DNA of 64,000 nt from Dimorphilus gyrociliatus (GCA_904063045.1 CAJFCJ010000020.1:1542916-1606915); one strand, 5' to 3'; shown: positions 1-64,000, numbered from the stretch's first letter. Program-made: numbers and translations. Notes: generated by a model not told the origin, from the sequence alone.

Positions 1-3000
1 CGGGAGAGGGTTCTCTTGCTCCAGTAAAGATTAAAGGAACTTTGTTATTGGGCCACATGTCATTGATCAATCTGTTGAAGTTATTTGTAAATTAAATGAT
101 TTATTATAAAGTTTTCATTAAAATATAAACCTACCGTATGAGCATGAGTGTATTCTTTTCATTGTCAATACAAGGCATAAATGAGTTTCTTATTGCAATT
201 ACTATTGCCTCATCTTCATCTTCTCCGTTAAACTCTTCCAACAAGATACCTGCTTCCATAGCTATTGCTTTCAGAGCTAGCTGTGACGGTCTAATATCAT
301 CTATTAAGTCTCTTATCAGTTCTAATAGATTGGTTGTCTTTCTCGCCAATTGCGAGGCATTTTCAAAACCCTGAGATGTTAAAAGAACTTCTGTGTATAG
401 TCGTAGATTTGGCGGAACAAGTGATACCACTCTAAAATGATCCAAAAGCTCAGCTGGAAGTGGAACAACTTTTGGAGCTGAAATATTTTTTCCAGGTGGT
501 AGACCAAGAACAGATGATTTGTCGAATACTTTTTTTGTGTCCATAAGAGCGAAGCATGCTCCTAGTTTATTAAATGGTACATCCATTGATTCAATGTGGA
601 CACTTGACTTTTCCTCTTTGTATGCTTCTCTTATAGCATCAAGTAACTGGGCAAACGTTGCTAGAACGGGAACAGGTATAAGATTGATTTTATTCCAAGC
701 CATCCACGCTCCTGCACCACAAAAACCCTTGAAAACATTATATAACAGAGCAGAAGTGGTGTCTGAACAACAACTCATAACATAAAGAGGTCTGCCAAGA
801 GATCTTGCCAATTCCGTAACTGTTTCTAGCTTTCCGGACCCCTCTTCACCAATTAACAGTCCACCAAGTTGCCCTGCTATGGCTTGAGCCATATGAAGAA
901 ACACCCTCTCGGTGTGAGGAGTTAAAATTTGCCTTTGAGCTGAGCCCATGTATTCAAATCCATATTCTAATTCAACATCGTGAACTCTAATGACAACTGA
1001 ACGGTTTCCTTCGTTGAAGGAATACAAGAATTGAGATGTCCAAAGGAAAGAGTTATTTATATTTGAGTTTCCTGCTTTTTGTTCTTCTTTTATTCTTTCA
1101 AGGAGATTTTTATGATGAGTTAATAAAGCAATTATGGACTGAATTTTATGTAACTGAGCTGGCAATAGCATTAATTTAATTTCTTTATCATCAATAACTT
1201 CCTCTTCTTCCTCGTTGTCCTTTTCAGAAATAAGAGGAGGTTCTAATGCTGTAAGAGTCATAGTTGTTTCGCCTTTTTCAGGCGACTTTTTAGACTTTTC
1301 TTCACCTTCTGGATCTTCTTTTTCTTCATTTTCTTCCTGCTTTTCTTCTTGATCTTTAGCCTCTTCCTGCTCCCTTTTAGCTCTCTCTTCTTCACCTTCC
1401 GCTCCCTTAAGCATAAGAACAGTGTGGCGGATATTCTCTTCAACTAAAGTTAAAGATTCATCAATACTATCCGGTTTACCTCCGTCCAAATTCTCCACAG
1501 TTTCGGTGGCTGATTGAGATAATTCTATCAACTTGGAGAGGTATATAATTTCTGTAACATGATTTAGTAACAAAGAACCAGCCTCTTCTACTTCTGGTTC
1601 TTCTTCTTTTTCCTCAATGGCAGGAGTCTTTTGACCAGTTGTTGGAGTTTTTTGACCAGTTGCGGGAGTCTTCCTTCCCGCTGCCGTACTTGCTCTTCCA
1701 GCAGTACTCGATCTGCCAATGGCTGGAGGTGGCACTGTTTGAATTATTTTCTTTTTCTTAGGTCTAATTCGTCTAAATTCTGGAATTGGTTCCAGTTGAA
1801 GAGCTGTAACCATTTGGCCAACAAGACTCTTTCTCATTCCCTTAAATAATTGTAGTAACCAAGTTTCAACTGGAGAATCAGTTAAAACTGGTTTTTCTAT
1901 GGGTAAGCGCTCACCAAGAGCAGATAAAACAGACGTTATTTTCGATCCAAATTTATCTTCATCTGTAAGAATTTCGTGTTCAATTCCACCAATTCCTTCA
2001 AATAGTTTGTTAAGATATTTAGCAGCTTCGGAAACATCATAACCATTGGCAACAATATGAAAGACATCCGGAAGAGAAAGGAAAAAAAACCTTGGAAATT
2101 TTTGACGCCTCCTCTCGATATGTCTCAACAGAGCGTTATAGCATTTTTCAAAAGTGTTAACAAGCCTTTCAAGTAAGCTTGCAACATGTTTACGTTCGCA
2201 ACATTGTAAGACATTCGAATTCTTTTCCGTTGCTTTCATCAATAATCTAAAATCTTTACTTGCTGTTGCGAAATGTGCTGAATCAGTCGGTAAAGCAGTT
2301 CGAACATCTTGAGAGGAATAAGCTTCCTCCAATTCGACCCAGTATTTTTGGGCTTTTAGCCAATCAGAAAGTACCGATTCAATTGTATGAAGGCGGCGTT
2401 GCCACTTGAGGACCTCATCAAGAAAGCTACCAGCAGCAGAGGATGTTTGCATAGCTTGTAAAGACACTTGATGATTTTCCAATTCATCTAGTATTGGATC
2501 AGTATTGGTGAGTAAGTATACAGCTCCAGTATCCTAAAATTATTGATAGGTAAGAATTTAACAAATTAAATGAGATTTATCTATAAACTTACGTCAACAT
2601 TTAGCATAGAAGCAGGTAAAGATGATACAGAAGCCTTTCGCATTCTAGAGGCTGTTGTACCAGACATTCGTGAATATTGTCTTGATCCTCTCTCAGGTTG
2701 TGAAACTTCACTAAAAGTATCACCTTCTCTATTATTAGATTCTTTGGTCGACGATTCATAATGAGCAATAAGTGCTCGATTTCTAGCATGTTCTTTTAAT
2801 TCTAATAATTTACCTAACCAAATTTCCTCATACGTTTTCAATGTCTTCTCAACTGTGAGATCTTTCACAGCTCTTTGGACAATAGCACGAACATCTTCTG
2901 AATGTCTGTGTAAATTCATACCTAACAATTCACCAAATGTCATTTTCTTCAATTTTTCATTGTCAACCTATCAAAAATTAAATAAATTATATTCCTATAT

Positions 3001-6000
3001 AAAAATTGTACTAAAGTTACATGAAGAGCTCCTCCTGTAACTCGAACAAGTTGTTTCCAATGTCTAGTTCTCATAGCTGGATTGCCTAATAGTTCAACAA
3101 GTGGGAGACCGGCATGAACATTTGAAACATTTTCGTGAAGCCCCACATAAACGTCCCAGGCAAACACATCATCAGGTAAATTGTGAATAAGTTCCATTTG
3201 TTTAGTAATTTCATTATGCAATAGTTGAGTATCAACTTTAGTCCAACGTAATTTTTTCCATTCATTTTGCTCTTCTTCAATACTTTTTACCCTTTTCCAT
3301 ACAATTCTCAAGTTATTTAATAAGGTAGAACAGTTCGGTATTATTTGAAAATTTACAACATCACTTTCAAGTAATTGCTGCAATTCCTGCAGATCGGATG
3401 CTTCTTTTTCTAAGAGATCCGCTCTCATAGTTAATCTATAATTCAATTGATAAAATTTAGGATAAAACAATGATCATGTTAAAATAAAATGATCTAATTA
3501 CCTATCAACAGTTTTCAAAGCATCATCAAAGTGAATTTCTCGATGATAGACGTCACTTGCTAAAATATCTCTTTGGAGACTTTTTAGCTTTTCAGAGAAA
3601 ACATTTAAGTCTTCCGTAATGATTGTAGATTGCTGTTGAATTCTTGGTCCAAGTCTTTGTTTGGCCAGAGAAACTTTCGTCTTCAGGCTGGCCCAACGAG
3701 ATGGTGCTGCCTCAAACAAGTCAAAAGTTGGTTTCGGTAGATGATAACCATACTTTTTCACCAATAAAACGGTTCTATGCATTGCTGCAAATTTTGCATC
3801 CATATCTGCCTGTTTTGCTGCAACGCTATTGAACAATCTCATTAGTTTCATAAAAGAGTTTGTGTCCGATTCTTCGCCCGAAATTGCTTCAATTTCTGGC
3901 TCTATCCTACATAGCCATTCATCCAGTTCCATTAGCATAGTTGACACCTGATTGACGAGATAAGAAACAAAAATCCACATCCATTTTGATGCTAGTGTTA
4001 ACAAGACTTGTTTTATAGGTCTCATGTCAACTTCTATGAATCCGATAGATTCGCTATCAGATATTCTAGAAATTTCATCCTTGGCTGTTCTATGCATATC
4101 TATCTCAGTATCAAACTGATCCAAAGTTGGCACTTGAGGATTATCTTTTGATAAGAAAGCTTGTTCTCCTGTACCTATAAGACCTGACTCGACAATAGAA
4201 GAAGTTGACGATGTTGATCTTACTGCAAGTCTCACCGAACTAGATGCTGAAAGTACTCTTCTTGCCGAACCTTCCCTCCTAACATTTGGATGAATGTCTC
4301 CTTTTAGGAATTCCTTGAACGTTTCATGAACGTCTTGCATCCAAAGGAACGAAAACTGATTGAATGTTGCTTGCAATTTTGAGCATTCATCGCAGTTGTC
4401 TCTAACAATTCTCTTAATTTGACTTATCTTACTTTGCAGATCCGAATCGTGTCTTATAAAGTCTTCAAATGTATGTTCTCGGTCACTAAGCATGTAAACG
4501 TATGATCCTCTTTCTAGGTAGGATTCAATCCAAGAGTTTATTGTTTCAGGCACACTTTTTGAAGCAGTTGCAACATCCAAAGGAGGTCTAAAAGCTACCT
4601 GATTATCAATTAATTCTAATCTGATAGATATAACTGGAGCTCCTATAACATCAGGTTCACAGCACATTGCAAATTCAGTAATCATGGCTTTAATGCTACA
4701 ATCACATGCAGCTTTTAGTCCGTTAAGTACCTGAGTATCTATAAAATCAACGTAAGCTTGCCACGCGGGAGACGCTTCGCTTATTTGAACTACTTCAAAT
4801 GATTCTTTAAGAAGGGCATGAATTTTCATACCTCCGGTAACTATAGAACTCCTTGCAGAATCGCTTATATGGGATTGTTTAGAAACAAGATAATCGACAC
4901 TTAAAGCTTCAGGATCTCTATCACTAAAAACATCTAAAGATAATCCAAGCCAACTGGTGGTTATGTCGATGACAGCTTCATAGTTGCTCTCAACTATATC
5001 CAAAACATCATGAAATTGATGACAAACGAGGCTAGTTGCATCTTCAATATAATCGGCACTCTGAACTGTCCTCCAAGTATACGAATGAAGACCGTCTTCA
5101 AGGATTCCATCAATTTTCGTTAATGTCCTCTCCATCAAAGATTTTGTTTGGGGTGTCAACATTTTCATGGCAGAATTATACTTTGATGAAATGGTATGTA
5201 GTCTTGTGGCTGTTAAAGATAGTTCAGATGCGTCAACATCTCTAACAAGATGACGTATATGTCTTGGTATCTTTAGATCTAATGGACTACTAGTCAGATG
5301 TTTAACTTCTCTCAACAATTTTAACAATGTAGGATCAAGATTTACATGAATCATTAATGGTCGATCTAATTCATCATCTTCAAATGGGTCGGTACGGAGA
5401 AGTGGTTCGCGAAGGCGTTCAGCTAATTCCTTGGAAATACGTTCCTCCCAATCTTTTGCAGTATCTGCTTCATATTTCTCAATATCATTGATAAGATCAT
5501 TATAAGCGTCACGCAAAGCCCATCCCGAATCTCCATTTAAGACATGAGAGCATACACGACGCATTCTCGACATTGGTTCTTGAATTCTCTGCCTAATAGC
5601 CCATGCCCAGAGTAAACTTGAAGAGGTTTTAGGCGTGTTAACATGCTGAGGAGGATTATCTTTGTTAGCTTGGAACATTTCTTTCACATTAATTAATTCA
5701 TCTGTTAAACTTCTTGCAAGTGTTTCATCTTTATCCTGAAAAAAAATCGAATCAAATTAAATATTAACATTATACCAATTCTTAAGTTTCACATACTTTC
5801 AATTCTAGTCGAACGTGTTCTCTTTCACTAACTCCTTCAAATACTTCTAATAATCTCAGTTGAGCGTATAAAGTGGGGCAGTGTAAGAAGGCTGATCGAA
5901 GAACACTGGCTAATTTTCTCTCTAGATCTCTAACGCTCATTCGTAAATGGAAGAAAGCTTTGTTGAATGTTGGTGAAAAAGTATCAAGAACATCGTCGAC

Positions 6001-8398
6001 TTTTGAGAAGAACTCGTTGGTTGATTCGACATATCTCTCATGTATTTCTTTAACGAGTGCGTCCAGAGACCTACTTCCGGCACCTCCAACTTTGGCAGCA
6101 TCAGCTAAAAGTGAGAAATGTCTTGTTGTTTGAACCAATTCGAGCACGTCATTACATCTTTCCATGAAAGCGTTGAGATTGGAGAAGCATGGGGCGTTTC
6201 TTGGCGGCCAAGGAGAGTCCGATTTTGTATCATTGTCTCCTGTTTTTGATTTTTCCTCTGAAAATAATCAATTACACGATATTTATTAAATCATAGATAA
6301 ATCAAAGCAACACTCAATTTTACCTCTTCCGCTATTGAAGCTTGGTTTATAAGCATGTGGTCCGTACATCTTGGTTGTAAAGAGGCCACTAGATAGGGAT
6401 GGTCTGAATACGTAATCGTCTTTTCTTTGTAGTTTGTTTCGTTCATTTATTTCATGTGCTCGGTCCCTCTCATCTAGGTATTTACCTCTCCAGGAAGCAC
6501 AGACGCGAAGGGCAGAGCTCAACTTGGAATGAGATGTAACAGGATCCTTAAGAACTTCTTGCCCAACGATACATCTAGCCCTAATAACAACATGATTAGA
6601 GATTAGAGTTAGCAAATGCTGGAGTCTTTCGGGGGCATGGTAGTAGGGCGAGTTTTGCCAAATTAACAAAAGAACATGCATTGAGGGTGCCGCCAATTTC
6701 ATTAATCGATCCACATTTTCACAAGAATCGAGTTCAAGCACCCAACGTTTTATGGTGTGGAGTAGAGTTAGATTTTCTGTAACAAAATGAAAGTGCCCTT
6801 CCATTTCCTCTTGAACTCCAGCAAAGGAGTGTGCGTAAACGCTCTGGGCTTGGAAAAGATTATGAAGAATGTCCACACCCATTGATCCTTTTAGTTGGTC
6901 ATTTATTGATTGCAGGAGACGTAATTTATTTTGCCAAAATCTAATCTCATCAAGAATTGTTGGTAAGTTATGCTTTGAGCTTACCTCCATGACTGCATCT
7001 TGCTTCAATACAGCCTGTATAACACAATAGACAAAAGATATTACTTTTGTTTTAAAATTTGACTCTTATTTAAGTTCATACAAACATGAATTTGTTTCAT
7101 CCAGAGTATAACTGTGGATTCTAATACATGGATAACAGCCAGTCTTCTATTCGGATTTGCCGCCGCCTCTTGAAGAACGGATATGGATGGCAATGGTAGA
7201 TAGATTTCACCCAACGAATGGCCTTGGGCTATTTCAACATGAGCCATAAGCCTATGAAGCACATCTAATAGTTTATCAGCATTAACTCCAAGATCGTTAG
7301 CATTTTTCGCATCCGAACATAGCAGTGGAAGAAATACTTCACGGCAGAGCATCTCGACATGTTCCAATGAATTAGGTGAGCAGTCCATAAACATTATTTC
7401 ATTATCTAAATTATGCTTTGTAATAGTAACGCCTGTACTAGCTTTCAGGAAAAATATTGCCTTATTTTGTATAGAATTTGGAGGATTGAGAGATGCTATC
7501 AATTTTTTATTAGGCCTAGTGACTACGAATAGTTTTCGGATGTCTTCATTGGTAAAAAATGTATGGAAAGCTAACCTGTGAAATTGAACATTTGCATTAA
7601 AATATGATGATAGATTAAAGAGGTAAAAATTGGGGAAGGAAAGTCCCCATTGATTTGAATTTGATAGAATAAAGATTCAATGGGAATAGGAACTTTAAAC
7701 TCAATTAGATCTATTTCCCAAACCGAATTAACTAATTTGCCATTTGACTAGAGGTCTAAAGTCACTATTTAATTACTATAAATTAATAATCTAAATAAGA
7801 AACCTGAATTCAAAAATAATGAAAGCCCATTGACTATCTTGATAAAATAAAAGTCAAATTATATATTTATAATTAACGGTCCATTTCCCCATCTTCTTGA
7901 AATCTATAATTATTTAGACCAGAATGAAAAATAACAAAAATAGATATTTAGATTTAATTAAGGTATTCTTTTTTAGAATCAAAAAATTCGATTTTTTTTC
8001 CCTTAACATTCTAATAGGTTTATTTTCCCCTTTATATTTCTATATTTATAGATATTTTAGAGAAATGTATAAACTTATCCTTATTTAAATCAATTAGTTA
8101 GAAATTTAATATTCAATTATTCTGTATTCACTAGTAAATTCATTAATTTAATTTTTTTTTTAAAGAATTTTACTGCATAGGTGCCCCGTCTATAATTTTC
8201 GGCTGCTACAAAATAAAACTTAGGCCTACTTTAATGACAACCAAGGTAAAATTAAATAAGTATAGATTTTTGATAATATCCTTACCGATTATCATCATCA
8301 GCGATCATATTTTTAAGTTCTTCATTCCTTGGTTTCAGGGAAGAGGCTATCCTTGCCTCTAACCATTTGATTTTTTCGTCAACTTCCAAAGTAGACAT
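1..8398 (-). CDS. Axonemal-type dynein heavy chain-like protein (N-terminal tail, DHC_N1, DHC_N2/linker, AAA1); multi-exon, continues off the left edge of the window
   Basis: First exon 8398-8286 (MSTLEVDEKIKWLEARIASSLKP..., donor CG|GTAAG) splices in phase 2 to the exon starting at 7575 (G TTA GCT TTC...). ORFs 7041-7502, 6286-7008, 5782-6165, 3498-5687, 2949-3470, 2581-2952 and 131-2482 are further exons. Dynein motifs: EIRFWQNK, LLGNPAMRTRHWKQL, RRQKFPRFFFLS, LEYGFEYMGSAQRQILTPHTER, P-loop GEEGSGKLET. Confidence 0.9.
1615..1725 (-). repeat. Short coding tandem repeat (21-nt unit, KTP[A/T]TGQ) inside the dynein linker insert
   Basis: + strand shows repeated tttgaccagttg with ggagt spacers; protein GRSSTAGRASTAAGRKTPATGQKTPTTGQKTPAI. 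Confidence 0.8.
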
Positions 8399-8989
8399 AA
8401 CGAGTATAATATTTGATAAACGAAATTAAAAAACTCTAATGATAATCATAAATATTCTTAGTATTCATAAGAAAGTTTGATTTATTCGAAAAATATATTT
8501 ATTGCTAAAATAATCAACAATCTTTTTCAAATTCCAGTAAAATTCATCGCCATGTTGTTAGTTGCGGCGTTGTTATGGGGACGATCTAGGCCTGATCATA
8601 GAAATAAAATACGGTCGTCTTTCTTTTGTTGTCCCCCTAATAGATATTTATGTTTAAAATATGATGTTTAGAGGCTAAAAAATATTTAATAAAAAAATAT
8701 AAATATATTATTAAAATAATAGTGAAATGAAATAGATCCAAAGATACGTTTACAGTACTGCATTTGAGCAATCAACCATAGTAGGCCTAATATTCAATAC
8801 ATCTTGTCTTAATACTAGTAAATAATTATTTTTATCTTTAAATGATTAAGTAAGTAAAAATGAGGATTACATCATTATTTATAATTATAATGGCAGTACA
8901 AATAAAAAATGGAGCATTATCGATATAATTTACAATTTTGTTTTTGATTCTCCTATATCATATATAATAAGTTATTTGCTTATTACAGG

Positions 8990-10042
8990 ATGGGTGATGA
9001 ATATTACTCAACTGTTGTTGATTCGTTCCCATGGACTATTAGGAGGTGCTATTATGATTTAGAAAAAATAGGTTGTAGTTCTCAAAGTCTTGTTTGTTTA
9101 GCGTCTAATGGTCATTTTGGTAAAGTTGCTGTTAAGAAACTAATTAAACCGTTTGATTCGGAAAGCTGTGCTAAAAGATCTTGGAGAGAAATTGTTATTC
9201 ATAAACATTTAGCGAAATCTTCCCATCCACATATCATAGGTCTCATAGAGAGTTTTACTCCCGATTCAGGCCTAGAGTTATTTAATAATGTATATATTGT
9301 CACCGAATATATTGGCAAAGATTTAGAACAAGCTCTTAAGAAGGTTGGGAAATATGATGAAACAGACGCTTTAAAAATCATTGGCCAAGTTTTGAGTGCC
9401 TTGGCCTATTTACATTCTGCAGGTATATTACATAGAGATCTTAAGCCAAGTAATATTGCCATAAGTGATAATTGCTATGTAAAACTTTTGGATTTCGGTC
9501 TGTCAAGAACAAGCGCTAGTGAAATGTCTGGCTACGTAATAACGAGACCTTACAGAGCTCCAGAGGTAATATGCAATTGGACGCATTATAAGTCAAACGT
9601 AGACGTTTGGAGTGCTGGTTGCATTCTAGCTGAGATGCTTACCGGCGAAATTCTATTTAGAGGAGACACTTTAGTAAAGCATTTCCAAAATATTATAAAA
9701 TTCGTTGGTAAACCAAACGAAACAGTACTTTCTAAAATAATATCTATAAATGCAAGAGAATACATAAAAACACTTCCCGATGAACCACCAGTCAATATGA
9801 ATGAATATTTTCATGGAAAACATTACCTTGTAATTGAATTACTCAAAGAAATGCTAAACTTTGATTCCGAAACAAGAACTTCAGCAGTCGATACACTTAA
9901 TCATAAAAGCTTCGACTATTTCAAAGCAAAAGCCTATCAGGCGACTAAAAATTTCTCTTGCCCTATATTAGATTGTCAACTGGAAGAACAATCTAAAAGT
10001 ATTGATGACTGGAAAGAACTAGTTTGGAATATCTGTCAATAA
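8990..10042 (+). CDS. Divergent p38-like MAP kinase, copy 1 (single coding exon, 350 aa)
   Basis: VAVKKL, AKRSWRE, HRDLKPSN, DFGLSR..EMSGYVITRPYRAPE, DVWSAGCILAEM. The KKL..PF.S...AKR..RE and EM[T/S]GYV signatures are p38-type. An acceptor-like ttacag lies immediately before the ATG. Confidence 0.9.
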   Translation: MGDEYYSTVVDSFPWTIRRCYYDLEKIGCSSQSLVCLASNGHFGKVAVKKLIKPFDSESCAKRSWREIVIHKHLAKSSHPHIIGLIESFTPDSGLELFNNVYIVTEYIGKDLEQALKKVGKYDETDALKIIGQVLSALAYLHSAGILHRDLKPSNIAISDNCYVKLLDFGLSRTSASEMSGYVITRPYRAPEVICNWTHYKSNVDVWSAGCILAEMLTGEILFRGDTLVKHFQNIIKFVGKPNETVLSKIISINAREYIKTLPDEPPVNMNEYFHGKHYLVIELLKEMLNFDSETRTSAVDTLNHKSFDYFKAKAYQATKNFSCPILDCQLEEQSKSIDDWKELVWNICQ

Positions 10043-10231
10043 AAAATTTCAGTCCTTAATCTCTTTCACTAATAGATAAAATAATAAGAAAATCATTAAG
10101 AAACAAGAAAGATTACTAACAAATTGACAAGAGAAAAACTATTGTATTTATATTAGAACAATAACAGTTATGTTTAAAATTTAAATCTGCTCACTTGATT
10201 GTTTGGAATGGTTTATCAATAATTATAAGGG

Positions 10232-10232
<1 letters not shown>

Positions 10233-10272
<40 letters not shown>
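10233..10272. repeat. (AG)n microsatellite
   Basis: About 20 consecutive AG units between the converging 3' ends of MAPK copy 1 and SAPCD2. Confidence 0.95.
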
Positions 10273-10276
<4 letters not shown>

Positions 10277-10411
10277 ATAGAGGAAAGAATAACAACACAT
10301 TGATATTAGATAAAAAGATATTTTAAAAAAAAAAAACAGACAAAAAATTTCATAAAATCTAACAAAAACAAACTAAAGAAATGTGTTTAAAAAGTCTGAT
10401 AAAAACCTAAT

Positions 10412-12143
10412 TTACATAAATGTAGAATCGTCTAAGAATATACCTTTTCTACTACATGCTCTTGCCTCGAAAACGTCACGTATTAGAGTTTGTTTTTCAT
10501 TTTCTAGCTGTTCAACTTTTTCAGTCAATTTTTGCATTTGCTGTTTTTATTTTTTTTTAATAAAAAAAATTAGTTGTTAAAATATGAAATTAATAAAAAG
10601 TAGCAAAATGAATAAAACCTGTTCAATCTTATCTTTTTGAGATTTCAAAATTATATATTGATGATGATTATCGTTTGAGACATTATTGGCCTTGTTCGGT
10701 GTTTCGCTAAACGCTAAGTTCATATGTAACGGTAGACCCTGATTAAAAGAATTAAAAAAAAAAACAGGTATTTTAGTCAGCATGAGAAATAGATTTTTCT
10801 TATTTTATAATTGTAGAGATTTATATCAATGAGAAAAATTTCCTTATAGTATAAAATGAATATGCATGATTTCCTATTATTAGCTTAAATTTTAGTATTT
10901 TAATCCTATTCAATATCTAATACGATTAACTATTGAATCAAATATTAACCCAGTGGTAAAAAAGAAAGAAGATTGATATAATAACCTTTTCCGAGCTTAG
11001 TACAAGTGCTTCCAATTGTTGATTCAATTCTTGAATTCTTGCATTCTGTAACTTTAATCTATCTCTACAAGCCTCAATTGACCAATTTTCCTATTTAAAA
11101 GTATAAAAAGAAACTATTCATAATGAAATTGCAAAAAAAGCAATTGAATTTTGTAATAGATAAATACAAACCTTATTCTGTTCAAGACTACCTTGTTTAC
11201 TTTTAATATTTTCTATTTTTGATAAATACCATGATTTTGCTTTTTCAATCTTTTCTAAACCTTTTTCCAATGTTCTACGTTCTTCATCAAGTAATTGAGC
11301 TCTTCTTATCTATAAAATTCATATACACACTTTATTAGACGACTTATACGTACTTAATATAGACTTAATAGCAAAGCCATTTTATCTATATTACCATTCC
11401 ATGGTCGATATTTGAATCATCTCCTCCAACGGTATGTCTCCGAGATTCTCGTGATCTTCTATTCATATAGCTATTGCGGGAATTATTTCTAGGTAGAGTA
11501 CTTTTCATTGCGTGATCTGAAGATGAAAAAATTTCAGTTTATTCTTTAAAAGGTGTTTGAAATGCTTAAAATCAATATATATATTCTTTCTCTTACCAGG
11601 TACTTTAATTGAACTCATGCTTAAAGTTTTAGGAAATTTGGCATCAAACTGAGAGTTGAGAGGCATTGCAGCAAAATCTAAATTGTTGACGGTAGCTTGG
11701 TCACGTTGTCTATGATTATGAGTTAATTGATTACCACCCTTCGTCTTACTGTAGATCATAGAACTTTTGCTTTTTAAAGTTTGTGCATAAGTATTCTCTA
11801 CTGCTTTTTTCGTTTCCAAATCAGATTCGCTAAGAAAACTTTGAAATCCATATTTGACCGGTTCATTGGATTCTTCGTTGATCATTTTCTCTTTATGAAC
11901 TTCTTTAGCGCATACAACTTGTCTAAATGCTTTACATAAACTTTCAAATGTTAAAAAGCCGGCAGATGTAGCAAATTTTCGCAGTTGTATTGTAACAGTT
12001 TTGTCCCCATTCCATCTGGGGGAAATAGCGTCAACGTGAACAAAACCTGTTTTATCTTCATCCAATATCTCGAAAAGGACTCTAATTGATTGCACGAATT
12101 TTTCCGATAGTTTATCGGCAGATTGCAGTGCCTCACTATTCAT
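10412..12143 (-). CDS. SAPCD2: Suppressor APC domain-containing protein 2-like (multi-exon)
   Basis: N-terminus FVQSIRVLFEILDEDKTGFVHVDAISPRW matches the Suppressor_APC domain. The last exon reads ...KVEQLENEKQTLIRDVFEARACSRKGIFLDDSTFM* (stop 10412-10414), matching the SAPCD2 ending. Internal coiled-coil exons lie at roughly 10590-11500. Confidence 0.85.
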
Positions 12144-13127
12144 TTCCTACCCTTTTAATTCTTTAATTTGTAAACAAAATCTCCTAGTCCGCCATCTCAC
12201 TACAAGGTAATCGGAAAATTGTCCCTCAGCGAAATATTGAAAAAAAAATGAAAGCGGAATGGGAACCCATTTTTTCAAATACTCAAATCAATTGTATTGT
12301 CCTTTATTTGTCGGTTAACTTGAAATAAAATCAGCCTATTAATTTATATTTTCAATAAAAACGAAGTTCTTTTGCAATATAATCGTAAAGGTTAGAAAAA
12401 TACTAAAGTGAAAATGAGAATATCGATAAATGTTCATATTTAAAGAAGTACTCCACTCCTTGTCTATATACCCGACACAAAGTCAATATTTGATCATGTT
12501 CAATACAGTCCAATCTGTCTAGAAATTTTAAGCATGAAAACTTTAAAAATATGTAGATCATGAACTGGAAATACCGTAAAATTATATCAAAATAATTTCA
12601 TAGGTCTATAACACCTACACGATAAAACTGACAAATTAAATTAATAAGATAATAACGATTGAATTTGTTTAAACTATTCGTTGTGCAATGTTTCGAACAT
12701 TCGTATAGGAGGAAATACCATAACCATCATAAAATAGGAAGCTCATATTTATTACGTCAGCGAAAGTTATAAACGTAAATTTACTGCATTTAGAATAAAT
12801 CTTGTGTAGGAGGTCTCACGATAGGATAAGAGTGTTTTAAATAACAAACAAGTAAACTGTTAAGCAAAAAAACCAAAAAAATTCGCTTATCTGGTATTTC
12901 TTGAATGAAAGCGCTAGGTTTTTATCATTTTTCGTAGTAAATGAAATGACTCAATAGCTTCCGTTAGAAATAATTCTAGCTTTTTAAATCGAAAACTTCT
13001 GAAAGAAACTGTAATCTTAATAAACTATCATCACTTTATGATAAAACCCAAACTTAAATATAAAAAACAGTATTTATAACTTTGAAAAACCATAATTGTA
13101 TCGTAAACTTATGAATATTTATTAGAT

Positions 13128-14279
13128 ATGGGATTTCCTCTGACGTTTAACGAAGTTATCATTGGCCTGACTCACAAGGTTCTTTTCAAAGCACAGTCGA
13201 CTGAAAGCATGTGTGAGCGAAACATGTTGCTAGACGGTTTTTACTCAACTCTGATAGATGAGTTTCCTTGGATAGTTAGAAATAGGTATACTGGTTTATC
13301 GAAAATATCGTGTGGTGCCCAAGGTATTGTCTGTTTGGCAAAGGATAATACTTCGAAAAATGTTGTAATCAAAAAATTACTTCGGCCTTTGGAGTCAAAT
13401 GGAAATGCTAAAAGGTCTTTAAGAGAAATACTGATTTTAAGATGTCTACGACAAGAACCCCACCCTCATATTATAAACTTCAAGGAAGTCTACACCACTG
13501 ATACTTCACCATCGTCATTGCGCAATATTTATTTGGTGACTGAATATATTGGTAAAGATCTTGCAGCTAGTCTGAGAGAAGTTGGAAGATATAATGAAGG
13601 TGATGCCTTAAAAATTACTAGTCAAGTCTTAAGTGGTTTGGCTTATCTTCATTCTGGGGGTATTTTGCATAGAGATCTTAAACCCAGTAACATAACTATC
13701 AGTGATAATTTTGAAGTGAAAATATTTGATTTTGGACTCTCCAGATCAGCAAGTGATGAAATGTCAGGGTATGTTGTTACCAGGCCATATAGAGCTCCCG
13801 AAATCACGTGTAATGGTAATTACTACAAAGCTAACGCAGATGTCTGGAGTGTTGGGTGCATACTAATGGAACTTTTGACAGGACAAATTCTCTTCCAGGG
13901 AACTTCTTCTATTGAGCATTTCAAAAATATCATTAATTTTGTTGGAACACCAAACGATTCAGTTCTTTCAAAAATACCATCGGCTATCAACTTCATTAAA
14001 AGCCTAAATTATAGACATCCAGTTGACCTTCATGATTATATTCCACATGTTCATGAAAGTATTATTCAGTTATTGCAAGCAATGTTGAGGTTTGACCCAG
14101 ATGATAGACCATCAGCCAAAGAAGCCTTAAAACACGACAGTTTCCGGTATTTCGGAGCGACCACCTACGTAGCAGATTGTGATTATAATTGTCCTATATG
14201 GGAAGTTCATTTTGATAGTCAAACTTTAGAGTTAGAAAATTTGAAAGAATTAATTTGGAATGAGTGTCAGAAAGGATAG
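13128..14279 (+). CDS. Divergent p38-like MAP kinase, copy 2 (single coding exon; true start may be a downstream Met)
   Basis: VIKKLLRP, AKRSLRE, HRDLKPSN, DFGLSRSASDEMSGYVVTRPYRAPE, DVWSVGCILMEL. Clearly paralogous to 8990-10042 (shared YST..D.FPW, PHPHII/SHPHII, VTEYIGKDL, DALKI..QVLS.LAYLHS.GILHRDLKPSN). Confidence 0.9.
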   Translation: MGFPLTFNEVIIGLTHKVLFKAQSTESMCERNMLLDGFYSTLIDEFPWIVRNRYTGLSKISCGAQGIVCLAKDNTSKNVVIKKLLRPLESNGNAKRSLREILILRCLRQEPHPHIINFKEVYTTDTSPSSLRNIYLVTEYIGKDLAASLREVGRYNEGDALKITSQVLSGLAYLHSGGILHRDLKPSNITISDNFEVKIFDFGLSRSASDEMSGYVVTRPYRAPEITCNGNYYKANADVWSVGCILMELLTGQILFQGTSSIEHFKNIINFVGTPNDSVLSKIPSAINFIKSLNYRHPVDLHDYIPHVHESIIQLLQAMLRFDPDDRPSAKEALKHDSFRYFGATTYVADCDYNCPIWEVHFDSQTLELENLKELIWNECQKG

Positions 14280-14513
14280 CTCTAACATTTTCTTCTAATT
14301 AAACTTGAAAAACTACTATTATTACTATTTATTTTTCTATATCTTGTTTGAATAATGTATCTATGAACATTTTACTTTATGAATAGATTGTTACCAAGCC
14401 GTTTATCATAAACACATTATGACCTTTTTAAAAAAAAAAGAATCGACTGATAATCATTAAGAATAAGTATTGAATAACGTCAGATATTCAAACGACCGCT
14501 ATCAGTAGTCTAC

Positions 14514-16121
14514 TTATTTATATCCATATTTTTCATCGTACAATTTGTTATCTTCCTCCATGATTGATCCCTGTATAGAGGGAACATAGACAACAACGGA
14601 GTCTGCTTCGCCAACCTTCAATTTTTGCTTAGGATGTTTTGGCAGCTGTTTAGCAATATAGCTGTCTCCTTGTCGAAAAGGGGAAAGTCCCGTCTGCTTA
14701 TACTCATAGCATAAGCAATCTATTTCATATTTCATATCACTGCACCGACGGCGTTCATCTTTTATTCGTAACAGATAATGATCGCGTAAATGACCCAATT
14801 TTGATTCAAAGTCAGCCGATAAATTCTCCGTTTCGGCTTGATGTTGCTTTCTCATGTTTGATAGAATGTAATTGAACTTAGCATTATATCTTGAATCTTT
14901 CACACACTGCTCTTTAGCGAGGCGATGTGAGTGATCCATCTTTTGTTTACGTGTAGCAAATATATTATAGAGAGAAGATAACGCGCTGTCTCTCTCTATC
15001 AATAATTCCTTTAGCCTGTCAGCAAAAATCGAGAAGATTTCTCCAACATGCTTTCTCCTTTCATTCTCAACGATGAACGTCAGTTGATCTCTGGGAAATT
15101 TTTCATTATTGCTACCATAAATCAATGTCCTCGGAACCAAATCCAAGTCGTTTTTGCGTTCTCCTTTTCGATAGATAAGTCCAATTTTTTTATTTCCTTC
15201 CAGCGTATAGACGGAGGGAGGCAATTTATTGTTAAACTTTTTTCGTAAGCTTGTGCAACAAGTTAAATTTTTACCATTCACATACAGTTCGTCAGTTTCC
15301 CATTTAGCAGCTACCTTTTGTATAGACCTGCTGAAAATCTGCTTCTTGACACTAACTGTTTCCAATACTGGTAAACCAAAAATGAAATCATCACTTTCAC
15401 AAAACTGGTCATATTCACATTGGTCATTTTCAAAATTTCTGGATTGGATAGTAGTATTTGTGTTAGAGTTACCATTGTCATCTTCCTCGTCAGAACTAAG
15501 AACGATAGCAGTTGTATTGCGAGTTAGTTTAACGTTGGTAAATTTTCCCGCGTCATTGTATTTTGTATTAGAGAATACAGTAGCTTTTCTCTGAGCTGGT
15601 TCCATTTTTATTCTGGGCGTTTCTTTTTGTACACTATTGTCACCCTCCTCCAATGTTGAGCCCATAGCTTTTCCTGACCATGATTGATCATTAGATAATG
15701 ATGAGGATGGATCCCCAAAGCTTAGTTTTCGATTTGATATGGAGGAATTGCTTGCCAAATCCTGAAAACTTGAACCAAAAGATTTAAAATCTCTTAATGC
15801 GTCAGATTTATCCAACTCCTGAAAGGATTTAACAGGAAGATTCAAAATTAAGGTTTCAAAGTGTTCATAATTTTCAAGCGAAGCAACCAGCTCGGTAACT
15901 ATGTTATTAAGAGTAGCTTCTTTCTGGCTTTCTGAATCGGATTCTGATTCAGATGTCAAATTCTGCATGTAAGAATCAAACTCCTCCTCATTAGCGGTTG
16001 AGCAATCGTCTTCTTTCCGTTTTTTTGGTATTAAACTCATAGAGAGGTCCTCTTCTGATTCTGAATCAAAGCAACCTTTGAATATATCATCATTTGAATC
16101 GGAATCAAAATTATTAGCCAT
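14514..16121 (-). CDS. Uncharacterised intronless protein: acidic/Ser-rich N-terminus and C-terminal coiled coil
   Basis: Long open frame (ORF track 558 aa from a TTG; first plausible ATG at 16121, MANNFDSDSNDD...). No family recognised. Confidence 0.65.
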   Translation of the reverse strand: MANNFDSDSNDDIFKGCFDSESEEDLSMSLIPKKRKEDDCSTANEEEFDSYMQNLTSESESDSESQKEATLNNIVTELVASLENYEHFETLILNLPVKSFQELDKSDALRDFKSFGSSFQDLASNSSISNRKLSFGDPSSSLSNDQSWSGKAMGSTLEEGDNSVQKETPRIKMEPAQRKATVFSNTKYNDAGKFTNVKLTRNTTAIVLSSDEEDDNGNSNTNTTIQSRNFENDQCEYDQFCESDDFIFGLPVLETVSVKKQIFSRSIQKVAAKWETDELYVNGKNLTCCTSLRKKFNNKLPPSVYTLEGNKKIGLIYRKGERKNDLDLVPRTLIYGSNNEKFPRDQLTFIVENERRKHVGEIFSIFADRLKELLIERDSALSSLYNIFATRKQKMDHSHRLAKEQCVKDSRYNAKFNYILSNMRKQHQAETENLSADFESKLGHLRDHYLLRIKDERRRCSDMKYEIDCLCYEYKQTGLSPFRQGDSYIAKQLPKHPKQKLKVGEADSVVVYVPSIQGSIMEEDNKLYDEKYGYK

Positions 16122-17143
16122 AGTTAATAAAGCAATGGGTGCTGAAAATAAAGAGCGGCAAAATAATAATTTGGTTCCTGTTACAAGCAAATTTTTAAAG
16201 ATTAAAATAAAATTGGAATTGGTGCCAGCGACTAAAAATCTTCTGATTGTTCGACTACAAGAAACTTTGAGAAAAAAATTATCTCCAAAGTTAAAAAATA
16301 TTTTATTTCATTAATTTTTAAACGAAGCAATTAACTGTTTTTTACAAGAAAGAAAACATTACACCATTTTTTTAGACAACACAATTGAGTACATTTGCAG
16401 TGGAGTCACTTCCTAATTTGCATAAGTTAACGGTACAAGACTTATGACAAATAATTATCTTCGTACTAAATTAGGGAAAGTACGAAAGCTATTTGGACAA
16501 CGACGTAAAACTACTTTACGACTTGGGCCAAGTGGGCATGCTTAACAATAGGGCAAACATGAGCGGTAAAAATTATCATGATAATAATTCAAAGAACTAT
16601 CTTTCATTGCGCAAACGGCATAAAAACTATAATGAAGTTGACAAAGATTGTAAGTAAAGAAAAAATAATGAAAAATTTTAAATTTTGACGCAATACGTGT
16701 TTTTCCTCCTTTGATTAGCGGAAGCGGAGAGCTCAAAGAAACATAAGGTAAACAAATTTTTATTATATTATTATTGCAAAATCAAGTTAAAGACAGCTAG
16801 AACGAATATTTTTGAAGACTTAATTCATTAAAATTTACTTAAAAATTAATTTCCGTTTATCATATACCGTTAGAAATCAGTACAAATAATTGCCGCCTGC
16901 TTTAAAAAAATGGAATTTTGTTTTTTGTTTAAATTAGGAAGAAATTGGCAACAATGAGTACAAAGAACAAAGAAGTGTTTCTCCGAATGTTGCTTGTATT
17001 AGTGGTGTAAGTTTTTTTTTTACCAAAATCAAAAGCACATTGTTGCACTCAAATAGAATGTTTGCTTTTTTTACTCTAAATATATACGAATATATATATA
17101 TATATGTTTGTAGCGGAATCAATATGTTGTTGATGTGAGAAAT

Positions 17144-18170
17144 ATGAACCTATTTTCAACCGAACAAGTAAAGTTCTTATTCAATAATAAGTATGTCGTC
17201 TTCATTGGGGATTCGGGTAATTAGTTAATCATTTTAATGCAGTTGTAAAAAGTAGAACTAAAAATTTTTGTTTTTAAGTCACAAGAGCGATATACAAAGA
17301 TTTCATATGTCTTTTGCAACAAAATCAATATGTTGAAGCAAATCAATTAAAAAGAAAGGTATAATCTTCTCGTTCTTTTATTTAACTATTTTAGATTAAT
17401 TAATTAATTAATCTATTTCCACTTGGAAGGGTGAACACTCTCACATGGGTGATCAACTGATAGAAGGAGGTCAATTGGGAGAAATGACGAATAAACGATC
17501 ATACAGGGAAGTTCGACAGTATTGGACCGATCATCACGTGGTTAGATTCTATTTTGTGACAAGAGTTTACAAGTCGGTTGAAAATTTTTTATATAAATAT
17601 ATTTAATGTAAGTTTATTGATATACGTTGAACAACCTACACAGTCCCTATGTTGAATCTATTCTGAAGGACTTTAAAGATGACCCAAAACCGGATTTTGT
17701 CATAATGAATTCCACTTTGTGGGATATTTCCCGTTACGGTAGTAATTCTATTGCAGAATACAAATCGAACTTAAACAAACTAATGCAACGGATGAAAGAA
17801 GTTCTTAAACCTTCAAAACACTTTTTGTGGTTGATTACACCCGAAACATCTCGGGAAATAAGAGTAATGTTCCATTATTTTGCATTTTCCAATTTATCAT
17901 TATATCTTTTTTTAGGGTGGTTTCCTACTACCGGGAAAATCAAAACTACATAGCGACCTTATATTTTCAACAACTCAAGCCAATCACTTTTGTTCTCAAA
18001 TTATTCCAACTTATGGTTTCGACGTGCTAGATCTCAATTACTTTATGCAAACGCAAAGTCATAAACGTGAAAGGGACGGAATTCACTGGAATAGCCAAGC
18101 TCATCGAAGAATAACGAATTATATTGTTCAACATCTATGTTCAGTTTGTATCGACAGGGGTAGCGATTAA
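17144..18170 (+). CDS. PCED1A: PC-esterase domain-containing protein 1 (FAM113, SGNH-like), multi-exon
   Basis: Spliced reading: MNLFSTEQVKFLFNNKYVVFIGDS|VTRAIYKDFICLLQ..|GEHSHMGDQLIEGG..YREVRQY..VRFYFVTRVY|..PDFVIMNSTLWDISRYG..|GGF...FDVLDLNY...RERDGIHWNSQAHRRIT. GDS and DGIH catalytic blocks are present. Confidence 0.85.
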
Positions 18171-18353
18171 CGAAAGGTAAGATGTGTTAAAAGAGTACAA
18201 CACTACTATTAGTCACTGTAACGTTGATTTGGTGATAATAAACAGCTTTTGAAAGATTGAAAAAGAGAAATGAAGGACTATTATAAATTAGTTACTTAAA
18301 AAGCATTTTTTATTTTATTACCAATTACAAAACTTTTAAAAATGATCAAAAAA

Positions 18354-19945
18354 CTAGTAAAAAAGAGAGATTAAAACAGATAAAAATACAAGTAATGAGC
18401 TAACCACAGACCCCCTGCAGCTAAATGATGTCTTCCCACCTTTATCTATTTGTGGTTCAGTCGTTTCTATTAGGATAGTAGTAATAAAATGTTTAGCGTA
18501 GATATCAAAGTAATTGTGCTTAAAACTTACCGTAAAGCTCTATTGACTTTGAAGTTTGCCCCAAAACTGTTTTTGCAATGCATTCGTAGGAACCATAATC
18601 GCTTGATTCAACAGAGAAGATGGTTAATTCAAACGTTAGTTTTCCATACGCTCCAGCTATAGCCTTTGTTTTCATACGATCGTTTGTTTTTAAAATTTGA
18701 GTGCCTTTCTTCCAGGCTAATTCCGACGTTCCTGTATCCTATTTGAAACGGGCAAATAAGCAATTTCAACTATTAAAACTAACTGTGCGAACCGTGGAAG
18801 GTGTGGGATTGGCTTCAATAAAACAACTTAAAGTTCTTTGATATCCAAGAGCTTGTCCAATTCGAAGTTCTGCTTGAGTTACTTTCGGTTCGTCTATTTA
18901 ATATTTGAGACAAATGAAATTAATCAAACAACCAATGACGGATTGTAAGGTGAATGACACTGAAATACTAACATCTAACTTTCAATTCAACATTTCTCTT
19001 AATAACACCCATCTCGTTGTACGCCGTACAAAAGTACATTCCTTTATCTCTGTAATTCACTTCTTTAATCAATAGTTTGTTTCCCTAAAGAAGGATATAC
19101 TTTATAAATGGATTATGAAATATTTTAATTAATTATTCACCAATCTCTCAACACCACCGGGAGGAGGGAGGACAGCATTTCCCTGCCTTCTCCATACTAT
19201 TGTTGGTGAGGGACGTCCTAATAGATGAAATAAAGTAGAATGCTATTTCATTAAAAATGTGCACTTAGTTAAATTTACCGGTAGCGAAACATTGCAGTAC
19301 AACATCTTCATCACCCTCTGCAACGTTCTCGTCGCTACTAGTTTTTTCTCCGTCAAATATTGGTGTTTCTATGAATGAAAAGATAGAAGATGAGAGAATA
19401 ATTCATTTTAATAAAATGAAAGTTTACTAACGTCTTGCAACAATAGTTCTTGTATCTCTAGCCTCTTGTTGTTGGTCAGTAATTTGGACGTAACAGGTAT
19501 AATTACCTTCGTCGTTAATGTGTAAAGCCTACAATAATAACAATAATAAACAATAAACAATAAACAATAAACAAACAATAGATACCTTTACGCGCAATCT
19601 ATAAGAGAAATCACTATTACTCTCTATAGCCCATTTCATATTATCTCCCTTAATTTGAAAGTTGCTTGAAATCTCCTTTGTTACCGGTCTGCCTTGTTTA
19701 CTAAAATATCTATATTTCCATTTTACCTATATTGTTTGTTTTTTTTTTGTAAATAACAAACAATTATTAATGAATCATTTAAAGATAATTAAAATAGTTT
19801 TACTTGCGATTCTCTCGGTAAATTTTCAACCGTACAATGCATCCAGACATCTTTACCAATTTCTCCTTTTATTAATCGATTTTTATGTGGTGGATCACTT
19901 TGGGTAATTTTAACGGTAGGTTGCATACTAGTCGAATCGACATCT
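18354..19945 (-). CDS. Three-Ig-domain, probably GPI-anchored adhesion protein (lachesin/IgLON/DIP-like); signal-peptide exon(s) upstream of 19945 not firmly located
   Basis: Exons encode ...GKDVWMHCTVENLPRESQ, ALHINDEGNYTCYVQ, DKGMYFCTAYNEMG and SSDYGSYECIAKTVLG (three Ig F-strand DxGxYxC motifs). The last exon ends ...SFSCRGSVVSSLLVFLSVLISLFY* (hydrophobic tail, no cytoplasmic part). Absent from the ORF track because the exons are short. Confidence 0.8.
19527..19578. repeat. (AATAAAC)n-like simple repeat filling an intron of the Ig gene
   Basis: acaataataacaataataaacaataaacaataaacaataaacaaacaatag lies between donor and acceptor. Confidence 0.8.
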
Positions 19946-20779
19946 ATATAATATATTAAAAATATATAGAATATATTAATAATCTATGAATTTTAATGAA
20001 TTAAAAATCAATTAATGATAATTAATAATTTACTTGAATATTGTAAAATAAATCCAAAAAGTATGATAAATGTAAAATAGTCCATCATTTTCAATCTAAC
20101 CTGTATAAGTTTTATTACTGATAATATTAACCTGTATAATTTCTTATCTTATCGTTTAACGTTGAAAAATATTCTTTTAATCTATTATATTTTTTTCTTA
20201 CTCCTATTGCCATCTTCAGGATTAAAATCTTCTTTTCATTTTTGTTTAATTTTCGGGATTTTATCTCTCTCTTTTTGTTATTTTTTTTTGAGTTTTAGTA
20301 TTTTAAGACTTATGACCTATTTTATTTATAGATTAATCATTTTTTAAGGTTGAAAATATGCTGGTTAGCTAGTTTGTCTATATTTCTTGTTTGTCTTATT
20401 TTATTTAACCATATAGTACAATAAAATGTTCATTTTTGTATTAAAATGGAAAGAGTGGAATGTATAGGCCTATTGAAGCGCCATCTGCGTATGCACCCTC
20501 TACCAAGTAACGCGAGACCGTATAAACACTAAGAACTCTGGAAATCTAGGACGAATGCAGTCTGCGCTAAATATACACATATATAGAACTCTGCACTAAT
20601 ATACACTTTGGATAAGAGTGGTAAGTCTTATATATATATATATCTGTATATTCGAATTATTGCACATCTTATATTATAATTAGATAATAGATCTATGAAT
20701 TAGGATAAAGAATTCGCTATATTTCATTGAGAGAGGAAGCGTAGAAAGAGAAAAAGAAAAGAGAGGAAGAGAGAAAAGA

Positions 20780-22798
20780 ATGAATAGATTGAAAGAGTTA
20801 TCTTTTGAAGTTGAAAAAGAGACCACCTGTTTAACGGGAGTAGTTGACAAATTTGAAATTAGCTTAAAGGATGATTTGGAAAAGTTTTCAACCTTAGCAA
20901 CAGACGGAGAAAGATTAAAGTTTCTAGATATTCACAATTTTGCTTCTTTAATAGATATTAAAGAAGGATTTGAGAGGAAAGATAAGGTATTATCTGAACA
21001 ATACAGGGGCGATGGAAATGGATCGTTCAAGGCTAAAAAGTTTAACGATGCTTTACAAAAGTATAATTTAGCTGTTAGATATGCCCCATTCGATGGAGAT
21101 GTATTGACTATGGCGTTAGGAAATCGCTCGGCCGTCTTTTTCAGAATGAAAATGTACGATGAATGCATAAAGGACATTGAGCGAGCGCTCAGTATGGGTT
21201 ATCCTAAAGCCTTATCCTATAAGCTCCATTATAGAAAATACAAGTGTTTCTATATGAAAAAGAGTTTTGAGAAATCTGTCGATTGTCTAAAGGTAAACTA
21301 CATACTTTCCTTTATAGCAATATTTCTAAAACGCTTTTAGAAAAGTGACATCTAGCGTCAAAGTATCTTAATGTTTGTATTTTCTCATTTTACAGGAGTT
21401 TAAAGAATCGTTAAAAGACGCTTCAATAGATAGGAAAGAAAGAGATTCTTATGAAAAGTCGTATGAAAACGATTTACGTCGTTGTCTAAACGAAAAGTTA
21501 CAAGATGAAATAATAGTTGAAGAGGAGAAACAACACCACGCAGCCATGGATGAAAACCTTATTGTTAAAACATCGAAAAGTCGGGGACGCTATATTGTTC
21601 CTAAAACGGATATGGATATAGGAGACGTCTTGGGCGTGGAGAAGCCAATAGCAAGTGTTCTATATGAAGAATATTACGATACAAGATGCTATGGTTGTCA
21701 AAAGAAATTTACGTCTCTTCTACCGTGTAGAAGTTGCGCAAAAATAGTATACTGCAGTCCAGAATGCGAAGAAGATGCCTGGAATCTTTATCATAAATAT
21801 GAATGCGAATATATGGATTTTCTCTCATATTCATGGATGAGCCGTATTGGTCTTTTAGCATTAAGGTAAATTGTGATGATGTATATATAAGCCATTAGAG
21901 TAATACTATTGTTGCTTTATTAAGACATAATGAATTTTTACCACACAGAGTTTTCATGACGATTAGATGTAAACATCTAGATGACGTTTGTAATTTAATA
22001 GTTCATGATAATGAACGACAATCAGACGTACTGTTGCAATTCACGATAGTGGCTAAAATCTTGGAGGAAATTTGTAATTTGAGCAGTTTTGTACCCGAAG
22101 AAGAAAGGGATAAAAGCGGGCAACTCTTATTGAATTTATTGAAAATTTGCCAGTGTAACAGCTATTGTATAAGTGAAATGTTTGGCAATTCATTTAGGGA
22201 GAGTAAGCCAAAGGATATTGGGGTGGCGCTTTATAAAAAGGCGTCTTTTTTCAATCACAGCTGTAACCCAGATCTAGATATAATCTTTCAAGGATCAACA
22301 GCTTTCTTTAAAGCTATCAGGAGTATTAAAGCTGGCAAAGAGGTCTGTCTTGATTATGGCTACGTCTATACAACTGATTCAATCCAACTAAGGAGAGCTG
22401 CTCTGGCTAGCCAATACTATTTTGATTGCGAATGCCAACCTTGTTCTGAGAATTGGCCGACATTTGATTATCAGGAATCGTCGGTGCCCACCTTCAAGTG
22501 TCCCGAATGCGATGCAATACTGAATATAAATGAATTAGCAGACGAAAAATTTGCTACCTGTTCTGCTTGTAAGACAAGCCAAGACGTCGTAAAAAATTTA
22601 GGTCAATTACAAGATTCACATGAAAAATACGCAAGTGCCTTAACAAGAGCAGCGTACGGCGACTTAAAATCAGCTCTTGCGGATATGATACAACATTTAA
22701 AACTTACCGAAAAGCTTATAGCGCCGCCATTCAAAGATTATTCTTCTTGTCAAGCAGCTGTTAAACAATGTTTTCGATTGATGGCTAACGATAATTAA
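20780..22798 (+). CDS. SMYD4: SET and MYND domain-containing protein 4-like (3 coding exons: 20780-21292, 21396-21866, 21925-22798)
   Basis: TPR region (GNGSFKAKKFNDALQKYNLA..ALGNRSAVFF), split SET start (SRGRYIV), MYND finger (CYGC..CRSC..YCSPEC..W..YHKYEC), FNHSCNP, LDYGY and YYFDCECQPC. Confidence 0.9.
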
Positions 22799-22899
22799 AA
22801 ATGCTATTTAAAGTCACTTTGGGTATGAGTTACATTTATAGCAATGAGCTCAAAAATACAACAACAATCGTTTTCATCACATTTATAACAAGGGTTGTT

Positions 22900-25800
22900 T
22901 TAAATATCAAGTTTATTTAATTCGGTCAATGCTAAGTAGGTATGATAATCGCTTTTACTTTCTTCTGTTTGAGAGAATTCCTCTTTCCAATTAGTGTAAT
23001 TTGGACCTAAACTAATATCGTCAGTCCAAAAGGATTTATTAGCTTCTTTAACAGCCTGAAAGATATTTCATATGAATGTAATTTTATAGATTTAAACATT
23101 TGTCGCAAATATAAAAGCAAATTTTTACTTTGATTAATTCGCTCTTTGATTGTACAACTGAATTTTCTGAGTTTTTCTCATCTTCAACGTCGGGCATAAA
23201 CGGTTTGTTTGATACGAGTGACAAACTCAATTGTAGAGCGTGGCCATGATAATTTTCAACGTTTATTCTTACCTATGATGGAATATACTGTAATTTAATT
23301 ATCTATATAATTAGCTTTAAATACGTACAGTCACGTGCTGGAGGAGAGTGTACTCTTGACGTTTTGAGCCTGTTTGTACAAGGACACTGTTTTCTTTTAA
23401 ATTTAATGTACCAGCAACCCATTGTGTTTCTCCCTTGTTACTAACTTCGACCACCAGATTCTCCTTGTTCTTTAAAAATACTGCACCCTTAATAGCATAA
23501 CGTGGGATGAATACTATAAATCCATTATTACGTAATTGCAATACAACAGCATCTACTACGCATGTCTCATCATCAGATTTCTCTTTAAAGAATAAGGATT
23601 GGAAAAGTTCCTGAGATTGTTTTTGGGCCTGTTGGGCTGCTCTATGTTTGCTATTCATATGTTCTGCGGAAGTTTGTAAATCAGCATTATTCATAAGATT
23701 ATCTTTGCCAGTTTCGTCAATAGCTGCCATTAGGCATCTATGAACAACAACATCGGCATATCTTCTTATGGGAGATGTAAAATGGGTATAGTATTCAAGG
23801 CCTAAGCCATAATGATTAAATAATTCTCGATTCAATGATCCGGTCGAAAAATATGCAGCATTAGACATAGCCTGAGTAGCCAAAATTCTCATAAGTTTGT
23901 TAACTACTGGATCGTCTATGTCAACACAGGAGTCTAACGAAGCCGCTAATTCTGCATTAGACTCAGTTTGTATTGTGAAATTACGCGAGGCAGCGCATTT
24001 CCTGAGAGAATCGAAGTGTTCCTGCCGCGGGGGTGGGTGGTGCCTTAGCTAATAATAAACATAAAATACACATGAAATCGTATTCATGAAGGTGCAGATT
24101 AAAAAAATTATATATTTACCAAAGCGTGAGACGGAAAGGACTGAAATATCTTTTTAGCAACCCAATGATTAGAAAATATCATACATTCTGCTATAGTTTC
24201 GTGAATTTCCAATGACTAAGAAAATGCAATATGTCTATATACATGTGTCATTAAATATTTCATTATCCTTATTTTCAAACCTTTTTCGGTATAACGTTTT
24301 TAATTTTCTCCTCTTGCATTTCAACTTTTACTTCAGAACCTTCTAAAACAACTGCGCCCTCTTCAGTTCTTTTTGCTTTAAAATGCCTTGCTATTTCCAT
24401 TAACTTTATAATAGACCATCTTAATTCTTCAATTCTATATATTTTAATAAATATATAAATAAAAACCTTTCTTTACTTGTTTAAAAATTACCTTAATTCA
24501 ATATCTTTTTTATCGTACTGAGCCATTTCGGATACATTTGCCATTATTTCTTCATTATCTAAACCGTCTGCAATCTTTTGAGCAATTTCGTAGAAAAGTT
24601 TATATTTGGATCTTATAACTGTTCTTCCGTACCAAACATCTTCAACTTCAAAATTTTCATTCATTTTCCATATAACGCTGACAGCATATCTAATAAATAA
24701 AAGAAAAATTTTCTAAATATGTGTAGAATTATATATTAAGGTTCATAAATTTTATTTATGTATACCTGTCAACACCACTAAGTAAGGAGCATAAATCTCC
24801 ACTAAGAACAGACGGAAGCATATCATAACGTCTATCAGCCAAATAGACGCTGGTTGAACGCTCCCTAGCTTCAACATCAGTTAGAGATCCCGGTTGAACA
24901 AAGTGAGTTACGTCGGCTATGTGAACTCCCAGTTCCAGTTTATTGTCCTCGATTTTCCTATACAGTACAACAAAGGTTAAAACTAACTCGGCTGATCTGA
25001 ATGCTAAACGGATTCCTACCGAATTGATAACGTATCATCTACATCTTCGCAACCAATAGGATCAATACTGAATATAAGATGCGATTCTCTTAAATCTCTT
25101 CTCTTCTTAATCTCTTCCGGTGTCATCGTCCACTTTTCCTCCTCATTATTAACAGGCATTTCTTTCAGCTAAGTTTGTAACGGTTGATTGATATTATTAC
25201 TGTAATTTCAATGCGATTAAAATACCCACAATTGATTCACTAAACGGACCAACGTTTAGATTATTCTCTATTAATAGAGTCTTTATTTCAGTTTCCAATT
25301 CACCAGCTTTTCCTAAACTACGGACAAAATGACCATTTGGATATTGGCTGTCCACTTCCCACGAATCAATGCGAACTACAATTTTATGATCTTTAAATGC
25401 GCCCACTAATTTCGTGCTAAGTCGTATTTTTGGAATTCTCCAATCCCAAGGTCGAACAATAACCTTCTCAGCTTTACCCGTAACTTTTACTTGCTACAAT
25501 AAAAATAAAAATATCATTATTAGTATGAAGCAAACAAATTTCCCTTCATTTGCAGTTTTCTACCTGATCTGTTCCAAAGCTGGCTACATAATCTCTCCAA
25601 TTTCTTTGCAATATACCTACGACTTTACCCGTAGGCATCTTATTTGAACTGGAATTATCCTCGACGTCTTCTAAAATAAAAGAGTAACGGCTAATGATTA
25701 CGGAAAATCGACAATAAATAAAAGACTGTTTTACTTACTTGTTTCATTTTCCTTAACGAGAACAAATATTCTAGACTTCCATTGGCTCTTCGGGTAAAGT

Positions 25801-27040
25801 TCAACAACGATTCTATCGCCATGTATAGCTCGGTTTCTATTAGCTTGTCCTGGTATAAGAATATCAGATTCTTCACCTCCTTGTTTACTTGATAATCTTA
25901 GTAGAGAAGCAAATATAGCTAAAATTTTTTTTATAAAGATTGCAAAAACAGAAAAATTTACCCTGATCGTTTGAGAAAAGCTTCCGAATTTGCACAGTAC
26001 CTATTGACATTTAATACACCCTCGACAAAACGCCCAGACTTAATACCCGCTTCAAGAACTTCATTAGGTAAATAGCCAGCTATTTCATCTATTTAAATAA
26101 GTAAACAATTTTTATAAAGTACCTTTATATTATACATCGAATTGATGAGTTACCAGTTTCCGATCTTTCCTCTAAAGCATCCTTTATACTTTCGTAAAGG
26201 TTAAAAGCACCTTCCCATTCAGAAAAAAACGTTTTTAGATATTCTTTAAAAGTAAGAACAAATATATTTGGAGTTTCTCCTTCGTATAGTTCTTTCATCT
26301 ATAAATAATACGTTCATTGTTAATATGCAATAAATATTTGTTTACTACTTTTGGATCCTCGCTTAAAATGACAAAAGATGTTTGTCCAGCCAAATGATTG
26401 TAATACCATACAGTAGCATTGTAGACGCTTCTGTGTAAAATAAAGAGAAATATAAGTATTGAATAGAAAAAGATTTTATATTTAACCTTCTTCTCCAATC
26501 AATTATGCTTTCTCCTTTCTTTCGTTCTACGAAAGCATATCTTTGAAATTCGTTGTAAAAAATTGCGCTTTCTTTAAATGGATTATTAACAATTGACATG
26601 AGGGATTTATGAAGCCTCATACTACCCTCGTGTTGTATCTAAACCATTGAAACGATAATGAATGTTTTAATTCAATAAAATTTCATAGAAATCGTATTAA
26701 AGTACTTACAAAATAAGTTACTGTTTGCAGGAAGATAATACCTCGAAATTCAGGCATTTCCAATAGTTCCATATAATTTTTGGCTAATAGACAATCTGGA
26801 ATTATATAATGACTAGCCCTATCTTTGTTTGGCAGTCTGTAGTCTTGTTTGCCTGATGAATTGGCATTGTTTCAGTTTTGTGTTTGGTATGAATTTTGAA
26901 AACCTACTTTTCTCGATACAATCGCTTAAACACAATTTACTATGGCAAGGAATATCTTCTCTTAAATATTGTTCTCGAACTATCCTAAATGTTTTTCCAA
27001 TAGGATTCTTTAATTGAACTATTTTATCCTTTTTAAGCAT
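22900..27040 (-). CDS. DIS3L: DIS3-like exonuclease 1 (cytoplasmic exosome RNB nuclease), many exons
   Basis: [34 protein letters not shown]; degenerate PIN region ([21 protein letters not shown]3L-type); RNB catalytic [17 protein letters not shown]; [26 protein letters not shown]. Stop at 22900-22902. Confidence 0.9.
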
Positions 27041-27382
27041 ATTGGTTGTGTTATTATATCCTATTATCGCTCAAGGTTAGTTGAAATTGCTTCTTGTTGA
27101 TAAAATAATACACTATTGATACTTGCAAAAATACCAAATTCTTAATAAAGTAAGATGTTGTTAGTATTGCATAATCTTGTGAAAATGTTTTACTGAGTCA
27201 ACTAAGTATTACTTGCCCATGTTTCCCTATTGAGACACCGTAGAATTAGTAATTGAATAACTTTCGAAGGTTGAGTGGAAACTCTTTTTTTGATTAAAGT
27301 TTATTAAATAATTTGGTGATTAAAAGTTAATCTAGAAAATATAATAGAAATAGAAAAAGATTTAGTGTAACTTTGTGTCTAA

Positions 27383-29132
27383 TTAAACATAATTGATAGG
27401 CTGAACTTTCATTTCTACACGTTTTAAAGAATATCTTTCTCCCGCCTCCTCTTTAAATGTATACCAAATTATACCGTCGGTCTCCTTGTCTTTTGGATTG
27501 TAATATCCACTCGTATAATAATAACCAGTTAGAAAACTACTGAAGCTATCTTTAAACCACCATCCTCCTTCTAAGATATGAGCCAAATTTCTTTCTGAAT
27601 GATCGTTATCATTATCTTCGGTACTGAACATCATTCCATCGTGTAGACTCATACAATTACCAGCATTTCCTGTGTAGCGTCCAATTTTTAGTCTATAGTT
27701 GCTTTCAGCCGAGTCAACTCTAAATTCATCATAGACAGCATACTTATAATTGCCTTCAAAATCCCACATATCAATCCTCAATCGACACTTGATATTTACG
27801 GTTAATAAATGCATAAATTCATTACCGGACCAGAATTCACCGTACGGATTACCAAAACCATGGACGTAATCATTCCAAACTCGTTTAAAGCTAGTACCAC
27901 CATCAATACGTCTCAGTAGAACTGTCCATCCAGAAGTGTCAGTCATGTGACAGTACACATCAAAGAACTTATTTGTAAGTTTATCTGGAATTACCCTATA
28001 GACTGAGCTAACTCTATGACCCCTTGTGAACAAGTCATTACAATCTTTGGGATATTTCGAGTTGATTCCTGCCAATGTATTATATGATGCAAAATTTCTA
28101 ACAAAATCCTCTACAGACTTTTCGTCTAATTTTCCTATGTTGGTTAGAAGTCGTATCATCTCCTTTTGTATTTGTTGAGTGGATAATCTTAATCTGCTAA
28201 CGCTTGATGCTAAACTAGCTGTGTTCGCGCTTAATTCTCTATAATATCTCTGTAATCTTTCTACTTCGGCTTCTAAATCCGATAAAGCGCTTCGATTCCA
28301 TGAATGATTATGCCGTAAGCCATTCTTTTCCTTAAAAAAAAAATACATCATTTCCGTTTATGTAATGGAGTAATTTCAGCTAGATTTACATTGAAAATTA
28401 CTATCTTACACGTTTAGAAGCTTGCACCTTGACTTTTAGCTTTCCCAGATCTCTCCTTATCTCTTTAATATCTTTTTGTGATTTTAGAATCGACAGTGAT
28501 GAGTTTTTTAGTTGCTTTATTTGCAATAAAAATTCGGCCCAATAATAGGAGGAATCTTCCTTAACCTGTTCTACATCTTTTATAATTTGACGAAGAGTCT
28601 CATTTATCTCTTTGACATTTTTTAGATTAGAACTATCCTCAAATTTCGAAACGGCATTTAAACACACCCGGTTATGATGTCTTGTTTCGTGTAAAACATC
28701 TATTTTCAACTGCAATAAAAAATCAATGTTGAAAGCAAATACTTTAGGGGATACAATTCAATAGATACCTTTAAAAATTTCTCATCTAATGACCTGGCCA
28801 TATTATTTCTTTCGAATGAATAAATAGTTACCGCACCGTTTAACTTGTCTGTTAAATTCCTATTATATAATATCTCGTTCATAAGTTGACTCCTTATCAT
28901 TTGCATCTAAATATTTTTCAGTTCAATTGCGTTTATGATTAGAAATATTACTCACCTCCTTTTCAATAGATAGTTGGGTAATATTCAGAGAAAATTCCAA
29001 TTCTCTTAACTGCTTTAATGCATTTGCACTTGGTTTCCAAACATGAAATTTATATTGACAATCATTTTCATAGTCAGTTTGATAACTGTAAAGGGGTGAC
29101 AGAACTAAACTTAGAATAAGGAAAAGCTCCAT
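27383..29132 (-). CDS. Secreted fibrinogen-related protein (signal peptide, coiled coil, FBG domain; angiopoietin-like/FREP)
   Basis: MELFLILSLVLSPLYSY signal peptide; heptad-rich middle exons; FBG motifs FDVYCHM, GWTVLLRRIDG, GFGNPYGEFWSGNE, GMMFSTEDNDND, GGWWF, EMKVQP. Confidence 0.9.
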
Positions 29133-29497
29133 CGTATGCTTTTAACAAAATGAATAGGTAAGCGCATGTAGAGATCCAAGGTGATTCGAAATCTAAAAAT
29201 TCTTCTGTGGTTGGCCAAAAGAAAATGTTCTATACTGTCCTAAGCTTTATAACAAGGAGATAACCCACAGCATTGGTAAGGTGTAAAACTTACCAAGGAT
29301 CAGAATGAAAGAGATTAATTATTTACAATAATGCCTCTAGCTACGCCTCTTAAAGTGATAATAAAGAGAATTGCGTGCTTTCAATAGCGTCTTAATCAAG
29401 CAATTAATGCAATTTAAATCGACCGCGTATTGCAAAGGTTACGTGTTTACTATTATTTTATTTTATTACTTCAAAAAAAAAAGAACAAAGTTTAAAT

Positions 29498-31768
29498 TTA
29501 ATTTCCGTCTTTCTTGCTATCATCGCTATCGGCACCATCGCTATCATCATCACTATCACTATCATCGTCGTCTCCTTCCTCGTCCTCGTCATCATCGCTT
29601 TCAAAGGTGCTTGCTGGAATCTTATAAATTCTAATTGTTGGTTTGTTAGGATCTTTCATTATCAAATATTTTCCGTCATCCAATTTCATGCAGGTGTCGA
29701 TAATAACACGGAGAATTCCCCAACAATTATCCATTTTTAAATTGATTTGATTGGCAAATTCTGCCGGCTTGAACTGCTGGGTACCGAGGATTACGTGCCT
29801 CGCAGAATCTCTTACATTCAATCTATTGGAATTATTTTTAAACTAGATTGAGAATTTAGAAATATTATAATTCTTTACCTAGAAACGTAACCAAATTTAA
29901 TTTGGTCGGATCCACTTAACAATGCCCCTACTGTCCACTTAGCTAATTTGCATGAATTATTTTTCAATTCAGTAGCTAACACAGCTCCTCTCTGATTATC
30001 TAATCTTGATCGCCAGTCAACGCCGTTGGATGCTTTGGAATCCCATTCATTTAGCGCTTTAATGCTCATTTGCTGGATTGATCCATCAATAGCTTGCGTT
30101 ACAGCATCAACTTCACAGCGGGCAACAAGCTCAATGTTATTTCCTAAATCCCATTTTCTATATTTATAAGCAACAGATGCTATGTCTCCTTCAGTTTCCT
30201 CCTCAAAAGGATTAGTTTCCTTAAATTGATGACGTTCGCCACTCTGTCAGACAAAAAGTGTAATAATTGCGTGTTACAGGTAAATAATGTCTTTCATTTG
30301 AAAATGAGAGATTAAATATTTAAACGTAAGTATTTTATAGCATTCGAAATGAAAGTCTACACTTAAAATCGAAATGTAGACTGCAGGAGAATGCGTTAAA
30401 AAAGTCGCCTGCTTACCATTTTAAGCACTTGTTGCGAAAAATTGTGATTTATGAAAGCCGCTTCCATAGCTAAATTATGTGGTGAATTGATGCTCAAACC
30501 CTCTTCTTGGGGTGTTTCGGTGGCGGTTTCATTAACAGTCAATTGATCTATCGAGGTAGAAATATAAACATTGTCTTTCAGAGACAAATGAATACAAACC
30601 GAAGTTAGAGTCATCACGTTTATCCAAAAAGAGCTTATTTTTAACTTTCTGGACAACGATATCCCATGAATATACCGAACGTGTACAACACATAATTGTT
30701 GCTAAGATAGAGTCAGTAGCAAAGACATTTCCTTGTTTAGCAAGCTGTAATAAAAAAATAACATTTTTAATGAAAATTTCCTTCTTGATTAAATATATCT
30801 ACTTTTCTTATAATAGGGTCCTCAGTAGTTGTAACTTTATGGAATACCCTATTGATTCTATTAAGACGTCTCTCAGATTTCGTTGTTATTCGATCATATG
30901 ACTTGTCATAAAACTCTAGCGAACCACATAATTTCCTGGCATAAATGAAATTATATGGTTAATGTCTTAGTAGTTTAAGAATCTGATTCAACTTACAAAT
31001 CTTCAGGTTCATTTATTGTTGGCAATGAAAGTTTAGCTAATCTAGGGAAGTCCATATCTTCCATGAATTTCCAGGATTCGCGAACTTGAACAGAGGCCTC
31101 TCGATTTTTTTGCTGTGGCTTTCCATAATTCTTTTTTGAATCTTGCATTTGCCGACCATATTGTTTTTGCCATTTGCGAATTTGTCTTTGACGATCTCTG
31201 AATATTTCAATAAAATAATATTGCATTTTGCACGATGTAAAATTTGTTACTAACCTTTCTCTACTCTTTTGAGATTTTGTCAAAACCTGCATCTGTTGCT
31301 GTTGCAATTGTCTTCTTTCACGTTCCTTACGCATTTTCTGGTATTGCGTATACTTAACACGATTCCTTTGATAGATTGATTTTTGTTGACGTGTAGTGTC
31401 AACAAGTTGGAAGGAACTCTCATCCTCCTCATGATAATACGCGTATTGAGTAGCATTTGCACCAAATTGGGATTGATACTTATCTGTAAATTAGAGCAAT
31501 AAGTATATGTAAGATTATCATTAAAAAAACAACTTACTCAAAATACGCCTATCCTGATAAGTTGATCCATACCAGTCTGCAACCTGTTGAGAAAAACAAT
31601 AAAATAAGAAATATGCTGATACTCAGTATATTTTACACGTAATACCTTTCCCAGACGGTCACCTTTTGAAAAAGGTTGGTAAGGCATATCTTTAAACTGT
31701 TCCGGCAATGTACACGGACCCCAGCCGTCTGGGTTATCCTGAATAATAGGAGGCACAAACTTTGCCAT
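29498..31768 (-). CDS. EIF3D: Eukaryotic translation initiation factor 3 subunit D, multi-exon
   Basis: [97 protein letters not shown], and an acidic tail. Confidence 0.95.
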
Positions 31769-31987
31769 TGAAGTTGGCTATTATTCAGTTATTTCCTAAT
31801 TAATAAAGCAGACTCAGTTCCGACAATATCCACGCTGCCGATATCTTCCGGTGTGGTCACTTTCAGTACGTAGTCACAAGAGATCTTCAACAATTTATTA
31901 GACAGGCAATATTCCTCTGTATGATAAGTTTAACACCAGACTATTCCTCGCTCTTTCTTAATTCTACAGGAAATAATAATCCAAAAT
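31769..31987. promoter_or_regulatory. Putative bidirectional promoter shared by eIF3d and DCTN3
   Basis: Start codons on opposite strands only 219 bp apart. Confidence 0.6.
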
Positions 31988-32981
31988 ATGGGAACTAGCT
32001 TAGACGCAGTGACCTTACTTGAACAGCGTTTAGATAAATTGGAAAGTTTAGTTCTCGGACCTAAAGGTAGCGGTAATGAGAATTCTGATGTGAGTTTCTC
32101 TCTTACTACATCTGCTTGTTTTCAACTGTTCTTAAAATTCGTTATAGAATATTTTATATTTATTTTTTTTATTTTCTGATAGATTATTGGATCTGTTGTA
32201 AAGTCTAATGAAAAACTTAACCTTGCATTAACTGGGAGGCAGAAAATTATTAACTTGTTCAAACAACGTATGATTTAGATAAACTAAACAACCAAAATAA
32301 AACTTCAATTTTATTTCAGTTGATGATTTAGAAAGTTATTTAAGTTTGGAATATTCAAAGAAAGCTTTGTTGTCTAATCGAACCAAAGTCGATATTATAG
32401 TCGCAGGTAGAAAATTAAAAAATTATATATATTTAAAAATGATGCTGATTGAATTCGATAGAGGAAGAATTAATGAAGCAAAGTACTGAAAATCTAGAGA
32501 AGATCAAGGATTTATCGAAAGCTCTAGATAGTGAACACATAAAATGTAAGTAAATGTGTCTTTTTACGCAGCTTTTCCTCAATATTTTCTATTTACCTCC
32601 AACAGCTGTTTCTTCTCTAAATGGTAAACTAAATCAATTATGCGTAGTTCACCTCCAGCAGAAGGTTTATTGCATACTATTAATTTAATGAATAATTTTA
32701 TTTTTAATAACCGAGAGTATAAATTACTAAATTTTCAGGATGCAGCTAATGACTATTCAGCTGAGGTAAAAGGTCTCTTGGAGCATTACAATAATATCGT
32801 ATCCTTTTATCATATTTAATGATTTGTAAACATAATTATACCAAAAAGACATAAAATATGATTACCAATTTTTCCTTAGCTACATTTTAAATAGATTTTA
32901 TTGTTATCGAAACAACTCTCCCAGTACAATTCTATTTTAACGAAGATGGAAAAGGAAAAAGGGAATTCTGATGAATCTTAA
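31988..32981 (+). CDS. DCTN3: Dynactin subunit 3 (p24/p22), multi-exon
   Basis: MGTSLDAVTLLEQRLDKLESLVLG..., ...LLEHYNNI|ILLLSKQLSQYNSILTKMEKEKGNSDES*; size and motif pattern fit the p22 dynactin family. Confidence 0.85.
32799..32894 (+). other. U12-type (minor spliceosome) GT-AG intron in DCTN3
   Basis: 5' splice site GTATCCTTTT, branch-like TTTTCCTTAGC about 15 nt before the AG, short polypyrimidine tract; phase-0 splice keeps the frame. Confidence 0.85.
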
Positions 32982-33171
32982 ATGAAGATAGGAGACTTTT
33001 ATATTTTTTTTCGACTTGGAAAATGAGATAAACATTACAAGAAAATATGCTTCTGTCTTGGTTCCTTAAAGCGGTTTATAATATTTATTGCTGTATAATT
33101 CGAAATAAATTTGTAAAAAATAAAATAAAAATGAAAGAAATGCTTGAGTTTAAAAGAAATAAGCGGTTTGT

Positions 33172-36100
33172 CTAAGTTGTACTACTGGTGGGGCGTTGTA
33201 GTATTTTGTAAGGTAACGATACGAATGGTACCGTAATGAAACCACCCGATGAAGTTGATTTCATAGTAGTTCCATCACTCAAATAAGCACCAATCTGTTG
33301 ATCTGTTATTTGCAGAGTATGCGGTGGAATTGAAGCGTTATTTTGCAATGTAGATTCGCCGTCGTCATTCTGACGAGACACTAATGGGGCAATTATGCGT
33401 ACTTGCTTGGAATCGTTAGTCGTACTTTGATTAGTGGCGAAGCTCTGTGCGTTAGCCGATTGACTATTTATCACGTAAATATCGTCATCGGATAACATGT
33501 CCCTCAACGAATTTGAAGAGCCCTTGTCGCTATAGTCTAGTATCATTCGTCCTTCTTGCATATCCTGCTCGGAAAAAATATTTTTTTCAATCCTATCCAT
33601 GATAGGAAATTAACGAAGTGAAAAGATTAATACTTACGAAACCCTTATTCACATTGTCCACAAGGACATGCTGTTGTTTATCTTTACGACAGCAGCAACA
33701 GCAAAATAGTATTATAAAAGAGAGAAGAGTCCAAATTATAAATATTAAAATAACCGCCAGAAGAACCCAAAGTATTTCCAGTTCGGCACCTGTTTTAGAT
33801 TTCTATTCACGAAATAAAGAAAGAAGATATAACTCTTAGTAGTAAGATAAATTTTCAAAAGCTACGAAATTACTTTGAATATAATTCCTAGATTGGCTAG
33901 CTCATCTTCTCCCTTCACAGCTCCAACATCTATACCTTCTCGCAACACATGAATTACAACATCCGTTCTAAAAGATGTATTTCTCGTTATTTATCTCGAT
34001 TAAACAGTTTAAAGATTATTCTTACTTATCAGTGTTAACTTCTCCGGAATTTGTTACATGCTTTCCAACACGAATCACACAAACCAATCCATTCCTCTCT
34101 GCAATCTTCTTCATGTAATAGTTAAGTTTATCAAGGACAACTTCTTCCTTCTCGTTTATTGTTACAACTTTTTCCTTGCTGTGTTCAGTTACCCAAACAT
34201 TCACATAGCGTTCTGCAGATGATGTACTAAGAGTATTACTCGCCCGTACCGTAATATTATGTAATTTTTGAAGCCTTCTATCGAAAACTGATGCGGTCGA
34301 TAAGAGGCCACTTTGGGAATTTAAAGAAAAGAAAATTTTTGACGAATTTTTGACTAATCTATATTCTAAAGCATCCATATCATCTGGATCTTTAGCTTCT
34401 AAAACTAGTAAGGGTGTTCCTATTTTTGTCCTATCTGTTACACACACATCTTTAACTGAGTCGTCAAATTGAATATCTTCATCTTCTTCATTCTTTACAT
34501 ATACCGTTACTCTAACTTTCGAATTATCTTTGCATTTACAGTTTGACTTTAAACTGGCTTCCGCAGGTTTTGTACTTGCTTGTATTTCGAAGACATACTT
34601 AGATTGCTTCTCATAGTCGATTTGTCCTTCTATTGCAATTATTTCGCCTGTAGATTTATCAACACGAAATGGTAAATTTTTATCTTTTAACAAGTATTCA
34701 AACTGGGCATTTTTTCCTTCATCTCTATCAATTGCTCTGACTTTCCCAATAGATGTATTAACTTGTATGGATTCTGAGACGTAAAATTTATATGGAATGG
34801 AGCAGCAATTCTAAGAAAGAAAGTATATATAAATATTCCATATAAAGCTATTGACAAAAGAGCATAGGACGCAGCCTTACCCTATGGGAAAGAAATTCGG
34901 GCGAATGGTCGTCTATATCAGTGACATTAATAATTAAGTATTTAGTTGCAGTTTTCGAAGGAATACCATTGTCTTTGGCCTGCACTACTAAAACGTGGAC
35001 ACTTTTCTTTTCCCTGTCTAATCGTTCTTTTAAATAGATCTCTCCCAATGACAAATCTATTTTAAACAATGAGGTTTCGTGTGACGGTTTTCCATCTTCT
35101 ATGAAGCTATATGTTACTTCATCTTTATCGTCGTCTTCTGCTACTACTTTCACTATTAGAGCTCCAGGACCTTCTTCCTCTTGCGTTTGAATAATATTAT
35201 TTTCCGGTTTTACAAAATATGGCGCGTTATTATTAGATTTTAAAACTCGTATATTGATTTTATATTTTGAAGATAGTTGTGTTGGCTTGCCTTCGTCCTT
35301 CGCTTCGATAGTTAATTGATAATTGTTTGACTGACCAACTAATGATTTTTTTACTTTAACATTCCCAGTATCTGGATCAATATCAAATATCCCATCTAAG
35401 ATAGAAAAATCAAAGAGTATGTCAAAGAGAGTTAGTGTTGCATTTAAAATATTAGTATTTCAAATTAATACCGTCGTTTCCGGATTCTATTCGATATTTA
35501 ACTTTACCATTGTCTCCTGAATCCTTGTCAGAGGCTATTACTTTTAGGAAACTTTCATCTGGAGATATTGTCTCAATAATATCTATTTTATCCCTTACAG
35601 TTTTGTCGAAGACTGGTCTGTTATCGTTCAAATCTCGCAAAAAAATTCTAACCTACAACAAACCAGAATCGAATATCATATTTCAAATAGCAATTACTAA
35701 CGATAACTTTGCTAGATCGAGAAACGCTGGTGTCTTTTGGGCTATCTGTCGCTGTAACCGTTAGATAGATGACATCTCTTTGCTCTCTATCCAAAATACT
35801 TGGATCCTTAACAGTTATTCTTCCCTAATTAATATATTAACATAATTTAGAATACTTTAGAGTTTTCGTACGAAACAAAAATTATTAAATACAGTTGTAG
35901 GGTTAATTTGGAATGCTCCTAAATCGTCGTTGAGTGTGTATGTAATATCCCCATAATTGCCATTATCTCCGTCTGTCGCTCCAACTTGAAGAACAAACTT
36001 ATTTTTCCCTAAATTCTCGTCGATGGTCTTATCATAGTTTATCTGAGAAATAAAAGGAAAGTAGCTATAAATATAGAAGTAATGGTACAGATTTCTCTTT

Positions 36101-39100
36101 TATAAGCTTCTTATCTGCTATTGTTTTGTTTAATATTTGATTAAAAAAAAAAAACAAAAAAATAAGAATCTAAACGAACTTTGTCAAAAATAGGAGTATG
36201 ATCATTTATATCTATGATGTTAATTGTTACTGTAGCAGTAGAAGATAGTTGAGGTTTACCATTGTCAGAAACAACAACTCTAATAATAGATTGGTCTATC
36301 TTTTCTCTATCTAATAAGGTTCTAGTGCGTAGAATTCCTTTAAAATACAAAAATGAATACTTTTGAACGATATTTTTTGTGTGATTTTAAATACCATTCT
36401 TGTCCACCACAAACAAGCCAGGTATATCCTCAAAAGTTATTCTATATGAATCTAAGTGATCAAATGGATCAGTCGCAGTCACAGTTCCCACATAATAACC
36501 TGCATCTTGATTCTCCAGAACAGAAAAATAAAGATTTCGGTTCGTAGGTGTCCAGGGACTTGGAAATTTTGGAGCTATTTCATTTCGTCTTATTATCGTT
36601 ATATCTAAAACTCCAATTCCTGTTTGTTCTTCTCTTTCTATGTCAGAAGCTTGTATAGTTAAACGAATTCGACTAATTTCACTATTTTCTAAACTCTTTA
36701 TTAACGATACTCGTCCATTTTCATCAATTTTAAAATATTCTTGAGTCAGGTTGTTTTGAACAAGTTGTCCAAATCTGTTCCAAGCCAGTGTTGGCTCTAT
36801 AAACTTGTAAGAGAGAATTGTATTGTCCATATCAATGGCTTCCATTTGCTTAATAACAGATGATACTTGGATACCTAATAGCAAGTTAATTACTCTTTTA
36901 GGTAATCTTAATTCTCTTTAAAATTGGACTAACTTCTTTCTATACTTATCCTTGTTGTAATTGGATTAAAATACGGATATTTGTTATTCCTATCTTGAAT
37001 ATTTACTGATAAGGTTGCGGTTGCTGTCTTTTGCGGTTGTCCCCTATCAGTTGCAAGAATCTGTAGAGTAAGCGATCACAACATGTTAGGAACTGTTCTT
37101 AATTTATTGAGACACCCTCTAATAATCCAGCTAATGAGAAAATGATAGATACCGTTATTAAGTAGTTTTTGTTGCGATCAAAATCCAGATGATTAGTAAC
37201 TCGAACTTGTCCATCTTGAGTAATATTAAAGTCACCTCTGCTTCCATTTCCGATACTATAGATGAATCAGTCGAGTAATTATGCTAATTACAAACAAAAA
37301 TAGATGCAGAAATTCTTTCAATTACCGATAATCAATCTGGCTTGGTAGGTCTTCATCAGTGGCTTCAAATTGAGCTATTCTTTCTCCTATGAGAAAGATT
37401 AGATTATGAAAAAACAGATTTATTTATATAAATATGATTACCTAAATTAACTGTTTCATTAACTAAAACATTTATTACAGTGTCTTTGAAGACAGGAACA
37501 GCCTCATTTACATTCTAAACAGAAGACAAAAGAACGTTAAAAATCGGAGACTTCTTAGATTATCCCCTATTGCTAGCAAAATTACAAACCATTACGTTAA
37601 TTTCTACCAAAGCCGAAGCTACATTTTTTCCATCAGTAACTCTAATTGTTAATGTATAGCTATGTATAAAAAAGAACATTCTAAATTATAATCTATATAA
37701 AAAACTCAATCTATTACAAACATTCCATTTTTGGATGATTCGTAGTCCAAAGGTTTAATCAAGGTCAATTTTCCCGTTAATGAATTGATATTAAAAGAAT
37801 TGGCCACATCTGAATTTATAATCGAATATACTAATTGGCTGTCCTCATCTTTATCGATTGCTTTCAAATTAAGAGGTGGATCTAGTCTTATAGTTCCTTC
37901 TCTGGTGTAAGCTGTATATTTCGTTGCAAGGAATTTTGGCTTTTCATCATTCGCGTTAATAACATTTATCAAAAGAAGTGTTGTTTGAGATTGCCCTTTG
38001 TTATTTTTTGCAATAAGATTTAAGTTATAACTAGTCTTTTGCTCATAGTCTATACAATTCGATTTTCCTGGTAAAGGGCAAAATTTTACCCTAATTTCAC
38101 CATTATCTTCGCCAATTTCAAATAAGCTAGCACCATTACCAATTAATTCATACTTCACATTGTCAACAGGTAACTATTACGAAAATATTTAAAGAAAAGT
38201 TAAAATCATAGAATTAATTCCTTACTTTAATAATTGTTACAAGAGACCCCCCTTCTGCATTTTCTTGAATGTCCACTGTATAAGATTCTTCCTGGAAACT
38301 TGGTAATTGCTGAAAACCTGACTTTATTTTAAGTAGAATCGTAGCTTTGCTCAATGGCGAAGAAATTGGAGTAACTGATTTAGTTTCTCTAGCTTCTAAT
38401 TCTAGCGTATAAGATTTTGCAGCAGAAATCAACTTTGTAGCATTTCTTATTTGAATTTTTGACAATAGGTTATTTATTCCTTCGTTTGGAATAACTTGAA
38501 ACATGTCATCAAAGTTTAATAAGAAAATCTTAAAATGACCATTAATAGAACTATCAGGATCAGTTACATTCAGGAAGACTCGGGGTAAAAAATAACCATC
38601 AGTTATTTTGCTAGCTTCAAGCTCAATTTCATAGTTAGTTTTTTTAAATTCTGTAATCAAATAGAATTTTATAAATATTTTATGTATCTCTTGAGCTAAA
38701 ATCAATTCTCTTTTACTTGGAGCATTGTCGTTTTGATCAACAATGGTCAGAGTGATCTCTGTACGGGTTTGCGTTAATTCATCATTACCTAAGCCACCAC
38801 CCTCAAGCACTTCTCTAGCCTTGAAAAAAGTCACCTTTATCTACAAAAAGATTCTCTAAAGAATACTCACTAATATTGGAATAATTACAAATCCGTTATT
38901 AAGTCTTATATTTTCTCTGTCCATCGGCCTTCTTGGACTAAGATTTCCTGTAACTGGATCCAAGTTGAACATATCCACTGTATTAAAATGTGAAAATAAT
39001 TATATCGATTGAGTGCTTGTTTGATATTTGATATGTTTTGTTAACAAGAAATGCGTTAAAAGCGTCAAAGCTTTATCAGAAGATTTAGATGAAAAATACT

Positions 39101-40786
39101 ATAATAACAGTCTATATTTTGCAGAATTTATGCTGCCTCTATGAGGAAGAGACTGAGTTATACCTGCTTTATTTTGAATGATTTCAGAGCAATATAAACC
39201 TTTAAATATAGTTATTCTTATTGTAGTGAACGAATTTAGTCTAAGTAAGAATTTTTAAATAAACGTATGTCTTACAAGTGAATTCTGGTTCAAGGAAGTA
39301 TCGAATTGGTCTTTCGCCATCTCCATCAACAGCCTGAATGGTCATAAAAGATTTACCTACAGGATAATTCTCTTCAATTGCATATGTAAGCATTGGAAGA
39401 AATTTCGGTGGTGTATCCTGAACATTTAGAACTCGAACGGGGATACTTGTTAATCGAGTGTTTATTCCATCCTATATTAATAGTTTAATTTAATAAGTTT
39501 GTTTATATAGGACAATTCAAAAAATTATTACTGTGGCTCTCAAAACGAGCTGGTATGACTTTCTCTTCTCATAATCTAGAGATTTCAAGAGATGAATATC
39601 TCCAGTCCATGTTGTGTTTGTTACTGAAGTTTGAACAATTTCAAAAGTTTCGCACGCCTCCTTCTATAAATAATTTATGTTGTGTATTTAACCAAACAAA
39701 TAAGCAATTGATACTCTTAGTTTTTCCATAATTAATAAAAGAAATATTTACTGGTTGATAACATTCAACTTGTAATAAACTATCGATTTCTTCTTCATCC
39801 TTAACAATGACATTTGCTAGTACAGTTCTATTGATCTCTGTGTCCTAGATTGAAAATTTATTTACGTTGTTATATACATTGTTTATTGATCTTTTTTCAT
39901 ATGGAAGACATGAATAACTCACTTCTCTGACATCTATACTATATGAATCAGACTGAAAAACTGGTAATTCGTCGTTTACGTTTATAACATGTACTATAAC
40001 ATTTTCAGTCGTCTAGATGTTAAACATGTAAGAAAAGAAAAGGAAATAATATGTACAATATATATTGAGAGATGCTATATTTCTTACATTAATTTTGCCA
40101 TCTGACACCCACACTGTTACTGAGTATTCTTTCTTTTTCTAAAGTGAACAAACAAGTTTAGTTCCGCTTTTTAATGATTAATTTAAGAATTCATATGTAA
40201 ATAAAAAAGTTTACTTCGTAATCAAGCGCCCCCTTCAGAAACACTTGACTGGATCCAGGAGGTTTAACTTCGAATACAGATGACTTAATTCCATACTGTA
40301 ATTTGTCGTTATTAGCGTCCGACGCTTCTAGTTCGTAGACTTGACCTGTATTTTATTTGCTGTACAATTTTATTGCTATTATTATATTTCCTATAATTTC
40401 CTCTAGTTTACACATCGAAAGAAATAAATTAAGGTGGAAATTATAAGTGAATTACAAAATAAAATAATAAATGAACAAGAAAGGATTTTCTTTTGATAAT
40501 TAGAAAAATACAAATGAGACTATTTTACTGATAAATTACCTATTTCTGTATTCTCTTGGAGAGAGAAATTTTCCATAAATCTTTTCAATTTGGGCGCCTC
40601 GTTTTGAGAAAATATAGCACCTGTATCAAAATAATATAAAGTATAGTTTATACTGTATAAATTAATTTTAAAGAGAATATCTGTTAATTGACTATAGTGT
40701 ATTTGATATACATAGAATTATAAAGACTAAATAAAATAATTACCTATACTATTAAGAAAAATCAGTGTGATTATTGTTTTATCCAT
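33172..40786 (-). CDS. Large non-classical cadherin A (Cad87A/CDH23/CDHR-like): signal peptide, more than ten EC repeats, membrane-adjacent domain, TM, cytoplasmic tail
   Basis: Start MDKTIITLIFLNSI|GAIFSQNEAPKL..LPENTEIG; repeated LDYE/LDRE, DXNDN/DXDDH, A.D.D motifs; DVQDTPPKF linker; TM LWVLLAVILIFIIWTLLSFIILF followed by CCCCCRK; last exon 33172-33600. Confidence 0.88.
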
Positions 40787-41466
40787 TTCCAACTTCCTCC
40801 CTCCGATTCGATCTATTTATGTGTACTGAAGGAATATGATTATTAATTATACAGTTGACTTGCTAAAGCTCAAACAAGTCACTTCAAAGGATCTGCCGTA
40901 TCCCTTAAAATAATATTAAAACACGTTCAATAAACAATTTTGGCCGTCCTCTCAGTATTTACTGACAGTTCACTGTTGAAGAAAACAATACGTCTTGTAT
41001 ATTTCGTAAGAGAAAAGCTTGGTAAGATAGGAACGAAAATAGGATGATGCAAAACGAACAGATATGTTCACGATATAACAATAAAAGAAATCTGTCGTTG
41101 ATTTTCCTATTTTTTAGTCCTTTTTACTTCGTCATTCCGTAGTTATATTAATAAGAAATCGAATTCTATCCAAAGTTTAAAAAAAAGTATCGTTCGATGA
41201 TAATTATTCATTTCATAAAAATGTTCCAAAAAAGAACAAGAATGAAATGACTTCAACGCCCTCTTTGAACAGTTAGGATAAAAATAAATGCGTCTGAAAT
41301 AGAAAAAAAGAGTATATTTGGAATCGATAGCTCTCTCTCTGTTCAATCGATTCAACCCGCGTGCAGTGCATGAAATTTGTTATTAATAAAAAAATTTTTT
41401 TAAAAGAATAATCAAGGTATAAACAACGAAAAATGTCGAAACTTGATTAAAGTTAATTTACTGCAA
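40787..41466. promoter_or_regulatory. Putative bidirectional promoter between the two cadherin genes
   Basis: Predicted ATGs at 40786 (-) and 41467 (+) are 680 bp apart. Confidence 0.5.
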
Positions 41467-44400
41467 ATGACATACATTATTCAAGCCGCGTCCGTTCACG
41501 TATTTCTACGGATCCTATTATTGTTGTATTCTCAAAGTAAGTTTGTAATTCATCTTCTTTTCCTCTATCTATTTCTCTTTTATTCTTATTATCAACTCCT
41601 CTTTCATTTCATTCTTCTTAATAATGTGATTTTTCATTAAATTGCCTATTTAACGTTTCGTTACCGCTATAACCCGACTCTGATCAGAATGATTAAATAT
41701 TCCAGTCATATATTGGTTTATTAGTATTATTAGTATGATTGCTAGTTTTAGTATTAAGATTGATAATATAATTTAATAAGTATGTGTTTTATTTTATTTT
41801 ATTAATTAATCAACAAAAGGAGGATATTGTCAAGGTAATCAAAGGCCAATATGGATAGAGACTTTACAACAAGAACTTCAAAATAATGGAATATTAGAAA
41901 ATAAGCCTGAAGGTTGTATTCTTTGTAATTATTATTTCTTTTTTTTTAATACTCGTGACCTTATGAGAATTTTCTCTTTTCTTTCGCCTAAAGGAAGTGT
42001 CTTAGGACAATTAATAGCAAGAGATGCAGCGGGCGATAATCCGGTCTTTTATAGTATATCAGCTGATGTTATCGACCTACTCAGCGTCGACAGAGATTTG
42101 GGTACGGTGAAATTATTGAGGAAATTAGATAGAGAAGTTAGGCCTAATTTTTCTCTTGAAGCTCTCTTTTTACAGAACTATTTGATAAAGACTTTTTTCT
42201 TTAATTTTTTAGACTAAAGCTGAAATTCCAGTTACATTTTTCGCTGAATCTAGAGATGGTTTACGTTCACCTGTAGCTTATTCTATTAAAGTATTAGATG
42301 AAAATGACAATGCTCCCACTTTCATTGGTGCACCATACACGACGTCGATTAGCGAAGTAAGCCGTCTCTTTTGCGATTTCTTTGAAAACTAATTCTGATT
42401 AATTGGTTTATTTTATCGTTTTTTCTCTCTTTCATTTCTTCTTTTTAAACTTAGTCAATGGATTTGGGCGACCCTGTTTTTACCGAGATTAGAATTCGTG
42501 ATGATGACGAGGGAAAGAATTCTGAAATTACATTAACTTGCGATAATTCTCGTTTAGATACAACCTGTGATATCTTTGATTTGAAGCTTAATAGCCTAGG
42601 AGTGGGTGACTATAGAGGAACAGTAATTCTTCGGAAAAAAATTGACTATGAAAAACAGAAAAAATATCGTATAAAATTGACTGCTAGGGTAGAACAGTCT
42701 TATTCGTAATAGCTATATACAAATTTCGTCTTTAACAACAAGTTATCTTATTTTGAAGGATGGAGGCTCTCCTACACAAAAAACAACTATAGAGCTGCTA
42801 GTAAACGTACAAGACGAGCAAGACACTCCCCCGCGTTTCTTAAATACTCCTTTATCACTTATAGTAAGTGAAAATCTACCAAAGGTATGCTACACTCGTG
42901 TTTCTAAAAATACTTTCCATTGTTTACTTATACAATAAAAAAAGTATTAAGAAGGTGGAAAATATATTGAATTATTACATCATTAGTCATCTAGCGTTGG
43001 AAGAATTATGGCAATGGATCAAGATACCGATCAACCTAACGCTATAAGGTTTTTCATCAGCGATGATTCAGAAGGTCATTTCGAAGTTAGCACCTATCAA
43101 AAAGATTCTCAAGACAATTATTATTACGCGGATATATTGACAAGAAAATCATTCGACAGAGAAAATATGAGTGACGTTGTGTATGACTTTATTATTACGG
43201 TTAGTCGCATCAGTCCATTTTCTCTCATATAATCTATATATTTGTTGATATAATGTATATGTTTGTTCTGCGAAAATCTAGGCACAAGAAATTCGAGGTA
43301 ATAGTATCGGAGCATCCGAAAGCACGAAAGTGATTGTTCTTGTGACTGATAGCAACGACAATTATCCAATATTCAATAGGGTATAAGCTATATACATGCT
43401 TCTGATATTATTTTAGTTTTTCCCTGAAAATTTATATTCTTTGAAATTTTCATTTCAGAAAGAAACGGAGATTAAAGTTTCAGAAAATATGGAACTCTAC
43501 GACACAGTAAACGACCTAAATGTAACTGTCACCGACCGAGATCAAGTAAACATTTTTCTTAAATCTCATTTCTTATTTGCTGCATAAATACTGCCGTAAA
43601 CCATAAAAAATTTTAAAAGAATTTGGTATATTATTAACGTGTGCTAATATACTAATATATATATATATATTAGTATATATAAAACAATTTACAAGCAAAT
43701 AGCAAATTCTACATATTCCTATTATATGAGCTCCTATTTTATCTATAACAGGGCCCGAACTCTTTAATCGAAATTTCTGGAAATAGTACAGTTTTTATTG
43801 AATATCCTCGAATAATACAAGGAAGTGGAGCTATATCATTGAGGGTGTTTAGACCTACTGTATTAGACTACGAAAGGCCAGGAGCAGCTCATACTATACC
43901 AATACTAGTGAATTATTGAAACTTTTTCCACTCTTATTATAACTTTATAAGACTTTCTATGTCATCCATTAACAGTTGACTGCAAGAGAGTTAAATACAA
44001 AAGAGAGATACTCTTCAACTTGTATAGTGACCGTTCATGTCATTAATGAAAATGACAATTCACCGGTATTCTCAGCTAAAAACTACTCAGTATCGATCAG
44101 GAAGGATAGACAGAAAGGCGATGAATTGATTACAGTTTCCGTACGTTTAGGCTAAGAGATGACAGAGAATGAGTTTTAAACAAAATCATTTTCTTTTTAT
44201 AGGCTACAGATAAGGATGAGGGAAAATTTGGTAGAATTACATATTCTTTTCTTCCTTCTCCCTTGACAAATCTATTTCAAATAAATGAACTAAATGGAGA
44301 AATTTTGGTTAGTAAATCATTAAAAGGCCTGGAGAATACAATTTTATATGTCCAAGCAAGAGATGGAGGGGGGAGAACTGAAAAAGTCCCATTGTTTTTA

Positions 44401-47400
44401 ACAATCCTAATCGACGATCCCTTGGCTCCGGAATTCGAATACGATTCATATTTTACAACGGCCGAGGAGGGTACTCGCATTTTAAGTCCTCCCGTGACCG
44501 TTTCTGCATCAAAAAGAAACACTAAGAAAGATCCTGTTAACTACTTTTTTCGAACCTCGGTCGGAGATTTTTTTTTCTTAAACCGTACTTCTGGAGAATT
44601 AGGCATATCATCACCTTTACCGTATCCAGAAACCGGAAGCTATCTTATAACGATAGGAGCTCGTCACGGAATTGAGAACGTGACAAGTTTCGTAAATGTT
44701 ACAATTATAGTTCGTAATGTCAATGATAATTCACCGATCTTCACTAAAAATTTCTATCAAACAAGTGTATCCGAATTAGCTGCACCTGGTCTGTACAGAG
44801 TACTCATTTTTCATTTACCCAAATAACCAAAAAACTGTCTATTTTGCCAATAGGTACTACAGTAATTCAGATTGAGGCAAGCGACGATGACGTGGGAGAA
44901 GATGGAAAAGTTACCTATTATATTGAGTCCGGAGGCAAAGACAACTTTCGGCTAAATTCCACAACTGGTATATTGACTGTATCGGACATGTCTCGTCTGA
45001 ATAGAGAAAACTTTGGAGAAGAATATATTTTAACTGTTAGGGATATAAAATCATATATTTACTATAAGAGTACTTAATTTCCTCTTCTAACTATTTATAG
45101 ATAATTGCTACGGATGGTGGCTCACCATCTCGGACATCGAGTTCTTCCGTGTCAATACAAGTCCTGGATGAAAATAATCAAGCTCCAAAATTTTCCCAGG
45201 ACATCTACTTCTCTTCCCTTTCCCAAGGTAGTATATAAAAAATATATACAAATACTGTAAATATAATTTACTTGTAATACTATCGATATTCTCAATCAGA
45301 TGCTTCGAAGGGAACTCTAGTGGCGACTGTATCTGCTACCGACTCTGATCTAAACGCTGATGTTCAGTATACTATTATACCATCTCAATTTCGTGCAAAG
45401 AACCTTAATGGTCAAGAATTCGAATTGCCTTTCAATTATGTAATTAATCATAAAATTAACTTTTCTCCTTTATTTCATGCAATATTAATTATTTTATACG
45501 ATAGGACTCATTCGAGTTACGTACTAATGGTCAGGTATTTGTAAAGGAGGATTTAAATAATCCTACTTTATCGGAAATATCCTTTCTGATCGAGGCTAGG
45601 GATTTGAATGGTATAGAACCAGAAAAACAGATTGCAACCTCCAAGGTTGTCGTGTCTTTGGAACGGCCCAAAGATAAAAGAGTAATATTTGACAGTCCAC
45701 TCACATATACAATAAAAGAGGAAGAGCCACTGAAAACAGAAATTTTCACAATAGCAGCTCGAATTATTGGGGATCCTATGGGAGGTCTTCTTTATGAAAT
45801 TTTACCAGATACTGATCCACATAGTTATTTTAAAATTGATCAGTATACCGGCAGAGTAGAGATACGGAAACGAATCGATTACGAGGAAATAAAAGGAAGA
45901 AAGCGTATAACTTTTCAAGTATCAGCGTACGGCAAAATTTTAAATGAAACAGTGAGGGGCGTAGCGAATATAATGGTTAACATTGATGATGTTAACGACA
46001 ATGTCCCAATTTTTACGAAAGATGTGAGTTTTATGTAAAATACAGTAGCATATCTTGTTTGTTGATTAGAAGAAGCTTACCTTTTTCTATTTTTACGTTC
46101 ATTTGATTACTTTCATCTACTTTTAGAGATATGTCTTTCTTGTAAAAGAAGATGTTTCATCAGCGTTACAATTGGGCAAAGTGACAGCAATCGACAAGGA
46201 CGAGGGAAAGTATGGTGAGGTCCAATATTCAATCGCCAATAGTCACGAGAAGTTTGCAATAGACCCGCTGACGGTAATTGTAATAAATCGGCCCATAAAT
46301 AAGTATAACGCTCTTAATACCTTTTATACAGGGTGCTGTTTTCTTGAAGTCTGGTTTTAGCTTAGACAGAGAAACGAAAGATTCCTATGCTTTTATAGTT
46401 CAAGCAATCGATAATTATGAACAACCTGAGTTTTTGACAAGAAAAACATCTGTATTGGTACATATTATGTCGTTTATCATATTACATTTTGTCTATACTA
46501 CAATGCTATTTTTATTTAGGTGGTTGTCAAGGTAACAGACAGTAATGACAAGTTAGTTGCTATTTCGTTCTTTGTCTTTGAAGCTAGTTATAGTTAAATG
46601 TTAATCTTTTCAGTGCTCCTCAATTTACGCAATCCAAATATGCCGTATTCATTGTAAATACGGTACCAATTGGTTATACAGTAATAAAGCTGAAGGCAAC
46701 AGACAATGATGAAGGATTAAACGCTGAAGTGCGTTACGAACTAGTTCCAAATGAAGATTTAAGTAAGCATTTTTAACCTTCAATTTTCTCAACACCCAGA
46801 AGGTCACTAATTTCTTAACCTCAAAATCTCTAGTATTTAGTCGAGAGGCTGTCGTGATCAACGAACAAACGGGATCGATCACTACGAAGGACTTGCTGAA
46901 TACATATACAAGATCTAAGCCTTACTTATTAAAATTCCGAGCATCAGATTCGGGAACACCAATGAAATCTGCGGTGGTCGAAGTGGAAGTTACAGTCAGT
47001 AATGGAGCAATAAATGACGGCTTTCCGAAATTTATTAACCCACCGTCTGACGGAAAAACAATAAATATAATTGAGGTAGATATTATATGATTTCCTGTTT
47101 TACTTTATCTTTAAAAAGCTTCCTGAGTTAAATTAACGCAAACTCTCTTCATTAGGAGCCAAAAAATAATACTAGTATCATACTTCTGAAGGCAGAAGCT
47201 TTTGGTAGCGATGGGCTCAGTATACCAATCGAATATTCATTATTACCCATTCTCTCCTCAAACAACTACGTAATTGTTGACCCTGTAACTGGACATGTTA
47301 CTACAAATGTGTTACTCGACAGAGAAGAGATCCCAGAATTTCAAGTGATTTTATTGTTTTATTAAATAATCAGATAAATCATTATTTAACGTATCGATTT

Positions 47401-49838
47401 GGAAGATTAAATTTAAGAAGAAATCCTTTTTAATCTTTAGGTGGTTGCCATTGCAACAACTGTAGATAATCGGAAGAGGGAGGCCAGAAGGTCTTTTTGG
47501 GTTAAACTTATCGACAAGGACGATAATTTTCCTTCTATTAAAGAGTGTGACCGTGTTCCCGTTAATGATCCATTGAATATTAGAGTTAAAGAAAATCGGC
47601 CACCGGGCAGTGAAATCACAAAAATAAAAGCTTGCGATCCTGATAGCGCACCGAACAATGCTATTTACTATTACATGACTTGCGGAGACACAGAAAAATT
47701 TGAAGTCGACCAATCGACTGGAGTAGTTAGAAATTTGAAGAAACTCGATAAAGAGGATAAGGCCTCTTATAAAATATGCGTAAAAGTGAGTCCCAATGCA
47801 AATAGGACTTTTTCTGGTGGAAGTCCATCGAAAACCGTTAAAAGAAATGATGAAATAACGTTAATAATTAATTTAGAAGATATAGATGAATTTGGTCCAG
47901 AATTTGATAAATCTGAAATATTTTCAACGGGGTTAAATGCTGTTTCACCTCCTGGTACGGAGATTTTGAAATTAACAGCTTCCGATAAGGATGGAATTCT
48001 CTCAGCTAAATTTCAAATAGAGGAAGTAAAATTCGATGGCCGTACGATAAAAGGTGCCATAGGAATTAATGAGAAAACCGGTCAAATATATACACTTCTT
48101 GCTAACTACTACGAATTCGCTGGTGGTGAATTTCAGGTGAAAGTAAAAGTAATCGATGAAAAAGGACGTGCAGATAAGACTTTAGTAACAGTAAGTTAAT
48201 AATTTCGTAATCTCCTTATATAACATTTAAATAAAAATCACTATTAATATATTTTTAACTCACATCACTAATTTTGCAGATTCATATATACAGACCTAGT
48301 GAAACTGTGAAGTTTATCTTTAATGACGTTCCGGAAAATGTTTTATCTTACTTGAACAACTTTTTCAGGTAATTTACATTAATAACATTACGAAAATAAT
48401 AATAATAACAATAATAATGATAATAGAAATAATAATAACAAAATAATGATAGTAATGACGATAATAATAATAACAATAAAGTATAGGAATAATAACAAGT
48501 CAGAGAATAATAAAAGTAATATATTATACAAATGATTGACTTAATATTTTACCGCTTTGGTTAATGATAATTTAATGTTTCTAATAAATAATTGTCATAA
48601 TAATGGGTAGGGTAAACTAGATAGTAAGAAAAAATTTCAATGTCAACAATTTAATTTTCTCCATTAGCGAATTAGAAAATACTGAGACTGGACTTGCAGT
48701 TTCCGCTACAGACGCTCAAATTTATCACTCGAGGAATGATTACACCAAGTATAAGCAATAACAACAATACTAAATATTATTAGCTTTAATGTATAATGTC
48801 AAAAGTCTTATGAGTTTTTACTTCTCTTTAATTACGATAGAACTACTGTTTGCGTTCCACTTGTGAAGAATAAAGTTACTCTTTCCTTATCGGACGCCCT
48901 ATCCATCGCTGAAAAGAGCTCGTTAAAGCCCATCTATAAGAAATATAACGTAATAAAAAGAGAGGTTAGTCTCTTAGTTTCACATTGTATGAAAGCATAA
49001 AAAATTTCTGTAGATGCTATTCCATTAAATTACTTCTAAAGTATACAATTACGGAAGCTAAAGAATAAAATACTGATTATTAGGGCACGTTGTTCATGTA
49101 AAACTTTCAATTGAAAACAGAAATTGATACTTATAGTTAATATTTTATATTTGTTCTATATTCTTTGCAGAGATGCATTCAGCGTTTGACGACATCTAGC
49201 TGGGAAAGTAAATCGTATTTGTGGTGGATTCTAATAGCCCAAGCTTGCGTTATCGCAATTCTATCGGTTCTAGCTAGTGTCACTTTGGAACGTTCCTACC
49301 TATCCTTCCGAAGACGATTAAGGGAATTAAATGGTAAGCATTATAGATGGCATTACCGCTTTCTTTATAATTTAACAAGAGATACAATTTAAATTACACA
49401 GAATTCCCTCCGTCAAAGTCTATGTAAGTAGGTGTAGTCATTTATGTAGTCCAATTATCATACTCGGTTATTTATAACATAAAGAAAAGGAAACTTATAG
49501 CTCTTTTACACTTTACACCGATTGTTTAAACAATTTTTTCTAAAGTACATTCTATGTAATTTATAAATAAGAAATTACTGATTGAAAAAAGAAATGTGCA
49601 TTAATGTATACATAAACGAATCTTGATAATTAAAATAAAAAAAAAATAAATGTATTATTACTTGTTAAGAAGTATTTTTATATTTCTTTTGTTCTTTATT
49701 TCTCCCCTCCTCATTTCCCTATTACTAGATATCTTTTCACCGCATCGTTTGTCTATTTTAGTCTTCTTTATTAAACTTTTTTCAACTTTTTATGTTTTTT
49801 TTTTTTGCAGGCTGAATACTCCTCGATCAAGTTTATAA
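41467..49838 (+). CDS. Large non-classical cadherin B (Cad87A/CDH23/CDHR-like) with a very short cytoplasmic tail
   Basis: Signal exon MTYIIQAASVHVFLRILLLLYSQ (donor A|GTAAGT at 41537) joins RGYCQGNQRP..LENKPEG; many LDRE/IDYE/DENDNAP/DVNDN motifs; DEQDTPPRF linker; TM YLWWILIAQACVIAILSVLASVTL; tail exons EFPPSKSM|LNTPRSSL* (stop 49836-49838). Confidence 0.88.
48400..48500. repeat. (AAT)n-rich simple repeat in a cadherin B intron
   Basis: Degenerate aataat/aacaat/aatgat run. Confidence 0.8.
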
Positions 49839-50640
49839 TTTGCTTTGTCGTGTATAAAATATTAGAGAGATTTGTTTTGTTTAAAAATATGCAACACAGC
49901 TTACAAATCGTTCTATTAACAAAGGATATTTTATATTTTCTTTCTAAATTTTTATAAATAAAATGAATTGAACATATATTGTGGAAAATATATATGTTTG
50001 TATGTTTGACATATGTGTAATAAAACGAACAATAACAAGCGTAACAATTAAAGTGTATGTTTAGGGAAACTTTTCAGGGAAAGCATTAAAGGTAAGGAAA
50101 AAGATATAAGAGGAAAAAGTCGAGAAGTTATAAGAGTAAAGAGAAAGTAAGAAAAGAATAAGAAGAAGTAGAAAATATCAATTGAACCGAAATCGATTGG
50201 TTTAAGTATATATGCGCTACGTGAAGACAAGAAATCAATCGGTTCATACAGATATTGTTAGTGTTTTATGACCTATAAGCGCAATCTAATTAACAATGTC
50301 GTGTTTGTACATCAAAAATTAATAACATATAAGTCTATAAAAGGATATAGCGGAAATATTAAGAGTAATTTGTTTAAGACGACTCCCTCCTTCCCCTACG
50401 TTATTTTTTTTCTAGCAGCATAGAATTTCAAAACAGAAATAACGCCTCTAATGTTTTTTCAATGTAAATATAGGTATATATTTAAAAGTGAAATGACTTA
50501 AAAAATAAGCATATACATATGTATACAGTATACATATATATAAAACTTTAAAACGTATATAGAATTTGTTAATATAATTGTAAATAGTTAGAGAATATAG
50601 AAATTCATAATACAGCTGTAAAAAATAAAAACGTTTGTCT

Positions 50641-51875
50641 TTAACAAGCCGTATTACTAAAATCAACGGCAGCTGGCGACTTACGCCCAGCAAGGGAACC
50701 ATTTATAGCCCGTAAACTAGTATATGTATGTTTCGATGCGCTCTCGTGAACGCTGTGATAGTATGTGTTCGAAGACAGTCGCGAAAGTGGTATCCTTCCA
50801 TCTGGGGGTGAAGAGCAACAGCGAAGAGTTAACTCTTTGAAGCCTCTTCGAAACTTCCTACTAAAGAAGCAGTAAACAATTGGGTTGATGCATGAGTTTG
50901 AACTTCCTAACCATTGTGCTATTGGGAGAATAGTTTGTATTAGAATCTTTTCCTCCATTCCCGAAAAAGAACCACCAAACAAAATTCTAATCTTTGTGGC
51001 ATATAACGGCAACCAGGAAAAAGCAAACAGGACAACAACGCAGGAGAGCATCTTAAGAACCTTCACTTTTGATTTGAAAATAACTTCACTAGTATTTGCC
51101 ACGCCCGGCGCATTTCGCCTCCAGACTCTTAGAGCGATTAGTGTATAGCAGATAACGATTGACAGTAGAGGGAGGGTATAGCAACATAAGAAAGTTGCTC
51201 CTAGAAAGTAGCCTTTCTGTTTACTTTTATCAGCAGTAGGGTCTTGTGACCAAATTTCTACACACGTTGGAATTGTTTGACGAGGAGAGTTATGGTAGTC
51301 TATCTGATAGTAAATAGCCCATGGAGACATGATAGCCATTGAGAACAACCAGATGAGTACGATAATTAGTCTTGCGACCGTTCCGGTCATATGCAGTTCT
51401 AGTGTATGGCATATAGCTATATATCGGTCAACCGCTATAGCGACTAACGTGCTAACCGATGCTGATACGGACGTCCCCTGTAGAAAAGGCGTCACCTTAC
51501 ACATGACGACACCCAACCTCCAACCTTTTAAAATGATTTGTGGGTTACTAGGAGGGTTTCCTTATGACTTATATAGACTATATATAGCGTGTTTAGGAAC
51601 TTACCTGAAATTAGATTGTTAACTAACGTGATTGGCAGGCAGAAAACAGTCACGAGAATATCAGCGACGGCCAAATTGACTATGAAGTAATTCGTTACCG
51701 TATGCATCCTTGAATTTCGGTAAACGACTAATATAACGAGAGTATTGCCAACAACCGCTATAAAAAACACCAAACTATAGGCAATAGTATATACTATAAT
51801 CATAGAAACGGTTTGTTTCACTAGCGGATAATATTCATGAGTAGTATTTATAAGCGTCGAATTCGTCGTCGACAT
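50641..51875 (-). CDS. Rhodopsin-class neuropeptide GPCR, SIFamide/NPFF-receptor-like (2 coding exons: 51875 to about 51605, and about 51525 to 50641)
   Basis: N-glycosylated N-terminus; GNTLVILVV; MHTVTNYFIVNLAVADILV..FCLPITL; CKVTPFLQG.SV.ASVSTL.AIAVDRY; FAFSWLPLY; QWLGSSNSCINPIVYCFF. These match my recollection of the SIFaR/NPFFR clade. Confidence 0.85.
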
Positions 51876-54057
51876 CCTCTTCCTCGTCGCCGCCGCCGTC
51901 TAGTCTAATTTACTCCTTTTCAAAGCGACACCTAACGGCCGCTTTTTCAAAGTACTCGCAACTTCGGTTGAGTGCGTGGGATTTTTAAAATAGCGTGCAT
52001 TAACTCAAATAAAAAATAACTTGTATCAATACAATACATACTTTATTATTAAATATGTAAAAAAATTAATAGGCCTAATATGTGTATCTATAGATTCATA
52101 TGTATAAATACATCTGAAAGTTTGTATACGTAAATATAGTAGTTAATATATTTTAAACTGTTTAACTGAAATATATTAGTATATACATTATTTACAATGT
52201 TTATTCATTTTGTTACATGTGTGTACGCTATTTGTTTAAAAAAAAAAAACAAGAAAAAGTATGCCAATCTTTTAAAAAAATGGAAATGGGAGGTTGATGC
52301 ACTGGGTGACGTTAATGTACGTGAAAGGGGCGAAGAAAGAGAGGCTACTGTACGTAAAGGAAACCTTTTCTCTTTAATGCGTGAAAAAAAAAATAACATA
52401 ACGACAAACGCGATTAGGAAGAGCCTGGCTTTTTCAGGCACAAGTCTAGTGTCAGAGGTCGACTTGTTTATTCAATAAATCATGTATTAATATTACAGTT
52501 TGCTTTGCGCGCTAGTGGTTAATTGCCGTGAACAATAGAACTAAAGGCGTCTACATAGCGTTGCACATTAAGACACTATAAAATCGACAACAACTGGCTC
52601 TTCTTGTTTGCCTAGTCAGAGTCATTACTCGAGCAGGTGGTCTTCCATGCCCTCTAATTCCAACTTCAAAGCAGAGTATACATAAAACACTTTACTCCAT
52701 CGATGATGGACGATTATTCTACTCTCTCTCCATTCCAAACAAGTGCGGAATATCTCACTTTCGCACGCCCTTCTCATATAATGTAAATCACTACGACCTG
52801 ATAATTAATTCATAACAGCCAACATTTACACGGCAGGCATAGGGTAATTTATATATAAAATATATATATGTGTTACTAGCAATAACAGAAACTCAGCAGT
52901 ATTATTTAATGGTAAAACAATAGTGGAATCTACCTATAAAAAAGATAAAAACAGTAATAACTTTTCAGAAATGAACATATTTCATTGCCATATATTAAAA
53001 TGATTATGGTAATTTTCATATCTTCAAAATGAATGGCATGTTTTCTGTTTTCATCTTAATTGCCCAGTCACAGATGTTATGTCATTTTATATTTGGTACT
53101 TTCCGATGAAACAAGTTTCATAATTGTATGAGGCTGACCTATGTTGAACTGGTTTCAAGCTTACTTACATTATAGTTAGAAAATATATAACATATACTTT
53201 CCATCCAACACCCACCCAACGCATCTTCCTCTACAAGATAATCAAAGTGTCCTATACATTTGTATAAAATATATTAAGACACACTTGAGAAGATAACTCA
53301 ACTTTTCAATTAATTTTAGTTATTGCCTAGGCCTTAAACGATCCGATAACATACATATACAATATGTATTATATATATATATATATATATTTACTGAATA
53401 GTGTATTTAAAGGCATTGCAATTTTTATTTATAGTTCAAATTTGTGCTTGTCTATAAGATACTTAAAAAAAAATTTAAGTATGTGGAAATGAAATGTTTA
53501 AATACTCATTAAAGAAAAAAACTTGACATTATAGATTTGTTTAATCGTTTGTACATTACTATTTAAGATGGTTTCATTACACACTTAAAAGAGGAAATGT
53601 TTTTATGACCTTATTAATATATTACATTACCGAAACGTAGGCGACCATATAATACATTGCCTGTACACGTTTTAATAACGTGCCAATTTTCTAACATATC
53701 AAGTTCGTCTTTCTCCACCTCACGACATCTTTATCAAACACGCACGCGTTACTTTAATTTATACCTATTAAACGGATGGACGCTTTTGATACGAAAGAAG
53801 GTCGTGACCTAACACATAAAAGTTTTATTCAGAGCCATCTAGAGTTCATCAATAAAAGTTACTTAGGCTAACTGATCTACTTTATCTAACCGTCCCCAGG
53901 GTGTCTTAAATTAGTCTGTACGATAGTCATAATAAACTTAAATGTATTTATTTTTTCTTCAATTTTTTGGTAACAAAACTGTTGTGTGGTAAAATGAACG
54001 TTGGCAATTGTCATACAATAATATAAGTAGAATAAATCATTTCTGAGTACGATATGC

Positions 54058-56454
54058 TTACTTTTTTTTTTTCGCTGGATTTAAAACCTCTCCTGCTACA
54101 AAAGCACTCGTATTTTCGTCTCGCTGACGATTATTCTCATGGAGCGACTTATATCGGTTTTGAGCCTTAACCCATTTATCTTGAGACGATGGCAAACCGT
54201 CTCTACCAATTGATTTGTTACCGTCATTTGAACCAAGACCAGCAGTTTTTGAGATTCTTTTTTCAGTCTGAATCTGTAGCGAATAATGCATTAATAGTTA
54301 ATTAGCCGTGTAATTCATCTGTAATACCGGCTCTGTAACGCCTCTAGAACTTTGACCTAAACCTTCCCCATCGGTCCAACCCATTTTCAAAAGCATTTTA
54401 CGTCCAATGTTCGTGTCAGGCAGGGGACTACGAAATGGCACTTTTGTTAGTCATTTTACTGGATAAAGGAAAGGGAAAACACCTACTTGTCGACAGAAGC
54501 TGCTTCCTCTTCATCAAGCTTCTGATAGGGATTATCACTCCCGACTGTCTTTCTTCTCTCCTGTGCTCTATCAATGTAAATGTCACCTTTTTCTCTTTCA
54601 GGCGATAGGTAACCCTACAGTCAAGAATACTAAGTATATTTTACGGTTTTCTGTTACATGATAAATATCATACTTCTAATCCGTATTTCTTTTTCATCTC
54701 TTGATAAAATTTTTTTCTTGCAGATTTTGGACCAGGTTTTGGTTTAGTTTTTTCTTTGTCCAACAAATAGGCTCGTACAACACCTGGTTCGCATTCTAAA
54801 CAAGTGTTGGGACCTAATTAAAACGAATTAGTTGACAAAATATATTACTTTGTTAATATCTTAATTTAGTCTTAAATTCAATATCAACAAATATATTACC
54901 GGAATGAACATGAAATTCGAAGACTGAGTCCGAAATTTGCACTAAATCCTTGTTACTTATTATCTGAGGTTCACTGACTTTCCCTGACTAAATGGGTTAT
55001 GTTTGCCATTATAATAAATACTTATATAAAAATTATAGAATATAACCTCTCCTAATCTTTTATTATTTACAAATGTTCCAATATCGCTTCCTTTATCTAC
55101 CATAGTGTATCTTTTTAAGCGTTTATCAAAAGCAATTTCAAGATGTTCCTATCCAAAAAAGTATTTCAATTAATCACTAAAAGAACATGCTCACTTTTTA
55201 TCTTACCACATCAATGTCTTTGAGTCGGATGATGCATTTCACGCCACTACCTATTAGGCCACCTTGTGAACCAACTACAATCACTGTCCCCAGCTCTAAA
55301 ACATTAGATTTATGCACCATGATTCGGACGTAAGAAGGCCATTTATGTTCATCTGGTAAGAAAATAGGCTAGAATTTGAAAGTTAAAAATAATTTCTTCT
55401 CAGCAACCTTCTTCTGAAATGCACATTCGTTTTTCAGGAGGCTCCTTTTCCTGAGACACCTTCTCCTCTTTTTTATTCTTATCCTCTTTCTCTGGTAAAT
55501 CTCTCATTAAAACCGGTTCACGTTCAATTATACCACTTTCCTTGTCTTCTTCGACACTATTTTCTTGCACGGGAGGCTTTAAAAATATTTTCTTTTTAAT
55601 TAGATCCCCTTATATTTTAATAGAATCAAGAAATTTACCTCTCTAGCCTTACGACCAACTTCGCTTGGAAGGAGCATAGAGTAGCTGTTGTCTTCCGCAT
55701 TATGGCGGAAATACTTGTCAACGGCTGGAGCATAAAATAGACCAAGTTGCTGTCAAAAAAGAAAATAGAACATAAATATTAAAAGCAAACATAAACTGAC
55801 TGTATCATATAAATAGTCGTCGTTGTTTTCAATTTTCTGGAGATAGGTTGAGTCGTCGTAAACGTTATACTTTTGTTCTATATGTTCTTCTACAGCAGCT
55901 TTTACGCAGTCAGATATAGACTCAGTCTGATAAAAATTTAAAAACAATAAAAGAAAATTTCATTATACTCTACATAATTGTATATTTAATTTATATACAG
56001 TTCTATTTTCGGAATAATTTTTCCAGTCGTTAGCAACATTAAGAAGAGAATTTTTCTTTTTGGCTAGAAAGAAAATAAAGATACTTATATCGCGTTGACA
56101 GTTTGTGTAAAGAAGTATACTTAACGATCCAGACGTGCATTCGACGCTCTTAGTTTTCTTATCATCGGATTTTTCTTGCTCATATGCGGTCAACTGAGCT
56201 TGCATGTCAATCATAGAATACTGCAATTCATCATATTTAAGTCGACCTTCATCGTGCAATATTTTTAACTGTGAAACTTCTTGTTCTAGGTTGCTGTTAA
56301 TATTAGTCAAGGATTCGACTGTCTTTTTTAGGTGAAACGTTTCTTTTTTCCAATCTCGCTCTTTACTATTATGGTCTTGAAGTTGATTATTTATATCATT
56401 TATTTTCGATTTTAATTCATAATTTTCCCATTTAAGCTCCTCTACAATATCCAT
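54058..56454 (-). CDS. AGGF1: Angiogenic factor with G-patch and FHA domains 1-like (coiled coil, OCRE-like, FHA, G-patch)
   Basis: Coiled coil from MDIVEELKWENYELK; Tyr-rich OCRE-like exons (about 55640-55910); FHA (IGRG..., EHLEIAFDK..YTMVDKGSDIGTFVNN); HSGPNTCLECEPGVV; G-patch NIGRKMLLKMGWTDGEGLG; C-terminus KWVKAQNRY. Confidence 0.9.
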
Positions 56455-56810
56455 TCTGTATTTGGAGTTAGTATGTTCCTTGTTATGAAAAAAGAAATAT
56501 TAGTTTCTAGAAACTAGACATAATAATTCATAATGATTTTATGCAATAATATTCTTACTGTTACATTGCCTATCTCTGGAGAATCTTTCGCTTCTGCTAT
56601 TGCTTCCAACGAATCAATTTTTATTTGAAGTTGTGTATTTTCTTCTTCAAGACTTAAACATCTATTGAGCAAATCAAAAGATGCAGAGTTTCGTTTGATC
56701 CCGCTATATAGGTTTTTGTTTTTCTTCATTAATAGCTCTACCACTGCATCTTTTTCATTGCCGTCTCCTAGCTCACAACCTATTTTAACAATAAGCCATT
56801 AAAATTGTAG

Positions 56811-56850
<40 letters not shown>

Positions 56851-58015
56851 AAAACATCATAAGACGTTAGGGAGAATAAAAATCTTTACCGATTTCATCG
56901 GATGAGGATTCGTCAGCATCCGTCCCGTGCATATAATTTTTAAAGGCTGCCAACTTATATTTCAAAACCTCGATAATTTTCGTCAATTTTTTTTCGTTGA
57001 AACGTTTATCACTCAACTCAATTCTTAAATCGACACCATCTTCCATAGCTAATTTTAAATATTGGAAATTAGCCGACTTTTGCAGTTCCTCAATTGTAGT
57101 TTGCAAAGTAGCTACTTTTTTCCTAGAATCTTGTTGTCTCTCGAACATTCTTTCATACTCAGTTCCACAAGATGCTACAAACGTTGATGGCAATTTTAAT
57201 AGCTCACATCTGCTCTTAAATTTCTCTTTGACTAGTTTTAAATGTTTTTCATGTTCAGCACCGAGTTGACCTAACTCCCGTGAAATATTTATTAAACGCA
57301 GTAATAATTTAATTGCTTCGCATTTGTGATTGCCTGTATTGCACATATCTTGCTGTTCTTCTTCAATAATTAAATCTGTATTTAGTCCAGTAGAAATTTC
57401 CATAGCATTTGAAACTTTTCCTCTTACTATATCCTTAAGTCTCTTTTTTAAAGTGAAGCATTCATCGCTCCGAATTTTCAATTGTAATTCAAGATTTCTA
57501 ACTAAACTCTCTTTATCGGCTAGGTTTTTTAAAGCCATATCTAACATTAGTTTCATGTTTTTCTGACCTTCTACAAGAGATTCTTCTTTCTTTTTTAAAT
57601 TTTTTATTTCTAAGGACATATTATGATATTTGTCTGTATTTTCTATTGATATTTTCTCAAATTTCTCTTTTAAGTAAGCACTTGGAGAATTTTCATTGAT
57701 AAAACTAGATAGATCTTCTAGAGTATATTGGTTTCTTTCGTGTAGTTCATTCGGATTACTCATTTTATGGCTTTGTTCTTGGTCATTAGCTTCAAGCGAA
57801 CGACTTGATTCACAATTTTTGTTTGGTGTAGTTGTATTGAAGAATTTTTCCTCAGCGAAACATTTATTAATTTCTGGATTATGTTTCTGAGTGTGACTGG
57901 GAGTAAGTTGAGTTACAGTTTGTGAAATTCCATAGTCTTTGCTTAAACATTCCTTTTTAATATTTGGAGAATCAGTCTCACCAGATTTACTTTGATACTC
58001 TTGATTTGAAGACAT
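56455..58015 (-). CDS. Coiled-coil-rich exons, either an N-terminal extension of AGGF1 or a separate gene
   Basis: 382-aa ORF 56867-58015 has a donor ATC G|GTAAAG just before its stop. It splices in frame to an exon at about 56782-56548 (GCELGDGNEKDAVVELLMKK...GNVT|GTAAG), which can splice in phase 0 to EHTNSKYR-MDIVEE. Confidence 0.6.
56815..56848. repeat. (TA)n microsatellite
   Basis: About 16 TA units in the predicted intron 56783-56891. Confidence 0.95.
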
Positions 58016-58614
58016 GGTTGTAAAATACTCCTACAATTTCATTTTATCGCTCATAGTATTCAAGTGCTACGATTGAATATTTTGTCTTCTGCACTTTGAA
58101 AGTTTCGATTTGGAAGCACTTTTTGTATGATTATCAGATGATGTAATATTTAAAATCAAGAGTGCTTATCAGTTGACAATATTTTTAATCGTTACAAAAA
58201 ACAGTCTCACTCACATAGTAAGGAAAATATTACGCAAGAGAATATTTCGTAAACGATATAAAATATGTGGAGATTTTAGTAGTAATAAATTGCAATTATT
58301 ATATATAATTGAAAAAATATATCCAAAAATTTAAATAAAATACAATAGACAAACACGCCGTTCTGAAGATATAATCAGTGCGGGGTACCATATATTCATC
58401 TATTATCAACCACAGTTTTTCGCCATTCTGAAGCGAAAAAAAATATTTTTTATTTTTCAAGTATTTTTAGCTGTAAGCTCTACCTTTTTAATAAAAAATT
58501 ATATGAATTTAATAAATTAACTTTGTTCAAGGAGCAAGAATGGATTCAAGATTGATGAATGTAAACAGCGCCATATAACCTTGTTTTCGTTTTCGGCCAT
58601 TTTGCGTATTTTAA

Positions 58615-60083
<1,469 letters not shown>

Positions 60084-60416
60084 TAGTTATCTCTACGAAA
60101 GATTATTAGTTTGTTCAAATTTCTCTTATTGTTTATCATACGCATTCGTGCCATTGTAAAATTCCTATTACATTACTTCGTTACGAGTGAAAAAGAAAAA
60201 TACATTTTTGTATAATTGCCCGTCCGGCGAAGCCAAGTAACGAACAAAAATGTATCTGGCAATTTTCTTTCTTACTACGTCTTTATATATTTTTAATTTG
60301 TTGTGAACTGAATTTTGTGTAGACGCGAACTTGTTCTTTTTTATTTTGTGCTATGTACGGCTAGTGTACGTATTACAGATTAATACTGCAATTTGTTAAT
60401 GTTAAACGCGTTGATA

Positions 60417-60938
60417 CTATAATTTCCTGAGCACTCTATTCTGCCTGATTTGCTGTTGCCTTTCTTCCAGCATAGTTTCTATTTTGTTAGGCAGGTCTTT
60501 GTCCGTAAAATAATCTGCAAGCAAGAGTTAATGAATGTATATTCGTTATAGAATACATAAAGGTCAACGTACTTGCAGCAAAGTCCCGTACATTATCTGG
60601 TCGTTTCAGAAATATATCTCTAGAATGAAATGGCATAGGTAATAGGATATAAACATTATTGAGCATCTCATTTACCCTAGGAAGCCAGCAACTAAACATT
60701 CAACCTCTGGATGTTGCCTCAAGTATTTTTCATTTTCCAATCTTGTCTTCATCTGTTGCAAAAAAAAATTTAACAACAATCGAATTACGCAATTTTAAAC
60801 AACCTTAAATTTATTCAGTTTCGCTTGTTGGTCGTCACTGAGGGCCCCGAGATCACTAGTAGTTTTCATATCATAGGGTTCCATACCCTGTGGTGGATCG
60901 TGGAGAGGGCGTTGTTCTAAAACTTTATCTTTTTCCAT
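60417..60938 (-). CDS. RIIAD1: RIIa domain-containing protein 1 (4 short exons, not in the ORF track)
   Basis: Spliced: MEKDKVLEQRPLHDPPQGMEPYDMKTTSDLGGLSDDQQAKLNKFK|MKTRLENEKYLRQHPEVECLVAGFLG|DIFLKRPDNVRDFAA|NYFTDKDLPNKIETMLEERQQQIRQNRVLRKL*. All junctions are GT-AG and in frame. Confidence 0.9.
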
Positions 60939-61234
60939 CGTGTTCTACCAGTCAGCTTCTTCTGTAACCAAAACAACAGAGGTCGTAAAATTTAACCGGA
61001 AGTCGTCAAAGTAGTTCTTTATACGATGTAGAGTAATATAAAACTACTAGAGCCCTCTACCGTGAAAATGATCAAGCATGGCTTACATATATAAAAATAA
61101 TCTGGCCGCCAGAGGCCTCCCTAAATTAGATATGATTTTGACCATCTTTGTGATTTAGTCGCATTAGGTCAGGAAAAAATTGGAAACGTATCGATAAAAA
61201 CAACATTTACCTAAATTTTTAAGACAGACTTACG
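60939..61234. promoter_or_regulatory. Putative bidirectional promoter of RIIAD1 and DCAF12
   Basis: Divergent start codons 296 bp apart. Confidence 0.55.
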
Positions 61235-62607
61235 ATGACGGAAACTTATCAGGTGAGCAAAGGTTTGACAGTCGTCGATCGATACATGTATGTTACAAAC
61301 AGGCCGATGACGACGATCCTTACTCCCCAAGCGACCCAAAAAAGCTGAAGAAATGCGAAGTCTCACAATCAGTAGGGGTGCAAACAGTTTCACTGTCGAG
61401 CAAATATCATGGGGAACTGTTAAACTTTTTGAGAGATCGCCAATTTCGGCAGCGTATTTCCCGGAGAAGGGTTAAAGTATTGAGAGATATTGAAGCTAAG
61501 TCATTGCCAAATATGCTTCGGGATAGGAAGATCGATCTAGGAGAAGTAAATAAGGTATTTGCCAGCGCCTGGATTAATTCCACGCATGTAGCAGTTGGAA
61601 CCAAATGCAATCGACTGCTGATAATCGACGTTGTAGAGCAGAGGGTCGATGCAACAATCGAAAGCCTTAAAAGTAGTAGATTAAATTCGTCCACTATAGA
61701 ACAAAACTGCGGTATTCATGCCATAGACGTTAATCCTTCTAAAAATATGCTGGCTACTGGGGCAGATCAACCGAACAATCTAGCTGTTTATCAGCTGCCG
61801 TCCTTCGATCCTGTATGTGTTGGCGAAGAAGCTCACAGCGATTGGATTTTTGACCTTTTATGGTTGGATGATAGGAATATTATGACTGGAGGCCGTGATG
61901 GCGTTTTAGCGACTTGGCACATAGATTCAGATAGTATTGTTAATGAGAGTAATGCTTATACACCGAGGCGTTTGACACCAACAGAATGTAAAACAATGTC
62001 AAAAACCCAATTACAAAGAATTCGTTCACTTGCTTACAATGTTATGTCGTCTGAGGTTGCTGCTATTACTTTAAATGGTCATTTACACCTATTTGATGTA
62101 CAATTAGCAGTCAGTGCGCCAAAACGGAGCGTCCTATTGCCATTTTATAAGGAGAATGTGGTTGTTGAGTACAGTGACGATATGAATCTCTATGCAGTCG
62201 GTTCGCATTCCCACATCTTTCTATACGATCCTAGGGAGCCTTGTGGTTCCTCAGATCCATCAAGGGGTAGATTGCGAAGCGTCTCAACACCTGAAAAACA
62301 TATCGCCGTTCGATCTATTGCTTTTAAACAGTATTTAGTTAGTTTAGGTATGGGGAAAAACTCATTAACTTTTCTCGACATGAGAAATCATAAGTATTTG
62401 ACAACCGAGGACGATACAGTTAGACGAATTAGGTTGGATGATGGTTACGTTAGGGAATGCGACAATGATAGGGATATGATTTCAACTACGGATAGCATAA
62501 ATGCCGTATATACGCAACGCTGGAATTCTTTCAACAGTCATTTATTCGCCGCTGGTGGTCCTTTACCAGCATCTCTTTGGGGAAATTGTGCTTCAGTTTT
62601 GAGGTGA
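61235..62607 (+). CDS. DCAF12: DDB1- and CUL4-associated factor 12 (WD40)
   Basis: NKVFASAWINSTHVAVGTKCNRL, CGIHAIDVNPSKNMLATGA, HSDWIF..WLDD, GSHSHIFLYDPR, FAAGGPLPASLWGN. Likely start ATG at 61235 (MTETYQ|gtgagc, 50-nt intron 61253-61302, then ADDDDPY...); the ORF track begins at an internal GTG. Confidence 0.92.
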
Positions 62608-63400
62608 GCAAGCTCCTTGTTGCTTCATTTGTTTCCTTAACTAAATTATACTCGAGAACTATCAATTGCTTATCCCATATATATAAATATATAAATTTTA
62701 TTTATTAAAAAATACAGTCCTAAAATATAAATATAACTGCTTTTTTCATCTAACAAAACTAATTTTGTTTATTTGCATATTCTTTAAATCCTCGTACTTT
62801 GTTCTTTATGTAACATAAAACTTGATCTTTGAATCTTGTATATTAAGCCTCTACAGTAAGTGAAAAAAGTTCTTGGCCGTATTATGTTAGCATTTGCCTG
62901 GTAATCTTATCATTTTGGCACAATTGACGCTTATTTTGTATCTAGTTCTCAGTAAATAATCCCTTTTTTTTATTCTCTTCTTCCTTTGTTAATAAGTGAA
63001 ATGTATTAAACACATCTAAAGAATTTGCCTATTAATATATACAAACTGTATATAATTTTTCCATTATATTCTAAATATGCTATAATTCTCAGATAATCTA
63101 CAAAAAAAAAATTCATCAAAATCAAGATTAGCAGAAATCTCGAGGTTTACAAAATTATAAAATGCCATGTTATGACAAGTAACAGATTTTTAAATCAAGT
63201 CTTTTTCTTTGGTTATTATCAACTTGAAATAAGCTGTCAGAAAAGTTTCGATTTGTTATGAGCAACAATATTATTGACTATTTTGATGTATAGATATACA
63301 ATGAGCTTTAAAGAATTGAATGAGGAGAAAAAGCTATATTCACACTACTATAACTTTTCAATGTATGCAAACATATGTTTGAATATCTATATGCAATCTG

Positions 63401-63433
<33 letters not shown>

Positions 63434-64000
63434 GTATATGTATACACTCTTTTGTTTATACATCTCTTTTTCTCACATGTACATCATATTCTCGTTTTCT
63501 ACGTTGATAATTTCTGAAGATTTTACACTCTTACGAAGTTTTAAAAAAAAAACGAAATGCTTAATGAAACATGAAGGATTTTCAAGAAGTTTATCTCTAC
63601 ATTGGTTTTTTTTTTCTTTTTGCATGCTGTTTGTTATTATATTTTTGAACAAAAAAAGGAAGGTTACATTTTATAATGGAATAGTCTATACATGTTTTTC
63701 CATTTAAAGAATGAGAAAGTCTTTTTCTTTTTTTTTACAGGACATTTTTTTTAAAAAAAAGAAGGAGAATAATTCCAAAATCAAAAGTTAAAACTTGATA
63801 TTTCATTTTTGTATGAATATATTGATTCTATTAAACTCTTGAATGTTTTTTATTTGAACAGGTCGTTTTTAATCAGCTTTTTTTTGTTTATTAATGTCAA
63901 ACTCAATGTACAATTTGTAAATAATTTGACAAAATGAAAATGTGAGAAAATTAAAAAAGCTATATTTTTATTAAAGTTTTCTTTTAATTTGGATGATCTC

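What the first reader, a model, noticed from the sequence alone, without database searches (positions are those of the whole stretch)
680..850. Dynein heavy chain with a catalytically dead AAA1 (pseudo-motor)
AAA1 is the main ATP-hydrolysis site of dyneins. Here Walker A reads GEEGSGKLET (827-850; canonical GPAGTGKTET), so the Mg-binding Thr is replaced by Leu. Walker B reads GAWMAWNKINLI (NK at 689-694; canonical GAWGCFDEFNRI), so both acidic residues, including the catalytic Glu, are lost. The sensor-I FITMNP equivalent reads FALMDT. Three independent lesions sit in an otherwise intact, multi-kb open, well-spliced gene, which argues for a maintained non-motor (structural or regulatory) dynein heavy chain, possibly DNHD1-like or a distinct lineage. 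The motifs are seen in sequence; the loss of ATPase activity is inferred.
Basis: partly seen in the sequence, partly recalled or inferred. Interest (0 to 1): 0.7.

Follow-up and report, generated by a model that had tools for sequence, protein, structure and literature searches.

The report
Dead-engine outer-arm-type dynein (class 13)
This is an intact 12-exon gene for a giant dynein motor protein whose main ATP engine lost its catalytic residues before corals and bilaterians split; it keeps a strongly conserved microtubule-binding stalk, and it belongs to an animal-wide dynein family that was catalogued in 2016 but whose ATP sites were not analysed then.

Summary
On the minus strand the AAA1 Walker A reads GEEGSGKLET (821-850), Walker B reads GAWMAWNKINLI (677-712, NK at 689-694) and sensor I reads FALMDT (536-553). 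All 16 canonical dynein genes of the same genome keep GPAGTGKTE / GAWxCFDEFNR.

The gene is not a pseudogene. Twelve GT-AG exons add up in frame to 5,238 aa, or 5,717 aa with a terminal acidic exon, and they are collinear with orthologues.

It is not DNHD1-like. It belongs to a well-separated family of 5,100-6,500-aa heavy chains found from corals to frogs. That family is sister to outer-arm dynein beta (DNAH9/11/17) and fits Kollmar's 2016 "class 13".

- **AAA1:** 0 of 57 family members keep the Walker B glutamate.
- **AAA4:** the P-loop is lost in all 16 members examined.
- **AAA2 and AAA3:** the P-loops are conserved in those 16.
- **Stalk:** the 371-aa stalk and microtubule-binding domain has almost the same length (369-377 aa) in all 56 members that align over it. 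It is the best-conserved part of the protein.

It is probably not DNAHX, the non-motile dynein described in a 2025 preprint. A second gene on contig C7 fits DNAHX, and an earlier scan report (s1-080754) filed a gene on another contig under DNAHX.

Best reading: a microtubule-binding heavy chain that generates no force, possibly the partner of DNAHX. It is a new member of a known kind.

The parts
8286..8398 (-). Exon 1, start codon at 8396-8398
   Evidence: Residues 1-40 of the Owenia, Littorina and Lineus orthologues align here. The donor is CG|GTAAGG. Splice sites are inferred from GT-AG and reading frame, not from RNA.
7086..7575 (-). Exon 2 (N-terminal tail)
   Evidence: tblastn with orthologues. 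The acceptor is CACAG|G and the donor is CAT|GTTTGT, chosen because only this pair keeps the frame.
6324..7014 (-). Exon 3 (tail, DHC_N1 first part)
   Evidence: Pfam DHC_N1 positions 18-215, E=7e-31. Junctions.
5797..6257 (-). Exon 4 (tail, DHC_N1 middle)
   Evidence: Pfam DHC_N1 positions 222-340, E=3e-18. Junctions.
3502..5735 (-). Exon 5 (tail; end of DHC_N1 and coiled coil)
   Evidence: Pfam DHC_N1 positions 359-562. Against solved structures it matches DNAH9 at 7.6e-59 and DNAH5 at only 4.8e-8, so the tail is of outer-arm beta type.
3021..3435 (-). Exon 6 (linker, DHC_N2 start)
   Evidence: Pfam DHC_N2 positions 3-106. Junctions.
2593..2967 (-). Exon 7 (linker)
   Evidence: Pfam DHC_N2 positions 114-174. 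Junctions.
135..2533 (-). Exon 8: end of the linker, a low-complexity insert, and AAA1
   Evidence: Pfam DHC_N2 positions 184-400 (E=3e-56) and AAA_6 positions 1-254 (E=1e-42). The exon is collinear with the Pleurodeles and Batillaria orthologues, insert included.
1151..1798 (-). K/E/T-rich stretch between linker and AAA1 that does not align to canonical dyneins: 216 aa here against 74 aa in canonical outer-arm beta
   Evidence: BLASTP against the bivalve outer-arm beta chain P0291. Orthologues carry a stretch at the same place.
821..850 (-). AAA1 Walker A, GEEGSGKLET: Lys 2161 is kept, Thr is replaced by Leu 2162
   Evidence: Across the family this column holds T or S in only 4 of 57.
677..712 (-). 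AAA1 Walker B, GAWMAWNKINLI: Asp is Asn 2207, the catalytic Glu is Lys 2208
   Evidence: Across the family Glu is present in 0 of 57, and the Asp column is Asn in 42 of 57.
464..553 (-). AAA1 sensor I, FALMDT (Asn is Asp 2258), followed by a family-specific loop of about 15 aa
278..280 (-). Codon at the AAA1 sensor II arginine position; it reads Leu (about residue 2345)
   Evidence: HMMER alignment to DNAH17. The column varies across the family: Q, K, H, R or L.
1..71 (-). Start of exon 9 (end of the AAA1 small domain, then AAA2). The gene runs on outside the window for about 19.5 kb.
   Evidence: The acceptor is CAACAG|A at 71.

The rest was read from G000:C20: L033 8638-10000, 6447-7908 and 756-6379, then optionally L031 8425-9877.

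Best explanation
This is the Dimorphilus orthologue of an old, animal-wide dynein heavy-chain family. The family derives from, or is sister to, the outer-arm beta chain (DNAH9/11/17). It matches Kollmar's 'class 13'.

**Shown**
- The gene is intact: 12 exons giving 5,238 or 5,717 aa.
- The tail is of outer-arm beta type.
- AAA1 has lost the Walker A Thr, both Walker B acids, the sensor I Asn and the sensor II Arg.
- The AAA4 P-loop is also lost.
- The AAA2 and AAA3 P-loops are conserved.
- The stalk and microtubule-binding domain are canonical in architecture. Their length is nearly fixed across the family, and they are its best-conserved part.

**Inferred**
- The protein cannot run the AAA1-driven power stroke, so it generates no force.
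- It is built into a two-headed, outer-arm-like complex through its tail.
- It binds nucleotide at AAA2 and AAA3 for structure or regulation.
- Its selected activity is microtubule binding through the stalk that AAA1 no longer releases: a tether, brake or regulatory head.

**More speculative**
- Its partner is the class-12 / DNAHX heavy chain, which is also encoded in this genome.
For: **Full dynein domain set.**

**Gene model.** Twelve GT-AG exons sum to 15,698 nt plus either ending, always in phase. The model is collinear from residue 1 to the C-terminal domain with mollusc, annelid and nemertean orthologues.

**A discrete family.** Relatives score at least 1,991-2,338 bits. Outer-arm beta scores at most 933-1,229, and outer-arm alpha about 640. 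The careful PMSF tree gives:
- family 100/99;
- this gene inside the lophotrochozoan subclade 100/99;
- family with outer-arm beta 100/98.

**Tail.** DNAH9 7.6e-59 against DNAH5 4.8e-8.

**AAA1 across 57 family members.**
- Walker B Glu 0 of 57.
- The Asp column is Asn in 42.
- The Walker A Thr column is T or S in 4.
- 291 of 302 other dyneins are KT / DE / N.

**Other ATP sites.** The AAA2 and AAA3 Walker A motifs (G-x-x-G-C-G-K-[ST]) and the AAA3 VDDLN are conserved in the 16 members examined. The AAA4 P-loop is lost in all 16.

**Stalk and microtubule-binding domain.**
- Pfam MT domain, E=4e-31, with no net insertion.
- Length 369-377 aa, mostly 371-372, in the 56 members that align over it.
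- 55-61% identical to molluscs, the brachiopod, Owenia and Lineus, 48-49% to corals, about 40-46% to amphibians, and 25-29% to ordinary dyneins.
- The AlphaFold2 model (pLDDT 83.7) shows a 102-residue helix, six short helices, then a 109-residue helix.
- That model matches solved dynein stalks.

**Class-13 hallmarks.**
- Extra 155 aa and 97 aa around AAA5.
- An in-frame low-complexity terminal exon.
- Low-complexity tails in orthologues.
- Hallmarks as described in PMC5100056.
Against: - Expression, the splice sites and the choice of 3' end are therefore unverified.
- No enzymology exists for any member. Loss of ATPase is inferred from motifs, and AAA3 still looks competent.
- The terminal branch of this gene is long (1.04 against about 0.3 for Owenia and Lineus). 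This suggests relaxed constraint outside the stalk.
- The class-13 assignment rests on the paper's verbal description, not on comparison with a class-13 reference sequence.
- Placing the family outside all outer-arm beta chains, protist ones included, may be a long-branch effect. The time of origin is therefore unsure.
- The partner idea rests only on tail homology, co-occurrence in one genome and similar reported distributions.
Confidence: 0.75

Rival explanations
1. The gene is itself the annelid orthologue of DNAHX, the non-motile heavy chain found in sea-urchin sperm (XP_041462850; Chai et al. 2025 preprint). On this reading the preprint's placement next to outer-arm alpha is a long-branch artefact.
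For: Shared traits:
- length over 5,000 aa;
- a degenerate AAA1;
- the Walker A Thr replaced;
- a similar distribution (cnidarians, molluscs, ray-finned fish, frogs), with no amniotes among the hits.

The S. purpuratus family member P0280 has Val at the GK-T position, at residue 2236. The preprint gives V2221.
Against: - The preprint places DNAHX beside DNAH5/8. This family sits with DNAH9/11/17 by tail score and by tree.
- DNAHX numbering runs +233 from DNAH8 at all four sites, so it has no indels. P0280 has 30 extra residues between sensor I and sensor II, and it keeps the sensor II Arg.
- DNAHX keeps a Walker B; this family never does.
- DNAHX has stalk, microtubule-binding-domain and AAA4S inserts of varying length in every species tested. 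This family has a stalk of nearly fixed length and no room for an AAA4S insert.
- A different gene of this genome (C7, L037-L039) is sister to outer-arm alpha at 100/99, has DNAH8-like spacing, and has no detectable Pfam stalk domain.
- No Lytechinus protein of 5,272 aa appeared when a crinoid family member was the query.
Confidence: 0.12
2. The gene is still an active motor. ATP turnover at AAA3, or a non-canonical AAA1 chemistry, drives a modified mechanochemical cycle. This would match Kollmar's suggestion that the new classes evolved 'new force production characteristics'.
For: - AAA3 Walker A and Walker B, and AAA2 Walker A, are strictly conserved in the 16 members examined.
- The AAA1 Walker A Lys is kept in 49 of 57.
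- The linker, stalk and C-terminal domain are present.
Against: - In every dynein studied, AAA1 hydrolysis is required for motility. This rests on established knowledge of cytoplasmic dynein Walker B mutants, not on a test made here.
- No family member has the catalytic Glu.
- Echinoderm members have also lost the P-loop Lys, and corals and frogs the AAA2 arginine. No common AAA1 chemistry survives.
- AAA3 of axonemal dyneins carries DD like this one and is regarded as regulatory.
Confidence: 0.07
3. The gene is a decaying duplicate (pseudogene in the making) of the outer-arm beta gene, specific to this fast-evolving worm.
For: - The terminal branch is long.
- Identity to canonical outer-arm beta is only 22-33%.
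- Much of the protein is low-complexity insert.
Against: - About 15.7 kb of coding sequence is open, including single exons of 1,874, 799 and 744 codons.
- All 11 introns are GT-AG and in phase.
- Orthologues exist from corals to frogs, and their tree follows the species tree.
- The stalk is 55-61% identical to molluscs and other lophotrochozoans, and the AAA2/AAA3 P-loops are intact.
Confidence: 0.02
4. The gene is the orthologue of DNHD1 (Kollmar class 11).
For: DNHD1 is also reported to lack the Walker B catalytic residues and to carry disordered inserts.
Against: - No protein named DNHD1 appears among the relatives, and no mammal has a family member in the lists.
- The tail is clearly of outer-arm beta type.
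- The genome holds a third, much more divergent heavy chain (C7:2.29 Mb, L024) that is a better DNHD1 candidate.
- No DNHD1 reference sequence was compared directly.
Confidence: 0.02

Closest known systems
Dynein class 13 (DHC13) of Kollmar 2016, Mol Biol Evol 33:3249 (PMC5100056)
   Same: - Restricted to metazoans.
- N-terminal tail like the class-4 (outer-arm beta) dyneins.
- Longer AAA5.
- Unique low-complexity C-terminal extension.
- A bona fide, undisrupted gene.

All four structural features are seen here.
   Different: Nothing contradicts membership. No reference class-13 sequence was at hand, so the match is to the description only.

The paper states that the ATP hydrolysis and microtubule-binding sites were not analysed. 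The following points are therefore not in that paper:
- the dead AAA1 and AAA4;
- the conserved AAA2 and AAA3;
- the highly conserved stalk of nearly fixed length.
DNAHX (sea urchin XP_041462850; Chai et al., bioRxiv 10.1101/2025.01.18.633724), probably Kollmar's class 12
   Same: - A giant heavy chain of outer-arm type.
- AAA1 motifs degenerate and variable between species.
- Many disordered inserts.
- Found in aquatic invertebrates, non-teleost fish and amphibians, but not in amniotes.
- Proposed to be non-motile.
   Different: - DNAHX derives from outer-arm alpha (DNAH5/8); this family goes with outer-arm beta.
- DNAHX keeps Walker B and the DNAH8 spacing; this family has lost Walker B and has a sensor I insert.
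- The DNAHX stalk and microtubule-binding domain are disrupted by variable inserts, and it has an AAA4S insert. Here the stalk is the best-conserved part, nearly fixed in length, and there is no AAA4S insert.
Outer-arm dynein beta heavy chains (DNAH9, DNAH11, DNAH17; Chlamydomonas beta)
   Same: They are the closest canonical relatives by tail (DNAH9 7.6e-59), by whole-length score and by tree. The domain order is the same.
   Different: - Canonical beta chains are about 4,450 aa with intact AAA1 (KT / DE / N) and AAA4 P-loops. The genome has its own canonical copy on C18 (L009, L035).
- This protein shares only 22-33% identity with them.
- It is about 800-1,250 aa longer.
- It lacks the AAA1 and AAA4 catalytic motifs.
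DNHD1 (Kollmar class 11)
   Same: It is an 'orphan' metazoan heavy chain reported to lack the Walker B catalytic residues and to carry disordered inserts.
   Different: It is a different lineage and is present in mammals. There is no sign of orthology here. The L024 gene of this genome is the likelier counterpart.

Membership tests
Dynein heavy chain | Tail (DHC_N1), linker (DHC_N2), six AAA modules, coiled-coil stalk with microtubule-binding domain, and C-terminal domain, in that order | tested here: met
   Pfam hits in order along the exons: DHC_N1, DHC_N2, AAA_6, AAA lid, AAA_7, AAA_lid_1, AAA_8, MT, AAA_9, Dynein_heavy (below its cut-off), Dynein_C.
Dynein class 13 (Kollmar 2016) | N-terminal tail homologous to class-4 / outer-arm beta tails | tested here: met
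   Tail exon against solved structures: DNAH9 7.6e-59, Chlamydomonas beta 3.4e-49, DNAH5 4.8e-8. In the tree the family groups with outer-arm beta at 100/98.
Dynein class 13 (Kollmar 2016) | Longer AAA5 domain | tested here: met
   Relative to the bivalve outer-arm beta chain P0291 there are about 155 extra residues before AAA5 and about 97 within or after it. Both are acidic and low in complexity.
Dynein class 13 (Kollmar 2016) | Unique low-complexity C-terminal extension | tested here: inconclusive
   Orthologues end in 350-550 aa of S/K/E-rich sequence.

Here a GT donor lies 5 codons before the stop. It joins in frame to a 484-codon E/T/S-rich exon (L031 8425-9877), and the total is then divisible by 3.

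No RNA evidence was available, so use of this exon is not shown.
Dynein class 13 (Kollmar 2016) | Restricted to Metazoa | tested here: inconclusive
   All named family hits are animals: corals, an acoel, echinoderms, amphioxus, tunicates, molluscs, an annelid, a nemertean, a brachiopod, sturgeon, gar, lungfish and amphibians.

The searches were word-seeded and listed only the best 120 hits, so absence elsewhere is not proven.
Dynein class 13 (Kollmar 2016) | Groups with reference class-13 sequences (CyMoBase) | not testable with these tools
   No reference class-13 sequence could be fetched.
DNAHX (Chai et al. 2025) | Branches from outer-arm alpha (DNAH5/8) | tested here: not met
   This family goes with outer-arm beta. 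The C7 gene goes with outer-arm alpha at 100/99.
DNAHX (Chai et al. 2025) | Inserts in stalk CC1/CC2 and in the microtubule-binding domain that disrupt microtubule binding | tested here: not met
   - The Pfam MT domain is matched over positions 18-340 by 324 residues.
- The family-wide length is 369-377 aa.
- The AlphaFold2 model shows a regular stalk that matches solved stalks.
DNAHX (Chai et al. 2025) | Folded pre-sensor-II insert (beta-hairpin plus helix) in the AAA4 small domain | tested here: not met
   Between the AAA4 alignment blocks there are at most about 34 residues for 18 reference residues, part of them intronic read-through. No insert of that kind fits.
DNAHX (Chai et al. 2025) | AAA1 site spacing identical to DNAH8 (V2221, S2322, K2393 = DNAH8 + 233); Walker B present | tested here: not met
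   The sea-urchin family member P0280 has V2236, then S2335 (99 residues on), then the sensor II Arg (a further 101 on). Its Walker B reads FNNLAHI.

The XP_041462850 sequence itself was not available.
DNAHX (Chai et al. 2025) | Unusual length (over 5,000 aa) and poorly conserved AAA1 motifs | tested here: met
   5,238 or 5,717 aa. Both families share these traits.
Canonical outer-arm beta (DNAH9/11/17) | Intact AAA1 catalytic motifs and placement inside the beta clade | tested here: not met
   The motifs are lost. The family forms a separate clade at 100/99, outside the beta clade that holds the genome's own canonical copy L009.
DNHD1 (class 11) | Closest relatives are DNHD1 proteins; present in mammals | tested here: not met
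   No DNHD1-named protein and no mammalian family member appears. No direct comparison with a DNHD1 sequence was made.

The most novel reading that the evidence does not exclude
Class 13 is the unidentified second heavy chain of the sea-urchin 'dynein-X' particle.

On this reading animals from cnidarians to amphibians keep a complete 'shadow' outer dynein arm. It is a heterodimer of an alpha-derived head (class 12 / DNAHX), with a dead AAA1 and a wrecked stalk, and a beta-derived head (class 13), with dead AAA1 and AAA4 but a highly conserved working stalk. Only the class-13 head would hold the microtubule.

**Facts that fit**
- The outer-arm alpha-like and beta-like tails.
- Both genes lie in this one genome.
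- The distributions look alike.
- The second head of dynein-X has a canonical extended stalk and no AAA4S insert.
- Sea-urchin mass spectrometry lists a minor 'DNAH9' (3.18%). NCBI gives that kind of name to class-13 proteins of other species.

Kollmar suggested a 12+13 heterodimer in 2016 from the tails alone. The link to dynein-X, and the two heads dividing the work between them, would be new.
Probability: 0.35. Interest if true: 0.7.

Novelty: new member of a known kind. Interest (0 to 1): 0.5.

Why it matters
Dyneins are defined as ATP-driven motors, so heavy chains kept for over half a billion years without a working main ATP site ask what else a dynein head is for.

**What this gene adds**
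- The beta-derived class 13 is catalytically dead at AAA1 and AAA4 throughout the family, like the alpha-derived DNAHX.
- Unlike DNAHX, its stalk and microtubule-binding domain are under the strongest constraint of the whole protein. That points to ATP-independent or AAA3-gated microtubule binding as the selected activity.

**A testable candidate**
- It offers a concrete candidate for the unknown partner in dynein-X.

**The fertilisation idea**
- The family occurs in salamanders and in several gastropods listed. This worm carries both class 13 and the DNAHX-like gene.
- To my knowledge, not tested here, these animals fertilise internally.
- If so, the preprint's link between such dyneins and external fertilisation is weakened.

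For annotation, these genes are currently named 'dynein beta chain-like', 'DNAH9-like' or 'uncharacterized'. Those names hide the family.

Tried and rejected
1. **Word search with the AAA1 exon.** It gave one hit only, the Batillaria fragment. The hit was still useful as a first orthologue.
2. **AAA1 domain alone as a probe for orthologues.** Canonical dyneins outscore vertebrate family members there, so AAA1 is a poor marker of orthology. The tail, linker and stalk are good ones.
3. **DNAHX identity.** This was my working idea. I dropped it after the numbering test, the stalk test and the tree.
4. **Solved structures.** No chain stood out above the ordinary dyneins as a close relative of this gene or of the C7 gene.
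7. I corrected two errors in the region size of a search.
8. **Mislabelled tree rows.** Two sequences that I had labelled by search rank as outer-arm alpha (Willaertia, P0261) and beta (Gonapodya, P0230) fell with DNAH2. Labels taken from rank are unreliable. This does not affect the result.
9. **dN/dS.** Not attempted. The nearest available relatives are other phyla or distant annelids, where synonymous sites are saturated.
10. **Joined model not searched.** Every exon was handled by reference on its own, and the joined step was left out.
Full report
**What is at the coordinates.** The finding lies in a minus-strand gene. The reverse strand of window 1-2400 reads GEEGSGKLET at 821-850, GAWMAWNKINLI at 677-712 (N-K at 689-694) and FALMDT at 536-553. 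The exon holding them matches Pfam DHC_N2 (E=3e-56) and AAA_6, the AAA1 model (E=1e-42). HMMER alignments to solved dyneins put the three strings on GPAGTGKTET, GAWGCFDEFNRI and the FITMNPGY region.

A six-frame scan of the window's own assembly (78 Mb, 349 contigs) with the AAA1 model found 19 heavy-chain loci. Sixteen of them carry GPAGTGKTE[TS], and GAWxCFDEFNR wherever the motif lies in the fetched frame. This gene and two others on contig C7 do not.

**The gene is whole.** The window starts inside the gene, so I fetched the adjoining DNA of contig C20. Pfam finds the rest in order: AAA2 with lid, AAA3, AAA4, the MT stalk domain (E=4e-31), AAA5, AAA6 and the C-terminal domain. A single 1,894-codon open frame is among them.

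From GT-AG sites and reading frame I built a 12-exon model.
- In the window: 8286-8398, 7086-7575, 6324-7014, 5797-6257, 3502-5735, 3021-3435, 2593-2967, 135-2533 and 1-71.
- Continuing in L033: 8638-10000, then 6447-7908, then 756-6379.

The phases agree at every junction. A GT donor sits five codons before the stop. It joins in frame to a 484-codon E/T/S-rich exon (L031 8425-9877), giving 5,238 or 5,717 aa. Mollusc, annelid and nemertean relatives align collinearly from residue 1 to the C-terminal domain. In the model's numbering, Walker A is K2161-L2162, Walker B is N2207-K2208, sensor I is D2258 and sensor II is L2345.

The splice sites are inferred. 

**Relatives.** A word search with the AAA1 exon gave a gastropod fragment (Batillaria). 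It has the same insert between linker and AAA1, Walker A GPKECGKFSH and Walker B GCWVSFTDIANL. The exhaustive HMMER search put two very long proteins on top, from a salamander (5,410 aa) and a lungfish (5,930 aa), ahead of ordinary dyneins. The salamander protein aligns across the whole exon, insert included, with GPEGSGKRST and GAWICFNGLEQL.

Word searches seeded with the salamander protein and with a crinoid protein revealed a discrete family of 5,100-6,500-aa proteins:
- corals and an acoel;
- crinoids, starfish and a sea urchin (S. purpuratus XP_011660868, partial);
- amphioxus and tunicates;
- many molluscs, the annelid Owenia, a nemertean and a brachiopod;
- sturgeon, gar, lungfish, salamanders and some twenty frogs.

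Family members score at least 1,991-2,338 bits. The next proteins are DNAH17/11/9 at no more than 933-1,229 bits, then DNAH5/8 at about 640. No amniote, teleost, insect or nematode member appeared. These lists are word-seeded and capped, so absence is not proven.

**Placement.** The tail exon matches DNAH9 at 7.6e-59 and DNAH5 at 4.8e-8. I built a careful IQ-TREE PMSF tree of the linker-AAA1 region (49 rows, 774 columns). It used single exons or open frames for the genome's own genes. The results were:
- the family is monophyletic (100/99);
- this gene lies inside its lophotrochozoan subclade (100/99);
- the family groups with outer-arm beta (100/98);
- within the family the branching largely follows animal phylogeny.

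The terminal branch of this gene is long (1.04).

**The ATP sites across the family.** For 57 family sequences:
- the Walker B Glu column never holds Glu (G 25, N 20, D 6, others);
- the Asp column is Asn in 42 and Asp in 5;
- the Walker A Thr column is T or S in 4, two of them the corals with GKTET;
- the P-loop Lys is kept in 49.

The sensor II Arg and the AAA2 arginine that faces AAA1 vary between lineages; here they are L and H.

In the 15 relatives examined plus this gene:
- AAA2 Walker A (GxxGCGK[ST]) is conserved in all;
- AAA3 Walker A (GExGCGK[ST]; here GANGAGKT) is conserved in all;
- the AAA3 VDDLN motif is conserved in all;
- the AAA4 P-loop (canonical GVGGSGKQS) is gone in all.

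Loss of the Walker B acids therefore predates the cnidarian-bilaterian split. The other AAA1 residues then drifted.

**The stalk is the conserved core.** Identity to the scallop orthologue varies along the protein:

| Region | Identity |
|---|---|
| Tail | 47% |
| AAA1 exon | 34% |
| AAA2 to AAA4 | 42% |
| AAA4 small domain, stalk and microtubule-binding domain | 57% |
| AAA5 to C-terminal domain | 30% |

The 371-residue stalk segment corresponds to spans of 369-377 aa, mostly 371-372, in the 56 family members that align over it. It is 55-61% identical to molluscs, the brachiopod, Owenia and Lineus, 48-49% to corals, and about 40-46% to amphibians. It is only 25-29% identical to ordinary dyneins.

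AlphaFold2 with 34 family rows gave pLDDT 83.7. The model has a 102-residue helix, six short helices, then a 109-residue helix. Foldseek matched the model to dynein stalks, including the crystal structures of the entire stalk at TM 0.70-0.73 by target.

Relative to canonical outer-arm beta the extra length lies in three places:
- between linker and AAA1 (216 aa for 74);
- before AAA5 (about +155 aa);
- within or after AAA5 (about +97 aa).

**Comparison with what is known.** Two papers bear on this.

Kollmar 2016 (PMC5100056) defined three metazoan classes.
- Class 11 is DNHD1.
- Class 12 has a tail like DNAH5/8 and 'an extremely unusual stalk' without a typical microtubule-binding site.
- Class 13 has a tail like outer-arm beta, a longer AAA5 and low-complexity C-terminal extensions.

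That paper proposed that classes 12 and 13 form an outer-arm-like heterodimer. It also states that the ATP and microtubule-binding sites were not analysed. This gene fits class 13 on every described feature.

Chai et al. 2025 (bioRxiv 10.1101/2025.01.18.633724) described DNAHX from sea-urchin sperm as follows:
- non-motile and derived from outer-arm alpha;
- an AAA1 with a Walker A Thr-to-Val change but Walker B present;
- residue numbers offset by a constant +233 from DNAH8;
- variable stalk and microtubule-binding-domain inserts and a folded AAA4S insert;
- a two-headed 'dynein-X' in which the second head is unidentified, has a canonical stalk and lacks the AAA4S insert.

This gene fails the DNAHX tests. 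It has beta rather than alpha affinity, a stalk of nearly fixed length, no AAA4S insert and no Walker B. The sea-urchin family member P0280 has 30 extra residues between sensor I and sensor II and keeps the sensor II Arg.

A different gene of this genome (C7:1.248-1.268 Mb) fits DNAHX / class 12.
- It is sister to outer-arm alpha at 100/99.
- Its AAA1 spacing is DNAH8-like.
- Its Walker A reads GGPSYGKTDT and it keeps an acidic pair at Walker B.
- It has no detectable Pfam stalk domain.

An earlier report of this scan (s1-080754) filed a gene of about 5,340 aa on another contig under DNAHX. That agrees with my reading, but I could not confirm that it is the same locus. I could not fetch XP_041462850 itself, so I leave 0.12 on the rival that this family is DNAHX. 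No paper in the library uses the class-13 name after 2016 or describes its ATP sites.

**How it most likely works.**

*Shown:* an outer-arm-beta-type tail, no catalytic AAA1 or AAA4, conserved AAA2/AAA3 nucleotide sites, and a canonical, strongly constrained stalk and microtubule-binding domain.

*Inferred:* the protein enters a two-headed complex through its tail, cannot perform the AAA1-driven power stroke, and binds the neighbouring microtubule through a stalk that AAA1 no longer releases. It would act as a tether, brake or regulatory head, perhaps gated by AAA3.

*More speculative (0.35):* it is the missing partner of DNAHX in dynein-X. The class-12 head would be the locked, non-binding one and the class-13 head the microtubule-binding one.

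**Verdict.** 'DNHD1-like' is rejected. The 'distinct lineage' is real but already catalogued. This is a new member of a known kind, with family-level details that appear to be undescribed: dead AAA1 and AAA4, live AAA2 and AAA3, and a stalk under the strongest constraint of the whole protein.

Noticed in passing
G000:C7:1248600-1267650 (loci L037:3638 to L039:2650; also L023): A second giant divergent heavy chain in the same genome.
- It is sister to outer-arm alpha (DNAH5/8) at 100/99.
- AAA1 Walker A reads GGPSYGKTDT and Walker B reads GCWGLIEDIQ.
- It has an insert of about 75 aa between linker and AAA1.
- No Pfam stalk (MT) domain is detectable between AAA4 and AAA5.

It fits Kollmar's class 12 and the DNAHX preprint better than the gene of this finding does.
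   Followed up: partly
G000:C7:2289687-2293340 (L024): A third, very divergent heavy chain.
- The AAA1 P-loop is degenerate (SGKGFGSSST).
- Walker B reads FFDDME.
- A long insert lies inside AAA1.
- The AAA2 P-loop is intact (GIGGSGKTT).

In the tree it attaches to the base of the class-13 family on a branch of 2.26, which may be long-branch attraction. It is a candidate DNHD1 / class-11 gene.
   Followed up: partly
L031:8425-9877 (G000:C20:1531340-1532792), minus strand: A 484-codon E/T/S-rich open frame that can be spliced in frame to the dynein's last exon. It contains three tandem copies of a unit of about 27 aa (TRKEDDNPETLGETPAPESPTKELTGA). It is probably the family's low-complexity C-terminal extension. 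Read-through instead ends the protein after 5 more codons.
   Followed up: partly
window 8399-8989: About 590 bases separate the dynein start codon (minus strand, 8396-8398) from the start of a p38/MAPK-like kinase open frame on the plus strand (8990-10042). The two genes are head to head and may share a promoter region.
   Followed up: no
Proteins P0189, P0190 (corals) and P0177, P0178, P0272, P0273, P0280 (echinoderms): Within the family the AAA1 Walker A decayed stepwise.
- Corals still read GKTET.
- Most bilaterians keep GK but replace the Thr.
- Crinoids, starfish and the sea urchin have lost the Lys as well (NSR, NRR, SGR).

Nucleotide binding at AAA1 is therefore not a conserved property of the family.
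   Followed up: partly
Public annotation of family members: Members are named 'dynein beta chain, flagellar outer arm-like', 'DNAH9-like', 'Dynein heavy chain 14' or 'uncharacterized protein'. A minor 'DNAH9' in proteomic lists of species that have this family could be a class-13 protein.
   Followed up: no
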